DNA from: a bacterium
GTDB lineage: Bacteria > Patescibacteriota > Minisyncoccia > UBA6257 > UBA9933
DNA length: 64,000 nt
Direction: 5' to 3'
Assembly: GCA_021796335.1 (NCBI GenBank)
Contig: JAJYHZ010000002.1
Location: 29,728-93,727 of the forward strand
Part shown: piece by piece, positions 1 to 64,000 of the stretch
How positions within the stretch are numbered: the stretch's first letter is position 1
Layout of the letters: every line of letters starts with the position of its first letter
Notes under the pieces: generated by a model
Seen by the model: the letters and a program-made list of their open reading frames with translations, nothing else
Databases searched by the model: none
What the model was told of the DNA's origin: nothing
Made by a program: the position numbers and the translations under genes

Positions 1-100
1 TTTTGCAAATAAAAATTGTTGATAAGTCTCAAATAATCAGCATTAACGGCAATTTCTTGAGAATAAAATTAACTTGATTCTTTAAATTGAAAAAGAAATT

Positions 101-619
101 TTATCTTATTCCGGTATCAAGGCTTATGTTTAAAGTAACGGTTTGCTGCGATTCGATTGTAATAAGCTTGGGAACTTGGGAACTAAAGTCCAATCCCGCG
201 CGTTTAATATCTATCAAGTAATCTCCCGGAGGCAGATTGGTCTGATAGAATCCCGCTGAATCCAAACTAACTTCCTGAATTAATTGACTTCTGTCTTTGC
301 TAAAAACCAAAATCTTTCTGGCCGCGTACATTTCCGGAGTCGGCTTGCAAGGATTATCAACTCTTTCAACCGGACAGATCGGACCGATATTCACCTGTCC
401 CTCCAAAGTTCCCTGAAGCACATTATTTTCCAAATGATTGAAAATTTCTTGTCCATTTCCCAAATAATCGGAAGATGTATCTTGAGTTTGAGAATTATTT
501 TCAGAAGATGTTGCGGTTTGAGCTTCCTGATAATTCATCCGTACATATTCAATGCCAACGAGGACTAAAACAACTGCGATAATTATAATTGCCAATGTGC
601 TGGAGAATCCTTTTTGCAT
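101..619 (-). CDS. hypothetical membrane-anchored or secreted protein
   Basis: N-terminal hydrophobic signal anchor (LAIIIIAVVLVLVGI); no recognisable catalytic motif. Confidence 0.35.
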   Translation of the reverse strand: MQKGFSSTLAIIIIAVVLVLVGIEYVRMNYQEAQTATSSENNSQTQDTSSDYLGNGQEIFNHLENNVLQGTLEGQVNIGPICPVERVDNPCKPTPEMYAARKILVFSKDRSQLIQEVSLDSAGFYQTNLPPGDYLIDIKRAGLDFSSQVPKLITIESQQTVTLNISLDTGIR

Positions 620-1680
620 TATTTTATAAATTTAAAAGTGGAAATTACAGTGTTAAATGCACTTGATAAATCCTGAAAATTTTTGTAGCTAGAACCATAA
701 AAATCTCCAATTTCTAAAAGTCCATTATTAATCTTAGTATAAATTATTTCAAAATTTTGGCCATTAAAAACATAAGCGGGATACCCTTTAAAATTAGTTT
801 TGGTTAATCTACTGAAATCATCACAAGTATGACTCTTCATAAATTCATCCAAAGTAAAATTCATAGTTATATAATTTAAATCATATTTATCCACTGGCGG
901 TGGTTCAACAACCATTTGTTTTATGAAATTTACATAAATTGAAGCAACAGTACTACTTGCATCAAAAGAATGTGCAGCACCAGGAACTTTTGATGCTGTC
1001 CTGGCAAAAGAATCTTCATTATAAAAATCAATCATTGAACCATAAAATACGGGCGGCAATACCGATAATTCAGGGGAACAGAACTTTGTCGATATCTCTT
1101 CCAAAGAATTAGGATCTGCTATTGTTTTACTTTCTACAGTATTATCCCAAGTTATAGGATACTGAAATTCATAAGTATCATTTTGGTAGGTTTTTAAATT
1201 TATATTCTCATCAGCGGTTGAACTGGCCGCAGTAAATAAAGTCGTGGTAGACGTTGTCACAGTTGAAGTAGACTGCGCAGCTTCATTATTAGAAGTTGAT
1301 TGTTTCTTATAGTATTTGTAATAAGCAAAGGCTCCTGCTCCGAGGATAAGCAGAACTAAAATAACAATTCCGGAGACAAGAAGCCATTTCTTGGATTTGT
1401 TTTTCGGAGAAACCACCTGATTAACTGAATTATTATTTGTAAATTGATTTATGTTTATTTCTGGTTGGGGAGTCGGATTTGTATTTACAGGTTGATTGGT
1501 ATTCGGATTTTGGGACTGAATCGGTTGAAAAGGAAAGTTTGCGGTGTTGATTATATTAAAAGCTTCCGTAATCTGCAGATCTGAAATGCCTTTTTCTTTG
1601 AGGTATTGTTTTATGTCATCTGCAGACACTCCTCTCTTAATCTGCCTCTTTATGAAATCTATTAAAGTTTGCTGGTCCAT
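619..1680 (-). CDS. hypothetical single-pass membrane protein with an S/T/N-rich linker
   Basis: Cytoplasmic N-terminal helical region, then a TM segment (WLLVSGIVILVLLILGAGAFAYY), then a low-complexity linker and an extracellular domain with an FC...CDD motif that also occurs in the neighbouring ORF 1689-2231. Confidence 0.35.
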   Translation of the reverse strand: MDQQTLIDFIKRQIKRGVSADDIKQYLKEKGISDLQITEAFNIINTANFPFQPIQSQNPNTNQPVNTNPTPQPEININQFTNNNSVNQVVSPKNKSKKWLLVSGIVILVLLILGAGAFAYYKYYKKQSTSNNEAAQSTSTVTTSTTTLFTAASSTADENINLKTYQNDTYEFQYPITWDNTVESKTIADPNSLEEISTKFCSPELSVLPPVFYGSMIDFYNEDSFARTASKVPGAAHSFDASSTVASIYVNFIKQMVVEPPPVDKYDLNYITMNFTLDEFMKSHTCDDFSRLTKTNFKGYPAYVFNGQNFEIIYTKINNGLLEIGDFYGSSYKNFQDLSSAFNTVISTFKFIK

Positions 1681-1688
1681 TAATAAAA

Positions 1689-2231
1689 TTATTGATTTAT
1701 TACCTTAAATGAATTGAGAAATTCTGTCAGACCTTTTAAATAACCGCTTGAATCTGCAAAATCTAATGGAAAATCTTGCGGACCTGATTGGTCATCGCAA
1801 AATTCATAATTTTTATTTTGACCCAAACTGGGACAAAAATCAGGCTCGTTTGGATTGGCATTTTTCATCTCTTCTTTCCATTGAGCAATGGGCGTTGCAA
1901 CTATTTGATGGATAACGTAGTAGCCGTTCTTATTGAGAAGCTGGTTTTTATCCGTAGTTGGAAGTTCAAAAGAGAATATTGTTTCGCTATTAGATTTAAG
2001 AGTTTCCATTTTATATCCTTTCCATGAATTTGGAATAGTTACTTGGAATCCATATTCAGTATTTGTGTAGATTTCTCCAGTAGTTGTGGGCTGAACAGAA
2101 ATTGACGTCGGATTTTCAGAAATATTATTTGATTTATTACCTTTACTAAACAGATAAACCCCTATTCCTATTAGGATAATTGTTAAAATTATGATTATTA
2201 TTGGCGTAAATCCCTTGTTCGAATCTTTCAT
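1689..2231 (-). CDS. hypothetical membrane-anchored protein, possible paralog of the extracellular domain of 619-1680
   Basis: N-terminal TM anchor; C-terminal region with FCPS...CDD motif. Confidence 0.35.
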   Translation of the reverse strand: MKDSNKGFTPIIIIILTIILIGIGVYLFSKGNKSNNISENPTSISVQPTTTGEIYTNTEYGFQVTIPNSWKGYKMETLKSNSETIFSFELPTTDKNQLLNKNGYYVIHQIVATPIAQWKEEMKNANPNEPDFCPSLGQNKNYEFCDDQSGPQDFPLDFADSSGYLKGLTEFLNSFKVINQ

Positions 2232-2238
2232 TCTTGAA

Positions 2239-2790
2239 TTATTCCTTTAAATCTTTTTTTCTCAAATTTCTCAAATCCAATATCTGTTTCTGGAGATCCA
2301 TAGCTTCATTCGGACGCAAAGCCGGAATAAAGCCGACTGTGCTAAAATTTGATCTTCTCCCGTAGGCGGGCGTTCCACCCATGGGAACCGCCATAACCGA
2401 AGATAGCCCAAGGATTCTATCAATAATTCCTCTGTTTATCACCACATCCACAATCGTTTCCAAGGGCATAGATTCGGTATTATAGCCAATCAATCCCCGG
2501 GCGCTTATTATTCTGTGGTTGGTAACCCATACGGCAAATTTATTATAAGAGATAGAAGCGAAAATCACTCCGATAAGAATTATTACGAGCCAGATTATAA
2601 TGGCTATAGCCAAAAATCCCATGATATTTTGCAGTAGCGAGAAGACGAATGTTGACAGCCAAAGCGCTACAAAAATTCCTATAATTATGTAGCCTGAAAT
2701 ATATCTTAAACGGTAGCCGGTCGGCACCGGTTTTATCGTTGACTTGATCTCTTCTCCTTCGCTTAAAGAAAACGGCAATTGTGTATACAT
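2239..2790 (-). CDS. bacterial PH-domain (bPH_2, YdbS/YdbT-like) membrane protein
   Basis: Two TM helices followed by the conserved WVTNHRII..RG pattern typical of bPH_2. Confidence 0.45.
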   Translation of the reverse strand: MYTQLPFSLSEGEEIKSTIKPVPTGYRLRYISGYIIIGIFVALWLSTFVFSLLQNIMGFLAIAIIIWLVIILIGVIFASISYNKFAVWVTNHRIISARGLIGYNTESMPLETIVDVVINRGIIDRILGLSSVMAVPMGGTPAYGRRSNFSTVGFIPALRPNEAMDLQKQILDLRNLRKKDLKE

Positions 2791-3083
2791 TTTGTTTTTT
2801 ATTTTTACTTTATATTTTAATTAAATAATAAAATTTGAAAATTGTACATTATAACTTATCCCCAAATAAAAAGGGCAGCGCCGAAACACTGCCCCGCTGC
2901 GAGAGACAAGAGAAGAATAATCATTTTCCAAACGAAGCTGAGTATATCCTGTCACCAAAAACTCCGTTGCCCGGGTAAATTGGCTCCTGTTTACTGGTTA
3001 GGCCAACTGCCGAAATATGACCGGCAATGCCTTTGCTAAAAATCAAGCCAAAATTATTCATCAATAACACCTGGAACTGCTGG

Positions 3084-3734
3084 CTAATCAGTCTGATGAC
3101 GGCTGAGAATAATTATTGCCGTTTCCTGCGGCAAGGATTCTTTTGTAATTTCCAAAACATCCTGGCGGGAAGGCATTATCCCGGATTTTTCGACGAATTC
3201 ATCCACGGGAGCCAGAGGGAAAACAATATTTTTTATTCCATAGTGCATGGGAATAATTATTTTCGGATGATTAAGTTGGTTGATTATCTTTATCGCGCCC
3301 TCGGCATCAATCGTAAAATCGGCCCCGCCAACGGGAATCATAAGAATATCAATGTCTTTTAATAATGCCAATTGATCGACGGTTAAAGAAGTCTGTCCGA
3401 GATCGCCGGCATGAACGATTTTAATGCCGTCGATAGAAAATGTGAAGATTAAATTTAATCCGCGTTTACTTCCTTGCTCTTCGTCGTGAAAACTTTCGAT
3501 TCCGGTAATTTCAATATTTTTATACTTAGTTATTCCGCCAGTCATGATAATTTTAGGATTTCCTTCAATAGCGGCGGCGTTGTTGTGGTCGGGATGCTGA
3601 TGGCTGATTGTTACGATATCCGCACTTAATTTCGGCAGAGTTAAACCAATTTCCGGTCCGTAAGGATCTATAATTACAGTGACGCTACCCGATCTTATTT
3701 GAAAACAAGACTGGCCATGCCATTTGATTTCCAT
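3084..3734 (-). CDS. metallo-beta-lactamase fold hydrolase
   Basis: HxHxDH motif (SHQHPDH) with downstream His/Asp ligands; 216 aa. Confidence 0.6.
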   Translation of the reverse strand: MEIKWHGQSCFQIRSGSVTVIIDPYGPEIGLTLPKLSADIVTISHQHPDHNNAAAIEGNPKIIMTGGITKYKNIEITGIESFHDEEQGSKRGLNLIFTFSIDGIKIVHAGDLGQTSLTVDQLALLKDIDILMIPVGGADFTIDAEGAIKIINQLNHPKIIIPMHYGIKNIVFPLAPVDEFVEKSGIMPSRQDVLEITKESLPQETAIIILSRHQTD

Positions 3735-3777
3735 ATATTAATTATATCAGAAATCAACAACGCCATTTATTATCGCT

Positions 3778-4716
3778 TTATTGCCGCGCTAAAACCAAAG
3801 ATCTGCGAATTTGATTGAACTGACTTAGCAAAGCCGTGCGGTTAAAAGGACGAACCGTACCGGCGGGATAATTCAAAATATCCGTTGAATGAATAAGATA
3901 ACGAACGGCCATGCAGGGATTTGTATCGGGCATAGCCCAAACTTCTTCATCGTAAAAATTTCCGGCGCCGGGATTGCTTGTGGTAGCAAAAGAATATTGA
4001 ACATTGTTATCAGTTATGTTTTTTATTGATGTGCCCGGATAAACAAAGGGCGTTGCGTTGCAATTTTGCGCGTTGGATAATGGGATTTCCTCCACAGATA
4101 CGCCGGTATCATAGCTGGAAAGATTAGTTCCTGTCGCGATTGAAGACGGAATGACAAACTTGACGCCGCTGATGCTTTTTTCCGGACCAAGCGCCTGATA
4201 TTTATAAGAAGCATTTACGGTGTAGCCGGCCGGATAACGGATGGAAAACCCCTTTGCGCTGCTGGCATAAACTTGAGACAAACCGCCAAGATTGGGAGCG
4301 ACTACAATACAGCCCGAATAAGTTTCAGTATTGTTTTCCAAAAGATAAGCGCTGTTCCCCTCGCCCCAGAAAATGACGGATTCATTTTTATTGGCATAAC
4401 GGATGCCGCTTCCGGAAATGGTTTGCGGCAAATCGAATTGCCGTCCGTCGCTTAAAATTATCTTCACACTTCCTGTGGGAACGGGCGGTTCTCCGGCTTT
4501 GGGGGAAGGCGAAGTTGAAGCCCCTTGATAAAAATCCGCATTAACGGCTTTGCCGTTGTCGCACGAATATGAAACCTGGTTAATGATTTTTCGGCCTGCA
4601 GCAGTTTGCGATGAAGGAGCTTGCGATGTAGAAAACTTCCCGGTATAAAAGTACCACAATCCGGCGCCTAAAATCATAATGATAATCACTAGGGCGATTA
4701 TGGCGGATCTTTTCAT
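3778..4716 (-). CDS. secreted protein with an MliC-like (lysozyme inhibitor) N-terminal domain
   Basis: Signal peptide; YSCDNG...SGSGIRY...FWGEGNSA matches the MliC SGSGA.Y / W.KGdEA signature. Confidence 0.45.
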   Translation of the reverse strand: MKRSAIIALVIIIMILGAGLWYFYTGKFSTSQAPSSQTAAGRKIINQVSYSCDNGKAVNADFYQGASTSPSPKAGEPPVPTGSVKIILSDGRQFDLPQTISGSGIRYANKNESVIFWGEGNSAYLLENNTETYSGCIVVAPNLGGLSQVYASSAKGFSIRYPAGYTVNASYKYQALGPEKSISGVKFVIPSSIATGTNLSSYDTGVSVEEIPLSNAQNCNATPFVYPGTSIKNITDNNVQYSFATTSNPGAGNFYDEEVWAMPDTNPCMAVRYLIHSTDILNYPAGTVRPFNRTALLSQFNQIRRSLVLARQ

Positions 4717-4786
4717 TTGTATTAATTATACCTTTTGTGCGTTTTTATTGCGAATTATCTGATCAATTTAATCAAAAATTATGCAA

Positions 4787-5242
4787 TTATTTTTGTGCTT
4801 CAGTAATTATTTTTTGTATTTGATCAAGTTCTGCATCATCCATTTTCGGCCCCTCAACAGTTGAGATATAGCCGACATATTCGGGATAAAATTCTTTATG
4901 AGAACTCCAGACTTCTGTTTCGCCGGCCAGTTCGCCGTGCAACGGATATAATTTTGCATGAACATAAGCAACGCCGGTCCCCTCAAAAACAATGGCAATA
5001 CGAGGCGTGTTAAACGCCTTCTCTAGAATTTTTGCAACTTTTCGCGAAGCTTCCATTAAATTCTGATAGTCGCTTTCATTTAGAGAAAAAATATAATCGC
5101 CGATGTTTTTCTTCGGGATGACTATTGTCATCCCCGGCGTATTGGGGAAAGGAGTCAAAAAAGCAAAATAGCTTTCATCTTCCCAAACTTTCCAGGATTT
5201 TATTTCTCCCTTTAAAATTTTGTCGAATATCGTTTCCTTCAT
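4787..5242 (-). CDS. HIT-family (histidine triad) hydrolase
   Basis: HIT-like motif VAYVHAKLYPLHG near the C-terminus; about 150 aa. Confidence 0.55.
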   Translation of the reverse strand: MKETIFDKILKGEIKSWKVWEDESYFAFLTPFPNTPGMTIVIPKKNIGDYIFSLNESDYQNLMEASRKVAKILEKAFNTPRIAIVFEGTGVAYVHAKLYPLHGELAGETEVWSSHKEFYPEYVGYISTVEGPKMDDAELDQIQKIITEAQK

Positions 5243-5284
5243 TTTTCTATTTTCGAAAAAATTTCAGATTAAAGCAAATAAAAA

Positions 5285-5306
5285 GCGGGGCCGTTTTCGG
5301 CCCCGC
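5285..5306 (-). terminator. intrinsic terminator hairpin gcggggccg-tttt-cggccccgc downstream of the ABC gene
   Basis: Perfect 9-bp GC stem flanked by A/T runs. Confidence 0.6.
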
Positions 5307-5314
5307 GGATTCGC

Positions 5315-6784
5315 TTACTTGCTAATGATGATATTCTGATCGTTGGCAAGTCCGCGAAAAATAGAAGATTTTTGATAAAGCTCCTCAAATGACGCGGCAA
5401 TCGCTTCGATCTGAGGCTCATCTGCGACAACGTCCTCCGAGTTGCGCAAAACAATGAATTTATTGCAGAGGTGGCGAACCGTACTTAATCTGTGCGCCAC
5501 AACCAAAGCAGTAACCGGCCCGTTTAAAATTTCGGCTAATCCCTGCTGAACCGCTTTTTCCGTGGAAGAATCGAGACTGCTCGTAGCCTCATCGATTACC
5601 ATGAATAACGGTCGCTTTATAACGGCGGCTCCTATCATAAGCCGCTGAGCCTGGCCTCCGGACAATTTAATTCCATTGCGCCCCACTATCGTATCCAATC
5701 CGTCCGTCAGTCTTGCCCCAAAATCAATTTTAAGAAGTTGCATCAAATCCCATAACTCCTTATCACTGATTTTGTCTCTGATTTCCGGCAAAAGTCCGTA
5801 AGTCAGATTATAACGGATAGTCCCGTCAAAAACCTGCGCATTTTGCGGAATATAACCGACGTGATGCATTAGGGATTCGCTTTTTATGTCGCGAAGATTA
5901 TATCCGTTTAAATAGATACTGCCCTCCTCCGGATCCATAAATCGTAAAGCCAAGCGCATCAGAGTCGTTTTACCCGCTCCGCTTGGGCCGATTATCGCCG
6001 CCTTTTCTCCGGCTTCGATTTTAAAATTAATGTTTTTTAAAACTGGAACCGGCGCCTTTCCGCAAACGTTATCATCTTCATCGGTTTCGATCGGATAAGT
6101 ATGCGAAACATCCTTGAAAGAAATTCCTATGGGATGCGTTTTGGCAATCTTCACCAGACTTGCGGAATCCAAAATATCGGGTGGAATGGATAAGGCGTCA
6201 ATCATGGCTCGAACAGCCGGCATATTCCAGTTAAGCTGATGCTCAACATGGCCGATCTGCCAGATGTTTTCGCTTACCTTTGTAGACCAGCTAAAGAGCG
6301 GATACAGAAGACCGATTGACCATTGCCTGCTCCAAACAAGCCAGGCACCGTAGATTATTATGGCCGTAAGGCCGATAACATTTACGATACCGCGCATTGT
6401 GTTTTGTTTTATATACCAAAGCCAAAAGGCGCGATCTTCTACCAAGGCCTTATCAAACCACGCAGTCATTCCAATCGTTTCCTCATTCTCCTTTCCGTTG
6501 GTCTTTACCCTTTCTATTTTGTCCCATCGCTCTGTCCTGTGCCTGTTAATTCTGCGAAATTCCGAATCAATCGGCACACAAACTTCCACAACTTTGAGGT
6601 TCAGGTAAAGCATCCAAACAAGATAAACTCCGATAACCGCAGACATAATGAGACCAGCCACACAACTTAAAGACCACAGCAAGATATAAGAAATCACAAG
6701 GGTGAGTAACTGTGGTATGCCTTCATACAAAAGCAAATCCTGCATTCCTATCAGTTTCCACCTCCCTTTGTCTATGCTTGCCAT
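5315..6784 (-). CDS. ABC exporter (fused TMD-NBD), apparently N-terminally truncated
   Basis: Walker A GPSGAGKTT, signature LSGGQAQR, Walker B VIDEATSSLD and H-loop are present. Only about 4 TM helices plus the ICL2 motif (E..G..AWFDKALVEDRAF) precede the NBD. The ORF-track extension to 6994 is non-TM and low complexity, so the start is taken as the MASIDKG methionine at 6784. Confidence 0.55.
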   Translation of the reverse strand: MASIDKGRWKLIGMQDLLLYEGIPQLLTLVISYILLWSLSCVAGLIMSAVIGVYLVWMLYLNLKVVEVCVPIDSEFRRINRHRTERWDKIERVKTNGKENEETIGMTAWFDKALVEDRAFWLWYIKQNTMRGIVNVIGLTAIIIYGAWLVWSRQWSIGLLYPLFSWSTKVSENIWQIGHVEHQLNWNMPAVRAMIDALSIPPDILDSASLVKIAKTHPIGISFKDVSHTYPIETDEDDNVCGKAPVPVLKNINFKIEAGEKAAIIGPSGAGKTTLMRLALRFMDPEEGSIYLNGYNLRDIKSESLMHHVGYIPQNAQVFDGTIRYNLTYGLLPEIRDKISDKELWDLMQLLKIDFGARLTDGLDTIVGRNGIKLSGGQAQRLMIGAAVIKRPLFMVIDEATSSLDSSTEKAVQQGLAEILNGPVTALVVAHRLSTVRHLCNKFIVLRNSEDVVADEPQIEAIAASFEELYQKSSIFRGLANDQNIIISK

Positions 6785-6860
6785 GTTAAGATAACTGCTT
6801 TGTTGCGCATGCTGGCCCAATGACTTTTCAAAGAAAAGCTCTGTTATCCGTTCGATAGAA

Positions 6861-7316
6861 TTGGCTGAAGAAGCCAAACAAGAACTTTTAGCTGCAAGCA
6901 AAGACGAGAAAAATGATTTTGTTATTGGAGATATAGGTGGTGGAAGAATAAAAAAGGATGAGGTTGGAAAAATTGTAAAAATAACAAGACTCACTGCTGA
7001 AAATGCAAGAATCCTTGAAGGAACAGATGCTGTTATTATAGTTTCTAATAATCAAAAAGGCACAGAAGAATGGCGTAAATTAATTGAGTCAGGAGTTGAT
7101 CCAGAAACTGGCATTAAAATTAACAGAGATAAACCAATTAAAATAATAGGTATGTATCAGAGTATATTAGAAGGAAATGTACAGAAGGTTGCGGATGATG
7201 AAGAATCTGGAATAATTACAAATCTTGATAGAAGTAAAGCTGAAAGAAAATATAATCCTTCAATTTTTACAAACGCAATGTTTATTAGTAAGGCTATTGA
7301 AAATAAAAATAAGTAA
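6861..7316 (+). CDS. hypothetical protein
   Basis: 151-aa K/E-rich ORF with no recognisable motif. Confidence 0.35.
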   Translation: MAEEAKQELLAASKDEKNDFVIGDIGGGRIKKDEVGKIVKITRLTAENARILEGTDAVIIVSNNQKGTEEWRKLIESGVDPETGIKINRDKPIKIIGMYQSILEGNVQKVADDEESGIITNLDRSKAERKYNPSIFTNAMFISKAIENKNK

Positions 7317-7355
7317 TTAAAAAGTCGGAAATAATAATATATTTAATTAAATTTT

Positions 7356-8612
7356 ATGGAACAATATCAATTAAAAAAAGAAAGTGTGCAACAAAGTACG
7401 CCTCAAGAATCATCTCAGGAACCTAAATTGCTTGATTTGAGTAAGGAGCTTTATGAAGGTGGAAAAGCAGATATAACGAAAATTAAGGAATATGTTGATG
7501 TGGCAAAATCTAAAGGCATTGATGAGGTTGAAAAACTTGATTTGACAGGAGGAACCATGATGGCAATTTATGGGGCGGTTTCCGCAGAGGCGGGAAAACC
7601 GGAATCAAAGGTTAAAGAGTTTGCTTTTAATAATCCCGCAAGGGAAGGAAGGGTTATTTTATGGTCAGAAAAAATAGAAAGTGAATCTCCAGAGAAACCA
7701 TCAAAATCATTGATGACGGAAGCGCCGACGTCTAATCTTGATCCTGACGCGCCTATGGAAGTTTTAGATTTGAGGCTGACTTTTTCAGATGATCCTGAAA
7801 TGATGCAACAAATGGCTGATCCTAAAAAAGCGGAAGAATATATGAAGGAAGTTATTGGACAGTTAAGGGAAATAAAAAGCGAAGGTAAAACTGTTGTCAG
7901 AATAACTGGAATTCCAATGTGGCTTTCTCAAGGTGCTTATTTTGCTGCGGCAAGAGAAAATTTGGAAAAAATAATTAGCTATACATTAAGCAGCGAGATG
8001 GTTATTTATGATAAAAATAATCCGGAATTAGTAGGAAAAGCCGAAACAAAAACTCCTAAGGAAATTGAAATAGACCTTAGCGATAAGGAAATTAAAGATA
8101 TTGATTCTGTTAATTCAGGTCGCGCATTACAAGAATTATTGGGCGAAGGAATTTCGCGAAATAAAATAGAATTGGCTAATTTGAATTTAGATAAAATTCC
8201 GGCTCCAGTGGCCCTAAGAATTTTTGACAGTTTTCATTCATTCTCTGGATCGTTGAAATTGGCTGGAGTAGAAGTATTCCAGCATATAGATTTTCGTATT
8301 CCAGATCTTGTACCGAAAACAAAACAAAATAATCCTGATCTTTTGCCTAAAGAAGAAAGGACTCCTGTTGTGTTAAATATCCATGAAGCATTAGAAGGGA
8401 ATAAAGATGATCAAGATAAAGTAATATTATCATTAGCAAAAGAAGCTGTTAATAAAGCGAACAAATTAACTTTTATTGGTATTACATCGCCATTGGAACT
8501 TGCTATCGCTGGCAAAATTGTTCATGCTGCGCACGGTATGATCGAAGAATTAGATTATCAGAATGAAAGTGATAAAGAGCCAATTGTGATAAAATCCTGG
8601 AAAGCAGAATAA
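7356..8612 (+). CDS. hypothetical acidic protein
   Basis: 418-aa ORF, E/K/D-rich, no recognisable catalytic motif; followed by the hairpin terminator at 8634-8670. Confidence 0.35.
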   Translation: MEQYQLKKESVQQSTPQESSQEPKLLDLSKELYEGGKADITKIKEYVDVAKSKGIDEVEKLDLTGGTMMAIYGAVSAEAGKPESKVKEFAFNNPAREGRVILWSEKIESESPEKPSKSLMTEAPTSNLDPDAPMEVLDLRLTFSDDPEMMQQMADPKKAEEYMKEVIGQLREIKSEGKTVVRITGIPMWLSQGAYFAAARENLEKIISYTLSSEMVIYDKNNPELVGKAETKTPKEIEIDLSDKEIKDIDSVNSGRALQELLGEGISRNKIELANLNLDKIPAPVALRIFDSFHSFSGSLKLAGVEVFQHIDFRIPDLVPKTKQNNPDLLPKEERTPVVLNIHEALEGNKDDQDKVILSLAKEAVNKANKLTFIGITSPLELAIAGKIVHAAHGMIEELDYQNESDKEPIVIKSWKAE

Positions 8613-8633
8613 GAAAATTAATTCTATTAAATA

Positions 8634-8670
8634 AAATACCTATGGTGTTTCCATAGGTATTTTATTTAAT
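8634..8670 (+). terminator. intrinsic terminator (aatacctatgg-tgttt-ccataggtatt followed by a T-run)
   Basis: 11-bp perfect stem then ttatttaatt. Confidence 0.55.
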
Positions 8671-8706
8671 TATATGTGTCTCGTGCGTTTTGAACGGAGC
8701 ACGACT

Positions 8707-8780
8707 TGGCTGCCGGACTTGGATTCGAACCAAGATGAACGGATTCAGAGTCCGCTATCCTACCATTAGATGATCCGGCA
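8707..8780 (-). tRNA. tRNA-Gln (anticodon CUG), CCA encoded
   Basis: Reverse complement folds as a cloverleaf. Acceptor UGCCGGA/UCCGGCA with U1:A72, D-stem AUCU/GGAU, anticodon stem GCGGA/UCCGU with loop CUCUGAA, T-stem CUUGG/CCAAG with T-loop UUCGAAU, discriminator G then CCA. Confidence 0.8.
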
Positions 8781-8820
8781 ATAAAATTAAATTTATGCTA
8801 AAATCGCGGATTTTTCAACT

Positions 8821-8861
8821 AAAAAAAGGCGCCACGAATGTGGCGCCATTTTATTTTTTTC
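8821..8861. terminator. bidirectional terminator hairpin ggcgccacgaatgtggcgcc with flanking A and T runs
   Basis: 8-bp GC-rich stem; downstream of the MTAP gene. Confidence 0.55.
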
Positions 8862-8866
8862 TGCAT

Positions 8867-9706
8867 TTACGAATTCTCAAGCTCTACGAGCTCGTTGATG
8901 AACTCGTAACTGCAGTAACACTTTTTTGAATCAAAAGTGTCAGGGAGGTTGGCGATGATTTCGGTTATGAGGTCCGGTACAGCGGCCTTCATCTTTTCCA
9001 TCATGGCATAAACTTCGTTTTCGTCCGGCCTGGCATTTTTGATGCCAGTTGCATAATTGGTAAGGAAGCAGATGCTTGCGTAATGCAAGCCTGCTTCCCT
9101 GGCAAGAGCGGCTTCGGGATGCAGCGTCATACTGACATAATCGCACCTCATTACCTGCAATGCCTTTACTTCGGCAGCGGTTTCAAATCGCGGCCCGTTT
9201 GTAACCGCAACGACACCCCCCGACATTGTCGGAATTTTTAACCGGGCCGCGGCCTTATATATGGTGTCCCGAATCTGCGGACAAAAAGGGCTGCTCATGT
9301 TGACGTGAGTCGCTTTCATAAGCACTTCCTTGCCTTTTCTTTTTATAATCTGGCCGTCAAAAAAAGTCTCCGGCCGACCATAACAGAATAAAGTGTTCAG
9401 ATCATCGGGCGTGGCAAGCCAACCGAGGTCAATGGCCGGATTAAGTACGCCAACGGCATTGAATGCGATAACCGCATCAACGCCAATTTTTTTAAGGGCA
9501 AGAATATTTGCCCTGTAGTTGACCTCATGAGGCGGCACTATGTGGTCTTCGCCGTGCCTGCTCAGAAAGTAAACCTGAGTTCCTTTTATGATTATTTCCT
9601 TCAGCATAACAAGCTTATCAGAAAAGCTTGTTATAATCCCACGCGGCAAAGAATCTGCCGCGAAATTCTTTTCAATACCTGTTCCCCCTATGATGCCTAT
9701 CTTCAT
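8867..9706 (-). CDS. mtnP: S-methyl-5'-thioadenosine phosphorylase (PNP/MTAP family)
   Basis: N-terminal KIGIIGGTG and SRHGEDHIVPPHEVNYRANILALK match MTAP signatures; 279 aa. Confidence 0.7.
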   Translation of the reverse strand: MKIGIIGGTGIEKNFAADSLPRGIITSFSDKLVMLKEIIIKGTQVYFLSRHGEDHIVPPHEVNYRANILALKKIGVDAVIAFNAVGVLNPAIDLGWLATPDDLNTLFCYGRPETFFDGQIIKRKGKEVLMKATHVNMSSPFCPQIRDTIYKAAARLKIPTMSGGVVAVTNGPRFETAAEVKALQVMRCDYVSMTLHPEAALAREAGLHYASICFLTNYATGIKNARPDENEVYAMMEKMKAAVPDLITEIIANLPDTFDSKKCYCSYEFINELVELENS

Positions 9707-9975
9707 TTTTAACCTCCTAAAATTTATTAAAATTCTAATATCTTAAATAACTTTTATCGGGCTAAAAGTCAAACGGTTGTATTATTGGAAAATAAATCCA
9801 ACTCTTCATTCTAATCCCGCCGGTTAACAGGCGAAGAATCTTTCATGCTTTTCGAGATCCTTCGCTTCGCTCAGGATGACGAAAATAATAATTTATCCTT
9901 TCCGAACAATAATAAATTAAATTCTTAAGGATATTTAAAAATGCTATAATTATATTTAGGTAGTGTGCATAGAAA

Positions 9976-10008
9976 CAAAAAAGCCCCTCACAGGCTTTTT
10001 TGTTTTTT
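9976..10008. terminator. bidirectional intrinsic terminator (aaaaaagcc-cctcaca-ggctttttt)
   Basis: Hairpin with an A-tract and a T-tract, immediately downstream of the pilin gene. Confidence 0.55.
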
Positions 10009-10026
10009 AAATTTAAATTTTGAAGA

Positions 10027-10452
10027 CTATCTCGTAACCGAAATTGGGTTGGTAACTTCTCCGGTTGCGCCAACAGTCGTTCTCCTGGTAGTCGGATCGT
10101 AAACCACGCTGTATCCTGTCGCAGTCGAAGTTCCGGTTGACGGATCCATGGGCATGACGGAGATATATGTCGGAACAATACACGGCTCTATATTATAATT
10201 ATTTGCTCCGCTTCCCAATTCCATTGTGGTGGTAGGTAATGCGCCTGCTCCGCAGGTGAAATTACCGTGATTGTCAACCATATTCTGGCCGATAGCATTC
10301 AAGATCGAGTTAACATTGCTCCATCTCTGCGTATCGCGCGCCTGGGCAAACTGCCTTGCCGGGTTAATGGCAACAATGACGACACCCGCCAAAATGGCGA
10401 TGATACCGATAACAACCAACAATTCGATCAATGTAAAACCTTTGTTTCTCAT
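10027..10452 (-). CDS. type IV pilin / pseudopilin, copy 1
   Basis: Class III signal peptide MRNKG|FTLIELLVVIGIIAILAGVV (Gly-1, Phe+1, Glu+5); 141 aa. Confidence 0.7.
   Translation of the reverse strand: MRNKGFTLIELLVVIGIIAILAGVVIVAINPARQFAQARDTQRWSNVNSILNAIGQNMVDNHGNFTCGAGALPTTTMELGSGANNYNIEPCIVPTYISVMPMDPSTGTSTATGYSVVYDPTTRRTTVGATGEVTNPISVTR
10034..10440. repeat. 407-bp direct repeat, copy A (pilin mature-domain coding sequence)
   Basis: 100% nucleotide identity to 10537-10943 by eye, offset 503 bp. Confidence 0.8.
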
Positions 10453-10529
10453 TTTTGTCTTTTGAATTTTTCCTCGACCTTTTCTTGATTATGATAAATT
10501 ATCCTATTTATAAAGTTTTATTGCAAGAA

Positions 10530-11042
10530 TTATCGGGTAACCGAAATTGGGTTGGTAACTTCTCCGGTTGCGCCAACAGTCGTTCTCCTGGTAGTCGGAT
10601 CGTAAACCACGCTGTATCCTGTCGCAGTCGAAGTTCCGGTTGACGGATCCATGGGCATGACGGAGATATATGTCGGAACAATACACGGCTCTATATTATA
10701 ATTATTTGCTCCGCTTCCCAATTCCATTGTGGTGGTAGGTAATGCGCCTGCTCCGCAGGTGAAATTACCGTGATTGTCAACCATATTCTGGCCGATAGCA
10801 TTCAAGATCGAGTTAACATTGCTCCATCTCTGCGTATCGCGCGCCTGGGCAAACTGCCTTGCCGGGTTAATGGCAACAATGACGACACCCGCCAAAATGG
10901 CGATGATACCGATAACAACCAACAATTCGATCAATGTAAAACCCGCGTCCGAATAACGCCCTACGGATGCGCCCATCAGAATTTTATTTTTAAATTTCGT
11001 CATATCACTAATATTCGCAAATCTGATTACGAATTTCACCAA
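10530..11042 (-). CDS. type IV pilin / pseudopilin, copy 2
   Basis: Mature domain identical to copy 1. Longer, atypical leader ...MGASVGRYSDAG|FTLIELL; the true start may be an internal Met at about 11003 or 10976. Confidence 0.65.
   Translation of the reverse strand: MVKFVIRFANISDMTKFKNKILMGASVGRYSDAGFTLIELLVVIGIIAILAGVVIVAINPARQFAQARDTQRWSNVNSILNAIGQNMVDNHGNFTCGAGALPTTTMELGSGANNYNIEPCIVPTYISVMPMDPSTGTSTATGYSVVYDPTTRRTTVGATGEVTNPISVTR
10537..10943. repeat. 407-bp direct repeat, copy B
   Basis: Identical to 10034-10440; identity stops exactly at the leader-peptide codon and at the last codon before the stop. Confidence 0.8.
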
Positions 11043-11200
11043 TCATAAATATATTTCTATCTTGTGATTATTTGTGTTTAATTCGCGTAGATTCGATAAT
11101 GCGTTTGCCGACTTTTATTTCCATTGAAATAAATTATCTTATTTATGAAAAATTATTGCAACTGCCTTGATTCCATTTACTGACAAATTTCTGCAAACCC

Positions 11201-11226
11201 AAATATTGAACGATCGTTCAATATTT
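11201..11226. promoter_or_regulatory. 26-bp perfect palindrome aaatattgaaCGATCGttcaatattt upstream of the pilin genes
   Basis: Perfect inverted repeat centred on CGATCG; member of a dispersed family (see findings). Confidence 0.5.
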
Positions 11227-11295
11227 AGATCGATTATTCACATTTACAAAAATGTAAATATACGCCTGCATAAATGAAATGGATAATCTCTTTAT

Positions 11296-12789
11296 TTATT
11301 TTAATTCGTCCCAGGAAATTATTTGGTACGTAGTCGATGTCAGCGGAAAATCGGGCGGCGGATTATACAGCAAATTAGAATCGTAAGTGATATTCCTGTT
11401 CTGATACCCGGTTCCGTCAGTGTAAGCGAATCCGTAACGCTGGTTGGACATAATCATGCCGTAAAGATTGATAGTCGATCTGATTGCGTATGGATTGCAC
11501 CTCGGTTGATTATTATATCCGGCTCTGTAGTAAAATCTCCCCACTCTTCCGTTTTGCGCAACTAAAGCGCCGTCTATGGTAAGCGTATCGGCGCTTTGCA
11601 GACCGACATCTATATCACCCTGAGATATCAAACCAAGAGAATCCTGGCCGTTAAAGTTGGAGTACAGCAGGTTGTTATTAATAATAATCTGCGGCCATTT
11701 TGCAGAATTTTCCGGAAAACGGGCAACGCCGATTGTAAGCCGGGCATTATTAATCTGTCCTTCCACCCAAAGATTATCTTCAACGAAAATTAAATTATCG
11801 GCGGGGAAATTATAATTTTTGACGAATTGCTCGCTTTTAATAGTCCACGTTCCCCAGTTTTGTTCTCCCAAAACACTGACGCAACCATTAGGCGAACTGA
11901 GAACGGAATTAACTTTGTATAAATCAAAAGTTCCGTCTGTTTTAAAAATTATATGATAGCCCTGGGCATTGGAGGGGCCGATGTAAATCCCGTTTGACTG
12001 GGCATCTGATTTCATCTGATTGAGATTGCTGGTTATGCCCGTAAAATCAACCGCGGGAACGGGAAATTGGCGGCCGGCCATAAAAACATCCGATCTGTTC
12101 ATAACGGGATTAGGCGGAGCTTCCAGCGGCCTGAAGGTGTCATTTTCTCCGGTCAACGGCGGAATATTAACATGAGTATGGACTCCAAACTCTTGGTTGC
12201 CCGAGTGATCCGGATCATTGTAGGCGGATAAAGCGCTGGAAACTATGTTATGTGCAAGGCCGTCGAAACGGATTCCGCCATTGGAGTAAATAGGACCGAA
12301 TACCTCCGTCCCCTGACCAAAGCGTATGTCCGAATTGGAAACTGTCGCATATTGCGCGAAAGAAGGAATCCCCATTTTCACCTGAATGATTTTTGAAACA
12401 GTCGGATCAGCGGTAACCGTGCCGGTTGATTTGATAATTACCAGAGTCGAACCTTGCGGCGGCGGAGTTATATCCAAACTGAATTGCCCTATCAAATTTC
12501 CACTTTTATCATAGTAGCTATGAATATAAGGTCCGGGATGGCCTGTGCCGTCTTGAAAATCCTGCGGCGCATGAGCCAAATGCCATCTGTAATATTCAAC
12601 GCCCGCTTCGGATATTTCAAAAGCCTGTTCATTATTCTCGTTGCGGACTGCGGCATTTATCATAGTGTTCGCCCACAACAGAAACCCGGAAAGCAAAATT
12701 ATCGCCAAAGCGCCGTAAAGTAAAATTTGGACGGAAAGCTGACCGTGAATAGTTTTTAGTTTACAGTTTTTAGATGTCAGGTTATTCAT
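11296..12789 (-). CDS. PilX-like pilus assembly / minor pilin protein
   Basis: N-terminal TM helix followed by NENNEQAFEISEAGVEY, resembling the PilX_N pattern (QQAFyAAEAGl); large C-terminal domain. Confidence 0.45.
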   Translation of the reverse strand: MNNLTSKNCKLKTIHGQLSVQILLYGALAIILLSGFLLWANTMINAAVRNENNEQAFEISEAGVEYYRWHLAHAPQDFQDGTGHPGPYIHSYYDKSGNLIGQFSLDITPPPQGSTLVIIKSTGTVTADPTVSKIIQVKMGIPSFAQYATVSNSDIRFGQGTEVFGPIYSNGGIRFDGLAHNIVSSALSAYNDPDHSGNQEFGVHTHVNIPPLTGENDTFRPLEAPPNPVMNRSDVFMAGRQFPVPAVDFTGITSNLNQMKSDAQSNGIYIGPSNAQGYHIIFKTDGTFDLYKVNSVLSSPNGCVSVLGEQNWGTWTIKSEQFVKNYNFPADNLIFVEDNLWVEGQINNARLTIGVARFPENSAKWPQIIINNNLLYSNFNGQDSLGLISQGDIDVGLQSADTLTIDGALVAQNGRVGRFYYRAGYNNQPRCNPYAIRSTINLYGMIMSNQRYGFAYTDGTGYQNRNITYDSNLLYNPPPDFPLTSTTYQIISWDELK

Positions 12790-13434
12790 TTAATCGTTTG
12801 TTCTTAAATTTCTCGGAGTGACGGAAGTGAAAAAAATTTCCGGAGCGGTTTGATTCGGCTCTTGGGCAATTAATCGTATCGAGACGGTTCTGATATTGGA
12901 AATGTTTATCGGATACGCCATCGGCGGCTCGCTACCATCATAACCAGAATCGTAATAAGTAAAAATACTGGATGTGCCCATCGCCATATTGTGAACCATT
13001 TCAGAAATTTGTTCGGAATTCGGATCGTAAACAAGCGGATTGCCCGCGGGCTTAATTACGCCTTTTTTAAATGTAGTGCCGTCCAAAAAATACCTGACCT
13101 GATCCGGAACTCCGTCTCCGTCAATGTCGCTGAAAAAAGTGATTGAACTTGTGGAAACTTGCGCTATGGCATACGCGCCGAGGCCGGACGATTCCATGGG
13201 ACGCATTTCCGACGCCATCGTCTCAAGAGTCTGCTGGGCTTCTTGTTGAGTTTCAAAACTTTGTGCCAAAGAAAGGCTGAAAGTCGAAATATTCGCGGAA
13301 AGAAGGAAAATCACGGCAATAATAACGACGAAAATAGCCGCGCTGACCAAAATTTCGATTAAAGTAAAACCTTTGGAATCAGAATTTGAAATACAAAATA
13401 TAGGATTTAGAGGTTTATGACATTTAATTTTCAT
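12790..13434 (-). CDS. minor pseudopilin (prepilin-type N-terminal domain, GspJ/PilW-like)
   Basis: SKG|FTLIEILVSAAIFVVIIAVIF class III signal after an unusually long leader; 214 aa. Confidence 0.5.
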   Translation of the reverse strand: MKIKCHKPLNPIFCISNSDSKGFTLIEILVSAAIFVVIIAVIFLLSANISTFSLSLAQSFETQQEAQQTLETMASEMRPMESSGLGAYAIAQVSTSSITFFSDIDGDGVPDQVRYFLDGTTFKKGVIKPAGNPLVYDPNSEQISEMVHNMAMGTSSIFTYYDSGYDGSEPPMAYPINISNIRTVSIRLIAQEPNQTAPEIFFTSVTPRNLRTND

Positions 13435-15118
13435 TTTGAGGCAAAGATTTTTTCTTCAGCGACTTGAAAATCAAAGCGCCAGCGACCAGCATAACGCCGA
13501 AGCCGACAATATAATAAATCAACGCCATAGGAAGCGATCCGCTCGCAACGCGCTGTTTATCGGGAATGGAAAACGATTTTGCGGAAGCAACTTTTTTATA
13601 AGCATTATTTCCTATTTTTTTATAAACTATCGCGTAATAATTTCCGGGTTTTAAATCGGCGGCGGCGGTGTAGTCGGCCGAGCCGGCGGAAATCTGTTTT
13701 ATTAGCTGACTTTTTGAATTAAAGATATCAATTCGAAATCCCTGATTCGATTCCGCGGAAGACGGCCAAGAAATCACGGCTGAGCTGTTTGAAGAACCGG
13801 AGCCGCTTCCGTTATTCGTGCTTATATTCAAATTCGGCGCCTGGCTTGATTGAGTTTGGGTGGCGGTAGCGGTTTGACTCGTTTGAGAAATTTGGCCGGT
13901 TTGATTGTTATCAGTAAAAGCCTGGGGATTGATCAACGAACCTTGAAGCGTATTAAAATTTAAGTATGCCTCCGCAAAATCGCCGGACGGATCGATGGAA
14001 ACAATCATAGCGACGTATTTAGTATCCGAACTCAAAACGTTTTCAGTAATAAGCAAATGCTCTAGTTCGTAAGTTTCATCGCCGACACTGGTAAGGGTTT
14101 GAGAACCCGGCTTATCCAGCCTAATCAACAAACTGGAGTTGGCGGCTTCGTTTGTTTCCCAGGAAATTTCCACGGAGCTGGTGCTTAAGGCGACAATCTG
14201 AGGATTGGAGATTGCGAGCTGAATCGCCGTGGAAGTGCTTTCATTGTTCGGCGCAGTAGATGAAGTCGTCGAGGCACTAGGCTGCCAGCCGGGCGAACTA
14301 ATGAAGGAACCTACGTAGCTTCCTTCATTTCCCCAATTGTCTTTTACAAAAAGCTGAAAAACATACGCGACATTAGGCATGACGGACAAATCCATACTAC
14401 ATGTTCCTAATCCGTACTGGCAGGTAAAATAATTCCCCGAATAATTCGTACTTTGAACAGCACTTTGATTTTCAAGCGGCCAATAAGAAATTTTATAATC
14501 AGCCGGCTCATTGGTATTGAAATTAATTCTGACGTCATTGGAATCCAAAACCGAAGGAATGACATTGGAAAGAATCGGAGCGGAAACATCGCCTGTTTCA
14601 TAAAGGGAGAAATTAAAAGTATAAGGCTGTTCATTCGAACCGAGATAAACCGGACCGATTTGCTTGTCTAAAGTATCGTTCGAATTCTGAACCTGTAATT
14701 GGACCATGTCGGTGTAATAAATTCTCAACTGAGGCATGGAACTTTTAATTTCGATTTTATAAGTTTGGTCGCTTGCAACCTTAACGGGAGAATTCAGTTC
14801 TACGTGAAATCTTTGGCCGCCCCAAGTTGTCGGAGCTATATACGGAACGGTTATTGTTTTAGAAGAAAGGATGTTATCACTATCATCAAGCAGAATAAAA
14901 GTTGCCTGTCCCGAAGAACTGGTATTCGCCAGAAAGAAATCAAATCCGCTCAAATAATCGTCGAATGGAATAAAAGTCTGATAAGGTGTTTGAGCCGAGG
15001 CTACAAACAAATAATCCGAAGTATACGGATTGTATTCATAATATTTCAATTCCGCGGCGGATGATAAGACCGGGATCGAAATTAAAATAAATAAAGTTAT
15101 AAAAATTTTTTTGGCCAT
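13424..15118 (-). CDS. secreted surface protein with a C-terminal TM anchor, possibly pilus-associated or an adhesin
   Basis: Signal peptide (FITLFILISIPVLSSAAE), S/T-rich extracellular repeats, C-terminal hydrophobic anchor plus KKK. Confidence 0.4.
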   Translation of the reverse strand: MAKKIFITLFILISIPVLSSAAELKYYEYNPYTSDYLFVASAQTPYQTFIPFDDYLSGFDFFLANTSSSGQATFILLDDSDNILSSKTITVPYIAPTTWGGQRFHVELNSPVKVASDQTYKIEIKSSMPQLRIYYTDMVQLQVQNSNDTLDKQIGPVYLGSNEQPYTFNFSLYETGDVSAPILSNVIPSVLDSNDVRINFNTNEPADYKISYWPLENQSAVQSTNYSGNYFTCQYGLGTCSMDLSVMPNVAYVFQLFVKDNWGNEGSYVGSFISSPGWQPSASTTSSTAPNNESTSTAIQLAISNPQIVALSTSSVEISWETNEAANSSLLIRLDKPGSQTLTSVGDETYELEHLLITENVLSSDTKYVAMIVSIDPSGDFAEAYLNFNTLQGSLINPQAFTDNNQTGQISQTSQTATATQTQSSQAPNLNISTNNGSGSGSSNSSAVISWPSSAESNQGFRIDIFNSKSQLIKQISAGSADYTAAADLKPGNYYAIVYKKIGNNAYKKVASAKSFSIPDKQRVASGSLPMALIYYIVGFGVMLVAGALIFKSLKKKSLPQNEN

Positions 15119-16965
15119 TATTGCGTAAGCTGCACGTTATATTGCATCCAATTGTTGGAAATGTAAACAGAAGGATTGTTGAAAGTCTGATAGCCGGATT
15201 TTTGGACAGTCAAAGAATAACTGCCTGAAGCCAATCCGCTGAAAAACGCCTGACCGTCGGGAACGCAACCGGAAGAAAAATTTATTTTCGTATCGGCCAA
15301 TGAAGGAGTATAGCCGGCATCTTGGGTTTGCAGATAAACTTTATACCGCAAATAACGATTGCCGTTTTCGATTGAATTTATCTGAGCCCCGCTTGTCGAG
15401 TAATAAGTGTTTGGCGTTCCGTCAGGCCCGACAAAATTCCAAGTGGCGTTGTCGTTGTTTGCGGCGATTTGAAATTGCAAACTCTGCGATCCGGTTTGCA
15501 ACGGTTGGTTTTGCGGATCCCATTCGATATCGTCAAAAGTCGTGTTGGAAGATCCCAGATCAAAGGTGTTCGAAATCAGCCACTGCGTACTGGTCGCATA
15601 TAATCCGTTGTTTTGCGCCAGTGTAATTATTCCGGGAGTCGAAGTGGCATCGATATTGCCGCTTTGGGAATTGTAAGAAGACCCGTTCGACCAATCGGTC
15701 TGAGAAATATTATATCTGCCGGTGTATAAATTCTGGTTAAAACCTCCGCTTAAAAGCGAAACTTCGGCATCATTGACCGGGTTGCCGCTCTGATCTTCGA
15801 CCGTAACCAGAAGTTCCTGAGGTTTTTTAGGCGCCATAATCAAGCTTAAATTGCTCGACGTATTCGGGTTTACGGCCAGCGGCAACAGCGGAATGGAACC
15901 GGCAATATCATAATTGGAATCCTGGCTAAATAAGCTATAAGAATCCCATTCCAGATTATTAGTCGAATAGGCGCCCAACGAATCCGTAGTGAATGAATTT
16001 GAATATTTCAAGACATTCGGATTTGTTCCTATTAATTTCGTCCCCCCTTGAAGCAAGCTGACACTCGGGATCGGTGAACAAAAATAATCATTGGTTTTTA
16101 AAGATAAAGAACTTACTTTATCAATGGCAAAACTGATGGTCGTAATCTGCTGGGAAGCAACAGTGGCATCCGGTTTGACCGGATTGGGATTTGAAGCGCC
16201 GCCCGGCGGATAAGTCTGATCGGACGAATAGCCGGATTTGTTTACCGAAATCGAATATGACGCCGTGCTTGTCGGAATATCAATCAACTGTAAAACGCCA
16301 TCATTATTAGTGGTGTCATTTATGGAGATTGCCGGATTCAAGCTGCCGTTATAAACATGGACGTTGGCGTTGCTGACGGGATTGCCAGAAGCATCAATGA
16401 CATTAACGAAAAGCGAACCGTTTTGGGAAGAAGTCTCCAGGCCCTTGGGAGCGACTGTCGTAGTCATGGTAAAAGGAACGAAATTGGAATTCATACAAGT
16501 CTGGCAACTGATCTGAAATTCAACCATTTTATAATCCGCTGGAGAAGTGTCGGTCGGAGCAAGGCCGTCAAAAGGATCGTCGATATTGCGCACAGTCGCG
16601 GAAACCAAATAATTGTTTCCGGCGAAAGAAACGGTTGTCGTGGCCGGTATTTTTCCCGGTGGATAACCGCCCATGATTCCGACATCCTGATAGTTCATAT
16701 CGCGGATAATTTCGATTTGATTCTGCAAAACCGAGACAGCATCGAACCGCGTTTCATTTTTGGAAGAAATCTGTAATACGTCAGAAAATGCCATAAAAAC
16801 CGCATAAGAAATCAGTAAGAACAAACCCGTAGCAACCAGAACTTCAATAAGGGTGAAGCCTTTGCCATTATTGTAAGATTGCAAGATTGAAAAATTGAAA
16901 GATTTTATTTTTTCTTTTATTCTGCGCATTTTAAAAATCTGCAATTTGCAATCCGCGATTTGCAA
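15118..16965 (-). CDS. large pseudopilin (prepilin N-terminus plus a large C-terminal domain, PilY1/minor-pilin-like)
   Basis: NNGKG|FTLIEVLVATGLFLLISYAVF class III signal; the likely real start is the Met at 16929 (MRRIKEK...). Confidence 0.5.
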   Translation of the reverse strand: MQIADCKLQIFKMRRIKEKIKSFNFSILQSYNNGKGFTLIEVLVATGLFLLISYAVFMAFSDVLQISSKNETRFDAVSVLQNQIEIIRDMNYQDVGIMGGYPPGKIPATTTVSFAGNNYLVSATVRNIDDPFDGLAPTDTSPADYKMVEFQISCQTCMNSNFVPFTMTTTVAPKGLETSSQNGSLFVNVIDASGNPVSNANVHVYNGSLNPAISINDTTNNDGVLQLIDIPTSTASYSISVNKSGYSSDQTYPPGGASNPNPVKPDATVASQQITTISFAIDKVSSLSLKTNDYFCSPIPSVSLLQGGTKLIGTNPNVLKYSNSFTTDSLGAYSTNNLEWDSYSLFSQDSNYDIAGSIPLLPLAVNPNTSSNLSLIMAPKKPQELLVTVEDQSGNPVNDAEVSLLSGGFNQNLYTGRYNISQTDWSNGSSYNSQSGNIDATSTPGIITLAQNNGLYATSTQWLISNTFDLGSSNTTFDDIEWDPQNQPLQTGSQSLQFQIAANNDNATWNFVGPDGTPNTYYSTSGAQINSIENGNRYLRYKVYLQTQDAGYTPSLADTKINFSSGCVPDGQAFFSGLASGSYSLTVQKSGYQTFNNPSVYISNNWMQYNVQLTQ

Positions 16966-16979
16966 TTTTAAGGTTTAGT

Positions 16980-18059
16980 TTATTTAACTTTTATGTTTTG
17001 GGTAAGGCTGTAAATCGGGGTAATAATTGCCAGAACGACAAATCCCACGATTACTCCCATAACCACCAACAGTACCGGCTCCAAAATGCTGGATAAATTT
17101 TTTGTAGTTTCATCTAATTCGTTCTCATAGTACTCGGAAAGATAAAAAAGATTGGAGTCCAAATTGCCGGTTTTTTCCCCCACTTCGATCATTCTGGTCA
17201 AGGTTCCGGGGAAATATTTGGAATATCTTTCCAGGCTGCGATAAAACATTTCGCCCTTGCGGACCTCTTCCGACGCTTCTTTTAAGACTTGTTTGTAAGC
17301 GGTGTTCGCAACTATAGTAGAAGTGATGGAAATTGCCTCGACTATTTTCACTCCGTTTTTTAAAAGAAGGGCGAAAGTCCGGCTGATATTGGCCATGTTG
17401 TACGAAACCGTTATGCTGCCGACCACGGGCAGATATAAAAGAGTTTTATCATAAAACTTTTTTATTCCGGGAAGTCTCATTAAAAAAGAGAGGCCTATAA
17501 TAAAGACAAACAGACCGATAACAATATAAAGGAAATCATTCTGAAGCATATTCGAAACGCCAATCAGGATTTTAGTGGTAATTGGCAAATCGATTTTCAT
17601 AGCTAAAAAAACCGGCATGATTTTCGGCAAAATAAAAAATACCAAAGCAGCCACGACGGCAAGGGTGGCGACTAAAATGACGGCGGGGTAAATCAAAGCT
17701 GAACGGACTTTTGACCGCAATTGCTGGCTTTTTTGCAGCTCGCCGGCGAGATAATTCAGGCTTTCAGGCAAAGTCCCGCTGATTTCTCCCACTCTGATTA
17801 TGCTTACGAACAAATCGCCGAAAATATTTTTATATTGTTCCAATGCCTCGGAAAGAAGCTGTCCATTCTGAATTTTGACGATTACATCGTCAAGAATCGA
17901 CCCGAAACCGCGGCTTTTTACCTGGGATCTGATTAAGTTAATACTTTCAACTTCTGCCATTCCCGATTTAATCATCATCGAAAGATGCTTGGCAAAAAGC
18001 ATTTTTTCGGCAAGAGGAACTTTTAGAAAAAAATTGAAATTGAGATTTAAGTTTTTCAT
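16980..18059 (-). CDS. pilC: type IV pilus / T2SS platform protein PilC/GspF family
   Basis: Two GspF-type repeats, 3 TM segments, 359 aa. Confidence 0.7.
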   Translation of the reverse strand: MKNLNLNFNFFLKVPLAEKMLFAKHLSMMIKSGMAEVESINLIRSQVKSRGFGSILDDVIVKIQNGQLLSEALEQYKNIFGDLFVSIIRVGEISGTLPESLNYLAGELQKSQQLRSKVRSALIYPAVILVATLAVVAALVFFILPKIMPVFLAMKIDLPITTKILIGVSNMLQNDFLYIVIGLFVFIIGLSFLMRLPGIKKFYDKTLLYLPVVGSITVSYNMANISRTFALLLKNGVKIVEAISITSTIVANTAYKQVLKEASEEVRKGEMFYRSLERYSKYFPGTLTRMIEVGEKTGNLDSNLFYLSEYYENELDETTKNLSSILEPVLLVVMGVIVGFVVLAIITPIYSLTQNIKVK

Positions 18060-18284
18060 TCAGCACATAACTTCTCCGATTTTCTATTGCATAAGGCGCA
18101 ATCAAACCAGGAAATTAAGATTTATTTTTAAAATTTTAATTCTCATTTATAACTATTCTTAAGAGAAGTTATGCATGGAATGAATCCCTTATATGACTTC
18201 TCTTATTTTAATTATATAAAAAGTTAAAAAAATTAATTTATAATTCCATTATAATTATTTTTAAAAAAATATGTATGAAAAATT

Positions 18285-19511
18285 TTATTCATGGATAACT
18301 CTGATAACTTCTTCGATCGTGGTGATTCCATCAACCGCTTTTTTAAAACCGTCTTCAACCATAGTGGTCATTCCTTCATGAAATGCGATTTTTTTAATAT
18401 CGGAAGCCCCTTTGCGAGTGATAATCGCTTCTCGAATGGCTTCCGTGACCTCCAAAATTTCGTAGATGCCGACACGACCGTAATAGCCGCTTCCGTTGCA
18501 TTTTTTACAACCTTTTCCATAATAAAATTTTTCTGTTTGCCTTACCAATTCCGGCGAGATTCCGGAACTGAGCAGAATTTCTAGTTCGGACATGGAATAT
18601 TTTTTTTCCGTTTTGCATTCCGTGCAAATCTTTCTTACCAAACGCTGGCCTATGGCGATATTGACGGTTGAAGCGATAAGAAAAGGCTCTACCTTCATAT
18701 CCAAAAGCCGAGGCAAGGTAGTGGCCGCGTCATTGGTATGGATTGTGGACAATAATAAGTGCCCGGTCAAGGCAGCATTAACGGCGATTGAAGCGGTTTC
18801 TTCATCGCGAATTTCACCGACCATAATAATGTTCGGATCCTGGCGCAAAATCGCGCGCAACCCGTCGGCGAAAGTAAGGCCGGTTTGATTATTGACTTGA
18901 ATTTGATCAATTCCTTCCAAGGAAAATTCGATTGGATCCTCGATTGTAATAATAGAAGTTTCCGGGGTATTCAAAACTTTCAAAATAGTGTAAAGGGAAG
19001 TCGTTTTTCCGGAACCAGTAGGACCAGTGGCAAGAATCATCCCATATGGCCTGGAAATCGCTCTTTTGACTTTGGGTAAATCATTCCCGGAAAAGCCGAG
19101 ATCTTCCAAGGTTAAGGTGTCGGCGGATTCGGTCAAAAGCCTCATGACCACGTTTTCATCATAATAAGTCGGAACTATGGAAACGCGCATGTCAAACTTT
19201 TCTTTTTTGGAAGTAATAAATTGAAAACGCCCGTCCTGCGCCATTTGATGCTCGTCGGTTCGAAGTCCGGACAGAACTTTTATGCGGCTGATAACCTCCG
19301 ACTGAATTTCTTTTGGCAGAGTAAAAGCGATATGCATAACGCCGTCAATCCGAAACCTGATATTGACGCCAGTTTCAGTCGGGTCTATATGAATATCAGA
19401 AGCCCGGGAATAGTAGGCGTCCTCTATAAGGGAATTAACGATTTTAATAATCGAAATTTCGCCTTTGGGACGAGCTAATTCCTTTTCTATGGAAAGATGG
19501 TCGAATTCCAT
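18285..19511 (-). CDS. short PilB/GspE/ComGA-family assembly ATPase
   Basis: Walker A ATGPTGSGKTT, Asp box, His box, tetracysteine CTEC...CKKC; lacks the N-terminal N1 domain (408 aa). Confidence 0.7.
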   Translation of the reverse strand: MEFDHLSIEKELARPKGEISIIKIVNSLIEDAYYSRASDIHIDPTETGVNIRFRIDGVMHIAFTLPKEIQSEVISRIKVLSGLRTDEHQMAQDGRFQFITSKKEKFDMRVSIVPTYYDENVVMRLLTESADTLTLEDLGFSGNDLPKVKRAISRPYGMILATGPTGSGKTTSLYTILKVLNTPETSIITIEDPIEFSLEGIDQIQVNNQTGLTFADGLRAILRQDPNIIMVGEIRDEETASIAVNAALTGHLLLSTIHTNDAATTLPRLLDMKVEPFLIASTVNIAIGQRLVRKICTECKTEKKYSMSELEILLSSGISPELVRQTEKFYYGKGCKKCNGSGYYGRVGIYEILEVTEAIREAIITRKGASDIKKIAFHEGMTTMVEDGFKKAVDGITTIEEVIRVIHE

Positions 19512-19647
19512 GGTAATATATTAGCAGACTGCCGATAATATTTAAAGAAAGATTAAACTTGATTGCAAATCAAAGATTGAAAAATTAATTTCCCCAAATA
19601 ACCTTCTCAAATATTTTAATTTTCAATTTAGCAATCTTGCAATTTAA

Positions 19648-19860
19648 ATGAAAACAAAAAAAGAAATTCTGGAAGAATCATTGGACAGCGCAAAAGAAGC
19701 CATGTTGCGGATAGAAATCACCACCGAATATCTGCAAGGGCAGCATGCGAAAACAAATGACCAGCACTTGCTTCAGGAAATGGCAAAGTTAAAAGCGAAC
19801 GAAAACGAAACAAAAAGCTGGATTGAATTCCTGAACGAACAACTTAAAAAAGAAAAATAA
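19648..19860 (+). CDS. small coiled-coil hypothetical protein
   Basis: 70-aa charged helical ORF followed by a terminator. Confidence 0.3.
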   Translation: MKTKKEILEESLDSAKEAMLRIEITTEYLQGQHAKTNDQHLLQEMAKLKANENETKSWIEFLNEQLKKEK

Positions 19861-19911
19861 TTGCTGTCGTTTCTTCCAATAGAGTCTAATATTTTATTAA
19901 ATCGCTACGAT

Positions 19912-19944
19912 AAAAAGAAGGCCCCGAAAGGGGCTTTATTTTTG
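19912..19944. terminator. bidirectional terminator aaaaagaaggccccgaaaggggctttattttt
   Basis: GC hairpin ggcccc/ggggc with flanking A and T runs, between convergent genes. Confidence 0.6.
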
Positions 19945-20271
19945 ATAGGGAAGTAAATCTTTATGAAATTCGTATACAAAACGGTTTGATACAGGCGCAC
20001 TATATCCAATGCCATTTTTACTTAGAAGATCTAGAATTATTTTTTCGGCGCCCTGGTGGAAAGTCACCTTGCAAGTTACGATGTAAACCGAAAAAACATT
20101 GTAATTTTTTAAGTCCAAAATCAAATGTAAAATTTCATTTTCCGGTTTTTCCTGAAACACGAAAAATTCTTGACCCTCATTAAGCGAGTAAAGAATTTTG
20201 ACCAAATCCGCATACAATGCTCTTGCAAACAGAGAACAAATAAGTCCGGGATTGTCATGAAAATCAGCCAT
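19936..20271 (-). CDS. hypothetical protein
   Basis: 111-aa ORF; no motif. Confidence 0.3.
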   Translation of the reverse strand: MADFHDNPGLICSLFARALYADLVKILYSLNEGQEFFVFQEKPENEILHLILDLKNYNVFSVYIVTCKVTFHQGAEKIILDLLSKNGIGYSAPVSNRFVYEFHKDLLPYQK

Positions 20272-20699
20272 AAACCGTTACCCCCTATGAAATTTATGAA
20301 AATGTGTTTTTGCTGTGATTAACGATAAGGAAAAAGTGAAATAAAGTCAAAACAAAAGCCGCCTTTGGAGCGACAAGCGAGAAAAATCAAGTTTATTTTA
20401 TTGATAATTAACTATGTCTACTTTTTTAAAAATTAAACCGGCAATATGTTTCCGCTTATCACATAAAAGCCTCTCTCTTCCGATTTAAGATCTATCACAC
20501 AGCTCTTTTTGTAATCTTCTGCCGCTTTTTTAGCCCAGCGACATCATCAACGAATACCATTATTTTATTGCAGGTGAATCTTTCCGTATTTCTTCATCTT
20601 TGCGAACCATTATTGTTCTCACCTCAATTTCGTATTTTTTAGAATATGTTCCGGATAAACCATACAAGGAATCAGCTTTCCAGTTAATATTATAAACTG

Positions 20700-22112
20700 T
20701 TGAGAATTTTTAATAAACCGGCTAATATGGATTTAATCATGATTCTTAAAAAATATTACAGCACAAATCATATTTCTCATTCAAATTCTTTCAAAGAAAT
20801 TCTTATTCAAGGGCAGGCGCCGGACAAAGGTCTTTTTATGCCTACTACAATTCCTCGAATTTCTCCGGAAGCTATAAGCAAATTGCCAGGCATGTCTTAT
20901 CCGGAAATCGCTTTCGTAGTTTTAAATGAATTCTTAAAAGATGAGATTGCCGAAAACGATCTGCGGAATTTACTGGAAGACGCTTACAACTTCGACGTTC
21001 CCCTGGAAAAAATAAGCGGACAAAATTTTATTTTGCGGCTGGACAGGGGGCCGACCGCTTCATTTAAGGATTTTGCGGCAAGAGCGATGGCTCGGCTGAT
21101 TTATTATTTTTACAGAGACCCGGACAAGAATCTGACTATTCTGACCGCAACTTCCGGAGATACGGGCAGCGCGGTTGCCAACGCGTTTTTCAAGTTGGAT
21201 GGAATAAATGTCTTTATTCTTTTCCCGAAAAACGAAGTAAGCGAAAAACAAAGGAAACAAATGACGACTCTAGATCATAATGTTGCGGCAATCGCCATTG
21301 ACGGAAAATTTGACGATTGCCAAGCAATCGTTAAAAGGGCATTCGGAGATCCCGAACTCAGCCATCTGCATTTGACTTCGGCCAATTCGATAAATTTCGG
21401 AAGGCTGCTCGCGCAAACAGTTTACTACTTTTATTCTTATTCGAGGGCGGCGGAAAACGGCGAACAAGTCATATTTTCCGTTCCCTCCGGAAATTTCGGG
21501 GATTTAATGGGCGGACTGCTAGCCAAAAAAATGGGTTTGCCCGTTTATAAGTTTATTGCAGCGACTAATGAAAATGACGAATTTGCGAAATTTTTGGAAA
21601 CCGGCCAATACCAGCCGATTACTCCGTCAAAGAATTGCATTTCGAATGCGATGAATGTCGGCCATCCGAGCAATCTAGCCCGCATAATAGATTTATACGG
21701 AGGTCAAATGGATCCGGACGGAACAATAAACCAAATTCCGGATATGGATTCCATGCGCCGGGATATTTTTGCCATAAGTATTACCGACGACCAGACAAGA
21801 CAAACAATAAAAGATGCCTATGAAAAAAATAGGATTATTCTGGAACCGCACGGGGCCGTAGCTTGGGCAGCGCTGGAAAAATTCAAAGCTCAGGATTCCA
21901 AACCGGCAATCGCGATATCGCTTGAAACGGCCAATCCCGCAAAATTTCCCGATGAAATAGAAGGAATATTGAATATCCATCCTGAAATTCCGGGGGCTTT
22001 AAAAGATCTTGATTCTAAAAAAGAATTCATGCAAAGTTTGCCAGCCAGCTACGACAGCTTCAAGGAATTTTTAGTGCTGAAAGAATGCGGCAAAGGAGTT
22101 TGCATTATCTGA
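20700..22112 (+). CDS. thrC: threonine synthase
   Basis: PLP-lysine motif TASFKDFA, TATSGDTGSAVANAF, N-terminal QAPDKGLFMP; 470 aa (the start is possibly an internal Met near 20727). Confidence 0.7.
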   Translation: MRIFNKPANMDLIMILKKYYSTNHISHSNSFKEILIQGQAPDKGLFMPTTIPRISPEAISKLPGMSYPEIAFVVLNEFLKDEIAENDLRNLLEDAYNFDVPLEKISGQNFILRLDRGPTASFKDFAARAMARLIYYFYRDPDKNLTILTATSGDTGSAVANAFFKLDGINVFILFPKNEVSEKQRKQMTTLDHNVAAIAIDGKFDDCQAIVKRAFGDPELSHLHLTSANSINFGRLLAQTVYYFYSYSRAAENGEQVIFSVPSGNFGDLMGGLLAKKMGLPVYKFIAATNENDEFAKFLETGQYQPITPSKNCISNAMNVGHPSNLARIIDLYGGQMDPDGTINQIPDMDSMRRDIFAISITDDQTRQTIKDAYEKNRIILEPHGAVAWAALEKFKAQDSKPAIAISLETANPAKFPDEIEGILNIHPEIPGALKDLDSKKEFMQSLPASYDSFKEFLVLKECGKGVCII

Positions 22113-22187
22113 TAGAAATTATTGACAGCATCAAAAAATCCGTTCGCCGCGGCGAACGGATTTTTTTGGGCGCGATTGATAAAATTA

Positions 22188-22838
22188 TTACGGATTAAAA
22201 GCTTTTACAGAATACGCGATATCAGAACGATCATTTTTGTTTAAAATGCCGAAAACCGACGCTCTGTATCCGTTCCGCAAACTGGAAAAGGAGGTTGTTG
22301 TCCCGTTTACAGCAATACTTGTATTGGAATAAACAGTAACATTGGCTTGAGCTCCATTTGACAAAATTAGGGTAAAGCCGTTTGAACCTAGATTGGAAAT
22401 AACTCCGGATATCGTAGTTTCCAAAAGAGATAAATCTCTTATTCTTTGAGCGTCGACTGCCAGCGGGTTAGTATTTGAAACGAATCCGTAAAAACGAATG
22501 TCATCTCCCGTTTTAATTTCCGATAAAGCCCCGAACTCTCCCAACTGTCTTACCAGAATCGTTGAACTTGATAGATTTAAACTAATCGGCATTCCCCAGC
22601 TTGTCATGGAAATCGTCGAGCTGCCGATATCTGTCACAACTCCCCTGGCATAGGCAAAACCAGAATTTTGAACATGAAAATTTTGTATTGTCGGAAGAGC
22701 AACTGTTGAACTAATAGGGGTTGAGGTGGCGGCTGGAGGAGTAAAAGGGGTGGGATAATTTTGCGCGAAAACCGCGGGGAGGATTAAAATCGAGAAAGCG
22801 GCAATGATACCTGCGCCATAAGCGATTATTTTTTTCAT
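22188..22838 (-). CDS. secreted hypothetical protein
   Basis: Signal peptide (IIAAFSILILPAVFAQ); S/T-rich. Confidence 0.35.
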   Translation of the reverse strand: MKKIIAYGAGIIAAFSILILPAVFAQNYPTPFTPPAATSTPISSTVALPTIQNFHVQNSGFAYARGVVTDIGSSTISMTSWGMPISLNLSSSTILVRQLGEFGALSEIKTGDDIRFYGFVSNTNPLAVDAQRIRDLSLLETTISGVISNLGSNGFTLILSNGAQANVTVYSNTSIAVNGTTTSFSSLRNGYRASVFGILNKNDRSDIAYSVKAFNP

Positions 22839-22928
22839 AAATAAGATTTATTTTAAAAAGCCGACCTTTTTTTAATTATACCGCCAATGGGATTTGCCAT
22901 AAATAGGAATAAAGTTTACGAAAAACTA

Positions 22929-22951
22929 AAAATCCGCCGAAGCGGATTTTT
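22929..22951 (-). terminator. terminator hairpin aaaaatccgcc-gaag-ggcggattttt at the 3' end of rnpB
   Basis: Perfect stem with a T-tract on the minus strand. Confidence 0.55.
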
Positions 22952-23036
22952 AGGCAAGTAGTAGGCCGGATTCTGTTTCTAAGCGATAATTTATCTGGGT
23001 CCGCCATTACTGGCGGACTCAAGCGGCACCCCCATA

Positions 23037-23158
23037 CGCACCTCACTAAAGTTCGGTGCTCAATTTCCAATCGGCCTAATTTCTAATTTTCTAAAATTTA
23101 GAAAATTAGGTTGATTAGGACCTAGAATAATCCGAGCATCTCGCCTTGGTGAGATGCG
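23037..23158. repeat. 122-nt element with terminal inverted repeats, copy 1 (inside rnpB, P15-17 region)
   Basis: Identical to 23411-23533 except for a 1-nt indel. Termini cgcacctcac ... gtgagatgcg are inverted repeats; internal long palindrome cctaatttctaattttctaaaatttagaaaattagg. Confidence 0.75.
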
Positions 23159-23410
23159 ACGGGTACGGCCTTGCACCCAATAAGGATTTAGCCGTTTCAC
23201 CCCTGGCGTTTCCGTCAAGGCTATTCCCGAAGGAATTTCCAATCCTTTCGGATTAGAACGTCTCTGCTCGCACCTCTCACATTGCTGCGGCCGGCTGTTA
23301 GCCAGTATCTTTTTAATCCATTGCCTTTTAGTTAAGAGAAGTTGCTTGGATTTAACCAAACAAATTTCATATAAAAAGCGCTGGAATAAGTGTCCGGACC
23401 TTCCTCTCGC

Positions 23411-23533
23411 GCGCACCTCACTAAAGTTCGGTGCTCAATTTCCAATCGGCCTAATTTCTAATTTTCTAAAATTTAGAAAATTAGGTTGATTAGGACCTAG
23501 AATAATCCGAGCATCTCGCCTTGGTGAGATGCG
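23411..23533. repeat. 123-nt element with terminal inverted repeats, copy 2 (inside rnpB at the P3 position)
   Basis: As copy 1; sits between the putative P2 5' strand and the P4 5' strand. Confidence 0.75.
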
Positions 23534-23584
23534 CCGAGCTATCGCTCCCTTACATCACTAATTTTAAATCAATTCTAATATTTG

Positions 23585-23935
23585 TCAAATAAGATTTTTT
23601 AAAATCAGGTATTCTTTCAGGGCAACGGCATTGTTGAACATCTCATTTTTAGCAGCGTATAACAGGGTTAGCGGCTGCCCTTTATGATTTAAAAGCTGCT
23701 TAATTGCATGTTTATTCCCTTCCAATTCTTTAAAATATTTCTGTTTAAATTCAGCCCATTTTTGGGGATCGTGGTTAAACCATTTGCGAAGCTCATTGCT
23801 GGGACCGACTTCCTTTAACCATAAGTCGATTTGATCATTGTTTTTTTGAAGACCCCTCGGCCACAATCTATCTACCAAGATTCTTATGCCATCCTTTTTT
23901 TGAGGAAGATCATAGACTCGTTTTATTTTGACCAT
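23585..23935 (-). CDS. DUF488-family protein
   Basis: RVYD...[13 protein letters not shown]...W.KEVGPS..LRKWF.HDP.KW.EF matches the DUF488 pattern. Confidence 0.5.
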
Positions 23936-23967
23936 CTATATTAGAATTATAGCACGCGGGAAAATTT

Positions 23968-25263
23968 TTATAAAAACAGATAGGCGACGGCCAGAAAAGC
24001 CGTGATTAGAAAAGTTAAGGCTCCCAGAATGTTGATCGCCGGAGAAGAAGTTTTTCCCTTCATAATTTTTTTATTATTGGCGATTTTCATAATAATAAAA
24101 ATCAGGGGCGGAGTAATAATCGTGTAAAGCACGGCCGTATATACCAAAAGCTGTATGGGATCTATTTTGCTGAAGAAATTGACCGCTATGCCAAGAACGG
24201 TGGCAATAATAATAACCAAATAAAATCCTTTGGCTTCCCTGAATTTTTTATTCAGGCCTTCCTGCCAATCAAAAATTTCGGAAAGAATATATCCGACGCT
24301 TCCGGCTAAAACCGGAATTGCCAAAAATCCCACTCCAATGAGGCCCAAACCAAAAGCTAAAAAGGCAAAATTTCCCAATATCGGCTTCAAAACGGCGGCA
24401 GCTTGGTCAAAAGTCGCAATTTCTTTAACTCCATAATTGGCCAAATTGCTCGCGCCGGCGATAATAAACCACATTACGACATTGGAAATTATCATTCCGA
24501 AAAAGGTATCCTCCCTCAAAATTTTTAATTCGTTTCTCGTGACTAAAAATTTTTTTAACGATTTTCTGACTTTTGCATCATCCCTTTCTTCAACTTCTTC
24601 GCTCGCCTGCCAGAAAAAAAGATAGGGGGAGATGGTAGTCCCTATAATGGCGGTAATCAACAAAATATTTTCTTTGCTGAATGAAAAACTCGGAATAAAA
24701 GTGGCTTTCAAAGCCATAAGCCAATTTATTTTAATGTAAAAGACTGTTACAACATAAAAGATCATCGCGAAAGACAGCCATTTCAGAACCCGGGCGAATT
24801 TTTGATAAGAAAAAAATACCATCAACATTATAATCAGTATGCTGATTGCTGGTATCCAGATGAACCGGCTGAATCCCAGTAATTTTTCAAAAATAACGCC
24901 GCTTGCCAATAAATCTGCCGCAATATTTACGGTAATCACAAATGCGGAAATAAAAGAAATAAAATATAAAATATATTTTGAATAGTGTTCTTTTATGACT
25001 TTAACCAATCCTTTATCGGTAACATAACCGATGCGACCGGACATTTCCTGAATCGAATACATCAAAGGCAAAGTTAAAAGAGCCGTCCAAAGAGTTTTGA
25101 ATCCGAAAACAGTTCCGGATTGCAAATAAGTCAGAACTCCCGATGAGTCGTCATCGGATACGCCGGTAATAAGTCCGGGGCCAAAAGCGCTAAATATCCT
25201 TTTTATCTTTTTCTTTAAGGACGAACGATGAATTAAAAAAACAGATTTTTCCGCAGTGTTCAT
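23968..25263 (-). CDS. NRAMP-family divalent metal transporter (MntH-like)
   Basis: FGPGLITGVSDDDSSGVLTYLQSG...LPLMYSIQEMSGRIGYVT matches NRAMP TM1-TM2 motifs; about 11 TM segments. Confidence 0.6.
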   Translation of the reverse strand: MNTAEKSVFLIHRSSLKKKIKRIFSAFGPGLITGVSDDDSSGVLTYLQSGTVFGFKTLWTALLTLPLMYSIQEMSGRIGYVTDKGLVKVIKEHYSKYILYFISFISAFVITVNIAADLLASGVIFEKLLGFSRFIWIPAISILIIMLMVFFSYQKFARVLKWLSFAMIFYVVTVFYIKINWLMALKATFIPSFSFSKENILLITAIIGTTISPYLFFWQASEEVEERDDAKVRKSLKKFLVTRNELKILREDTFFGMIISNVVMWFIIAGASNLANYGVKEIATFDQAAAVLKPILGNFAFLAFGLGLIGVGFLAIPVLAGSVGYILSEIFDWQEGLNKKFREAKGFYLVIIIATVLGIAVNFFSKIDPIQLLVYTAVLYTIITPPLIFIIMKIANNKKIMKGKTSSPAINILGALTFLITAFLAVAYLFL

Positions 25264-25272
25264 TTTAAAAAA

Positions 25273-25704
25273 TCAGAACAGTTTGTTTTCTTTTCGTTTT
25301 TGAGAATCCAATTCTCTATTAACCAAAGCGTCGGCTTTTTTGTTTTCTTCGCGGGGAATATGATAGAAAAAAACTTTTTTGAAATCCTGTTTTGAATTCC
25401 AGATTTCAACAAATAACGGAACCAATCTTCCCTCTTTTAATTTATATTGCCCCATCAGCTGCTTGACAACTAATTCGCTATCAGCTTTTATCTCAATCTC
25501 AATATTTTTAACCTCGTCTTTTCCCATCAGCTGCTTTATTTTTTTCAGGGCAAAAATAATAGCCTGATATTCGGCTTCGTTATTTGTAGTAATTCCCAAG
25601 TACTGGGAATATTCTTTGTTGAGCTGCTGAATAAAAACTCCCAAGGCCGCAGGACCAGGATTTCCTCGGCTTCCGCCATCGCAAAAAACTGTTAATTTAT
25701 TCAT
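25273..25704 (-). CDS. rnhA: ribonuclease HI
   Basis: CDGGSRGNPGPAALG (Asp1), NNEAEY (Glu), ADSELVVKQ (Asp), H...REEN..AD.L (His, Asp). Confidence 0.65.
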   Translation of the reverse strand: MNKLTVFCDGGSRGNPGPAALGVFIQQLNKEYSQYLGITTNNEAEYQAIIFALKKIKQLMGKDEVKNIEIEIKADSELVVKQLMGQYKLKEGRLVPLFVEIWNSKQDFKKVFFYHIPREENKKADALVNRELDSQKRKENKLF

Positions 25705-25876
25705 TGATATTTATTTTATCCCACATAATTATAAAAATCACGTGGATGAATTGAGATTGAATATGTTTGTCTTTGTTCCATATCAATATATTCTTTTCCA
25801 AACAGTAGCACTTTTACATGGAGAAACAAATAAAATTGGGGATGCTTTATAGAAAATAGTAAATTTTATGGAGAAT

Positions 25877-26725
25877 TTAATGGGATTTGCCGTTTTTTCT
25901 TGTCCACGGGAAATTCATCTCCGCATCAAACATAAATCCGGCCGCTTGTTTGTGGCCGCCTCCCGCTTCAAATTTCTGCGCCAATTTCGAGACATCGGGA
26001 TCGCCGCTCGATCGCAAGGAGACTCTGAAGCGGTTTTCCGTAAAACGCCAAATAATGGCAACACCTCCGCGGGTTTCATGCAAATAATTCCCAATTTCCG
26101 ATTCCAGGATCGGAGAGTTGACCGCAAACGCCCTGTTTCCGAAAAAATCCACTTCTTCGGCTTGAGCGGCGATAATTTTTACCCAGTTTTCCTTGTATCT
26201 TAAAATCGCCCTGCCTTCTTTTACGAAAGATTGAAGTTTACTATTATTTTCAAAATCAGCGAATAATTTATCGAAAATTTTGAAATCAAAAACAAACGAA
26301 TCAAGGAAGGCAAAAACGGCTTTGGAATTAGGAAGCTTAAACCTAAAATAATCCATATCCTCAATGTATTTTAAAATTCTAGGCACCGGTTTTTTGGGAT
26401 TGAAATATTTCCAGGCAAGAACGGAGGCTGAGTTATTTTCGCCGTAAATATGCTCCGTGGAAATTTTTATAGTTTCTTTTTCACTGACATGATGATCAAT
26501 CACAACCAGTTTCTTATTTCTGGAGAGCAGATTTTCCATAATCGGCTTTTCATAGCAAAAATCAAAAAGGTAAATCTCCCGTTCTACCAAACCTTCTGGA
26601 AGAGGGGTATGACTATTGTGAGTAACGCCGATATATTCGGCTTTGTTTCTAAATTTTCTTCGGGCGGAAAGCGCTGAACAAAATCCGTCCAAATCATCAT
26701 GATAAATAACTACTATGTTTTTCAT
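25877..26725 (-). CDS. DHH/DHHA1-family phosphoesterase (NrnA-like)
   Basis: HDDLDGFCSAL, VVIDHH and the C-terminal GGGH motif. Confidence 0.55.
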   Translation of the reverse strand: MKNIVVIYHDDLDGFCSALSARRKFRNKAEYIGVTHNSHTPLPEGLVEREIYLFDFCYEKPIMENLLSRNKKLVVIDHHVSEKETIKISTEHIYGENNSASVLAWKYFNPKKPVPRILKYIEDMDYFRFKLPNSKAVFAFLDSFVFDFKIFDKLFADFENNSKLQSFVKEGRAILRYKENWVKIIAAQAEEVDFFGNRAFAVNSPILESEIGNYLHETRGGVAIIWRFTENRFRVSLRSSGDPDVSKLAQKFEAGGGHKQAAGFMFDAEMNFPWTRKNGKSH

Positions 26726-26777
26726 AAAGATAAAATTAATCAGTTAACGAGTTTGCGCGTTAACGAGTTCTAATTCA

Positions 26778-26804
26778 ACCCATTAACGCGTTAACACGCT
26801 AATA
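26778..26804. promoter_or_regulatory. palindromic motif aacccattaacGCGttaacacgctaat (GTTAACGCGTTAAC core) with upstream direct repeats of gttaacgagtt
   Basis: Perfect 14-bp palindrome; a related copy at 50893-50919. Confidence 0.4.
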
Positions 26805-26815
26805 ATTAAATTTAA

Positions 26816-27934
26816 TTACTTTAGAGCAGTGATTCCGGGTAATTTTTCCCCCGCTAAATACTTTAACATGGCTCCCCCTCCAGTGGAAAGGAAGACGTTA
26901 TTGGAAACTTTTTTGTTTTTAAAAAGAGCTGCAGTTTCACCTCCGCCGATTGCGGCAAAAGCTTTACTTTGTCCAATAGCTTTTATAATTCCTTCGGATC
27001 CTTTTTTAAATTTGATATTTTCAGCCATGCCCATAGGTCCGTTCCAAATAATTGTTTTAGCAGTTTTTAAAATTCGCGAGTATTTTTTAATGGATTCCGG
27101 ACCGATATCTAAAATTTTTCTATCGCTGACAGCATAGTCATCCGGCAAAATTATTTTCTTTGACTTTGAAATTTGTTCAGCGAAATTAACCGCATCTTTT
27201 TCCCAGATTGAATTCCCTATCGGCAAACCTTGAGCTTTCAAAAAATTATTGGCAATCCCTCCGCCAACTAAAAAGTGATCCGCTTTTTTTAAAAAATTTT
27301 TAATCAAGCTTATTTTGTCGGAAATCTTTGCGCCGCCCATGACAACTACTAAAGGATGTTCCGGGTTCTTTAAAACTTTATCCAGATTTTCGATTTCTTT
27401 TTCCAGAAGCAGCCCGGCGTAGGACGGCAAAAATCTTGTAATTGCACAAACAGAAGCCGCTTGGCGATGGCTTACCGCAAAAGCGTCGTTTACATAAACA
27501 TCGCCGATAGAAGCAAGCTGTTTTGCAAAATTTTTATTATTTTCTTCTTCGACCTTTTGAAATCTTAAATTTTCCAGAAGAAAAATTCTGTTTTTTGATT
27601 TTCTAATTCTTCCTCGTATACTATCACGCGTGATAGTAGATAAATCGATAAATTCAATTTTGGTTTTTAAAAGGTTTTCAAAAATTTTTACAAAAGGCTT
27701 TAAAGAGAAGCTCGCAGTTCGCGGTTTATGGCTTATATTTTTTTTCGGGCGCCCTCTGTGAGACAATAAAACAATTTTCGCGTTATTTTTTGAAAGAAAT
27801 TTTATGGTCGGCAAAATCGCCTGAACGCGCAGATTTTCTTTTTCCAATTCGTCATCTTTAATATTCAAATCAACCCGCAATAAGCATATTTTTCCGGATA
27901 AATCTTTTTTTGAAAGCGCAGACAACAATTTCAT
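26816..27934 (-). CDS. pgk: phosphoglycerate kinase
   Basis: VVMGGAKISDKISLI...LVGGGIANNFLKAQG and the N-terminal RVDLNI motif; 372 aa. Confidence 0.75.
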   Translation of the reverse strand: MKLLSALSKKDLSGKICLLRVDLNIKDDELEKENLRVQAILPTIKFLSKNNAKIVLLSHRGRPKKNISHKPRTASFSLKPFVKIFENLLKTKIEFIDLSTITRDSIRGRIRKSKNRIFLLENLRFQKVEEENNKNFAKQLASIGDVYVNDAFAVSHRQAASVCAITRFLPSYAGLLLEKEIENLDKVLKNPEHPLVVVMGGAKISDKISLIKNFLKKADHFLVGGGIANNFLKAQGLPIGNSIWEKDAVNFAEQISKSKKIILPDDYAVSDRKILDIGPESIKKYSRILKTAKTIIWNGPMGMAENIKFKKGSEGIIKAIGQSKAFAAIGGGETAALFKNKKVSNNVFLSTGGGAMLKYLAGEKLPGITALK

Positions 27935-28004
27935 TTAAATCATTGTACCCTAAAATTTAAGCAAAAAAAATCGGGGAACCGAAGCTCCCCTTTTAATAAT
28001 TGCT

Positions 28005-28595
28005 TTATGTTTTTGCCAGGTCGTAAACCTGGCGACCCACCTCGGCATTCCAGGTGTGGCCCACATTTTTTAATGTGGTTACCTGAATGCCATGTTCTTC
28101 CGCGAAGGCGGCCGTGTACTTGCCGCCGAAATAATCATCGTTTCCCCCGATGATTATTTTTACGTTCTCCGGGGGGACCTGAGTTAGAATCTTTTTCAGG
28201 TCCGTTTTATACAATTCCCGCGCTTTAAAGATGTTAATAAAAAATCTTTTAAACAACGGGAACCCATCGAACGTGAAGATTCGATGCAGAAGGGAGTTGT
28301 TTTTCCACTCCCCCATACAATATTTGAACCAGGTAATAAACCCTTTGCGCCAGAACGGCAAAGGTCCGATTACTGGATCCACCAGAATCAGCTTGGCATG
28401 GCGATTGTTTTGCCATGCCTGCAGAGCCCAACTGGCCCCCAGACTGTACCCGACAAGAACCGCGTTCTTGCCGATTTTGATATTCGAGGGATTGATGTCT
28501 TTTGCCCAGACATCATAGCCCTCGAAAAACCTAAAAAGGCTTTTATAGAATGATAATTTACTAAAAAACCCCGGGAAAAAATAAATGAAGAGCAT
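28005..28595 (-). CDS. alpha/beta-hydrolase fold protein (esterase-like)
   Basis: GYSLGASWA nucleophile elbow (GxSxG). Confidence 0.4.
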   Translation of the reverse strand: MLFIYFFPGFFSKLSFYKSLFRFFEGYDVWAKDINPSNIKIGKNAVLVGYSLGASWALQAWQNNRHAKLILVDPVIGPLPFWRKGFITWFKYCMGEWKNNSLLHRIFTFDGFPLFKRFFINIFKARELYKTDLKKILTQVPPENVKIIIGGNDDYFGGKYTAAFAEEHGIQVTTLKNVGHTWNAEVGRQVYDLAKT

Positions 28596-28801
28596 TTGTT
28601 ATTGCTCCTCCTTTCTTTTTTATAAAATTTTTAAAAGGTCAGAAATGACCTTGATTACTTTAATTATAATAACTTATTTTATAAAAATGTCAATACAACA
28701 TGTGCATTTAAAAAACCTGGCTCTAATGTCTCTTGGAAAGAAAATGCGGATAACGGATTCAATATTTTACGATCGTAAAATATTGGATTTTGGAAAAGAC
28801 T

Positions 28802-30553
28802 TTATTGTTTGAGAAATTTTAATAATTTTCCAAGCGGATGCGCATTTATTATGTCGTTTTTAATGGCCCAACCGCGGCGAGCCTGGGCAATTCCCCATTT
28901 CAAATAATGCATATGTGGAATAGCATGGGCATCGGAATCAATCGCAAGCTTAACGCCGGCGTCGACGCATTTTTTAATGTGCTCATCTTTTAAATCCAGA
29001 CGATCGGGATAGGCGTCGATTTCCAAAACAGTTTTAGTCCGCTTGGCAGTTTTTATAATTTCATCAATATCCAAATCATAGGCTTTGCGGCGGTTAATAA
29101 TCCGGCCGGTCGGGTGGAAAATAATATCAACATTTTTATTTTCCATCGCTTTAATCAGGCGCTTGGTCTGCTCTTCGCGGGACAAATTGAAATAAGAATG
29201 GACGGAGGCGCCGACGATATCCAGCTTTTTCAAAACCTCGTCTTTTATATCAAGCGTGCCGTCTTTTAAAATATCGACTTCGCTGCCTTTCAGAATTCTG
29301 AAATTTTTATTTTTAAATTTTTCATTGGCCTTATCAATCGCCTTAATCTGTTTCAGCAGCCCTTTTTCATCCAAGCCGCCGGTCATTGCCAATCTTTTCG
29401 TATGGTCTGTGATAAGAATGTATTCCAATCCTAATTTTATAGCTTCTTTTGCGTATTCTTCTATGGTATTGGAGCCATCAGTCCAGTTTGTTTGGATTTG
29501 CAAATCACCTTTTAAATCGCCATATCCGATCAATTTCGGCAATTTGTTCCGCAAGGCCAATTCGATTTCCCCCTGGTTTTCGCGCATTTCCGGTTCGATA
29601 TATTGCATATCTAATTTTTCAAAAACTTCTTCTTCGGTTTTCCCGGCGATTCTTTTTTCTTTTTTATTTCTTATCTCTTTGAATAATCCGTATTCGTTCA
29701 ATTTTTCTCCTTTTTTAACGGCGATTTTTCTCAGCTCGATATTGAATTCTTTGGAACCGGTAAAATATAGAAGGGCGGCGCCGAAAGATTCTTCGGGCAG
29801 AATTCTTAAATCCATGTCCATGCCGTTTTTATGGCGAATATTGGATTTGTTTTCACCATGGTCATATACTCTGACAACGCCGGGCATACCGACGAAGTAA
29901 TTCATAATCGGTTTCGGGCTATCGGACTGAACCAGAATATCTATATCGCCAATTGTTTCTTTTTTTCTTCTGGCCGAACCGACGACTTTTATTTTTTGAA
30001 CCTCTTTCAGACTTTTAATCCCTTCGATAACTTCCGAAATTTCGGTCATGGCATAACCTAAAATAAACCGCGAACCGGATTGTTTCGCAAATTCGATTCC
30101 TTTTAAAATATTTTCTTCGGCTTTCTTACCAAAGCCATCAAGCTCGCGGATTTTTCCGGCTTCGGCCGCTTTTTCCAGATCATCGAGATTTTTGATTCCG
30201 ATTTCCTTATATAACTTTCTGATCCCTTTCGGACCAAGCCCTTCTATTTTTTCCAGACCTTTCAGATCAATGGGAGTGCGTTTTTTAAGTTCCTCGTAAT
30301 ATTTCAAACGGCCGGTTTTAACAATTTCTTCGATTTTTTCGGCAATTGACTCGCCGACATTGGGAATGTTTTTTAATCCTTTAAGGCCTTCTTTTTTATA
30401 AATGTCGTAAACGCTTTCATCTAAAGATTCGACAGCCGAAGCGACTTTTTCATAAGCGCGGGGTTTGAACTGAATATTTTCCATTGCCAAAAATTCCGCA
30501 ATTTCGTAAAAAATTCCGGCAATTTCCTGGTTAGATAATTTCATCCCGCGCAT
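28802..30553 (-). CDS. polX: DNA polymerase X family with a C-terminal PHP phosphoesterase domain
   Basis: HhH motifs (GIGESIAEKI, GLGPKGIRKL), nucleotidyltransferase GSARRKKETIGDIDIL, PHP His/Asp motifs (TDHT, SVHS, DSDAHA). Confidence 0.7.
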   Translation of the reverse strand: MRGMKLSNQEIAGIFYEIAEFLAMENIQFKPRAYEKVASAVESLDESVYDIYKKEGLKGLKNIPNVGESIAEKIEEIVKTGRLKYYEELKKRTPIDLKGLEKIEGLGPKGIRKLYKEIGIKNLDDLEKAAEAGKIRELDGFGKKAEENILKGIEFAKQSGSRFILGYAMTEISEVIEGIKSLKEVQKIKVVGSARRKKETIGDIDILVQSDSPKPIMNYFVGMPGVVRVYDHGENKSNIRHKNGMDMDLRILPEESFGAALLYFTGSKEFNIELRKIAVKKGEKLNEYGLFKEIRNKKEKRIAGKTEEEVFEKLDMQYIEPEMRENQGEIELALRNKLPKLIGYGDLKGDLQIQTNWTDGSNTIEEYAKEAIKLGLEYILITDHTKRLAMTGGLDEKGLLKQIKAIDKANEKFKNKNFRILKGSEVDILKDGTLDIKDEVLKKLDIVGASVHSYFNLSREEQTKRLIKAMENKNVDIIFHPTGRIINRRKAYDLDIDEIIKTAKRTKTVLEIDAYPDRLDLKDEHIKKCVDAGVKLAIDSDAHAIPHMHYLKWGIAQARRGWAIKNDIINAHPLGKLLKFLKQ

Positions 30554-30717
30554 AACTTCCCTTTCGAATTAGATAAGTTTTTTATTTAATTCAATTGCGG
30601 AGTTAAATCTATCTTTAGTTAGATCTCCCACTTTATAAATTCCTTACGGGAAGTTATGCGCGGGATTCATTATTTAAATTATAGCATTTTAGCAGTTTTT
30701 GGGATTTACCCCGCAAC

Positions 30718-31932
30718 CTAGTCGTTAGATGAGGGATTTATCTTTTGGATAAATCCGTAGATTTCTTCGGGCGAGTAAAAACTGATAATGATTTCGCCGC
30801 CTTCGCCTTTTTTCTGAATCTTTACCGGAGCGCCAAGAGCTTCTTTCAGTTTTTCTTCAATATGCTTAATTTCATATTCATCGCTGGAAGCGCCAAAAGA
30901 TTTTTCAACGGAACTCTTCGCTTTCTGGATGCGATGGCGAAGCTGGCGCACAGTCAGATTATTAGCAAGAATATCCTGAAACAACTGTTTTTGAACGGCG
31001 GGATTGGTCATTGTTAAAAGCAAACGCGCCTGGCTTTCGTTGATTTGGTTTTTGGAAACCGCATTTTGAACTTCAGTCGGCAAATTTAAAAGACGCAGCG
31101 TATTGCTGACTGCTTCGCGGCTTTTGCCCAAGCGACCGGCGATTTCCCTCTGAGTCAGTCCAAATTCATCCTGCAAGCGGGAGTAAGCGCGGGCGGTTTC
31201 GATCATATCCAGATCGGATCGCTGCAGATTTTCGATAATCGCCAATTCAAGCTGCTCTGTTTTTTCTCCGCCCATTTTGCGGATAATCACCGGCACTCTC
31301 TCAAGGCCCACCAGCTTGGCGGCGCGCAGTCTTCTTTCTCCGGCGATAAGCTGGTATTCCACTTCAGTTCCCATTTCGGTATCTTTTTCTATTTTGGAAA
31401 CAACCAATGGCTGAAGAATTCCGTATTCACGGATTGAGTTGGCAAGTTCTTGCAGAGCCTCTTCGTTAAAATTTTTCCTAGGCTGAAAAGGGTTGGGCTT
31501 TATTTTCTCAACTTCGATATGGAAAATGGCGTCATTTAAGAACTTTTTCGCGTTATGCGGTTTGTGATAGCCGCCGTATTCCTCCGAAGCATCTTGATTT
31601 GCTGTTGAATTTTTTAGCCGAGAATCATCGGAAAAATTTTGTATGCTATCAGTACTGATAGCGGAAGATTTCGGCGCGCTTAAAATTTGAGCCGATTCCG
31701 CGAATCCGGAAATTTCTTTTGGTTTCGGAGGAGCTGAAATTTCCGCCGGCTCTTCCGGCGCGTTAACTTCGGGAACATTGCGAAACTTATCGGAAATGAC
31801 TTTACCGATCGGAGTAAGCTCCGGATTTTCTTTTTCCGGTTCGGCGTTGTTTAATTCGCCGTTATTATCCGGTTTTTTCGGCGGTATTAAAGAATTCAAA
31901 CCCTGACCTAACATAGGGAAATTATATAACAA
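30718..31932 (-). CDS. parB: ParB/Spo0J partition protein with a long disordered N-terminal extension
   Basis: ParB box GERRLRAAKLVGLERVPVIIR, HTH, C-terminal dimerisation region. Confidence 0.7.
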   Translation of the reverse strand: MLYNFPMLGQGLNSLIPPKKPDNNGELNNAEPEKENPELTPIGKVISDKFRNVPEVNAPEEPAEISAPPKPKEISGFAESAQILSAPKSSAISTDSIQNFSDDSRLKNSTANQDASEEYGGYHKPHNAKKFLNDAIFHIEVEKIKPNPFQPRKNFNEEALQELANSIREYGILQPLVVSKIEKDTEMGTEVEYQLIAGERRLRAAKLVGLERVPVIIRKMGGEKTEQLELAIIENLQRSDLDMIETARAYSRLQDEFGLTQREIAGRLGKSREAVSNTLRLLNLPTEVQNAVSKNQINESQARLLLTMTNPAVQKQLFQDILANNLTVRQLRHRIQKAKSSVEKSFGASSDEYEIKHIEEKLKEALGAPVKIQKKGEGGEIIISFYSPEEIYGFIQKINPSSND

Positions 31933-32085
31933 AAATTCGGGAAAATGTATAATTTTGACTTAAAACAAAACCCAAAATAATTTCATTGACAATAAAGTTA
32001 ATATATGTTATGATAGTAAATCTTAACCAGAATTTTATTCTGTTTAAGAAGTTCTTAAAAATATAAAGAGAGTGAGGTGATATGA

Positions 32086-32622
32086 ATGAAGATTCTCATA
32101 ACCGGCGTCGGATCAACCGGCAAGAGCACGCTTCGCAGACTTCTTGTAAAAGCGTGCCGGTCTATTGGAATCCGTACTGAGCATTATGACGCGGATGATT
32201 TTCAAAAACCGCGTTGCAGTGAGGACGCGGATTCCAGACGACCGGAATCATTTCGGGATGACGTCCTCTATATTATCGAGGACGTAAGAGGACCCGTACC
32301 AGGAAAAGCATTCCTTCCGATATCGGATTACGACGGCATTATTTATGTTATGCCTGGGCCGATATCAAATTTGATGTTTTGGTTACCGCGCGCCTGGCGC
32401 TGGTACCAAAAAGGAAAATTTGATTGGGACAGGAATACTGGATGGAGAGGGATCCAAAAGTCCTATGATGTCCGGAATATTGCCCCAATTATGAAAAGGC
32501 TCGCCAGGTATATGAGGCGCAGGAAAGAGTGGATAAAAGAAGACCTGGTGGCTATTTCAGGCAAACCTCACCTCATAATAAAATCCGTCTGGTCTCCGAA
32601 AGGAATCAGATGGAAAATATAA
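32086..32622 (+). CDS. P-loop kinase / NTPase (CPT/AAA_33-like)
   Basis: Walker A ITGVGSTGKST at the N-terminus; about 178 aa; GC visibly higher than the flanking DNA. Confidence 0.4.
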   Translation: MKILITGVGSTGKSTLRRLLVKACRSIGIRTEHYDADDFQKPRCSEDADSRRPESFRDDVLYIIEDVRGPVPGKAFLPISDYDGIIYVMPGPISNLMFWLPRAWRWYQKGKFDWDRNTGWRGIQKSYDVRNIAPIMKRLARYMRRRKEWIKEDLVAISGKPHLIIKSVWSPKGIRWKI

Positions 32623-32637
32623 CGCCGTTCCAAAGAA

Positions 32638-33600
32638 TCAAAGGGATGGCGTTTTCTTTTTGTATTGATTGATTAAATTTATAAGTTTTGTTGCGGAATC
32701 CCATGCGAATTTTTCATCTTTGGAGTTATGGGTCACATAAATATAGCGCAAAGCAAAGGATATGCCCCTTTCCAAAACCGCAAATTTAACGGCATCCATC
32801 AGATAATTTTTATCAGTCTGACTTAATTTCCTTTTGCTTTCATAACCTTGCAATAAAGCTTTGAAATTTTCACTGCTCCATTTTTTCCAATCGTCTTTAA
32901 AACACCAGCCGCGAATGGCCTGCCCTAAATCGAGAATCAATTTTCCGTAATAAGATCTGTCGAAGTCCAAAACCGCAATTATTTTATTTTTGTCCCAGAT
33001 AGCGTGACGTTTTCCCAAATCTTCATGTATAGTTCCTGAAGGAAGGTCGGCGGGAAAATTTAATTCTGACAATTCTTTCTCAATTATTCGAATAAATTCT
33101 TTTTTATTTTTGAAATCGCTTTTTGAAATGGCCTTTTTATCTTCTTTGAAATATTTTTTGGTTTGGTTTAAATCCCAAATATGTTCTCTTTTGTGCTTGG
33201 TCTTGTAATTTTCTATCAAATTATGAAATACGCCGATTAATTTTCCGAATTCTTTTATTTCCCTTGGAGTTGGATTCAATTTTTCTTTTCCTTTTGAGAA
33301 TTTTCGGATATAGCCGTAATGATTTTTACAGGAAATCACTTTTTGCCCGTTTCTTGCGGAAACGGGAATTGAAGCGGGAAATTTATGCTTTTTGAGGTAT
33401 TCCAACAATTCTATCTCGGCCAGAATTTCGTTTTTTGACCGCCACCTTGGACCATTTGGACAAAGCCTGAAGAAAAAATTATCTTTGTCGGTTTGAACAG
33501 TATAGGCAATATTCCCGCTGGTTTTAAGGGGTTTAACGGATTTGATTTTCCCAAGATTGAATTTTTTAAGAATTTTATTCAGTTCTTTTTCGGGAATCAT
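32638..33600 (-). CDS. protein-kinase-like fold phosphotransferase (APH/choline-kinase/HSK-II family)
   Basis: Brenner motif IHEDLGKRHAIW and VLDFDRS (DFD), with an N-terminal nucleotide-binding lobe. Confidence 0.5.
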   Translation of the reverse strand: MIPEKELNKILKKFNLGKIKSVKPLKTSGNIAYTVQTDKDNFFFRLCPNGPRWRSKNEILAEIELLEYLKKHKFPASIPVSARNGQKVISCKNHYGYIRKFSKGKEKLNPTPREIKEFGKLIGVFHNLIENYKTKHKREHIWDLNQTKKYFKEDKKAISKSDFKNKKEFIRIIEKELSELNFPADLPSGTIHEDLGKRHAIWDKNKIIAVLDFDRSYYGKLILDLGQAIRGWCFKDDWKKWSSENFKALLQGYESKRKLSQTDKNYLMDAVKFAVLERGISFALRYIYVTHNSKDEKFAWDSATKLINLINQYKKKTPSL

Positions 33601-33627
33601 TATTTTGGAGATTACACAAAATTAGAT

Positions 33628-34395
33628 TTAGAGATTTTCTCGGGCGAGGATTTCTCTCGCCAGTTGTTCGTACGCCTTGGCGCCGTCAGAAATCGGGTCA
33701 TGCAAAACCGCCGGGCGACCGAAGCTTGGCGCCTCGGCCAGAGAAGCGGAACGCGGGATCATTGTTTCGAAAATATGATACGGGAAGCTGGCTTTTAACT
33801 GCTCGGCAAGTTCTTGGGACAATTTTTCGTTTTCGTCGTACATAGTGATAACTGCGCCGGCAATGTTCAAATTGCTCGACAAATTGTTTTTAATCATATC
33901 GACGACTTCCAGAAGCTGATTCAATCCCTCCAAACTCAGGTAGTGCGACTGGATAGGAATCAAAACCTCGTCGGCAGCAATTAAACCATTAACAGTCAGC
34001 AAGCTTAGTGACGGCGGCAGATCAATTAAAATATAATCATATTGTTCGCGGATTCGGTCAATTAATTTTTTCAATTGGAATTCTCTTTCGTTAACTTCAA
34101 CTAACTCAATTAATGCCCCGGCCAAATGTTGGCTGGCCGGAAGCAGATGATAATTATACAAAGAAGTCGGTTTAATCAGTTTTTCAACTTCAGTTAAATT
34201 AAAAATTCCATGATAGACGCTTTCAAAATTATCTTTTGCCGGATAGCCTAAAGCGGAGCTGGCGTTGGCCTGCGGATCAAAATCAACCACTAAAACTTTT
34301 TTGCCGGCCAAAGCCAAATAAGCCGCCAGATTTACCGCAGTTGTGGTTTTTGCAACTCCTCCCTTTTGATTGTAAACAGCAATAACTCGGGACAT
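33628..34395 (-). CDS. parA: ParA/Soj partition ATPase
   Basis: Deviant Walker A KGGVAKTTTAVNLA, VVDFDPQ, 255 aa. Confidence 0.75.
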   Translation of the reverse strand: MSRVIAVYNQKGGVAKTTTAVNLAAYLALAGKKVLVVDFDPQANASSALGYPAKDNFESVYHGIFNLTEVEKLIKPTSLYNYHLLPASQHLAGALIELVEVNEREFQLKKLIDRIREQYDYILIDLPPSLSLLTVNGLIAADEVLIPIQSHYLSLEGLNQLLEVVDMIKNNLSSNLNIAGAVITMYDENEKLSQELAEQLKASFPYHIFETMIPRSASLAEAPSFGRPAVLHDPISDGAKAYEQLAREILARENL

Positions 34396-34548
34396 AAAAT
34401 ATAATTCAGAATATAGGATAATAGAATTTAGGGTTATTAGGAAAATGATAAATTATTTTGAAAAAAGAGAAAAGGGCTCAATTTGACTTTTGTTTTAAAA
34501 TAACCAGAATTTAATCAGTACTAAATAGAAAAATAAAGGGGGGATATT

Positions 34549-34701
34549 ATGACATTATTTGAATCTTGCAACAATAAGTCTTGCCTGAAGCTGCCGAAAA
34601 ACGAAGAAAAATATGGGAGGAGATGGACCGATAAGGTGGAGATTGCCTTTTGGGCGATTATAATTATAGCCGCCATTAGTTTGCTTTGGCAGACGCTATA
34701 A
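34549..34701 (+). CDS. small (50 aa) membrane protein, absent from the ORF track
   Basis: Strong SD aaagggggg 7 nt before the ATG; MTLFESCNNKSCLKLPKNEEKYGRRWTDKVEIAFWAIIIIAAISLLWQTL with a C-terminal TM; terminator immediately after. Confidence 0.35.
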   Translation: MTLFESCNNKSCLKLPKNEEKYGRRWTDKVEIAFWAIIIIAAISLLWQTL

Positions 34702-34720
34702 TTTTCGGTTGATCAATTTA

Positions 34721-34745
34721 AAGGGAGCTTGGCTCCCTTTTTTTA
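34721..34745 (+). terminator. intrinsic terminator aagggagc-ttgg-ctccctttttttt
   Basis: Perfect 7-bp stem plus a T-run. Confidence 0.6.
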
Positions 34746-34920
34746 CAAAAAATCCCCTTCTTTAAGAAGGGGGTGGGGAGAAGGATAGCCTTTCGGCTAT
34801 AGTTTAAATAATAAGGCGCGCTTTGTTTCAGTCCTTCTCCCCGCTTGATGAAAATAAATTTTAAATTTACTGATTTTAATAATAAAACAATTCGGGATAA
34901 AATGCAAATTAAATAAATCT

Positions 34921-35586
34921 TTACAGAGTCCACCTGGAAGTGGAAAAAATAAAAATAATCGCGATTACCAGGATGGCAATGTTGTTAAGGATAATCTGTC
35001 TGTTAAGGCTGCCTTTTGTGTGATGGAAAATCAAATCTTCTAAAATAAAAATAAAAAGTATCATCAGGGCGGCGGAATCGAGAAATCCCAAAGGAAGCAT
35101 AACAATAACGCTCATAATTTCCATAATTAAAAAAGCGGCACCGATTTCAATCAACGATTTTCTTTTTTCCGGAAATTCGGGGGCTGTAAAATCCAAAGAT
35201 TCCTGCAATAGAAATTTAAAAGCTAAAAAAGTTCCAAGAAAAATCAGAAAAAAACCAAGCGCGTTTGATTTGTCCGCCACAAAAAAAACAACGGAAATTA
35301 AAAAGTATAAAATTCCGGTAAAAAAATTGAAAAGTCCCCGACGACGGTTTATAAAAACGATTTTTTTAACGCTTAAAAGTATGATGAATAAAATTCCATA
35401 AGATATTCCTCCGAAGATAATCAGGGCGGAATTAGTAAGATAAGCGGTAACAATCAACGCATAAACCGTTAAAATAAGAAAAGATAAAATAAATTCTTTC
35501 CACTGAAAAAGCGAATAAAAATAAAAAGAAAAAGAAATAATCAGAAAAACAGAGGGCCAGAAAATCCCCCCGTTTTGAGCCGCCAT
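34921..35586 (-). CDS. polytopic membrane protein (hypothetical)
   Basis: 6-7 TM helices. The start is moved to the internal Met at 35586 so that it does not overlap clpB (the ORF-track start is 35679). Confidence 0.35.
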   Translation of the reverse strand: MAAQNGGIFWPSVFLIISFSFYFYSLFQWKEFILSFLILTVYALIVTAYLTNSALIIFGGISYGILFIILLSVKKIVFINRRRGLFNFFTGILYFLISVVFFVADKSNALGFFLIFLGTFLAFKFLLQESLDFTAPEFPEKRKSLIEIGAAFLIMEIMSVIVMLPLGFLDSAALMILFIFILEDLIFHHTKGSLNRQIILNNIAILVIAIIFIFSTSRWTL

Positions 35587-35614
35587 TATTAAAAGGACGG
35601 CCGAAACAACACCC

Positions 35615-38281
35615 TTAAGAATTAGCGGCAATAATGCTGATATTTGAGTCCTTGAAGCTAATTTTAATTTTTCGAGCATTGGTAAAATCTCCCCTGATCA
35701 GCCTGTCCGCAAGCGGATCTAATATGGCTTTCTGAATCAGTCTTCTGACTGGTCTGGCTCCGAAATCCGGATCAAAACCGGCATCGGCGACATATTTTTT
35801 AACCGAATTATCGACTACGATATTAAGGTTACGCGCTTTTAATCTTTCTTTCAATTCTTCCAGTTGAATATCAACTATTTTTTCAATTTCTTTTCTCGAG
35901 AGCGGATTGAAAATTATAATATCATCCAAACGGTTAAGAAACTCCGGCCTGAATGTTTCTTTCAGATTTTCCCAAACTTGATCTTTAAAATTCCGGGATT
36001 TTTCATTTTTAATTTTGTCTTCTTCTTTGGAACTCGGCAGTTCGAAACCGATTTTGGATATTTCCGTAAAATACTGGCTGCCAACGTTGGAAGTTAAAAT
36101 TATAATCGTGTTTCTGAAGTTGACGGATTTACCTTTGCTGTCGGTTAATTTTCCATTATCCAAAACCTGAAGCAAAATATTGAAAACATCCGGATGCGCT
36201 TTCTCTATCTCGTCGAAAAGAATCAGGCTGTACGGCCTGTGGCGTATGGCTTCGGACAATTTCCCGCCTTCTTCATAGCCGACATATCCCGGAGGCGCAC
36301 CAATCAGTCGGGCAACGGAATGACGCTCCATATATTCGGACATATCCACGCGAATCATGGATTTTTCATCGTCAAACATAAATTCAGCCAAAGCACGGGC
36401 AAGTTCGGTTTTACCGACGCCGGTCGGACCGAGAAACATAAACGATCCCAAAGGTCTGTTTTCGTCGGATAATCCGGCGCGGGCGCGGCGCAAGGCGTTG
36501 GCAACGGATTTAACCGCTTCTTCCTGGCCGACAACACGTCTGGATAAAACTTCCTCGAGTTGGGTAAGTTTCTGAGTTTCAGACTCAAGCATTTTAGACA
36601 TCGGAACGCCGGTCCAACGTGAAACGACTTCGGCGACATCCTCTTCATCAACCGCTTCTTTTATAAAGCGGTCATTTTTTTTGTTTTTTCCGTTTTTAAC
36701 GGTTTTTCTTTCGATATATTTTTTTTCGAAAACTTTCAGATTTTTTTCCGCTTGAGGCAATTCGCCGTAATGGATTTTGGCGACTTTTTCCAGATTGCCT
36801 TCGCGTTCAGCCAATTCGGCCTGGCGTTTCAAATCTTCAATGTGTTTTTTAAGACTGTGAAATTCTTCGAAGGTCAATTTTTCGGCATGCCATTTTGAAG
36901 AAAGGCCGTCGTTTTGCTCTTTTAATTTACTCAATTCTTTTTCAATCGCTTTAAGCCGATCTTTCGATTTTTCTCCTTCGCTGGAAATGGCGGATTTTTC
37001 GATTTCCAATCTTATGATTTCATGGCGGATTTTGTCGATTTCTTTCGGCAAGCTTTCGGTTTCCAGCCGGCGGGCGGCCGCGGCTTCGTCAATTAAATCG
37101 ATCGCCTTATCCGGCAAAAATCTGTCGGTTAAATATCTAGAGGAAAGATTGACGGCGGAGATAATTGCTTCATCGCTGATGCGAATTCCATGGTGAAGTT
37201 CGTATTTTTCTTTTAATCCCCGAAGAATGGCAATGCTGTCTTCCGGAGTCGGCTCTTCTACCATAATAGGCTGAAAGCGACGTTCAAGCGCCATGTCTTT
37301 TTCAATATATCTTTGATATTCGGAAATCGTCGTGGCGCCTATGGCATGCAATTCGCCACGAGCCAAGGGCGGTTTCAATAAATTGGAAGCGTCAATGGCG
37401 CCTTCGGCGGCGCCGGCTCCGACAATCATATGAATTTCATCGATGAATAAAATTATCCGGCCGGCGGAGTTTTGGACTTCACGGATAAAAGCTTTCAAGC
37501 GGTCTTCAAATTCGCCGCGGAACTTCGTTCCGGCGATTAAAGAGCCCAAATCGAGCATTATAATTTCTTTTCCCTTCAATGGTTCGGGGACATCATTGGA
37601 AATAATTCTTTGAGCCAAACCTTCGACGACTGCGGTTTTACCCACGCCGGGTTCTCCTATTAAAACCGGATTGTTTTTTGTGCGGCGGCTTAAAACCTGA
37701 ATAACTCGGCGGAGTTCTTCGTCCCGACCGATGACCGGATCAAGTTTCCCCTGTCTGGCCATGTCGGTCAAGTTAATCGCATATTTTTCAAGAACCTGGA
37801 ATTTTGATTCCGGCGTTTCGTCGGTAACGCGCATCGAACCGCGCAACTGGGCAAGAATTCTGAAAGCCGTTTCTTTTTTTAGGCCGAATTCGAGCAAAAG
37901 ATGAGAAGCCTTGGACGCTTCATAATCCAAAATCGCCAGAAGCATGTGCTCGCATGAAACATATTCGTCTTTTTGCTGCTGGGCAATTTTACCGGCCCTG
38001 TCTAAAACAGCCATCAACTCCTGGGAAAGATAAAGTTGCGGAGTGCTGACCGACAATATTTTCGGTTCTTTTTCCAGTTCTTTAAAAATGGCATTGCGTA
38101 AATTTTCAATATTAATTCCGGCTTTTGCGAGCAATGGCCTGATAAGCGTGTTTTCGTCTTCAATTAAGGCGGCTAAAAGATGTAAAGCTTTAAGTTCGCC
38201 CTGGTTTTCCCGAGCAGCAATATCCTGCGCATTTTGCAGAGCTTCCTGCGCTTTTATCGTAAAACGATTGAAATTATTCAT
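35615..38281 (-). CDS. clpB: chaperone ClpB (two AAA+ modules plus a middle coiled-coil)
   Basis: Clp_N repeats; Walker [10 protein letters not shown] and GPTGVGKTE; long coiled-coil M-domain; 888 aa. Confidence 0.8.
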
Positions 38282-38432
38282 GATACCATAATACCGATCT
38301 ACGAATTTATGCGAATTTACTAATAATACAAATCCGTATTATTTGTTTTATTCGCAATTATTCGCATATTGGCATTATTATTTTTCCAAGTGTTAACTTA
38401 ATTTTAATTATGACATTGAAAAGGCTCTTTTT

Positions 38433-39683
38433 TCAAGGATTGGCCGGCCTCTGTTCTAAAGTAATTTTTATATCCATCGTTTTTCCGTTTCGCAAAATTT
38501 TCAAATCAACGGCATCGCCGACATTGTAATTCTGAATGACGGCCGATAAAGAATTGTTCTGATCGATTGCCTGGCCGTTTATTTGCGTGATAATATCGCC
38601 ATCTTTAATGCCGGCCTTATCAGCGGGAGAGCCGGAAATAACAGCCGGACCATCCGAACCTCCGTGGACCCAGGCACCGCTATTCACCGGCAATTTATTC
38701 TGAGATGCCAAATCAGAAGTAATACTTAAATATCTGACTCCGAGATACGGAACAACAATGGTTCCGGTTTTTTTGACGGAGTCGATGGCGCGTTTAACTT
38801 GATTTATCGGAATCGCAAAACCGATGTTCTGCGCTCCGGACACCATAGCGACGTTAACGCCGATAACCTGACCGTTAAGATTCAAAAGCGGACCGCCGGA
38901 ATTCCCTTCGTTAATGGCAGCATCGGTTTGCATAACTCCTTCAATAGTTTCGGATGCGCCGTTACTGCCCGAAGCGGTGATAGTTCTTGATAATCCCGAG
39001 ACGACACCAACCGAAACAGTATTGCGAAATTCTCCCAAAGCATTGCCAATCGCAATGGTAGTTTGACCGAGTTTTACATCATTAGAATTCCCAAGAGGCA
39101 AAACCGGCAAATTTTTTGCATTGATTTTAACGATTGCCAAGTCCAAAACAGGATCCTGCGCGATTACTTTGGCATCGTATTTTTTCCCGTCATTGGTCAA
39201 AACCGTATAAGAAGCGGCATTGTCGCTCACAACGTGCTTGTTAGTCAGAATCATTCCGTCGTTTGAAATTATAAATCCGGATCCGCCGCCAACTTCCTGT
39301 TTTTGAGTACCTTTTTGGCAGGGCTGATAAAACTGGGTTCCGGAACCGAAGAGCTGCTGCAACCCCTGAGGCAAGTCGGAAAACGGATTATACGGACATT
39401 GTTCGACGATGGGAACATCTTTTGAAATTATGATGGATACAACCGAGGGCGAACTTGTTTGAACGGCGTTAATGACCGCTTGTTCATAACTTGATGGCGA
39501 TTGATAAGCCGAATCGGCTGAATTTTGAGTTGCCGCGGTTTGATGTGTGCTGATTATGTCATCATAAAGACTTTGAAATACATTTGATTTGGCCCAGGAA
39601 ATCGAAATGACGGACCCTATAACACCGCCTGCAAAAGCGGCCAATATAATTACAATTATAATTTTTTTATTGAAATTATTCAT
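38433..39683 (-). CDS. htrA: HtrA/DegP-family serine protease with a PDZ domain
   Basis: Trypsin-like triad context (TNKHVV, D, GNSGGPLLN), C-terminal PDZ, N-terminal TM. Confidence 0.75.
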   Translation of the reverse strand: MNNFNKKIIIVIILAAFAGGVIGSVISISWAKSNVFQSLYDDIISTHQTAATQNSADSAYQSPSSYEQAVINAVQTSSPSVVSIIISKDVPIVEQCPYNPFSDLPQGLQQLFGSGTQFYQPCQKGTQKQEVGGGSGFIISNDGMILTNKHVVSDNAASYTVLTNDGKKYDAKVIAQDPVLDLAIVKINAKNLPVLPLGNSNDVKLGQTTIAIGNALGEFRNTVSVGVVSGLSRTITASGSNGASETIEGVMQTDAAINEGNSGGPLLNLNGQVIGVNVAMVSGAQNIGFAIPINQVKRAIDSVKKTGTIVVPYLGVRYLSITSDLASQNKLPVNSGAWVHGGSDGPAVISGSPADKAGIKDGDIITQINGQAIDQNNSLSAVIQNYNVGDAVDLKILRNGKTMDIKITLEQRPANP

Positions 39684-39962
39684 GATTTACAAATTTTCAC
39701 AAATAAGAAACAAATAATCACTAATCGTGAAAAATCATCTGTGATTTGTGATAATTCGTAAGTTATTCGGAAAAAATAACGAAGCTGCCAAAAAATAAGA
39801 TTATGCTCTTTATTTATATATACGCGCCAGAAGCCGTTTTAGTTGCAATCAAATTCAAGTGTTTTTCTATTTAATTATAACACTGAAAACTACTTACGGG
39901 CAAAAGAATAAAATTTAGAATTTAAAAACATGAGTCTCAAAAGACTGGCATAACAGCCTTTC

Positions 39963-40541
39963 TTATTTTAAAGAGCTAATAATTTTATCCCACCTCCTTT
40001 TGTGTGCTCTTTTTTCCTTTTTGGTCATTGAATTTGTTAAAGAAAAAATGGACTGAACCACTTTTATCGCTTTTGTGTTTTGCTTATGATTATTTGAAAA
40101 TTTTATTGCAACATTCTCCCATTCTTGAAGATGATTTTTTTTAATTTTTTCTCCGAGTAATTTTCTCACGTGATTAATGAATTTCTCACTACTTTTAAAT
40201 TGGCTATAGTCATAACAAAAATTTCCATTATAGCGAAGATTGCTTATAGAAATAATATATAAAGAGCCGGGAATTTTATTTTGATATTCTTTCCTCAAAG
40301 ACTTAAATATATTACTAAAATCATGATTTAAATCATGCAATCGTTTCTGAAAATCTCTCTCACTCTCAAAGATTTGATCCTTTGCCCAAAGACACTTTAA
40401 ATATTTTTCAGCACTTTGTTGGAGCATCCATAACGATTGAGCAATTAGACCAGTATTCCACAAAATGCGCGCAGCAACTAAATCTGCCATTGCAATTTTT
40501 TGTATTGTACGCAATTCAATGTTTAGATTAAATTCTGTCAT
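39963..40541 (-). CDS. HEPN-domain protein (solo)
   Basis: N-terminal LVAARILWNTGLIAQSLWMLQQSAEKYLKCLWAK resembles the HEPN helix signature; candidate Rx4-6H motif RLHDLNH. Confidence 0.35.
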   Translation of the reverse strand: MTEFNLNIELRTIQKIAMADLVAARILWNTGLIAQSLWMLQQSAEKYLKCLWAKDQIFESERDFQKRLHDLNHDFSNIFKSLRKEYQNKIPGSLYIISISNLRYNGNFCYDYSQFKSSEKFINHVRKLLGEKIKKNHLQEWENVAIKFSNNHKQNTKAIKVVQSIFSLTNSMTKKEKRAHKRRWDKIISSLK

Positions 40542-41814
40542 TATTTTTCAAAATCTTTGAAATTATTTTTAAAGACTTTTTTATTTCTTCTCCGGTTGTA
40601 AATTTTCCGAAACTGAAACGCAAACTGGAACAAATCCGCTTTTCCGACAAGCCCATCGCTTGAAAAACATGAGATTTTTTGGCGCTAAAAGCGGCGCAAG
40701 CCGAACCGCTTGAAACTGCGATACCGTTTAAATCCAGTTTAATTAATAAATTATTGGCTTCAAAATCCGGGAAATAAATATTTAAAATATTCGGGACAGC
40801 GTTTAGTTCGCCGCGGCGGACAGGATTTAAGAAGGGATTAAAACCATTAATCTGCGCGGCGGGATAAATTTTTTTCAGATTTTTCCAAAAATAACCGGAT
40901 AATTGATGAATTCGTTTAAATTCTTTTTCGCGATTTTTTTGCACCAGTTCAACAGCCTTTGCAAACCCGACAATATACGGAACATTTTCCGTGCCGGAAC
41001 GCAAGCCGAATTCCTGGCCGCCGCCAGTAATAACGGGATTCAGAATACAGGATATAGGATTCAGGGATTTTACGTGAAGGAGCCCGATTCCCTTGGGACC
41101 GTAAATTTTATGGGCCGACAAGGTCATCATATCCACTCCCAATTCTTGCGGATTGCAATTTAAAAATTGAAATGCCTGAACAGCGTCCGTATGGAATAAC
41201 GGGCGGGATATAGGATTTATGATATAGGATTTAGAGTTCTTTTTTGAATTTTTGCTATCCGCCGACTGGCGGACTAAATTCTTAACTCTAAATTCTTGTA
41301 TTATTTCAAAAACTTTAGAAATCGGTTGAACAACTCCGGTTTCGTTATTCGCATACATTATTGAAACCAGAATTGTATTCTCATTTAAATTTTCTTTTAA
41401 CTTTTTTAGATCAACAATTCCATATTTATTAACGGGCAAATAAATTACTTCAATTCCGTCATCTTCCAGATCCCGCGCCGTACTTAAAACTGATTCATGT
41501 TCGACTGCCGAAACAATAATCCGCGGTCTGGGAGTTTTATTTTTAAACGTTTTAACAATTCCGCGAATTGCCAAGTTATTCGCCTCGGTTGCCGAACCGT
41601 TAAAAATTATTTCGCGAAAATCACCTCCAATCGTTTCGGCAATTTTTTCGCGGGATTCATCTACGGCCTTTCTGGCTTGCTGGCCAAAAAAATGCAGTGA
41701 ATTCGGATTCCCGAATCTGCCGGCGGACGGACGGCTAAAATACGGGCTCATCGCTTTTTGGACTTCACTGTCAACCGGAGTTGACGCCGCGCAGTCAAAA
41801 TAAATTCGTTCCAT
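40528..41814 (-). CDS. cysteine desulfurase (IscS/NifS class V aminotransferase) with a roughly 29-aa in-frame insertion
   Basis: YFDCAASTP, NPNSLHFFG, SAHKIYGPKGIG (PLP Lys), C-terminal SSGSAC. The start is taken at MERIYFD (the ORF-track start is 41901). Confidence 0.65.
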   Translation of the reverse strand: MERIYFDCAASTPVDSEVQKAMSPYFSRPSAGRFGNPNSLHFFGQQARKAVDESREKIAETIGGDFREIIFNGSATEANNLAIRGIVKTFKNKTPRPRIIVSAVEHESVLSTARDLEDDGIEVIYLPVNKYGIVDLKKLKENLNENTILVSIMYANNETGVVQPISKVFEIIQEFRVKNLVRQSADSKNSKKNSKSYIINPISRPLFHTDAVQAFQFLNCNPQELGVDMMTLSAHKIYGPKGIGLLHVKSLNPISCILNPVITGGGQEFGLRSGTENVPYIVGFAKAVELVQKNREKEFKRIHQLSGYFWKNLKKIYPAAQINGFNPFLNPVRRGELNAVPNILNIYFPDFEANNLLIKLDLNGIAVSSGSACAAFSAKKSHVFQAMGLSEKRICSSLRFSFGKFTTGEEIKKSLKIISKILKNNDRI

Positions 41815-41860
41815 AGTTATTATTAAAACAAAAAGGCGGGCTTTAGCAACAACCCGCCGT

Positions 41861-42184
41861 TTAAATATAATTCCCCCTTTCTTTATCATGAAGATAGCCA
41901 ATCAGATCCATGTGGATTCCTCCGGAAACATTTTTCAATTCCGGGAAAATATCCCTGGCGCTTTCTTCGGCTTGCGCCACTATTCTTATCCTGACTTCAT
42001 CATCAGGATATTCGACTACTTGCACGATTTGATAAATACATTCTCGTGCGAGTTCATTGGAAAGCCATTCCGGAGCATCAAGAACCTCAAGGATGGCCTT
42101 GGCAATTTCCCAATCCGCCAATCCAGCGGGCTCCTTTCCATGAACGGAAATATAAGCCTTATAGAGGCATTCTATCACCGTCAT
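41861..42184 (-). CDS. hypothetical protein
   Basis: 107-aa ORF; no motif. Confidence 0.3.
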   Translation of the reverse strand: MTVIECLYKAYISVHGKEPAGLADWEIAKAILEVLDAPEWLSNELARECIYQIVQVVEYPDDEVRIRIVAQAEESARDIFPELKNVSGGIHMDLIGYLHDKERGNYI

Positions 42185-42195
42185 TACCTCCTTTT

Positions 42196-43626
42196 CTATT
42201 TAAAAATTTCTTTTACCAGTTTATTAAATTTCCGACCGCGGTCAAATTCGTTTTTGAATTTTTCAAAACTGGCCGCTCCGGGAGAAAGCAAAATAATTCC
42301 CTTTTTAATTTTGGCTGAATTCAAAACATCCCTCAGGTTCTCGAAAAGTTTCGGCTGTTTTTTGAAATATTTCAGATTATTCAATTCGATTATTAATTTT
42401 TTAGTGGCGCTTCCGTTTAATAAATATAAATTTTTTTCGGAAACCTTTTTTTTGATTTCCTTAGCTAAATTTTTGAAGTCTAAATCTTTATCGGTTCCGC
42501 CGGCAATTAAAACCGGATTATCATCTCCAAACCTTTGGAGCGCGGCGATAACGCCTTCCGGGCTGGTAGCGGTTGAATCATTGACAATCCTTAGGTTTCC
42601 GTTGTCAAAAACAATTTGCTGGCGGAAAGGAATCTCAGGCAGTGTTGAAATTTTTTTAATTAAATCCCGCCAGTTCTTCCCAAATAAATGCGCAGCCAAA
42701 AGCGATGAAAGCAAATTATATTTTTGATGCGGACTAAAACCTTTTACCTCTATCACAAATTCTTTTTTGCATTTATCCCGAGTGGAGTCAAAAGATTGGA
42801 AATAAATTTTATTTTCATTAAAGAACAACCCGTTTATTTTTTTTGGCAACGGTTTTAGAGAAATAAAAAATATTTTGCCCTTAGGTTTTCCGCCGGCCGG
42901 CGGCTCTAAAAATAATTTTTTATTTTTATCGTCGAAATTCAAAATAAGAAAATCATTTTTAGTTTGATTTAAAAATATGTTCGATTTGGCTTTAGCGTAA
43001 TTTTCCATTGTGCTGTGGCGGTTAAGATGATCCACATGCAGATTGGTTATTACTGCAACACGAGGAGCTTTTAATCCTCCGGTCATATATTCCAACTGAA
43101 ATGAAGACATTTCTAAAACCAGCGGGGTTTTATCCGCCACGGCAATCGCTTTGCCGATGATTTTCAAAAAACCGGCCGTCGGAATGTTTCCGCCAATAAT
43201 GGCGGACTTCAAAAAATAATTAATCCAGGCTGCGGTTGTCGTCTTGCCGCGAGTTCCGGTAACGGCGATGCAACCAATTTTCGGGTTTTCTTTTTGGATC
43301 AAATTCAAAAATAGGGTTGTTTCATTAAAAAACGGTTTTTTATATTTCCGCGCCAACTTCACCCATTTGCTGAAAAAACTGACCGCCTGGTTGAAAACAA
43401 TAATGTCGTTATTTTTGAAATCACTTTCACGATGACCACCCAAAATATATTTTATATTCAGTCTCTTCAATTTAGATAGGGAATTTTTCAAATCTTTTTC
43501 GGAGCCCATATCGGTGACGGTTAATCGGGCACCGTTGGCAATTAAAAATTTCGCCGAAGCCACTCCTCCGCCCAATCTGCCGAGTCCAACCAGTAAAACT
43601 TTTTTGTTTTTGAACAAATTTTCCAT
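42196..43626 (-). CDS. murD: Mur ligase, most like UDP-N-acetylmuramoylalanine--D-glutamate ligase
   Basis: N-terminal Rossmann VLLVGLGRLGGGVA, ATP-binding IAVTGTRGKTTTA, DHLNRH motif. Confidence 0.55.
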   Translation of the reverse strand: MENLFKNKKVLLVGLGRLGGGVASAKFLIANGARLTVTDMGSEKDLKNSLSKLKRLNIKYILGGHRESDFKNNDIIVFNQAVSFFSKWVKLARKYKKPFFNETTLFLNLIQKENPKIGCIAVTGTRGKTTTAAWINYFLKSAIIGGNIPTAGFLKIIGKAIAVADKTPLVLEMSSFQLEYMTGGLKAPRVAVITNLHVDHLNRHSTMENYAKAKSNIFLNQTKNDFLILNFDDKNKKLFLEPPAGGKPKGKIFFISLKPLPKKINGLFFNENKIYFQSFDSTRDKCKKEFVIEVKGFSPHQKYNLLSSLLAAHLFGKNWRDLIKKISTLPEIPFRQQIVFDNGNLRIVNDSTATSPEGVIAALQRFGDDNPVLIAGGTDKDLDFKNLAKEIKKKVSEKNLYLLNGSATKKLIIELNNLKYFKKQPKLFENLRDVLNSAKIKKGIILLSPGAASFEKFKNEFDRGRKFNKLVKEIFK

Positions 43627-43895
43627 GCATTTATAATTTAATACTTAAATAATTGGTTGGCAATTAAGCAAATAGGCATTGATTCTGTTTAATTGTCTCC
43701 TGTATCTCCCGGATGAAATTTTCTGCGATCCCGCCCGCCGGCAAGCAGGCGCAAAACCGAACAATGCCTGCCGGGATTGATTTTTTTTCGTTTATTCAGT
43801 ATTATCTTTTTATCGCTGCAGCCTCTAAAACATTGATCTAAAAAACCAGATCAAGTTTTCGAATCTTTCAGTCGATAATTTGCAATTACTTATCT

Positions 43896-44234
43896 ATGTT
43901 AATCATCAAATTAAAAAGAATCGGTAAAAAACATCAAGCTTCTTTCCGAATAATTGTAACGGAAAAGCGCTCCAAAATGACCGGGCGCTATGTTGAAGAT
44001 CTCGGTTTTTGGAATCCGCACAAAAACCAGTTAGGTGCCAAGAAAGACCGCATTCAATATTGGATTAAATCAGGAGCTCAGACAACGGAAACAATTCATA
44101 ATCTTTTGGTAAAAAATGGCATTATTCAGGGGCATAAAATTCCGGCTTATATTCCAAAATCCGCCCCTGCCGAAACGGCGCCGGTTCAGAAAACGCCTGC
44201 GGGACCGGAACAGCCATCAGCCGAAACTCAATAA
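43896..44234 (+). CDS. rpsP: 30S ribosomal protein S16 with a C-terminal extension
   Basis: MLIIKLKRIGKKHQASFRIIVTEKRSKMTGRYVEDLGFWNP is the canonical bS16 N-terminus. Confidence 0.8.
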   Translation: MLIIKLKRIGKKHQASFRIIVTEKRSKMTGRYVEDLGFWNPHKNQLGAKKDRIQYWIKSGAQTTETIHNLLVKNGIIQGHKIPAYIPKSAPAETAPVQKTPAGPEQPSAETQ

Positions 44235-44276
44235 AAAATCCCCGTGGGGATTTTTTATTTCCGCGAAACTAAAACA

Positions 44277-44813
44277 TTACCAGCAAGTTGCACCGGAATC
44301 GTAATATGCCCAAGCTGTCGGATTAGAACCATCAATAAAACAGTTTTTGGCGCCGCCATCCCTGGCGGGATCTAAAAGGCTGGGATATTTTAAATAATCC
44401 GAAGCACTATTCTCGCTTATATAAATATCCAACAGTTTGTAATCGGCTCCGTCTGACTTATACACATAACAGGAAGTATTGGCGCCAGTATCCATTTGCG
44501 GATCTGCTGGAAAATTCGCCAAATAAATCGGGGTCAAACCGGGTATTACGTTTGTTGCTGAATAACTTCCCCATGCGCCACATTGGCTTCTCCATTTTCC
44601 GTTCGTATCCGGGTATGCTCCGTTATCTAAGTTATAATTTTGCAAGGCTTTGTTTATGACTTCTAAATCCGAAATTCTTTTTGCGTTTCTCGAGTTTTTG
44701 AGCAATTGATTTGGATTTAAAATCAAAACCGTAATCGTTGCCAAAACAGCCAAAATAGCGATAACGATCAGAAGCTCAAGTAAAGTGAATCCTTTATAAA
44801 ATTTGTGAGCCAT
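44277..44813 (-). CDS. type IV pilin
   Basis: MAHKFYKG|FTLLELLIVIAILAVLATI class III signal; four Cys in the C-terminal domain. Confidence 0.65.
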   Translation of the reverse strand: MAHKFYKGFTLLELLIVIAILAVLATITVLILNPNQLLKNSRNAKRISDLEVINKALQNYNLDNGAYPDTNGKWRSQCGAWGSYSATNVIPGLTPIYLANFPADPQMDTGANTSCYVYKSDGADYKLLDIYISENSASDYLKYPSLLDPARDGGAKNCFIDGSNPTAWAYYDSGATCW

Positions 44814-44843
44814 TGTATCTATAATAATATAATAGCCGCGGAT

Positions 44844-45278
44844 TTAATCTGATTTATTCAGCTCCGACACTCTTTCCAGAAAAACAATCTGAGCCGGATT
44901 AATCTTTTCTTTGGCGGTTTCGAAATCAAAAAATTCGATTTTGTCTATTTCGGGGAATTCTCTGATTTCTCCGGATTTCGGAGGCCATTCAAGTTTAAAC
45001 GTGTTGCTTTTAAAATTTTTCAAATCGCAATCGCTTTTTACCGCCCAAGCGTAAACCGTTTTGCCGCTCTTTTGAACGATTAATCCGAGTTCTACAAGTT
45101 CTCCGCCCGCTTTGCATCCGGTTTCTTCTTCGAATTCCCGTTTGGCCGTTTCTAGATAATTTTCATTTTCCTCGACTTCTCCCTTTGGAATACTCCAAAC
45201 ACCGGCATCGCGTTTCCCCCAAATAGGCCCGCCTAGATGAGCAAGCAAAAATTCGAGCTTATTGTTTTTTATCCTATA
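44844..45278 (-). CDS. NUDIX hydrolase
   Basis: Nudix box GEVEENENYLETAKREFEEETG. The ORF track extends to 45467, but the Nudix fold starts near MYRIKNN. Confidence 0.55.
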   Translation of the reverse strand, partial: YRIKNNKLEFLLAHLGGPIWGKRDAGVWSIPKGEVEENENYLETAKREFEEETGCKAGGELVELGLIVQKSGKTVYAWAVKSDCDLKNFKSNTFKLEWPPKSGEIREFPEIDKIEFFDFETAKEKINPAQIVFLERVSELNKSD

Positions 45279-45530
45279 CATTAAAATTCCCGCGCTGATT
45301 TTTTTCACCCTTGCGTAATTCTTCTGTTGGGAAATTGCATAATAATTAACTTTTATGCAACTGACATAGAAAATTAATACTTTTAATTTATCCCGCAATA
45401 AATCTGCAAAAGAGATTATGCGCGGGATTCGTATTTCTAATCTATCAAATAAATTTACATTTGACAAAAATTTTAATTCGGGTCTTGACTTTTTGCCGAT
45501 TTTGACTTATCATTATTTTAAAAGGTCGCG

Positions 45531-45842
45531 ATGTTTGAATTGGAAAACAAAGATATGGATGCAGCAAAAGATCAAGCTTTCCTTGAATTTCTCGTCAAAT
45601 CGATCGTTGATCATCCGGACGATGTCATAGTTGACAGAAAAGTGGACGAGATGGGGGTTCTTCTTTCTTTAAAGGTCAATCCTCTCGATATGGGCCAGAT
45701 TGTCGGAAGACAAGGTTCCACGGCAAAGGCTATCAGATCCCTTCTGCGAATCGTCGGCGTAAAAAACCACGCAAGAATCAACTTGAAAATAGTTGAGCCG
45801 GAAGGATCGACGAGGTTGCCAAGAGAAGCGCGCGAAGAATAA
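45531..45842 (+). CDS. khpA: KH-domain RNA-binding protein (KhpA/YlqC family)
   Basis: GxxG KH motif IVGRQGSTAKAIRSLL; about 100 aa; genomic association with rpsP. Confidence 0.6.
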   Translation: MFELENKDMDAAKDQAFLEFLVKSIVDHPDDVIVDRKVDEMGVLLSLKVNPLDMGQIVGRQGSTAKAIRSLLRIVGVKNHARINLKIVEPEGSTRLPREAREE

Positions 45843-45859
45843 TTTTAATATTTCTTTAG

Positions 45860-45893
45860 AAAATCCGCCACGTTCAACGTGGCGGATTTTTGT
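45860..45893. terminator. terminator aaaatccgccacg-ttcaa-cgtggcggatttttg
   Basis: 13-bp stem with an A-tract and a T-tract. Confidence 0.6.
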
Positions 45894-46194
45894 TATAATT
45901 CTTAGTCCGGAAACATTGCAGAATGAAGTTATTTTGCAATGCTGAATTTACTTGTTCTATATCGAAATTATCTTTATGCGGGATTTCAGTATCTTAAAAA
46001 TCAGCCTTTAATCCGCCATTACGGAATTTATCGATGCCCGCTTACGGAGGATAAGATTATTGGACGTAGGATCATTTCCATTCCGCCGGCCGGCGGATGA
46101 CTACGGAGCATACGGGTTCGAAATGACACTTTCGAACGGCACGCCGCGTTTGATTGATTATAGAATCCTAATTTTATAAAATAGAGAGGATTAA

Positions 46195-47856
46195 ATGCTT
46201 GATAAAAATATTATTTCAAAATTGTCGAGAATCAGGCGGGAGTCCGAAGAAAGGACGGTGAGCCGCCGCGCAGCAAAAATCGGAAAAAAGTATTTAAATC
46301 TTTCCACGACTCCGATCACCATAGAAGCTTTGGCAATATTGCCGGAAGCCGTTGCAAAAGAAGCCGGCATTGTTGTAATTGAAAAAAAGGCCAATAGAAT
46401 TGCCGTTGCCGCAATCGACCCGAAAAATGCCAAAACGGAAAAAGTCATAAGAGACTTGGAAAATAATTACGGCGTAACGGTTTTCGTAGTTTCGGAAAGC
46501 AGCCTTAAATACGCCTTGGATTATTACAAATTCGCCGAAAAACAAACAGAAGATATTACTGGCGAAATTTCGGCCAAGAAAAAGGAAATTAAAGAAGAGG
46601 ATTTGCTGACTTTGGACGGCATAAAAAAATTCCTGGACAAAGAAGAATTGTCGGGAAGCAAAGCAAACGAAATTTTGGAAATTATTTTCAAAGGAGCTTT
46701 AGCGAACAGAGCTTCCGACATACATTTCGAGCCGACGGGAAAAGAGGCAAAATTACGATTAAGAATTGACGGACTCTTGCATGATGTTTACACATTCGAG
46801 CTTAAATTTTATTCGTTCATCGTTTCGCGCATCAAATTGCTTTCCGGCCTTAAATTGAACGTTTCCAACGAACCGCAGGATGGTCGCTTTACAATCAGCT
46901 TTACGCAAAAAGACGTCGAAGTGCGCGTGGCAGTGGCGCCGGCGCAATTCGGCGAAGTCATCGTCATGCGCTTGCTTGATCCGGACGCGATCAATCTGGA
47001 CTTAAAACAATTAGGATTGCGAGAAGACGATTTGGAGATAATCGAAAAAGAACTGAAGCGGCCAAACGGACTTATTTTGAATACCGGTCCGACGGGTTCC
47101 GGAAAAACAACCACTCTTTACGCATTCTTACAGCATAAAAAAACTCCGGAAATAAAAATAATTACAATCGAAGATCCAATTGAATATCGCATAAGCGGAA
47201 TCGAACAGACTCAGGTGGATGAGGAATCGGGATATGATTTCGCATCGGGATTAAAATCTTTAATGCGGCAGGATCCGGACATAATCCTGGTAGGTGAAAT
47301 CCGCGACAAGGAAACCGCCGAAATCGGCATACAGGCGGCTTTGACCGGTCATTTGGTTTTTTCCACAGTTCACGCTAATTCCGCAAGCGGCGCCGTTCCC
47401 CGCTTGCTTGATTTAAACGTCAAGCCAGTTAGTATCGGCCCGGCCTTGAATTTAATAATCGGGCAAAGACTGGTCCGCCGTCTTTGCGCAAACTGCCGAA
47501 TTCCAAAAACAGCTACGAATGATTTGGAAGATAAAGTAAATAATTTTTTGAGAAAATTACCCGGCCGGGTAAATAAAGATGATTATAAAGAAATAAAATT
47601 GTTTGAGGCGAAAGGATGCCCTGCTTGCAACGGAACTGGATTCAAGGGACGCATCGCCATTTATGAACTTTTAAAAACCGCTCCGGAAATGGAAGATTTG
47701 ATTATCAAACAAACCGGGGAAACCGCGATTTATAGATTCGCAGTCGGGAATGGCATGACGACTATGCAACAGGACGGGATTTTGAAAGTGATTTCCGGAA
47801 TAACGACTTTTAATGAGGTGGAAAATGTGACCGGACCGATTGAATGGGAAGAATAG
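46195..47856 (+). CDS. pilB: type IV pilus assembly ATPase PilB/GspE (full length)
   Basis: N1 domain, Walker A GPTGSGKTTT, Asp/His boxes, tetracysteine CANC...CPAC; 553 aa. Confidence 0.8.
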   Translation: MLDKNIISKLSRIRRESEERTVSRRAAKIGKKYLNLSTTPITIEALAILPEAVAKEAGIVVIEKKANRIAVAAIDPKNAKTEKVIRDLENNYGVTVFVVSESSLKYALDYYKFAEKQTEDITGEISAKKKEIKEEDLLTLDGIKKFLDKEELSGSKANEILEIIFKGALANRASDIHFEPTGKEAKLRLRIDGLLHDVYTFELKFYSFIVSRIKLLSGLKLNVSNEPQDGRFTISFTQKDVEVRVAVAPAQFGEVIVMRLLDPDAINLDLKQLGLREDDLEIIEKELKRPNGLILNTGPTGSGKTTTLYAFLQHKKTPEIKIITIEDPIEYRISGIEQTQVDEESGYDFASGLKSLMRQDPDIILVGEIRDKETAEIGIQAALTGHLVFSTVHANSASGAVPRLLDLNVKPVSIGPALNLIIGQRLVRRLCANCRIPKTATNDLEDKVNNFLRKLPGRVNKDDYKEIKLFEAKGCPACNGTGFKGRIAIYELLKTAPEMEDLIIKQTGETAIYRFAVGNGMTTMQQDGILKVISGITTFNEVENVTGPIEWEE

Positions 47857-47893
47857 AGCTGATAGTTATTAGCAAGTTGGTTGTTAGTAGTTT

Positions 47894-47927
47894 AAAAAAG
47901 AGGTGATATATATCACCTCTTTTTTTC
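47894..47927 (+). terminator. terminator aaaaaagaggtgatatatatcacctcttttttt
   Basis: Perfect hairpin gaggtgatat/atatcacctc plus a T-run. Confidence 0.65.
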
Positions 47928-48342
47928 TGCACTTTTTAGTTCTGTGGGCGAAAATAAAAGTCTTACAGGAGTAAGAAATCAAGAACCCCTTCGAGGAGAG
48001 ATCCAGCCAAAACCAGATCATCCGAAATACTAAAAGAAATTCCTATAAACCCACAGGACTAAGAAGTCCAGATTCTATATTCTTCTACAAAAGGGAGTAA
48101 TAAAAAACACCCTTTTAAGAGTATTAAATTCAATTCTTTTCCCATTATAGCGGGTTTTATAAATTTGTCAAGACCAGGCAAGGTTAGATTGATTTTTGTA
48201 AAAATAAGGAAAGCCCCGGATTGTACGGGGCTTAATAATTGAAAAGAATATTTTAAGGATCTCCAATTGAATAAAGAAGGCGAAAAAGAAAAGAAATGAT
48301 TGAAATTGAAATTGTGTATTGTGTTTTGAAATTTAAATTATA

Positions 48343-48379
48343 GAGGACGATCGCGCGTAGGTACGTACGCGGTCCTCTG
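48343..48379. repeat. GC-rich nested palindrome agaggac-gat-cgcgta-ggtacg-tacgcg-g-gtcctct in an ORF-free region
   Basis: Two nested perfect stems (7 bp and 6 bp) around GTACGTAC. Confidence 0.5.
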
Positions 48380-48689
48380 TGCTGATTTCTTTTTCTTTTC
48401 CAATTATTCAATTGTAATTTTATTTTAATTCTTTTAATTCAATAGTCAATACGACACGACGTTCAGGCAGAGCATGGATCTCACGAAAAAAACGGTTTCA
48501 GCAGAAAAATAAAGTCGCAAACGATGGAAGGAAAGAGAAAAACCGCCACTATAATCCCTTTCTCTCTTTCCGTAAGTTCACTGAAGATTACCGTCTTTGT
48601 CAGAATAGCTTTCATTATTACCCCTTTCTTTAAGCGATATCTGGATATTCTGTTTTAATTTTATCCAATGTTTTACTTTTTTAAAAGAG

Positions 48690-48698
48690 TGCTATAAT
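48690..48698 (+). promoter_or_regulatory. extended -10 element TGcTATAAT for the 48786-50880 operon
   Basis: Consensus TGnTATAAT about 88 nt upstream of the first ATG. Confidence 0.35.
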
Positions 48699-48785
48699 TT
48701 ACATAATTAATAATTTATAAGGAGAAAATTCCGAAGTTAAAACGCGATTCAAACTTCGAAGATTTTAACTTTATAAATATCCGCT

Positions 48786-48983
48786 ATGCTAAAAAATAAC
48801 CAGCATAATCTGATCCATCAGCTTTCGGAAATTTCCGACAGCCTTTGGAGAATCGAAAAACACTATCTTGATGAATCGAAAAGTTGTGAATCCTGCGTTG
48901 AAATATGGAGAATACTCCACCAGGATTACGAAAAACATATAGCCATGCTTTCCGAAGAAATAAAGAAGCACATAAACGATTAA
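48786..48983 (+). CDS. small hypothetical protein (65 aa)
   Basis: ORF whose TAA stop overlaps the next gene's ATG (TAATG). Confidence 0.3.
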   Translation: MLKNNQHNLIHQLSEISDSLWRIEKHYLDESKSCESCVEIWRILHQDYEKHIAMLSEEIKKHIND

Positions 48984-49513
48984 TGGAAAACAATTTTGGA
49001 GAAGAATTAAGGATTCAGGGAGGACCGGAAAAGATTTGTCCGGCTTGCGGGAAACCGTATACCGGCGATTTTTGCGATAAACCGCTTTGTCCTCTTTTTA
49101 TGGAAAGGTATGCCAGCGCGGAAAAAACGACAGAAGAAGAAAAACCCTTAAATATTGATTTTGACGGACCGGAATCGGCGGAAAAGAGTCCCGAAGCCAA
49201 GCGGCAGAAAGAGGAATTATTTCATCAATTCATAGAAGGAGAAAAAATAAAAGATCCGGAAGTTATGAGTATGCGCGATTTGATGTTTGCCAAATCCATA
49301 ATCTACGGAATTGAAAATGCGACTAAAGGAATCGTATCCGAAAATCATTTAAGCGCAGAGGAGAAAAAAGAAGCTTGGGATAATTTTAAAATGATTCAAA
49401 ATGTTTTGGATAAGAACAATGTTCCGCAAACCGTTTTGGAATTAATTAAAAAAAGTTTGGATAATAAATCGAAAAAAATATACGAAGAATTTTTAGCTGA
49501 ATCAAACAAATGA
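48983..49513 (+). CDS. zinc-ribbon-containing hypothetical protein
   Basis: CPACGKPYTGDFCDKPLC motif; the start is taken at the Met overlapping the upstream stop (the ORF track starts at 48905). Confidence 0.35.
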   Translation: MENNFGEELRIQGGPEKICPACGKPYTGDFCDKPLCPLFMERYASAEKTTEEEKPLNIDFDGPESAEKSPEAKRQKEELFHQFIEGEKIKDPEVMSMRDLMFAKSIIYGIENATKGIVSENHLSAEEKKEAWDNFKMIQNVLDKNNVPQTVLELIKKSLDNKSKKIYEEFLAESNK

Positions 49514-50880
49514 AACTTACATTTTTAGGAGGAGCCGGCGCCGTAACCGGAGCGAATTATTTACTAGAAGCAGAATCCGGAGAAAAAACCAGAATTTTAA
49601 TAGATTGCGGACTGATGCAAGGCGCGCATTATGCGGATAAGGATAATTTCAATCCGTTTGCATACGACCCCAAAACTATTGACGCAGTTTTTGTTACTCA
49701 TGCGCATATTGACCATACCGGACGGCTACCAAAACTTTATAAAGAAGGATACAGAGGAAAAATTTACTCCACGGGACCCACAAAAGATTTCGCCGAAGAG
49801 CTTTTATTGGATTCGGGGCATATTTTGGCCAAGGAATCAGAAGACAGGGGCATGCCCTACCTTTATGAAATTGCGGATGTAAACGAGACAATGAAACTGT
49901 GGCAGAAAATCAGTTATCATGAAAAAATAAGGGTCAAGGATTTTGAAATTGAATTTTATGACGCCGGCCACATTTTGGGATCGGCCTTTATTGCGGTTAC
50001 TTCTCCGGAAGGGAAAAAAATCGTTTTTTCGGGCGACCTGGGAAATGAGCCGGCCCCCTTAATAAAAGATACGGAAACAATAACCGACGCGGATTACGTT
50101 CTAATAGAATCAGCCTATGGAAACAGGGTGCACGAACAGCCGGACAAGAGGAAGGATATGCTCGAAGATGCCATCGAAGACGCCGTAAGGTCAAAAGGGA
50201 CTTTGATGATTCCGGCTTTCGCAATGGAAAGAACGCAGGATTTGCTTTATGAAATAAACGACCTGGTAAACCACGGAAGAATACCGGCTATTCCGGTTTT
50301 TGTCGATAGTCCCTTGGCGATAAAACTTACCGCAATTTATGAAAAATATTCAGCCGATCCGCAGTATATGGATCAAAAAGCTTTGGAAGATTTAAAAAAG
50401 GACGGCGAACTTTTCGATTTCCCACGATTAAAATTAACCCTGACAACGGAACAGTCAAAGGAAATTAATGATATTCCTCCGCCAAAAGCTATTATGGCTG
50501 GTTCGGGAATGTCCCAGGGCGGCCGGATTCTTCATCATGAATTGCGTTATCTGCCAGATCCGCACAGCACAATTTTATTCATAGGATTCCAAACAAAGGG
50601 GTCTTTGGGAAGAATGATTCAGGAAGGCGCTCCATCGGTCAGAATCTTCGGAGAAGTCGTACCCGTAAAATGCAAGGTAAAATCAATTTCCGGCTATTCG
50701 GCTCATGCAGACCAACCGCTTCTTTTAAACTGGATAAGGCCGATGAAGGATTCGATAAAGAAATTGTTCGTAGTGCAAGGTGAAGAAGAAGATATGCCGA
50801 TTTTTGCGAATAAAATTCGTGACGAGTTCGCAATCGACGCGGCTGTTCCGAAAGCGGGCGATGTTTACGAATTATATTAA
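49510..50880 (+). CDS. beta-CASP family MBL-fold ribonuclease (RNase J/CPSF-like)
   Basis: HAHIDHTG (HxHxDH), H at GHILGS, motif A ESAYGNR, motif C SGYSAHAD; the ATGA start overlaps the upstream gene. Confidence 0.65.
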   Translation: MKLTFLGGAGAVTGANYLLEAESGEKTRILIDCGLMQGAHYADKDNFNPFAYDPKTIDAVFVTHAHIDHTGRLPKLYKEGYRGKIYSTGPTKDFAEELLLDSGHILAKESEDRGMPYLYEIADVNETMKLWQKISYHEKIRVKDFEIEFYDAGHILGSAFIAVTSPEGKKIVFSGDLGNEPAPLIKDTETITDADYVLIESAYGNRVHEQPDKRKDMLEDAIEDAVRSKGTLMIPAFAMERTQDLLYEINDLVNHGRIPAIPVFVDSPLAIKLTAIYEKYSADPQYMDQKALEDLKKDGELFDFPRLKLTLTTEQSKEINDIPPPKAIMAGSGMSQGGRILHHELRYLPDPHSTILFIGFQTKGSLGRMIQEGAPSVRIFGEVVPVKCKVKSISGYSAHADQPLLLNWIRPMKDSIKKLFVVQGEEEDMPIFANKIRDEFAIDAAVPKAGDVYELY

Positions 50881-50892
50881 TTATTAACTAAC

Positions 50893-50919
50893 AACCCGTT
50901 AGTGCGTTAACGAATTAGG
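50893..50919. promoter_or_regulatory. motif aacccgttagtGCGttaacgaattagg, related to 26778-26804
   Basis: Shares about 20 of 26 positions with the site at 26778; lies between the RNase stop and the tkt start. Confidence 0.35.
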
Positions 50920-51012
50920 ATTATAATGTATGTGGAAATTTTAAGCATACTAATTCATATAGCCTAGTTAATCCACTAATAAACCAGCCAGAAATTTTCA
51001 TATAATATATTT

Positions 51013-52050
51013 ATGTTGAATTCGGAAATTAAACTGAATCATTCGACTAAGCATTTAGGGCGGAGGAAAAATATCAGTAATCCCGAGCCGGAATTAAAAG
51101 CGCTGCGAGACGGCTTCGGCGAGGGACTTTTGATTTTAGGAGAAGAAAATCCCGATGTGGTGGTTATGACCGGAGACTTGAAGGAATCAACGCGCTGCCA
51201 TTGGTTCGCGGAAAAATACCCGCAAAGATTCATCGAAGTAGGAGTGGCGGAGCAGAATATGGCAGCGATTGCGGCAGGTCTGGGAATTTCTAATAAAATT
51301 CCCTTTATTTCGTCTTATGCGACATTTTCGCCGGGCAGAAACTGGGAGCAAATCAGAACCGCGATCGCCTATAACGATTCCAATGTAAAAATCGCCGGCC
51401 ATCATGCGGGAATTTCTACGGGACCGGATGGAGCCACTCATCAGGCAATTGAAGATATCGCAACTATGAGGGTAATTCCAAACATGAAAGTAATCGTTCC
51501 CTGCGACTCATACGAAGCAAAAAAAGCGACAATCGCAGCTGCAAAAATTTGGGGACCAGTTTACATCCGTTTGGCTAGAAATGAAACTCCGATTTTAACG
51601 AACAAGAATACTCCGTTTATCCCGCAAAAATCTTATGAGATGTTTAATTCTTCCGAATCAGCCAAGAAACTGAAACCGCAAGTGGCGATAATAGGAGCGG
51701 GACCGATTTTACATCAAGCAATTTTAGCGGCTCAAGAATTGGAAAAAGAGAAAATCGGATCCATTGTTCTAAACAGCCACACGATAAAACCGATTGACGA
51801 GAAAAAAATTATTGAATTGTCCAAAAGATGCGGAGCGATTGTAACCGCGGAAGAACATAACATACTGGGAGGATTAGGAAGCGCCGTAGCCGAGGTTATT
51901 GTGAAAAATTATCCGGTACCGATGGAACTTGTCGGAATGCGAGATGAGTTCGGCGAAAGCGGAGAACCGGCAGAGTTATATAAAAAATTCGGATTAATGG
52001 CGGAAAATATTAAGGAAGCGACTAAAAAAGCAATTAAAAGAAAACGATAA
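51013..52050 (+). CDS. transketolase C-terminal subunit (pyrimidine-binding plus C-terminal domains)
   Basis: FIEVGVAEQNMAAIAAGL, GHHAGISTGPDGATHQAIEDIA; no N-terminal (TPP-binding) subunit adjacent. Confidence 0.6.
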   Translation: MLNSEIKLNHSTKHLGRRKNISNPEPELKALRDGFGEGLLILGEENPDVVVMTGDLKESTRCHWFAEKYPQRFIEVGVAEQNMAAIAAGLGISNKIPFISSYATFSPGRNWEQIRTAIAYNDSNVKIAGHHAGISTGPDGATHQAIEDIATMRVIPNMKVIVPCDSYEAKKATIAAAKIWGPVYIRLARNETPILTNKNTPFIPQKSYEMFNSSESAKKLKPQVAIIGAGPILHQAILAAQELEKEKIGSIVLNSHTIKPIDEKKIIELSKRCGAIVTAEEHNILGGLGSAVAEVIVKNYPVPMELVGMRDEFGESGEPAELYKKFGLMAENIKEATKKAIKRKR

Positions 52051-52062
52051 TTACAAATTTTT

Positions 52063-53100
52063 ATGTACGACATAATCACCATCGGCTCCGCGACAAAAGA
52101 TATTTTTATCTCTTCCGGGCAATTAAAAAAAATCAATGACCGGAATTATCTGGAAAAGGCGGGCTTTGTTTCCGGCGAGGCGATTTGTTTTCCCTTGGGA
52201 TCAAAAATCAATATTGAAAAGCCTTTTGCAACAATCGGCGGGAGAGGAGTGAATACCGCCGTATCATTCGCCAAGCAAGGGCTTAAAACCGCATCAATAA
52301 TCTCCGTAGGGAAAGACGAGGAAGCGAATAAAATTATCGAAATTTTTAAAGAGGATAAAATTTCCGTATTCCCAGCAATATCCAGCAAACTCGCAACAGC
52401 TTATTCCATAGTCCTCATTTCCAAAGGCGGCGAAAGAACGATACTAACATACAGAGGCGCCCTTGATAATGACAATCAATTTCCGAAATTGCTGGGCGAT
52501 AAAAAGGCAAGGTGGGCTTATTTTGCTCCAAGCGACCTGAATTCTCCCCTGACGAGCAAATTAATATCACAGTTATATAAAAATGGAATACTGATCGCAT
52601 TAAATGCTTCGCGCAAATTAAGCTCAAAAGATTTTAAAAAAATAATGCCAGCCTTAAAAAAAGTGACTGTGTTTATTTTAAACCGGGAAGAGGCCTCCTG
52701 TTTAACAGGATTGCCGTTTGAAGATAAAAAAGAAATTTTCAAAAAAATAGACGATGCCGTAGGCGGGATATTTATAATGACCGATGGAGAAAACGGAACG
52801 TTGGTTTCGGACAACAACAGCATTCTGGAAATCGGCACTTTCAAGACAAGGCCGATTGACGAAACCGGCGCCGGAGACGCCTTTGGATCGGGATTTATAG
52901 CAGGGCTGATTGAAAAAAATGAAGGGTGCATAAGCGGCAAATGTAAAAAAGATAATCTGCTATACGCAATCAGATTGGGATCAGCAAATGCGGCTTCGGT
53001 CGTCGAACACATCGGAGCAACGGAAGGAATTCTGTCGAAAATAGAATTTAAATGTAATAAACGCTGGAAAAGTTTACCAATAAAAATCCATAGTATATAA
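52063..53100 (+). CDS. PfkB-family carbohydrate/nucleoside kinase
   Basis: GGRGVNTAVSFAKQG and DETGAGDAFGSGFIAGL (the DTxGAGD signature). Confidence 0.65.
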   Translation: MYDIITIGSATKDIFISSGQLKKINDRNYLEKAGFVSGEAICFPLGSKINIEKPFATIGGRGVNTAVSFAKQGLKTASIISVGKDEEANKIIEIFKEDKISVFPAISSKLATAYSIVLISKGGERTILTYRGALDNDNQFPKLLGDKKARWAYFAPSDLNSPLTSKLISQLYKNGILIALNASRKLSSKDFKKIMPALKKVTVFILNREEASCLTGLPFEDKKEIFKKIDDAVGGIFIMTDGENGTLVSDNNSILEIGTFKTRPIDETGAGDAFGSGFIAGLIEKNEGCISGKCKKDNLLYAIRLGSANAASVVEHIGATEGILSKIEFKCNKRWKSLPIKIHSI

Positions 53101-53237
53101 TGAAAAAAGGTTTGATAGTGATTAATTAAATTTTAAATCATAAACTTTCAAATTCTTCAATTTGAATTCGTGATATTTTTTTTCGGATTCGATTTTCTAA
53201 ATTTATTTGAAATCCGCGATTTAAAATTTTTTATTTT

Positions 53238-53858
53238 ATGAATCAGGATATTTGTCATACCAACCTGAAATATAAAATATGCGTTTCCGGCGCAGCCGAA
53301 ACAGGACATTGCGGTGCGAATGCTTTTCAAGTCGGCGAAGAATTGGGAAAGGAAATAGTAAAACATAATGCCGTTCTCGTAACCGGAGCAACAACCGGAT
53401 TTCCTTATTGGGCTGCGAAGGGCGCAAAAGAGGCAAATGGCATTGTCATCGGGTTTTCTCCGGCTGCCAATGAAACAGACCACGTCCATTTATTCAAGTT
53501 GCCGGTTGATAATCATGATTTGATTGTTTATACGGGTTTTCATTATAGCGGAAGAAATCTGATACTTACCCGTTCCGCTGATGCCGTTATTGTTTGCTGC
53601 GGACGCATGGGCACAATCAATGAGTTTACAATCGCCTTTGAAGACGGGAAGCCTATCGGAATCCTGCAAGGCGAATGGGAAACGGACGAAGTTCTGAAAA
53701 CGATAATCGAAAAATCACATCGCGCCGAAGAAATGAAGAACCGGATAGTTTACGACAGCGATCCAAAAGCTTTATTGGATAAGTTAATCAAAATCATTGA
53801 CGAGGCAAAACAAGAATACCATGCGACCTATTACGTTCCGGAGGTCATGAAAGAGTGA
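53238..53858 (+). CDS. LOG/TIGR00725-like Rossmann-fold protein
   Basis: KICVSGAAETG...AVLVTGATTGFPYWAAKGA pattern; assignment tentative. Confidence 0.4.
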   Translation: MNQDICHTNLKYKICVSGAAETGHCGANAFQVGEELGKEIVKHNAVLVTGATTGFPYWAAKGAKEANGIVIGFSPAANETDHVHLFKLPVDNHDLIVYTGFHYSGRNLILTRSADAVIVCCGRMGTINEFTIAFEDGKPIGILQGEWETDEVLKTIIEKSHRAEEMKNRIVYDSDPKALLDKLIKIIDEAKQEYHATYYVPEVMKE

Positions 53859-53895
53859 TTGCTAATAGCTAATAGTGAATTGGCAAAATAACAGC

Positions 53896-53928
53896 AAAAA
53901 TCCGTCCGCCACCGCAGACGGATTTTTG
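53896..53928 (+). terminator. terminator aaaaatccgtccgcc-accgc-agacggattttt
   Basis: Hairpin plus a T-run after the preceding gene. Confidence 0.55.
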
Positions 53929-53945
53929 TGTGGTAAAATTAATAT

Positions 53946-54485
53946 ATGAGAGCAAACCCGAAGCATTTAAGGGTTGAAAAATACGACAAAGAAAAATTTG
54001 AGCAGCGCAGGGAAAAACATGAATTTCCAAAAGCATACAAGGAACTCGCAATGTGCAAGATGTGCGGCGCGGTTTATTATAAAAAGTCTTGGCGTCACAA
54101 TTTTAAAAACAGCGACTATCGAAAATTATTAAGGAAATTTCCGATAAATTGGACAATATGCCCCGCCGACCGGATGATTAAAAACGGGCAATTTGAAGGA
54201 AAATTAACCGTTAAAAATATTCCTCACAAATATAAGGAAGAATTAATCGACCTTATCGCAGGATTCGGGAACAGGGCTTATCAAAAAGATTCGCAGCATC
54301 GAATTATAAATATCAAAAATCTTGCCGGTAATTCCCTTTTAATAACTACGACGGAGAATCAAATGGCCTTGCAAATGGCAAAAAAAATAAAAAATGCGTT
54401 TAAGAAAAAAGAAATTTTAAAAGTTTCCCTGTCTCCCCGGCCAAGCGATGTAATTTATGTAACAATGGAATTTATTGGGATTTAA
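53946..54485 (+). CDS. hypothetical basic protein with a CxxC...C motif
   Basis: 179-aa K/R-rich ORF, CKMCGAVYY...CPADRM. Confidence 0.3.
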   Translation: MRANPKHLRVEKYDKEKFEQRREKHEFPKAYKELAMCKMCGAVYYKKSWRHNFKNSDYRKLLRKFPINWTICPADRMIKNGQFEGKLTVKNIPHKYKEELIDLIAGFGNRAYQKDSQHRIINIKNLAGNSLLITTTENQMALQMAKKIKNAFKKKEILKVSLSPRPSDVIYVTMEFIGI

Positions 54486-55296
54486 TATGGACGGATTAAT
54501 TTTATTTTATAAACCAAAAGGTTGGACAAACCGGGATATTTTAAGTTTTTTCCAGATTAAGCTCGGCAATTTGAACTTCGGCCACGGAGGAAAACTTGAT
54601 CCCGCGGCGGAAGGATTGATTATAATAGGCTTCGGAAAAATAAATTCGAGGCTGATGGAATTTCTACAAAGCAAAAGCAGATATGAAATAAATTTGGATT
54701 TGAACAAGGAAATAGACACCTCGGAGCTGCAATCGGTTATAAACTTCAAATTTTTAAAAAACCGGCCAAAAATCGAATCAAGGACCAATTATTTTTTAAA
54801 AAATAAGAAAGAAGAATTTATTTACAATTACGAGATTTTTGATCATAAACATACGTATTTAGCATTAAAAATCGAAGTTCCCGCGAAATTCAATATAATC
54901 GCTTTTATCAATGAATTAGCGCGGAATTTAAAAATAAAGGCAATTGTTCATAAAATAAAAAGGGTGGGAATAAACAATCTCAGCGCAAATCAGGCGCTTG
55001 AGCCAAACGATTTTTCCGGTCCAATTGAGATATCCGCCACATTAAGAGGAAAGGTTCAAGGCGTAGGAATGCGTTATTTGTCTTACAATGCTGCTAAAGG
55101 TTTGAATCTAACCGGATATGCAAAAAATTCAGGAAAAGGAAATATTGAGATTCTATTGCAGGGGAATTTAATAAGCCTTTTAAAATTTCAAAAAGAAATT
55201 TTAGCCGGAACAAATTCATCAAAAATAACCGGATATGAATTTATATTCAGAAAACTTCTGAAAAAGAGAGGTGAATTCGTTATTGAATTCGATTAA
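54475..55296 (+). CDS. truB: tRNA pseudouridine(55) synthase TruB catalytic domain fused to an acylphosphatase-like domain
   Basis: TruB motifs KPKGWTNRDIL, GHGGKLDPAAEGLI (catalytic Asp) and KSRYEINLDLNKEIDTSE. No PUA domain; the C-terminus instead carries GKVQGVGMRYL...GYAKNSGKGNIEILLQG, matching the acylphosphatase signatures. Confidence 0.55.
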   Translation: MGFNMDGLILFYKPKGWTNRDILSFFQIKLGNLNFGHGGKLDPAAEGLIIIGFGKINSRLMEFLQSKSRYEINLDLNKEIDTSELQSVINFKFLKNRPKIESRTNYFLKNKKEEFIYNYEIFDHKHTYLALKIEVPAKFNIIAFINELARNLKIKAIVHKIKRVGINNLSANQALEPNDFSGPIEISATLRGKVQGVGMRYLSYNAAKGLNLTGYAKNSGKGNIEILLQGNLISLLKFQKEILAGTNSSKITGYEFIFRKLLKKRGEFVIEFD

Positions 55297-56321
55297 AAAA
55301 GGCGCGTTATATCTTTATAGGTAATAATCGCAATTAAAAGCAAAAGCAAGGCCATCCCCACGGCATTAGCATAACTTTCGAATTTTTTCGGCAGAGGGGA
55401 TCCCTTTATCTTTTCAATTATCAAAAACAACAATCTTCCGCCATCAAGAGCCGGAAACGGAAAAATATTGATTGCCGCCAAATTGACCGAAATCAAAGCT
55501 AAGAGCTGAGTCAAATATATTAACCCCAAATGACTGAACTGAGCAGTCAATTTTACAATTCCGACCGGACCGGTTATGTTTTGAAGAGGAGATCTGCCGA
55601 GAATAGCCAGTTTTATAAGAGTAAAAATGCCAACAAAAATTATTGAGAACATTTGCCCTGCGGATTTTAATCCGTCCCAGACACTTTTTAAAACAGACTC
55701 TTTTTGCTGACCGGATTGAACCATTCCGATGCCGAGAGATCCTTCGCCCGGAGGCGGATTGGTTCGCGGAGTCATTTTGAAATCAAGTTTTTCCCCGTTT
55801 CTTTCAACCTTCAAATCTATCTGCTTGCCCTTGTTTTGATTTATGTAATTTATAAGATCGTCAACCGAAGTAAATCCGACAATTTTGTCGTTAACTTGCA
55901 CGCCGGCCTGAGCTGCGGGCGTATTTGACTGAACCTGGGTTATGAAAACCGCCTGAGGAACGCCGACTGCAAAAATAACGGAAATCAAAACCCAGCCCAA
56001 TATGAAGTTCATCGTGACTCCGGCAATTATTATTATTATTCTTCTCCAAATTTTTAAATTAAAGAATACCCGTTCGGAAGGAATTTTTTTATCGGCATCT
56101 TCTTCTCCGTTTTCTCCGGCAATTTTTACAAAACCTCCGATCGGCAGAGCATTGATGCTGTAGATTGTCTCGCCGATTTTTTTCCCGTAAATTCTCGGCG
56201 GCAAGCCTATTCCGAATTCTTCGACAAACAGACCAAATCGTTTAGCAGCAATAAAATGGCCGAATTCATGGACTAGAACCAAAATGGACAAAAAGATTAA
56301 AACAATTAAAGCGGTAAGCAC
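55293..56321 (-). CDS. rseP: RIP zinc metalloprotease RseP (site-2 protease, M50) with a PDZ domain
   Basis: HEFGH zinc motif, PDZ segment, C-terminal NxxPxxxLDGG-type motif (NIFPFPALDGG). Confidence 0.7.
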   Translation of the reverse strand: MLTALIVLIFLSILVLVHEFGHFIAAKRFGLFVEEFGIGLPPRIYGKKIGETIYSINALPIGGFVKIAGENGEEDADKKIPSERVFFNLKIWRRIIIIIAGVTMNFILGWVLISVIFAVGVPQAVFITQVQSNTPAAQAGVQVNDKIVGFTSVDDLINYINQNKGKQIDLKVERNGEKLDFKMTPRTNPPPGEGSLGIGMVQSGQQKESVLKSVWDGLKSAGQMFSIIFVGIFTLIKLAILGRSPLQNITGPVGIVKLTAQFSHLGLIYLTQLLALISVNLAAINIFPFPALDGGRLLFLIIEKIKGSPLPKKFESYANAVGMALLLLLIAIITYKDITRLF

Positions 56322-56403
56322 ATTTAAATTATTCTAATGCCAAATCATTCTAATTTCTAAACTTTAAGTTAATTAGAGTAATTAGTTAATTAGAAATTCG
56401 AAG

Positions 56404-56955
56404 TTATTCTTCAATTTCTTTTATTTTTTTCTCAAGCAAATCATCAAGTTCTTTGTTAGACTTATCCATGATTTCCTGGATTTTATCTTTAATCTTGAAT
56501 TTTTCATCTTCGGTTATTTCTCCGGAATCGAAGTCGCGGTTAATCTTTTTCTGAATTTCATCGCGAACCGACCTAATTTTTATTTTAGTTTCTTCGGTTT
56601 CTTTTTTTACTACTTTAACGAGCTCTTTTCTCCTCTCATCGGAAAGGGGCGGAAGATTTATCCTGATCAGATTCCCTTCAATATTGGCATTTACGTTCAG
56701 ATTGGACGATTCGATGGCTTTAGCCACAGCGCCAACTATCGTCTTATCCCAGACTGAAATTTGAATTTGCATTGGCGGAACAATGCTGATGGCGCCAAGC
56801 TGCTTAACCGACATTTTTTGGCCGTAAGCTTCAACGTAGATATCCTCGACCATTCTGGGAGAGGGCCGGTTGGATCTCATTCCCATAAACTCTTGTTTCA
56901 AAGCGACTGCAAATTGATTGGATTTTTCCTGGAGTTCGTTTAGATAATTATTCAT
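56404..56955 (-). CDS. frr: ribosome recycling factor
   Basis: Conserved RRF core (MRSNRPSPRMVEDIYVEAYGQKMSVKQLGAISIVPPMQIQISVWD); 183 aa. Confidence 0.8.
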   Translation of the reverse strand: MNNYLNELQEKSNQFAVALKQEFMGMRSNRPSPRMVEDIYVEAYGQKMSVKQLGAISIVPPMQIQISVWDKTIVGAVAKAIESSNLNVNANIEGNLIRINLPPLSDERRKELVKVVKKETEETKIKIRSVRDEIQKKINRDFDSGEITEDEKFKIKDKIQEIMDKSNKELDDLLEKKIKEIEE

Positions 56956-57034
56956 AAAATCACTCTATCCGGTGTTTTTAATCAAACATGTTTATATAAA
57001 TATTACCGTTATTATTGAGAGAAATCAAAATTTT

Positions 57035-57070
57035 CAATCAAATTTTGAGCGATCGCTCAAAATTTGATTG
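57035..57070. repeat. 36-bp perfect palindrome caatcaaattttgaGCGATCGCtcaaaatttgattg
   Basis: Perfect inverted repeat; a near-copy at 62207-62244. Confidence 0.7.
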
Positions 57071-57099
57071 GTTATCCACATGACTTCAAAAAGGCTTGC

Positions 57100-57753
57100 T
57101 TAAACTTTTTTGGATTTTTTCAGGGAATTAAGGTATCTGATCTGGAGATTTTTATTCAGGTTAAATTGGTTCATTAATTCCAATCGATTTAAAAACTCTT
57201 TGATTATTCCGGAATTTTTTATTACATCTTTTTTTAATTCGGCCAAATCGGCTTTGACAATTTCTTCCTGGTTTTCTTCTTTTTTGGCCTTGAATGATTT
57301 AACAGGCTTCTCGGAATTTGAATTGGGAAAATAAATTTTATGAACACGGGAATTAATTGTCGGCAAAAGATTTTCTTCGTGAGATCCTATCAAAATTATC
57401 AAGGCGTTTTGCGGAGGTTCTTCGATGATTTTAAGCAAAGCGCCCTGAGCTTCATTGGTTAACGCCCCTGAATCATAAATCACGGCAATCTTTTTTCTGT
57501 TAACCGCGGTTTGATAAATAAAATTCCGCAGATCGCGAATTTCATCGATTCCAATATTGTCGGATTCATTCGGTTCTATTAGATAGAAATCATTTAAAAA
57601 TTCAGGAATTTTAAATTCTCCGGTTTCTAGAAATCCGGCCAGTCCTTTAGAAAAACCAAGAATGTCTTTTAGCGATTCGCCGAAAAAATAATAGGCGTGG
57701 AATAATTTTCCGCTATCTGCCAGCTTGATAAAATTTTCTTTTATTTTATCCAT
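57100..57753 (-). CDS. holB: DNA polymerase III delta' subunit-like (short)
   Basis: HAYYFFG, LLKIIEEPP, TINSRVH (SRC-like) motifs; 217 aa. Confidence 0.55.
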   Translation of the reverse strand: MDKIKENFIKLADSGKLFHAYYFFGESLKDILGFSKGLAGFLETGEFKIPEFLNDFYLIEPNESDNIGIDEIRDLRNFIYQTAVNRKKIAVIYDSGALTNEAQGALLKIIEEPPQNALIILIGSHEENLLPTINSRVHKIYFPNSNSEKPVKSFKAKKEENQEEIVKADLAELKKDVIKNSGIIKEFLNRLELMNQFNLNKNLQIRYLNSLKKSKKV

Positions 57754-58160
57754 TAACTTGAAATAATTTTATGTATTTCTGTGCCGCTTATCGGGATACC
57801 TTTTTTGTCAAAAAATTTTAAGCCATTATATTTTTTTGGGTTGTGAGAAGCAGTTACCATTATTCCAAAATCTGCCTTATTTTCATTAACTAAAAAAGAA
57901 AGCATGGGAGTGGTACACATTCCTACTGGAATAATTTTTAACTTTAAATTTTTAATTTTTAAAGCGCTTATAGTTGCCCTGTATAAATTCGGCGAAGAAA
58001 GGCGGGCATCGCGGCCAATTACAACAGTTTTTAGATTTATAGTTTTTAGTTGGTTAGTAAAAAATGCTGAAATTATATTTTTTACGATTTTTTCATTTAT
58101 TTCGCTCGGATAAATGCCGCGAATGTCATAGGCGCGGAATATTTTAGAGTCAAGATTCAT
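57753..58160 (-). CDS. phosphoglucomutase/phosphomannomutase domain I only (truncated; possible gene remnant)
   Basis: IFRAYDIRG and the active-site GIMVTASHNP are present, but the ORF ends after 135 aa and domains II-IV are absent. Its stop overlaps the holB start (TAATG). Confidence 0.5.
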   Translation of the reverse strand: MNLDSKIFRAYDIRGIYPSEINEKIVKNIISAFFTNQLKTINLKTVVIGRDARLSSPNLYRATISALKIKNLKLKIIPVGMCTTPMLSFLVNENKADFGIMVTASHNPKKYNGLKFFDKKGIPISGTEIHKIISS

Positions 58161-58280
58161 GTATCAAGTATCAGGCAAAATAAAAATCTGGGCAATATTG
58201 ACAAAATTAATCTAATGTAGTAGAAACTAATCAGGACAAAAAGCTGGTTTCCAGCTACAAAAATAAACACGAGGTGAAAA

Positions 58281-58715
58281 ATGTTCAAAGCGCGAATAGC
58301 TAATAGTGGAATATTTATCCTGGTGTTTGCAGCACTGGCGGTTATTTTGCCCCATGTGAGCTCTTCTGAGTCCGCAGGGCTTCGGGTTTTCGCTGGAATT
58401 ATATTCCTTATTGCGGCCTTAGTCTTGGCAATAATAGGCGGCGGATGGGATAGTTACGGAAAAACAATTAAAGTAAGCGAACTCCCGGGCGGAATTTCCC
58501 TTGTCGTAGCAACAACAGTACCATCTCATAATCTTATCAAGATTTACAGAAGTGATGTTCCGAGCGATGAAAGATTTGTATCGGTTAACTCGACCTCACA
58601 ATTTCACACAGGAATGATTTTTCGCAGAACAAATTTCAGTAAAGAGCAAATGGAAATTCTTAACCCAAAAATATTTTTTACCGAGGGAAAGATAGTTCTT
58701 CAAATAAAGTCTTGA
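58281..58715 (+). CDS. hypothetical membrane protein
   Basis: Two N-terminal TM helices; terminator at 58733-58760. Confidence 0.35.
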   Translation: MFKARIANSGIFILVFAALAVILPHVSSSESAGLRVFAGIIFLIAALVLAIIGGGWDSYGKTIKVSELPGGISLVVATTVPSHNLIKIYRSDVPSDERFVSVNSTSQFHTGMIFRRTNFSKEQMEILNPKIFFTEGKIVLQIKS

Positions 58716-58732
58716 ATGCCGTAATTTACAAG

Positions 58733-58760
58733 AGGCGGGAGAAATCTCGCCTGTTTTTTT
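58733..58760 (+). terminator. intrinsic terminator aggcg-ggagaaatct-cgcct-gttttttt
   Basis: Stem plus a T-run. Confidence 0.5.
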
Positions 58761-58817
58761 AATTTTATCATCTGTGAAATTAGATTTTTCTCCGCCAACT
58801 GGCGGATCAGAATGGCT

Positions 58818-60137
58818 TTATTTCAGCCTTTCTTTTAAATAATCTTCTAAAGCTGAAATTGATACTCTTTCTTGCTTCATCGAATCGCGGTTGCGGACAG
58901 TCACATCGTTATTTCCCAAACTATCAAAATCAATTGTTATGCAATAAGGAGTCCCGATTTCGTCCTGATAACGATAACGCTTTCCGATATTTCCCCTGTC
59001 ATCCCAAAAAGTCGGAAATTGTTTTTTTAAGTCAGTATAAATTTCCCGCGCTTTCCCGACTAAATTTTCTTTGTTTGCCAATAATGGAAATACCGCGACT
59101 TTATACGGAGCAATATTTGGATTTAATTTTAAAACAATTCTGGTTTCGCCATTCTCTAACTGTTCTTCATTATAAGCTTCAACCATAACTGCCAAGAAGG
59201 TGCGGTCAACTCCGAAAGTCGGCTCAATGACATGCGGAATAAATCTTTTGCCGGTTTGCTCGTCAAAATATTCCATGCTGACTCCAGAATATTTTTGGTG
59301 CCGGGACAAATCGTAATCAGTCCTGTAAGCAATCGCCCATAATTCGTCTTTTCCGAATGGAAACGGATACTCCATATCAATGGTGCGCTTGGAGTAAAAT
59401 GCGCGTTCGCCGTCGGGAATTTCATGGTCGAAAAGTTTTTTCTTATCCAGGCCGATTATATCGGCAAAATTATGGATATATTTTACCCACTCTTCAAAAA
59501 TTTTAATCCAATCAGAATCGGGATTAATGAAATACTCTATTTCCATTATTTCGAATTCCAAAGTGCGGAAAATAAACTGGCCGGTAGTGATTTCATTTCG
59601 AAAAGCTTTTCCGATTTGGCCTATGCCGAAAGGAATTTTTTTGTTGGTGGAGCTTAAAACATTTTTATAATCAACGAATATATTTTGAGCTGTTTCACCT
59701 CTTAAATATGCCAATGTTTGATCGCCCTCGACCGGTCCTATCATAACCTTAAAAAGCAGGCTGAAGGGGCGCGGTTCTGTAAATTCTCCTCCGCAAACCG
59801 GGCATTTGGAAGCATCTTCTAATTTATCCGGCCTGAATCTGCGATGGCATTTTTTACATTCAACCAATAAATCTTTAAATCCCGAAACATGCCCGGAGGC
59901 TTCCCAAATTTTTGCATTTGAAATTATACCGCCGTCCAAGCCAACCATATCATCCCTGTCCTGGATAAAATATTTCCACCAGGCTTTTTTAATGTTATTT
60001 TTCAGCTCAACTCCCAGATGGCCGTAATCGTAAGTATTGGCCAAGCCGCCGTAAATTTCCGAGCCGGGAAATATAAAGCCTCGCCTTTTGCAAAGCGAGA
60101 CTATTTTCTCCATTAAGTTTTTATCTTGACTGGTCAT
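58818..60137 (-). CDS. glyQS: glycine--tRNA ligase (dimeric alpha2 type)
   Basis: N-terminal FIFPGSEIYGGLANTYDYGHLG, zinc-knuckle insertion CKKCHRRF...CPVCGG, class II motifs FRNEITTGQFIFRTLEFEIMEIEYF. Confidence 0.75.
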   Translation of the reverse strand: MTSQDKNLMEKIVSLCKRRGFIFPGSEIYGGLANTYDYGHLGVELKNNIKKAWWKYFIQDRDDMVGLDGGIISNAKIWEASGHVSGFKDLLVECKKCHRRFRPDKLEDASKCPVCGGEFTEPRPFSLLFKVMIGPVEGDQTLAYLRGETAQNIFVDYKNVLSSTNKKIPFGIGQIGKAFRNEITTGQFIFRTLEFEIMEIEYFINPDSDWIKIFEEWVKYIHNFADIIGLDKKKLFDHEIPDGERAFYSKRTIDMEYPFPFGKDELWAIAYRTDYDLSRHQKYSGVSMEYFDEQTGKRFIPHVIEPTFGVDRTFLAVMVEAYNEEQLENGETRIVLKLNPNIAPYKVAVFPLLANKENLVGKAREIYTDLKKQFPTFWDDRGNIGKRYRYQDEIGTPYCITIDFDSLGNNDVTVRNRDSMKQERVSISALEDYLKERLK

Positions 60138-62000
60138 TTATTTTACCGAATCGTTAGTTTTCAAATTATCAATACTACTATTCAGGCTAAGATTAGTAAA
60201 GGTGTCTGTCGCAGTTACGGAAACCGGACTCATAATCAAAAGACTTTGGCCGGATTGAGTGACGTTCGGAGTAATCTGAATTTGGAAAACGGCCTCAACC
60301 GGACTGCTGATAACGCCTCTTGTTGCCAAAACTTTATCGATATTCCAGGTTACCTGGCCGGTTCTATCATCGTATTGAGGAATTGAATTTACGTTGCTGG
60401 TAACCACGTTAAGCCATTGCGCTCCTTGCAAGGTGCCCGTAAAATTAACGTTACTTATGTCGGTGGAGTAATTTTTTAAAAGCCAATGTACTTCATAGAC
60501 AGTCGGCTTGTTAATTTCCGGCGGGTAAGGCCCTTTAATGACTTTCATATATTCGCTTGGCTCGATCGCACCGGAAATTTTCGTTTCCAAATCCGCCAAA
60601 CCGACTGTTTTATCACTGGAAACATTGTACGGAACGGTTGGCGAATCTATTTCCCCTTGAACGCTTAGCACGAAATTTTTATCAAACATTCTTTTGATGG
60701 GAAAGGTTGATTTGGTATTGATGGAAAAGTTAATCTGGCTAGAACTTCCAGGAGCCAAAGATTTCAGACTTGCATCATTGCCCGCGTTCCAGGTTATGGT
60801 ATTAGAAGTCGAATCGAAATTGCCGTCTGTTTTCAAGGTTGAAAAATCAAACATATCGCCTTTTAATTTTATTTTCACAACGGCATCATTTAAAGCAACA
60901 TCTGTATTATTGCCGTAGCTGACTTGATAATTCAAAGTGTTATTTAAAGCCGCTATATAATTCGGATCATTATTAATCGCTAATCCCAGCGAAATCGGTG
61001 AAGCGGCAATATTCAAATCGGCGGTTTTTTCATTAATCGTGTAATCCTGATTATCATAATTAACAATGACGTCGGCTTTGGCCTGAAAAAATGTTTGATC
61101 AGAAACTGGCAAACTTCCGGTAATGACGAACGAATTCTGCGAATTCGGGCTTATTTGAGAAATCACCCAGACGTTGTTACTTGAAGTCGGAGCGACGGTG
61201 GCTTGTTTAAACACAAATCCCTGGGGATAAGTAAGCCGGATTTTGGCATTTTCGAAATTCGCATCAGAGCTATTGTTATAATTTACATTGATTTGAAAAT
61301 CTTGGCCGCTGAATATTTTTTGCGGAGTCATAAAATTTAAATCGATCGCCGGTTGATCGACATTAACCTTGATAGATTCGGTTCTTTCAAATCGCGTTTT
61401 GAGATTCTGCGGCACGTATGAAAAATCCACATCAAATTCTTTGACTGTTTGCGGGTCTTGCAAAATTACGACTTTGTAATCTTTTTGGAAGGTTTCTCCG
61501 CCGTTCATGTTGCCGATATCTTCTTCAATGGTCTGTTTGCCGCCGGCCTGATTATCCAAGCTTATAACCCCCTCAGGCAGGGTAATTATGAATTTCGAAT
61601 CATTCATGGCATTTTGCGATTTATTCGTAATAGAAACGCTGATGTCGAAAGGTTGCGCAAGCATGACTTTGTCAGGAGCATTGAGAGTAAAGTTTAAATC
61701 ACTCGCTTTGCTGAAATAATGGAGATAAAGGTAAACAAAACCTCCTCCGATTAAGACAACGCCGAGCAAAATCCAAAAAAGCGATTTTATAAATCTTCCG
61801 AAATTGTTCATAAATCCTGATTTTTGACCATTGGAATTAATTTCAATTTTCTGGTCATCCCAGGTATTTTTAAAATTCTGGCCGGAATTTTCATTATTGT
61901 CCGTCCGGTTTTTAATTTGCTGTTTCTGAAGATTAATTGTACTCCCCTCTTGATCGGGATTAAGATCATATAATTTTTTTTCCAAATCCTCCAAAGACAT
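60138..62000 (-). CDS. large hypothetical membrane-anchored extracellular protein
   Basis: Cytoplasmic N-terminus, one TM (LFWILLGVVLIGGGFVYLYL), large S/T/N-rich repeat-like ectodomain. Confidence 0.35.
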   Translation of the reverse strand: MSLEDLEKKLYDLNPDQEGSTINLQKQQIKNRTDNNENSGQNFKNTWDDQKIEINSNGQKSGFMNNFGRFIKSLFWILLGVVLIGGGFVYLYLHYFSKASDLNFTLNAPDKVMLAQPFDISVSITNKSQNAMNDSKFIITLPEGVISLDNQAGGKQTIEEDIGNMNGGETFQKDYKVVILQDPQTVKEFDVDFSYVPQNLKTRFERTESIKVNVDQPAIDLNFMTPQKIFSGQDFQINVNYNNSSDANFENAKIRLTYPQGFVFKQATVAPTSSNNVWVISQISPNSQNSFVITGSLPVSDQTFFQAKADVIVNYDNQDYTINEKTADLNIAASPISLGLAINNDPNYIAALNNTLNYQVSYGNNTDVALNDAVVKIKLKGDMFDFSTLKTDGNFDSTSNTITWNAGNDASLKSLAPGSSSQINFSINTKSTFPIKRMFDKNFVLSVQGEIDSPTVPYNVSSDKTVGLADLETKISGAIEPSEYMKVIKGPYPPEINKPTVYEVHWLLKNYSTDISNVNFTGTLQGAQWLNVVTSNVNSIPQYDDRTGQVTWNIDKVLATRGVISSPVEAVFQIQITPNVTQSGQSLLIMSPVSVTATDTFTNLSLNSSIDNLKTNDSVK

Positions 62001-62206
62001 AAAATAAAAAATTAAAATATCTAGTTATTCTAATTTCTAAAAACTAAAAATATTCAGTGTGTCGTTTTGAACGCAGTGAAAAATCTGATTTTATTCAATA
62101 AAATTCTGACCGGTGACACAAAAAGCTTGATTAAATAATAAATCATTTTGGACGAATTTTAAAGACTGATTCATTATTCTATTGTTACAATTTGTGAAAT
62201 GTGGAT

Positions 62207-62244
62207 CCAATCAAATTTTCTGCGATCGCTCAAAATTTGATTGG
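62207..62244. repeat. 38-bp near-perfect palindrome ccaatcaaattttctGCGATCGCtcaaaatttgattgg
   Basis: Copy of the 57035 palindrome with 2 central mismatches. Confidence 0.7.
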
Positions 62245-62840
62245 GAACTTCTTATTTTTATTAAATCCGCATTTTTTGCCGTTTTAAAAGCAGGAAGAGA
62301 ACATTTGAGGCATAAAAATTCATTATCCACCTTATTGAAATAAAACGTATTTTTATTGGAGCAAACCGCGCATTGGGAGAACTCCGGATTAAAGCCGCTC
62401 ACTTTTAAAATAAGCTGGTATGCCTGAAACTCGTCCAAATCTCTTTTGATTATTTCCTTAATCACCTGCCATAAGAGCAGATCCGGCTGAAATTCAAAAG
62501 TCATATCATCGATAAAATTGATTATGCGCAAATGTTTGATTAATGATTCCTGATTACCTTTTATTTTTTTCAGATTTTCTTTGTCGGAGAGCGCGTCAAT
62601 TAGTTGAAAATAGCCGTTTTTATTGTTAATAAGCCGAATCTTAACGAAACTTAACGGTTCCAGATGCGGATTGGACTTGGAAAGTATTCGGCGCAAGCCT
62701 TTGGCTTTGGCAATAACCTTACCGAATTGTTCGGTATAAAAATAAATCAACCCGTCTGTATCGTTAAGAGCTTCCTTATTTAGAACAATAGCCTCAGAAT
62801 AGTATTCAAGCATAGAAATAGCGAAATTAATTGTTAGCAA
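62211..62840 (-). CDS. recO: DNA repair protein RecO
   Basis: N-terminal OB fold (EAIVLNKEALNDTDGLIYFYTEQFGKV), C-terminal zinc finger CAVC...CLKC. Confidence 0.55.
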   Translation of the reverse strand: MLTINFAISMLEYYSEAIVLNKEALNDTDGLIYFYTEQFGKVIAKAKGLRRILSKSNPHLEPLSFVKIRLINNKNGYFQLIDALSDKENLKKIKGNQESLIKHLRIINFIDDMTFEFQPDLLLWQVIKEIIKRDLDEFQAYQLILKVSGFNPEFSQCAVCSNKNTFYFNKVDNEFLCLKCSLPAFKTAKNADLIKIRSSQSNFERSQKI

Positions 62841-63099
62841 TTAGTCTTTAGTTATTAGAATATCATAAATCCGTTAGTTTTCACCTTAAAATAATACCTT
62901 GATAAAATCTAATATTTGACGCCCACCCACAAGCAAACAAAATCGTCAAATATTAAATTTTTTGGATTATAAAAAGTGCGGAAAATGGCAGGAATCTTTA
63001 AAATAACCAGATTTTATGCGATTTTTTACTACTTGACAAAATCAATTTATTTATTATAATTAATGCAGAAACTAAAAACTGAAAGGGGGAATTTTATAG

Positions 63100-63363
63100 A
63101 TGAAAGAAAGAAATGATTTTTTTAGACTAGCGAATATGCTGGCGGGTATTAGCGGAGCCTTATTCGCTATTGCTTTATTTTTTCTTTTCGGCATATTTAT
63201 GCTGTATGGCAGCAAAAACAATCTTCCGGTTGAGTGGCGGTTCGTATATCCGTCAGGAATCGTGAAAACCATGTATGTTCTGATAATTGTGGGGGCAATC
63301 AGCGCCTTACTGAGCACTTTTGCAAAAAGGCTCGGTGTCCCCTCGAAAAGAAGTGCGAGGTGA
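63100..63363 (+). CDS. small hypothetical membrane protein
   Basis: Two TM helices. Confidence 0.3.
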   Translation: MKERNDFFRLANMLAGISGALFAIALFFLFGIFMLYGSKNNLPVEWRFVYPSGIVKTMYVLIIVGAISALLSTFAKRLGVPSKRSAR

Positions 63364-63365
63364 CA

Positions 63366-63601
63366 TGGGAAAGCAGAAATATTGGTACGAAGCCCAAGGA
63401 TCTGCGTTAGGACGCAGATTCAGCGGGCAGATGTATGTCGTAAACGAGGACGAAGCATTGGTCGTCCTCGAGAAACGGATCAAAAAATACGCGAAGGAGC
63501 AGTTGGGCATATATAAAGAATTCATAGATTTAATACAGCCCAATGCCAGTAGGATCACCTTGAGCTTTGGGCAAAGACCCATATGGCTCGAGGAGATTTA
63601 A
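63366..63601 (+). CDS. small hypothetical protein (GC-rich ORF)
   Basis: MGKQKYWYEAQG...; the start is taken at the internal Met; GC is higher than the surroundings. Confidence 0.25.
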
Positions 63602-63770
63602 CCCTTCCCGCAAAAATGCGCAAGCATGGCGGGAGGGGATTTTTTTTGAAAATTATTTTAAAGAATTATATTGCTTATATTATTTAAATCCGCTTCCGCA
63701 GGCCTACCTGCCTGTCGGCAAACAGGCAAGGCTAAGAGAATTTTGATATTCGTGCTTAATAATTTTTATT

Positions 63771-63804
63771 ATCGTATATTTTGACGATCGTCAAAATATA
63801 CGAT
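63771..63804. repeat. 34-bp perfect palindrome atcgtatattttgaCGATCGtcaaaatatacgat
   Basis: Perfect inverted repeat centred on CGATCG. Confidence 0.7.
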
Positions 63805-63832
63805 TGGCAAGAGTATGTTTGAATTTAAAAAG

Positions 63833-63866
63833 GTATACAATTCCAACGATCGTTAAATTTGTATAC
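63833..63866. repeat. 34-bp imperfect palindrome gtatacaattccaaCGATCGttaaatttgtatac
   Basis: Outer arms gtatacaa/ttgtatac and inner arms aacgatcgtt are palindromic. Confidence 0.6.
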
Positions 63867-64000
63867 TTTTTTGTTTATACTCTTTCATAAGAAATTGCGG
63901 GAAAAATTTATTTTTTGAATTTTCGAGATCTTCTGCCGCTAAAGCGGAATCGAGACGAATAGAAAAATTTAATTCAAGAATATTATTCCCCTTTTATAAC

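Follow-up and report, generated by a model that had tools for sequence, protein, structure and literature searches.

Two adjacent genes of an uncultivated member of the Patescibacteria (CPR) encode one and the same major type IV pilin. They are probably a real tandem pair, produced by an old duplication and recently homogenised by gene conversion or unequal exchange. Within the window, by which we mean the whole 64,000-nucleotide stretch of DNA analysed here, the two genes share 407 nt at 100% identity (exact-match extension; positions 10034–10440 and 10537–10943, offset by 503 nt). This pilin repeat is the longest exact repeat of the 64-kb window, the runner-up measuring 122 nt.

The pilin pair and its operon

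Both copies are major, T4a-like type IV pilin genes with a class III signal, and they end a type IV pilus operon with the following features.

10027–10452, minus strand: pilin gene copy 1, the downstream copy (141-aa prepilin, leader MRNKG, stop TAG; from the ORF list)
10530–11003, minus strand: pilin gene copy 2, the upstream copy (157 aa from ATG 11003, leader MTKFKNKILMGASVGRYSDAG, stop TAA; from the ORF list and the leader-length distribution)
11296–19511, minus strand: type IV pilus operon upstream of the pilin pair (Pfam scan; gene order the same in independent contigs)
16980–18059, minus strand: T2SSF platform protein (Pfam, 5e-54)
18285–19511, minus strand: T2SSE ATPase (Pfam, 1e-126)

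The pair lies at the 3′ end of the operon, co-oriented with the T2SSE and T2SSF genes and separated from them by three N_methyl or large accessory genes. Further operon members encode a 615-aa pilin-like protein (N_methyl and CarboxypepD_reg), a 564-aa protein, a 214-aa pilin-like protein and a 497-aa protein. No prepilin peptidase (Peptidase_A24) gene was found among the window ORFs scanned, which lie outside 56.4–62.8 kb.

Both copies read ...G|FTLIELLVVIGIIAILAGVVIVAI, with Gly at −1, Phe at +1 and Glu at +5 ahead of a ~20-residue hydrophobic helix, and both match the N_methyl Pfam family PF07963 above its 21.2-bit cut-off (1.2e-8 and 34.6 bits for copy 1; 3.7e-8 for copy 2). G5, F6 and E10 are invariant in a 19-sequence alignment of the family, as are C67 and C91, and phmmer matched residues 6–118 to PDB chain 6xxd_A (molecule name PilA; E 4.3e-5). 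Copy 1 has more than 5000 homologues in Patescibacteria; they reach 80% identity, and their leaders are short and basic (MKSKG and MKEKG, for example). Its predicted cleavage between G5 and F6 leaves a mature pilin of 136 aa. The same 136 residues make up the mature part of copy 2, and if both prepilins are cut at G|F they would yield a single mature protein.

The start of copy 2 is most plausibly placed at ATG 11003, which gives a form of 157 aa that is also the ENA gene call (P0001). Its longest open ORF spans 10530–11042 on the minus strand, with alternative starts at ATG 10976 (148 aa, leader MGASVGRYSDAG), GTG 11039 (169 aa, the NCBI call) and TTG 11042 (170 aa); NCBI calls the pair as 169-aa and 134-aa forms. 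Neither candidate ATG is preceded by a Shine-Dalgarno motif, which only 7 of 46 window genes possess. From ATG 11003, leader 2 (MTKFKNKILMGASVGRYSDAG) is basic, 21 aa long and carries Gly at −1. The first-pass annotation had called this leader long and atypical. It is indeed unlike the short basic leaders of the closest homologues, but leaders measured from the nearest ATG in this pilin family range from 3 to 21 aa, so leader 2 falls within the range.

An identical tract between diverged flanks

The repeat and the elements upstream of each gene are listed below.

10034–10440, minus strand: repeat copy R1 (407 nt, starting with the Gly−1 codon and ending on base two of copy 1's last sense codon but one; exact-match extension)
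10537–10943, minus strand: repeat copy R2 (same sequence as R1; exact-match extension)
10474–10482, minus strand: AAAGGTCGA box in the copy 1 5′ UTR, a motif common to pilin upstream regions across the Patescibacteria pilin family
10498–10526, minus strand: promoter-like site P1 (TTGCAA-17-GATAAT), 5′ of copy 1 (promoter scan; within a 33-nt block 85% identical to the P2 region)
10944–11132, minus strand: copy 2-specific 5′ region, its start similar to the UTR of copy 1 and bearing a degenerate box (AAAAGTCGG), followed by ~135 extra nt in which the leader 2 codons lie (gapped alignment)
11133–11161, minus strand: promoter-like site P2 (TTGCAA-17-GATAAT), 5′ of copy 2 (promoter scan, repeat family D2, gapped alignment)

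The earlier claim that the two segments are identical base for base was confirmed over exactly 407 nt, but the edges given for them had to be moved. Identity was said to begin at the Phe+1 codon, yet the Gly−1 codon GGT (10438–10440 in copy 1, 10941–10943 in copy 2) lies inside the repeat as well. At the 3′ end, identity does not run to one codon before the stop; it breaks off two bases into the Thr codon, which lies two codons upstream of the stop. The terminal codons are ACG AGA TAG in copy 1 and ACC CGA TAA in copy 2, with only synonymous differences between the sense codons. The differing Arg codons (AGA/CGA) and stops were thus correctly reported, but the flanks, also described as different, are partly homologous. 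A 33-nt promoter-like block (10494–10526 against 11129–11161) is 85% identical, with weaker likeness over ~65 nt, and in a gapped alignment the promoter and UTR of the two copies at the 5′ edge are homologous at only ~80–85%.

Inside the tract there are no differences in 407 nt, compared with 85% identity in the promoter block and a change in each of the three terminal codons (Thr, Arg and stop). The repeat holds ~98 synonymous sites, none of which differs between the copies; had these sites diverged by 15%, the rate of the flanking block, the probability of observing no differences would be ~1e-7. To judge by such figures, the identity of the repeat is not of chance origin. The protein nearest to the mature pilin other than its twin is 80% identical by alignment (77% by BLASTP), whereas the copies are mutually 100% identical. 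Because homologous flanks have diverged while ~98 synonymous sites have not, we favour an older tandem duplication that was recently homogenised.

The following course of events would account for these features. An older duplication may have copied the whole unit of promoter, 5′ UTR, gene and stop, after which the flanks diverged and the upstream copy gained ~135 nt, altering its UTR and leader. Later, homologous recombination, by gene conversion or unequal exchange, would have homogenised the stretch from the Gly−1 codon almost to the stop, the homogenised tract ending where flanking homology gives out. The first-pass annotation had proposed recent gene conversion in place of an old duplication. 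Conversion is the best supported of the options it listed, but the diverged flanks and the synonymous differences indicate that it acted on a duplication that was already old.

A very recent simple tandem duplication, with no conversion and with flank differences arising later or at the junction, would also explain the perfect identity of the repeat. The assemblies of this population are otherwise 100% identical, suggesting a short time scale, and in closer relatives the operon ends with just one pilin gene. A simple event, however, makes one new junction and leaves the units identical over the whole 503-nt period, and here both edges differ: three consecutive codons at the 3′ edge, and at the 5′ edge a promoter and UTR of only ~80–85% homology along with the ~135 extra nt of copy 2. 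So much change in a flank of ~100 nt against none in 407 nt is very unlikely, and we regard a young duplication as improbable.

Scans of genomes and metagenomes revealed no close relative with the same pair (best matches 71% in genomes and 74% in metagenomes), and an exact 27-mer from the repeat had no match in JGI metagenomes. The data accordingly fit either recurrent concerted evolution or a single conversion event. Thirteen loci from other Patescibacteria genomes or metagenomes have a second pilin-family match at the same locus, ~11 of them directly adjacent. Where the copies of such tandem pilins are full-length and can be compared, they are 49–87% identical at the DNA level and share exact runs of 47–227 nt.

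Non-reciprocal transfer between adjacent pilin genes also recalls Neisseria pilE/pilS, in which many divergent, promoterless, 5′-truncated donor cassettes and a G4-forming element create pilin diversity. A comparable arrangement, in which an expressed locus and a donor cassette exchange sequence to vary the pilus, has next to no probability here. The pair shares with pilE/pilS the evidence of non-reciprocal sequence transfer between pilin copies, but it consists of two complete, identical genes. Each is full length, has its own promoter-like site and start codon and encodes the N-terminal helix, and exchange between identical copies makes no variants. The window contained no further full copy or partial cassette of the pilin; apart from the pair, tblastn matched only two minor pilins and a pilin-like gene of 32% identity. 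Neither strand carried a G4 motif (four G3 runs spaced by N1–7) within 9000–12500. With no cassettes in the window, no G4 motif within that interval and no diversity, we rejected antigenic variation; the cassette-like recombination proposed earlier is likewise not supported.

The spacer and the tandem in other assemblies

A single feature separates the two repeat copies.

10441–10536, minus strand: spacer J, unique, 96 nt (window self-comparison)

Read in the direction of the genes, J opens with the end of copy 2 (the third base of the Thr codon, the Arg codon and TAA). The 5′ part of copy 1 follows: P1, then the AAAGGTCGA box, the 5′ UTR and the codons for MRNK. Within the window J matches nothing but itself, the 33-nt promoter block excepted. 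The UTR and leader that it carries are like those found upstream of related pilin genes at two other loci (L097 and L098), which marks J as sequence of ancestral type and not as an artefact of a junction.

The window is 100% identical to GCA_027334705.1 across the 17.5 kb compared. In two other assemblies the contigs break inside the repeat, on both sides and exactly k or k−1 bases in: MEGAHIT k141 contigs (L003, L008) stop after 141 nt, and Logan k31 contigs (L004, L010) after 30 nt. Breaks of this kind at both ends are what would be expected if two paths enter the repeat and two leave it. Two NCBI contigs carry the gene pair, with copy 1 called at 134 aa. These contigs, of 276,864 and 276,964 nt, have lengths that fit the two MEGAHIT contigs joined via exactly two copies, minus 64 or 14 nt per end. 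On the separate 122-nt repeat, the same assembly agrees exactly with an independent k141 contig. The evidence for copy number and for R-J-R linkage is this assembly-graph behaviour, together with contigs that perhaps derive from the same read sets.

Four short contigs of 2.2–6.3 kb (L001, L005, L006, L009) instead contain one hybrid copy, U2-R-D1, with the upstream part of copy 2 and the downstream part of copy 1. They are otherwise 100% identical to the window, the sole mismatch being in L001 at position 8737, within a tRNA gene. Such contigs are either a repeat collapsed at low coverage or a real 503-bp deletion allele.

These single-copy contigs could be taken to mean that only one pilin gene is real and that the second was produced by the assembler or by the joining of strains or loci. 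A perfect 407-nt repeat is longer than reads and k-mers, the 141-aa copy 1 protein is without a record, and none of the gene fragments expected from a separate contig of J and its repeat flanks has appeared. The look-up returned no exact record of the 141-aa protein because the NCBI gene call starts at an internal TTG (134 aa). A search for fragments of a J contig (48-aa C-terminal, and 51-aa N-terminal against a set of 5.8 billion proteins) found no exact fragment, but this is uninformative, because the expected k141 contig would be ~378 nt and the smallest recorded contigs are ~480 nt. Against an artefact, the 96-nt J is unique and beyond an assembler's invention, with its ATG, its family-typical MRNKG leader, its conserved AAAGGTCGA box and its promoter-like site. 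The repeat flanks J on both sides, which is possible only in a tandem; independent MEGAHIT and Logan contigs end k or k−1 bases into the repeat at both ends; and both NCBI contigs have two copies. We therefore consider a single real gene highly unlikely.

Of the two assembly errors that the first-pass annotation had left open, a duplicated assembly is unlikely in view of the biological-looking J, the breaks on both sides and the pair on two NCBI contigs. Collapse or deletion does occur elsewhere, in the four single-copy contigs. The locus breaks or collapses in 6 of the 8 assemblies examined, and short-read breakage and collapse of this kind imply that identical tandem pilins are probably under-counted in metagenome-assembled genomes.

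Expression, instability and comparable systems

Two further features bound the pair.

9973–10005, minus strand: terminator-like hairpin of intrinsic type, 3′ of copy 1 (14-bp stem with U-run; −17.1 kcal/mol, z −3.86)
11201–11226, no strand assigned: perfect 26-nt palindrome AAATATTGAACGATCGTTCAATATTT, located after the 497-aa gene's stop and before P2

As judged from their sequences, the copies are shown to differ solely in promoter, UTR and leader. Since the mature pilins are identical, the pair can have only a dosage effect or allow differential expression of one subunit; antigenic or functional diversity is not possible. The region 3′ of copy 2 has no terminator-like hairpin comparable to that of copy 1 (folding z 0.06), so its transcripts should read into copy 1, which would then be transcribed both by this read-through and from its own promoter-like site P1. 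The hairpin 3′ of copy 1 also gives partial Rfam matches to terminator stems.

Upstream of the genes, the motif A[AG]GGTCG was found within 120 nt of Gly−1 in 46 of 135 family pilin genes, against a background of 0.109 per kb. Rfam scans, one of the whole window at the gathering threshold and one of 9700–11350 at permissive settings, yielded no riboswitch or leader RNA in either 5′ region, the only hits being terminator-like partial matches. The copy 2 5′ region has no likeness elsewhere in the window or in the fetched loci, and its folding is not unusually stable (z −1.4). The palindrome AAATATTGAACGATCGTTCAATATTT occurs once in the window and elsewhere only in contigs of the same population; it is possibly an operator.

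Several traits of copy 2 would fit a gene that is non-functional or poorly expressed, its 5′ end disrupted by an insertion and its identity kept by passive conversion from copy 1. Where copy 1 has the AAAGGTCGA box, copy 2 has a degenerate AAAGTCGG. The ~135 extra nt match nothing elsewhere, the leader departs from those of the closest homologues, and the start codon is uncertain. The frame is nevertheless open from a basic MTKFKNK start through Gly−1, leaders of 12–21 aa exist in the family, the gene still has a stop and a promoter-like site, and its last codons depart from those of copy 1 at synonymous positions only. Moreover, should the single-copy contigs be real alleles, the one gene left in them carries the 5′ end of copy 2, and this end must work. 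A defective copy 2 is, on balance, unlikely.

A direct repeat of 407 bp should make the locus recombinationally unstable. If one repeat crossed over with the other, 503 bp would be lost and one hybrid gene would remain, with the upstream part of copy 2 and the downstream part of copy 1. The predicted deletion product has the exact structure of the four hybrid contigs. Tandem duplications and amplifications in bacteria are unstable in general, with units gained and lost by RecA-mediated recombination between direct repeats. The pair resembles them in that a perfect 407-bp repeat predicts frequent loss of a unit, and the hybrid contigs have the expected deletion structure, but its diverged flanks show that it is neither fresh nor transient.

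The pattern also resembles concerted evolution by RecA-dependent gene conversion, as in tufA/tufB of Salmonella and E. coli and in multiple rRNA operons. There, as here, coding sequences stay identical or nearly so between flanks and regulatory sequences that differ, each paralogue has its closest relative in the other and not in an orthologue, and the tract ends with the homology. Unlike those genes, the pilin copies are adjacent (503-nt period), making unequal crossover or deletion as likely as conversion, and their product is a secreted filament subunit whose cleavable leader lies outside the tract.

Neighbouring or tandem major pilin paralogues have been described as PilA1/PilA2 in Legionella (PMC13170364), PilA4/PilA5 in Thermus (PMC7203116) and PilA1/PilA2 in Saccharibacteria (PMC11623550), and tandem pilins also occur at Patescibacteria loci L018, L022, L057, L069 and L071. 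All share at least two co-oriented genes with a class III signal and helix beside pilus assembly genes. The described paralogues, however, are different mature pilins with different roles or filaments, whereas the present pair encodes one mature protein. A literature search for identical tandem pilins returned only general papers on gene conversion, and one for the assembly and run accessions gave no hits. The pair is real but fairly ordinary, and it leaves the current view of pilins and gene conversion unchallenged.

A more speculative reading, to which we attach only a small probability, is that the pair acts as a recombinational switch for one pilin, in which exchange between the repeats reversibly adds or removes a unit with a canonical promoter, AAAGGTCGA box and short leader. 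Cells would thereby shift between two doses of the gene, and also between canonical control and control through P2, the extended 5′ region and leader 2 with its 21 aa. Leader 2 might itself alter when, or how efficiently, the prepilin is processed. Such a switch would have as its signature two-copy and hybrid single-copy contigs coexisting in a population that is otherwise identical.

In Patescibacteria, host attachment and movement depend centrally on type IV pili (PMC11623550). A doubled major pilin with the same mature sequence and a different promoter, UTR and leader would point to tuning of the dosage or regulation of the filament subunit, and not to variation of the filament surface.

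Two pilin genes with an identical mature region

Exact-match extension across the window shows that positions 10034–10440 and 10537–10943 are identical over 407 nt without any mismatch, at an offset of 503 nt, as the first-pass annotation had claimed; the runner-up among exact repeats in the 64-kb window reaches 122 nt at most. The edges of this identity had been drawn slightly differently, at Phe+1 and one codon before the stop, but codon reading places the Gly-1 codon GGT (10438–10440; 10941–10943) inside the repeat, and the 3′ limit falls at the second base of the penultimate sense codon, a Thr codon. The final codons read ACG AGA TAG in copy 1, the downstream gene, and ACC CGA TAA in copy 2, the upstream gene, encoding the same two residues followed by a different stop. 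Both genes match PF07963, the prepilin N-terminal methylation motif, and a Pfam scan places them as the last genes of a type IV pilus operon on the minus strand.

Features of the pilus operon, in order of transcription
18285–19511, minus: T2SSE ATPase, first listed gene
16980–18059, minus: T2SSF platform protein, second
third in order, minus: pilin-like protein of 615 aa with a CarboxypepD_reg domain
fourth in order, minus: 564-aa protein
fifth in order, minus: pilin-like protein of 214 aa
sixth in order, minus: 497-aa protein, followed by copy 2 and copy 1
11161–11133: promoter-like site TTGCAA-17-GATAAT upstream of copy 2 (promoter scan)
end at 10530, frame open upstream to 11042, minus: pilin copy 2 (ORF list)
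10526–10498: promoter-like site TTGCAA-17-GATAAT upstream of copy 1 (promoter scan)
10027–10452, minus: pilin copy 1, ORF of 141 aa, N-terminus MRNKG/FTLIELLVVIG
9973–10005: hairpin with a 14-bp stem and U-run after copy 1 (folding −17.1 kcal/mol, z −3.9)

Folding of the region after copy 2 shows no terminator-type hairpin comparable to that of copy 1. The pilin belongs to a large family that is well conserved in Patescibacteria (5797 matches), with a best unrelated match of 77% identity by BLASTP (80% in the alignment), invariant G-1, F+1, E+5 and two Cys residues, and the PilA chain 6xxd_A as closest solved relative (E 4e-5). The remaining window genes, including ParA/ParB, ClpB, PGK, a MurD-like protein and ribosomal protein S16, are a typical small-genome mix. 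A third pilin-like gene with an N_methyl motif (44277–44813, minus; 178 aa, with 32% identity to the major pilin) and a second, PilB-like T2SSE ATPase with an MshEN N-domain (46195–47856, plus) lie 34–36 kb from the operon. A possible operator is the perfect 26-nt palindrome AAATATTGAACGATCGTTCAATATTT at 11201–11226, located after the stop of the 497-aa gene and before the promoter-like site of copy 2; it occurs once in the window and in none of the unrelated loci fetched. Among Hainich groundwater contigs, L012 and L014 match L011 and L013 and share the same pilin (P0014), differing in the genes between a 587-aa pilin-like gene and the major pilin, which suggests a variable accessory-gene segment in their pilus operon.

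The tandem in assemblies of the population

Neighbouring proteins were used to recover eight assemblies of the same population. Contig DAHWUH010000001.1 of GCA_027334705.1 equals the window at 100% over the 17.5 kb compared, and two NCBI contigs (276,864 and 276,964 nt) carry both pilin genes. The locus is split in ERZ27233565 (MEGAHIT), where contigs end at 10803 and start at 10174, each 141 nt (= k) into the repeat, and in SRR13170411 (Logan), where they end at 10914 and start at 10063, 30 nt (= k−1) into it. Breaks at both repeat edges imply that, in those read sets, two different sequences enter the repeat and two leave it. Between the repeats, spacer J (10441–10536, 96 nt) has no second occurrence in the window; it contains a promoter-like site, a conserved UTR box and an ATG that opens a leader typical of the family, and is closely similar to regions upstream of related pilin genes in two other Patescibacteria loci (L097 and L098). 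The first-pass suggestion of a duplicated assembly is not supported, given the unique J, the breaks k or k−1 nt inside the repeat and the two NCBI contigs with both genes. An artefact behind the pair is very improbable, as J is a segment that no assembler can make and that fits only between two repeat copies.

Joining the two MEGAHIT contigs via two repeat copies gives 276,992 nt in total, of which the NCBI contigs fall short by 2 × 64 and 2 × 14 nt; these shortfalls fit two assemblies with k values of 77 and 127 (deduced from the lengths) that each traversed the loop once. At a repeat of 122 nt elsewhere, the same assembly and an independent k141 contig are in exact agreement. We conclude that the tandem is real; judging from short-read graphs, some cells may hold copies beyond these two.

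The 122-nt repeat involves an RNase P RNA gene (22947–23371, minus), which matches RF00010 with E 8e-19 and 63 bits, short of the gathering score of 100. Its segment 23037–23158 recurs exactly at 23412–23533, 375 nt away and just upstream of the gene, and this structure is real, since the independent MEGAHIT k141 contig L177 has an identical one.

Four contigs of the population (L001; L005, from GCA_021836325.1; L006; L009) have one pilin gene each, arranged as copy 2 upstream region, repeat and copy 1 downstream region, and are elsewhere 100% identical to the window save one L001 mismatch at 8737, in a tRNA gene. They are short (2.2–6.3 kb), probably reflecting low coverage. Their structure is either the expected product of a crossover between the repeats, with 503 bp deleted, or the graph output when the J path is missing or pruned. 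If real, the single-copy allele must be derived from the tandem, because an ancestral-type J is not regenerable from a single-copy locus.

Proposed duplication and homogenisation

Both promoter-like sites sit in a 33-nt block that is 85% identical between copies, beyond which gapped similarity continues ~35 nt further into the UTR, followed by ~135 extra nt in copy 2. Three codons in a row differ at the 3′ edge, leaving the protein unchanged. A simple tandem duplication yields two units identical over the whole period, here 503 nt. A young duplication without conversion would give identical genes, but the unit edges are homologous yet diverged, and the ~98 synonymous sites of the repeat hold no differences, with a chance of ~1e-7 at the flanks' 15% divergence; we consider it quite unlikely. 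The best reading of the sequence is an old duplication of promoter and gene, after which gene conversion or unequal exchange would have recently homogenised the coding part. The sharp identity boundaries would then mark the ends of homology, at the 5′ end through insertion or replacement before Gly-1.

Closer relatives have a single pilin gene at the operon end. Among the loci retrieved from genomes and metagenomes of other Patescibacteria, 13 have a second pilin-family match, directly adjacent in about 11 of them, including two arrays of three. Where full-length comparison is possible, these tandem copies share 49–87% DNA identity; their longest exact run is 227 nt, and such runs fall mainly in the conserved 5′ half. 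None of the tandem loci compared holds a pair identical over the whole mature region. Short-read assemblies break or collapse such pairs, as at this locus, so their under-representation is to be expected. In arrays of two or three genes (L057 1771–3450, L071 3001–4526, L018, L022 and L069), 5′ halves share exact runs of at most 227 nt and 3′ halves differ, a mosaic that either partial gene conversion or a strongly constrained N-terminal helix could account for.

Leaders, 5′ regions and proposed role

Leader 1, MRNKG, is the family norm (compare MKSKG, MKEKG and MKQG). For copy 2, the nearest in-frame start, ATG 10976, gives the leader MGASVGRYSDAG (net charge 0), and the next, ATG 11003, gives MTKFKNKILMGASVGRYSDAG (net charge +3), the form called in ENA (P0001, 157 aa). 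The first-pass description of this leader as long and atypical holds in part: a basic leader of 21 aa ending in Gly at −1 is unusual among the closest homologues, but lies within the family range, since nearest-ATG leaders run from 3 to 21 aa (~30% with at least 11 aa; 140 family genes in fetched loci). Scoring 46 gene starts in the window revealed no Shine-Dalgarno motif at copy 2, which says little because only 7 of the 46 genes have one. Many of these genes carry a TATAAT-like box within ~10 nt of the ATG, which suggests that mRNAs are often leaderless or have very short leaders. No Rfam family matched the long 5′ region of copy 2, and its predicted fold is not unusually stable.

In this Patescibacteria family, major-pilin genes (loci L011–L031 and L097–L164) are preceded by a conserved box, A(A/G)GGTCG(A), placed 7–25 nt downstream of a TATAAT-like box, with ~25–60 nt separating it from the ATG. 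Of 135 genes, 46 have the box in the 120 nt preceding Gly-1 (background 0.109 per kb). It is intact in copy 1 (10474–10482, minus) and degenerate, AAAAGTCGG, near 11100 (minus) in copy 2. It is possibly a 5′-UTR or promoter-proximal regulatory site.

At the sequence level, we show that both genes are complete, that their mature coding sequences are identical, that each has its own promoter-like site and that only copy 1 is followed by a terminator-like hairpin. Both copies would be expressed, with copy 2 transcripts running on into copy 1; that copy 2, with a promoter-like site of its own, is a passive and poorly expressed duplicate seems unlikely. Both prepilins would be cut at the predicted G/F site to the same 136-aa subunit, so that expression of the pair would raise or tune major pilin supply without diversification; a variation system of the pilE/pilS type is barely credible. 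Recombination between the repeats would keep the copies identical, with occasional loss or gain of a unit.

Gene conversion between duplicated bacterial genes is known from tufA/tufB and Neisseria pilE/pilS. Described tandem pilin paralogues include Legionella PilA1/PilA2 (PMC13170364) and Thermus PilA4/PilA5 (PMC7203116); the two major pilins of Saccharibacteria, PilA1 and PilA2, each belong to a separate pilus system (PMC11623550). Our locus is a simple combination of such paralogues with such conversion, and we found no description in the literature of two pilin genes that differ in leader but are identical over the entire mature region. The pair is a new instance of known processes and no new kind of system; in practice, it mainly teaches that metagenome assemblies break up or collapse loci of this sort.

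Follow-up and report, generated by a model that had tools for sequence, protein, structure and literature searches.

A bacterial type A RNase P RNA gene (rnpB) occupies positions 22953-23556 on the minus strand of the window, the 64-kb stretch of DNA analysed here, and it carries two copies of one 122-nt palindromic block. We believe that these observations are probably explained by a functional rnpB in which the same derived palindromic insertion occupies two apical loops, those of helices P3 and P16. Few ribozymes have been studied as thoroughly as RNase P RNA, and variation among its peripheral helices is known; one discrete, foreign-looking module repeated at two helix tips of one RNase P RNA has no earlier description in the literature searched.

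The RNase P RNA gene and its orthologues

In a permissive cmscan of positions 22850-23700, the gene with its inserts matched the RF00010 model at 63.2 bits (E = 9e-19), and syntenic orthologues matched it at 87-119 bits, which upholds the identification of the region as an RNase P RNA gene made in a previous reading of the sequence without database searches (hereafter the sequence-only reading). With default settings, Rfam returned only a tRNA for the window as a whole and nothing for RF00010 at gathering level, because a match of 63.2 bits lies below the gathering score of 100 bits. The alignment to the covariance model, suggested as a check in that reading, was satisfactory for one half of the gene. 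P15, P18 and the 3' strands of P2 and P4, all in the 3' half, were placed with high posterior probability and the downstream copy of the block (copy B) appeared as a long insertion inside P16/P17, whereas the upstream copy (copy A) separates P2 from P4 and so led to misalignment of the 5' part. The features on which the analysis relies, in the order of transcription, are the following.

23561-23588, minus strand: sigma-70-type promoter (TTGACA at 23588-23583, a 16-nt spacer and TAAAAT at 23566-23561; 11 of 12 consensus matches)
22953-23556, minus strand: rnpB, about 600 nt with both inserts and about 360 nt without them (RF00010, orthologue collinearity and core pairing)
23549-23553, minus strand: P1 5' strand GUAAG, partner CUUGC at 22954-22958 (97% of cells paired in seven sequences)
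23540-23546, minus strand: P2 5' strand AGCGAUA, partner UAUCGCU at 22982-22988 (95.8% paired)
23534-23538, minus strand: 5' strand CUCGG of the native P3 stub, partner C23411 and CGAG at 23406-23409, with G23410 bulged (read from the sequence)
23412-23533, minus strand: insert copy A, 122 nt, in the P3 apical loop; same sequence as copy B, absent from six orthologues, hairpin fold
23393-23405, minus strand: conserved AGGAAGGUCCGGA holding the P4 5' strand (AGG-U-CCGGA, 23393-23401), partner UCCGGCCU at 22963-22970
23310-23387, minus strand: AU-rich, lineage-variable extra hairpin between P5 and P7/P8, separate from the repeat
23159-23163, minus strand: 5' strand CCCGU of the native P16 stub, partner AUGGG at 23031-23035, with U23036 bulged; the minimum free energy fold stacks five flank pairs
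23037-23158, minus strand: insert copy B, 122 nt, in the P16 apical loop; an insertion inside P16/P17 by cmscan and a clean gap in six of six orthologues
23025-23030, minus strand: GGU motif (23028-23030), then the P15 3' strand GCC (23025-23027); P15 is 100% paired
22999-23018, minus strand: P18 hairpin GUCCGCCA-GUAA-UGGCGGAC, of high posterior probability against RF00010, with six of eight pairs covarying
22926-22953, minus strand: intrinsic terminator, a stem of 12 pairs and then TTTTT

The start of the gene falls near 23554-23556, right behind the promoter, and not at 23575 as had been proposed; in the relatives, boxes resembling TATAAT are equally far from P1. The P4 helix was recognised as a long-range helix with a bulged U and the conserved strands AGGAARGUCCGG and ACAGAAYCCGGC; it was 100% paired in seven sequences with one compensatory pair, and both strands were invariant in the alignment. 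For P2, the earlier AGCGAUA/UAUCGCU assignment is backed by compensatory changes in two of its seven pairs (GC to AU and CG to UA). The GGU at 23028-23030 is what we take to be the loop of type-A RNase P RNA that binds the CCA end of pre-tRNA. In contrast, the motif AGGGGUGAAACGG had been assigned to J11/12, and this landmark (GGUGAAACGG) has to be moved, as the alignments place it behind P14 and directly 5' of the P11/P10 3' strand. The AU-rich segment at 23310-23387 has counterparts in three relatives (loci L140, L134 and L138, the longest being that of L138) and is missing in L136, L142 and L143. A mechanical ORF at 23060-23416, inside rnpB, had no Pfam match and was treated as spurious.

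Upstream of rnpB the window shows the gene order PGK-DHH-RNase H, and this order recurs at six other loci (L134, L136, L138, L140, L142 and L143), with rnpB downstream and in the same orientation. The PGK encoded 3 kb upstream is about 63% identical to its nearest matches, which are named Candidatus Wolfebacteria, Patescibacteria group or Paceibacterota. For the 216-aa protein of the downstream neighbour gene no homologue was found (an orphan), and DUF488 homologues are spread over many phyla. By cmscan, rnpB was detected in three of the relatives' loci at 119.2, 108.8 and 86.6 bits; the other three orthologous genes were located through their P4 strands. The six orthologues measure 327-395 nt and are 68-75% identical to the window gene and, once the two blocks are removed, the remaining 364 nt of the latter are collinear with all of them.

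We examined the core with a hand-threaded type-A structure of 66 pairs (P1, P2, the P4 pseudoknot, P8, P9, P12-P16 and P18) over the seven sequences. Pairing was observed in 92.8% of cells and compensatory change in 40 of the 66 pairs, while 500 shuffles all fell short on every measure and sliding the partners by 1-3 columns lowered pairing to 33-43%. The six relatives share 124 invariant columns, of which the window gene keeps 122; when each relative was left out in turn, it kept 85-98% of the invariant positions, so that the window gene is at least as good as any of them. On this comparison, the locus is best regarded as a working and syntenic type-A rnpB of an uncultured Patescibacteria (CPR) bacterium, with a predicted role in pre-tRNA processing.

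The 122-nt repeat and its insertion sites

The repeat search and BLAST confirmed that the gene carries a two-copy repeat, at 23037-23158 and 23412-23533. Base-by-base comparison and BLAST showed that the copies are identical over 122 of 122 positions and that they lie in the same orientation; the 1-nt indel previously described between them does not exist, and the upstream copy, formerly placed at 23411-23533, begins one position later. Their starts are 375 nt apart, with a 253-nt middle segment between the copies, and the 23-nt termini occur twice in the window when up to 3 mismatches are allowed, against 0 occurrences expected by chance. The ends of the block are inverted repeats (CGCATCTCAC ... 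GTGAGGTGCG), complementary at 9 of 10 positions as DNA and at 10 of 10 as RNA with one G-U pair, and the interior is AT-rich, palindromic and of low complexity, with no ORF in the block. The RNA of the block folds into a hairpin of -45.8 kcal/mol, whereas shuffled sequences average -23.4 (z = -7.0, none of 200 as good). Since the antisense strand folds equally well (-47.7 kcal/mol), the block is a strand-symmetric DNA palindrome and not a helix restricted to the sense RNA.

Between P2 and P4, what remains of P3 is CUCG/CGAG with one further G-C pair and a bulged G, and copy A caps this stub. Copy B caps P16, of which CCCGU/AUGGG and a bulged U are left, and begins 5 bp away from the GGU motif; this P16 base was 100% paired, and all four of its pairs covary. 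Thus, the assignment of one copy to the P3 position was correct, six syntenic orthologues having a plain P3 hairpin there without the block, and that of the second copy to the P15-17 region holds for the P16 apical loop, P17 being missing from the lineage. In an unconstrained fold of the whole transcript, both blocks were predicted to form the same independent hairpin stacked on its flanks, the 10-bp terminal stem of the block continuing five native pairs with a single-nucleotide bulge at the 3' junction. These predicted folds extend the native helix at both sites and agree with the earlier proposal that the flanks pair and the element extrudes as a helix. With one bulged base in a continuous helix, a bulge-helix-bulge junction of the archaeal intron type was rejected. 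Group I and group II introns were likewise ruled out, as the permissive cmscan of 22850-23700 gave no match to any intron family; in that scan the block interior matched no Rfam family and the hairpin drew only microRNA-type matches at chance level. Since the hairpins fold autonomously and stack on native stems, they are predicted to point away from the ribozyme core, which would leave P1, P2, P4, P15, P18 and the whole specificity domain intact.

The relatives show what the two helices look like without the block. P3 is a plain hairpin of 6-11 bp in six of six orthologues (for example GCUCCGAUUUAAUUCGGGG) and P16 is also a plain hairpin (for example AUCCGUC-AAUC-GGCGGAU), with no P3 or P16 of intermediate length among the six. 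The block was not found in any of the six orthologues, where it might have turned out to be a canonical native helix, nor by BLAST in about 150 kb of the relatives' DNA. This supports the interpretation of the two blocks as insertions at the tips of P3 and P16 and, as far as sequence comparison can tell, they are derived insertions and not ancestral helices. With the nearest PGK at about 63% identity and rnpB at 68-75%, the relatives are too distant to date the gain.

Searches for other copies and the origin of the inserts

To look for further copies in the same genome, we searched the 64-kb window plus 9.4 kb to its left and 8.0 kb to its right (81.4 kb in all) and found no third copy. Dispersal, for which BLAST of the unit had been suggested, was therefore not observed, as no copy was present beyond rnpB either in these 81.4 kb or in the 150 kb from relatives. 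A weak similarity at 56328-56385 proved to be merely an AT-rich intergenic palindrome. The window contains no isolated terminus-like 11-mer, no parent IS with matching ends was found, and none of its 60 ORFs encodes a transposase, integrase or homing endonuclease domain. No target-site duplication is present outside the block (flanks CTCGG|...|CGCGAG and CCCGT|...|TATGGG); at most, the terminal CG...CG of the block itself can be read as a 2-bp duplication.

Neither the pattern CGCATCTCACC-N85-115-AGTGAGGTGCG in 185,579 species-representative genomes nor two 22-mers of the element in viral contigs yielded a true match, these scans being exact and diverged copies falling outside their reach. The single match in the genome scan was due to chance and lay in GC-rich coding DNA of a Verrucomicrobia MAG. 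BLASTN of the block against phages and plasmids gave no match. A metagenome scan with GCATCTCACC-N5-10-GAGATGCTCGG returned more than 120 matches, which were discarded: nearly all encode the motif H-L-T-F-F-E-M-L-G followed by NFSFGDYFK with a 6-nt gap, presumably from alanyl-tRNA synthetase, and the few remaining ones are unrelated coding sequences with longer gaps, none having the 5-nt gap of the element.

We propose that a palindromic module entered one helix tip at the DNA level and was then copied to the other, or that gene conversion homogenised the two. The blocks would have arisen or been homogenised recently, and the simplest route would be a DNA-level copy of one site placed in the other. 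Once transcribed, each block would fold alone into an imperfect hairpin of about 50 bp. At these two peripheral positions a block may only lengthen a helix and could persist as a neutral change; strict neutrality is an assumption, because the P16 extension starts 5 bp from the GGU loop, which we take to be CCA-binding. As the copies are direct repeats around an essential 253-nt core, recombinational deletion would probably be lethal and only conversion would be visible. The hairpins might be either retained as passive, expansion-like arms or cut out by a double-strand-specific RNase, in which case base pairing would hold the ribozyme together.

The window locus is identical to the ENA contig ERZ27233565:k141_687534 (236 kb), and the same genome is present in NCBI as GCA_027334705.1 (contig DAHWUH010000001.1). 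In other samples, short contigs end at or within the repeat, as a repeat would predict, and such breaks could also mean that only one copy is true or that copies from different strains were joined through the shared middle, which at 253 nt is shorter than typical insert sizes, so that an assembler following a de Bruijn path might in principle cross from one strain to another. We consider an assembly artefact or strain chimera of this kind highly improbable: a 122-nt copy is shorter than the assembly k-mer (k141 in the ENA contig identifiers) and is thus bridged together with both flanks, in two contigs from different samples the 253-nt middle is joined to sequence of both copies, long contigs such as the ENA one carry both, and no empty-site allele exists among the contigs of any sample. 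All four junctions between element and flank recur in independent assemblies from other samples, and polymorphisms between assemblies lie only outside the blocks. A decaying pseudogene that tolerates inserts while an intact second copy resides elsewhere would be in keeping with an RF00010 score under the gathering threshold. The inserts account for that score, and such scores are common in CPR (PMC8172020); all core helices pair, and the retention of 122 of 124 clade-invariant positions together with an intact promoter, terminator and syntenic slot argues against a pseudogene, which we find barely credible.

With regard to the nature of the block, it could be an elaboration of a native helix with a function of its own, such as docking a protein or a partner RNA, and would then have been duplicated to the second site and kept identical by gene conversion. 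The perfect identity and common orientation of the copies, their position on conserved native stems, the extended helices known in CPR RNase P RNAs (PMC8172020) and the fact that the clade also varies in a P5-P7 hairpin fit this possibility. Nevertheless, the short and simple P3 and P16 of six relatives without intermediate lengths, a hairpin stability that lacks sense-strand bias, the low-complexity AT-rich palindromic interior with no Rfam family match and the absence of any candidate partner make it decidedly unlikely. The duplicated native helix offered as an alternative in the sequence-only reading thus loses ground to the relatives' short plain helices and the DNA-type palindrome. A dispersed MITE, non-autonomous, moved in trans and with many further copies of which the rnpB pair are the survivors at permissive sites, would account for the size of the block, its 10-nt terminal inverted repeats, its AT-rich, strand-symmetric palindromic body and its lack of coding capacity. 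It would also have precedents among repeats in structured RNA genes, those of Rickettsia tmRNA and, reportedly, cyanobacterial rnpB. We deem it unlikely all the same: both copies sit within 0.6 kb while the remaining 81 kb or so of the same genome are empty, and random insertion twice into a gene of about 360 bp would be very improbable unless the copy number were high, which the empty 81 kb argues against. Moreover, the block differs from MITEs in lacking a target-site duplication, dispersed copies in the available sequence and a parent IS that shares its ends; the 60 ORFs encode no transposase, integrase or homing endonuclease, and species-representative genomes, viral contigs, phages and plasmids held no true match. 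Hence, from the "MITE-like selfish element" of the sequence-only reading the terminal inverted repeats are confirmed, and mobility finds no support (no copy outside rnpB in 81.4 kb, no clear target-site duplication, no transposase among the 60 ORFs of the window). Two copies in 0.6 kb with none in about 81 kb point to local copying, a preference for hairpin apices or strong selective filtering.

Comparison with known systems

We came across no direct precedent in the literature searched on MITEs, intervening sequences and repetitive elements in rnpB. STRR repeats are said to have been described by Vioque in 1997 in helix P12 of cyanobacterial rnpB. A Rickettsia palindromic element (RPE) lies inside the tmRNA gene (PMC1458961). 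Like these, the rnpB block is a repetitive non-coding sequence tolerated in a helix of an essential non-coding RNA. However, RPE and STRR are high-copy dispersed families in which the copy in the RNA gene is one of hundreds, whereas the block has no outside copy in 81.4 kb, and the block is a long hairpin whereas STRR is a tandem heptamer array and RPE an in-frame coding palindrome.

In the same radiation, many CPR RNase P RNAs fall under Rfam thresholds and have "large extensions of helices" or missing helices, and many lack P16 and P17 (Lui, Nielsen and Arkin 2021; PMC8172020). The window gene resembles them in its sub-threshold RF00010 score, its large helix extensions (there, for example, an extended P15) and its lack of P17. 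The extensions in that work are idiosyncratic and come from manual refolding, with no module repeated at two helices and no orthologue comparison of clean insertions. A closer likeness is found in CPR rRNA genes. These carry numerous insertions of less than 200 bp that contain no ORF, are not introns and are mainly located at the tip or the foot of a stem-loop; they were suggested to be intervening sequences (IVS) of the RNase III type (Tsurumaki et al., PMC11270868). IVS at helix tips are also known from the 16S and 23S rRNA genes of other bacteria. The rnpB blocks share with them a size of about 100-200 nt, the absence of an ORF, the replacement of the terminal loop of a peripheral helix in an essential structured RNA, ends that pair to extend the host helix, a sporadic distribution (six rnpB orthologues lack the block) and a CPR host lineage rich in such insertions (PMC11270868). 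They differ in that the host gene is rnpB and that it carries two identical copies, at helices that are not homologous. What defines rRNA IVS is their excision by RNase III, and for the rnpB blocks the likeness is one of sequence and predicted fold. With this qualification, the blocks resemble most the short ORF-less IVS of CPR rRNA, which may be their closest functional analogue, and we describe the case as a helix-tip insertion, IVS-like or MITE-like, that occurs in two identical copies and in a new host gene.

A bolder hypothesis, which we hold to be quite unlikely, is that an undescribed class of CPR palindromic modules colonises the helix apices of structured RNAs and is removed by a double-strand RNase, leaving a three-piece RNase P; this class would possibly include the short ORF-less CPR rRNA insertions as well. 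If true, the outcome would be a natural three-piece ribozyme with parts of about 20, 250 and 85 nt joined by P1-P4 and the helix stubs. We know of no naturally fragmented bacterial RNase P RNA so far, and excision of the hairpins would make this the first one known to us. Whatever the fate of the hairpins, the gene can be seen as a natural experiment in which extra RNA appears to be tolerated at P3 and beside the GGU loop, presumed to bind the CCA end, and with it RNase P RNA would join rRNA and tRNA as an essential RNA whose genes carry insertions in CPR bacteria. From a practical point of view, it explains how annotation with covariance models comes to overlook rnpB in genomes of this kind, and why assembled contigs end here.

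A third variable site in rnpB

The type-A RNase P RNA gene (rnpB) contains a further hairpin outside the two copies of the 122-nt palindromic block.

Window 23310-23387, minus strand: AU-rich extra hairpin inside rnpB, between P5 and P7/P8

Type-A RNAs usually have just a short junction at this position. Among the syntenic rnpB orthologues of related Patescibacteria that lack the block, the hairpin segment was present at loci L140, L134 and L138, the last carrying the longest version, and absent from L136, L142 and L143. These differences show that the rnpB of the clade varies at a third site, and that this variation is independent of the 122-nt block.

A coding motif matched by the metagenome search pattern

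In the JGI metagenome contigs, a 27-nt pattern derived from the element, GCATCTCACC-N6-GAGATGCTCGG, proved to match a coding motif that is strongly conserved, HLTFFEMLG and then NFSFGDYFK. The matches were in contigs L014-L133, and the motif, which we take to be that of alanyl-tRNA synthetase, was matched in well over 100 contigs from soil and sediment. Part of the 5' end of the element is therefore nearly identical, by coincidence, to a ubiquitous coding word.

RNA processing and mobile-element genes

Three loci, one in the same genome and two in relatives, carry genes of this kind.

L146 5820-8018 (in the same genome as the window, some 0-2 kb past its right end): Archease and RNA ligase RtcB genes
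L142 642-1010 (one relative): free-standing '23S rRNA intervening sequence protein' (PF05635)
L140 13472-13720 (another relative): 82-aa fragment of an IS200/IS605-type Y1 transposase

The Archease and RtcB genes are near each other, with just one small ORF of 73 aa between them. An RNA cleavage-and-ligation system shares the genome with an rnpB bearing removable-looking hairpins, a co-occurrence worth bearing in mind as a possible link. The PF05635 protein and the Y1 transposase fragment may be signs that the clade harbours circulating mobile elements, both IVS-associated and hairpin-dependent.

Other features of the window

A direct repeat of 300 nt (10004-10303 and 10507-10806, 96% identity) spans two small neighbouring genes that carry motifs for N-terminal methylation (type IV pilin-like). 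The two are pilin paralogues produced by a recent duplication, and they belong to a larger pilus/T2SS-like cluster (PilB-like ATPase, T2SSF). About 1 kb separates a PilB-like ATPase gene from the next gene (47856-48905); no ORF longer than 52 aa lies wholly inside this interval, and its best Rfam match was a chance-level CsrC fragment. The match of the class-V aminotransferase ORF at 40528-41901 to its Pfam model is divided between two stretches, and the ORF overlaps a HEPN-domain ORF downstream (39963-40541); this arrangement could reflect an insertion or fusion within a housekeeping gene. Finally, the repeat search disclosed a small family of palindromes with no sequence relation to the rnpB block.

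57028-57071 and 62207-62250: palindromes, near-perfect and about 38 nt long, CAATCAAATTTTGAGCGATCGCTCAAAATTTGATTGG, with core GCGATCGC
11196-11232: more diverged member of the family

These palindromes could serve as bidirectional terminators or represent a REP-like repeat.
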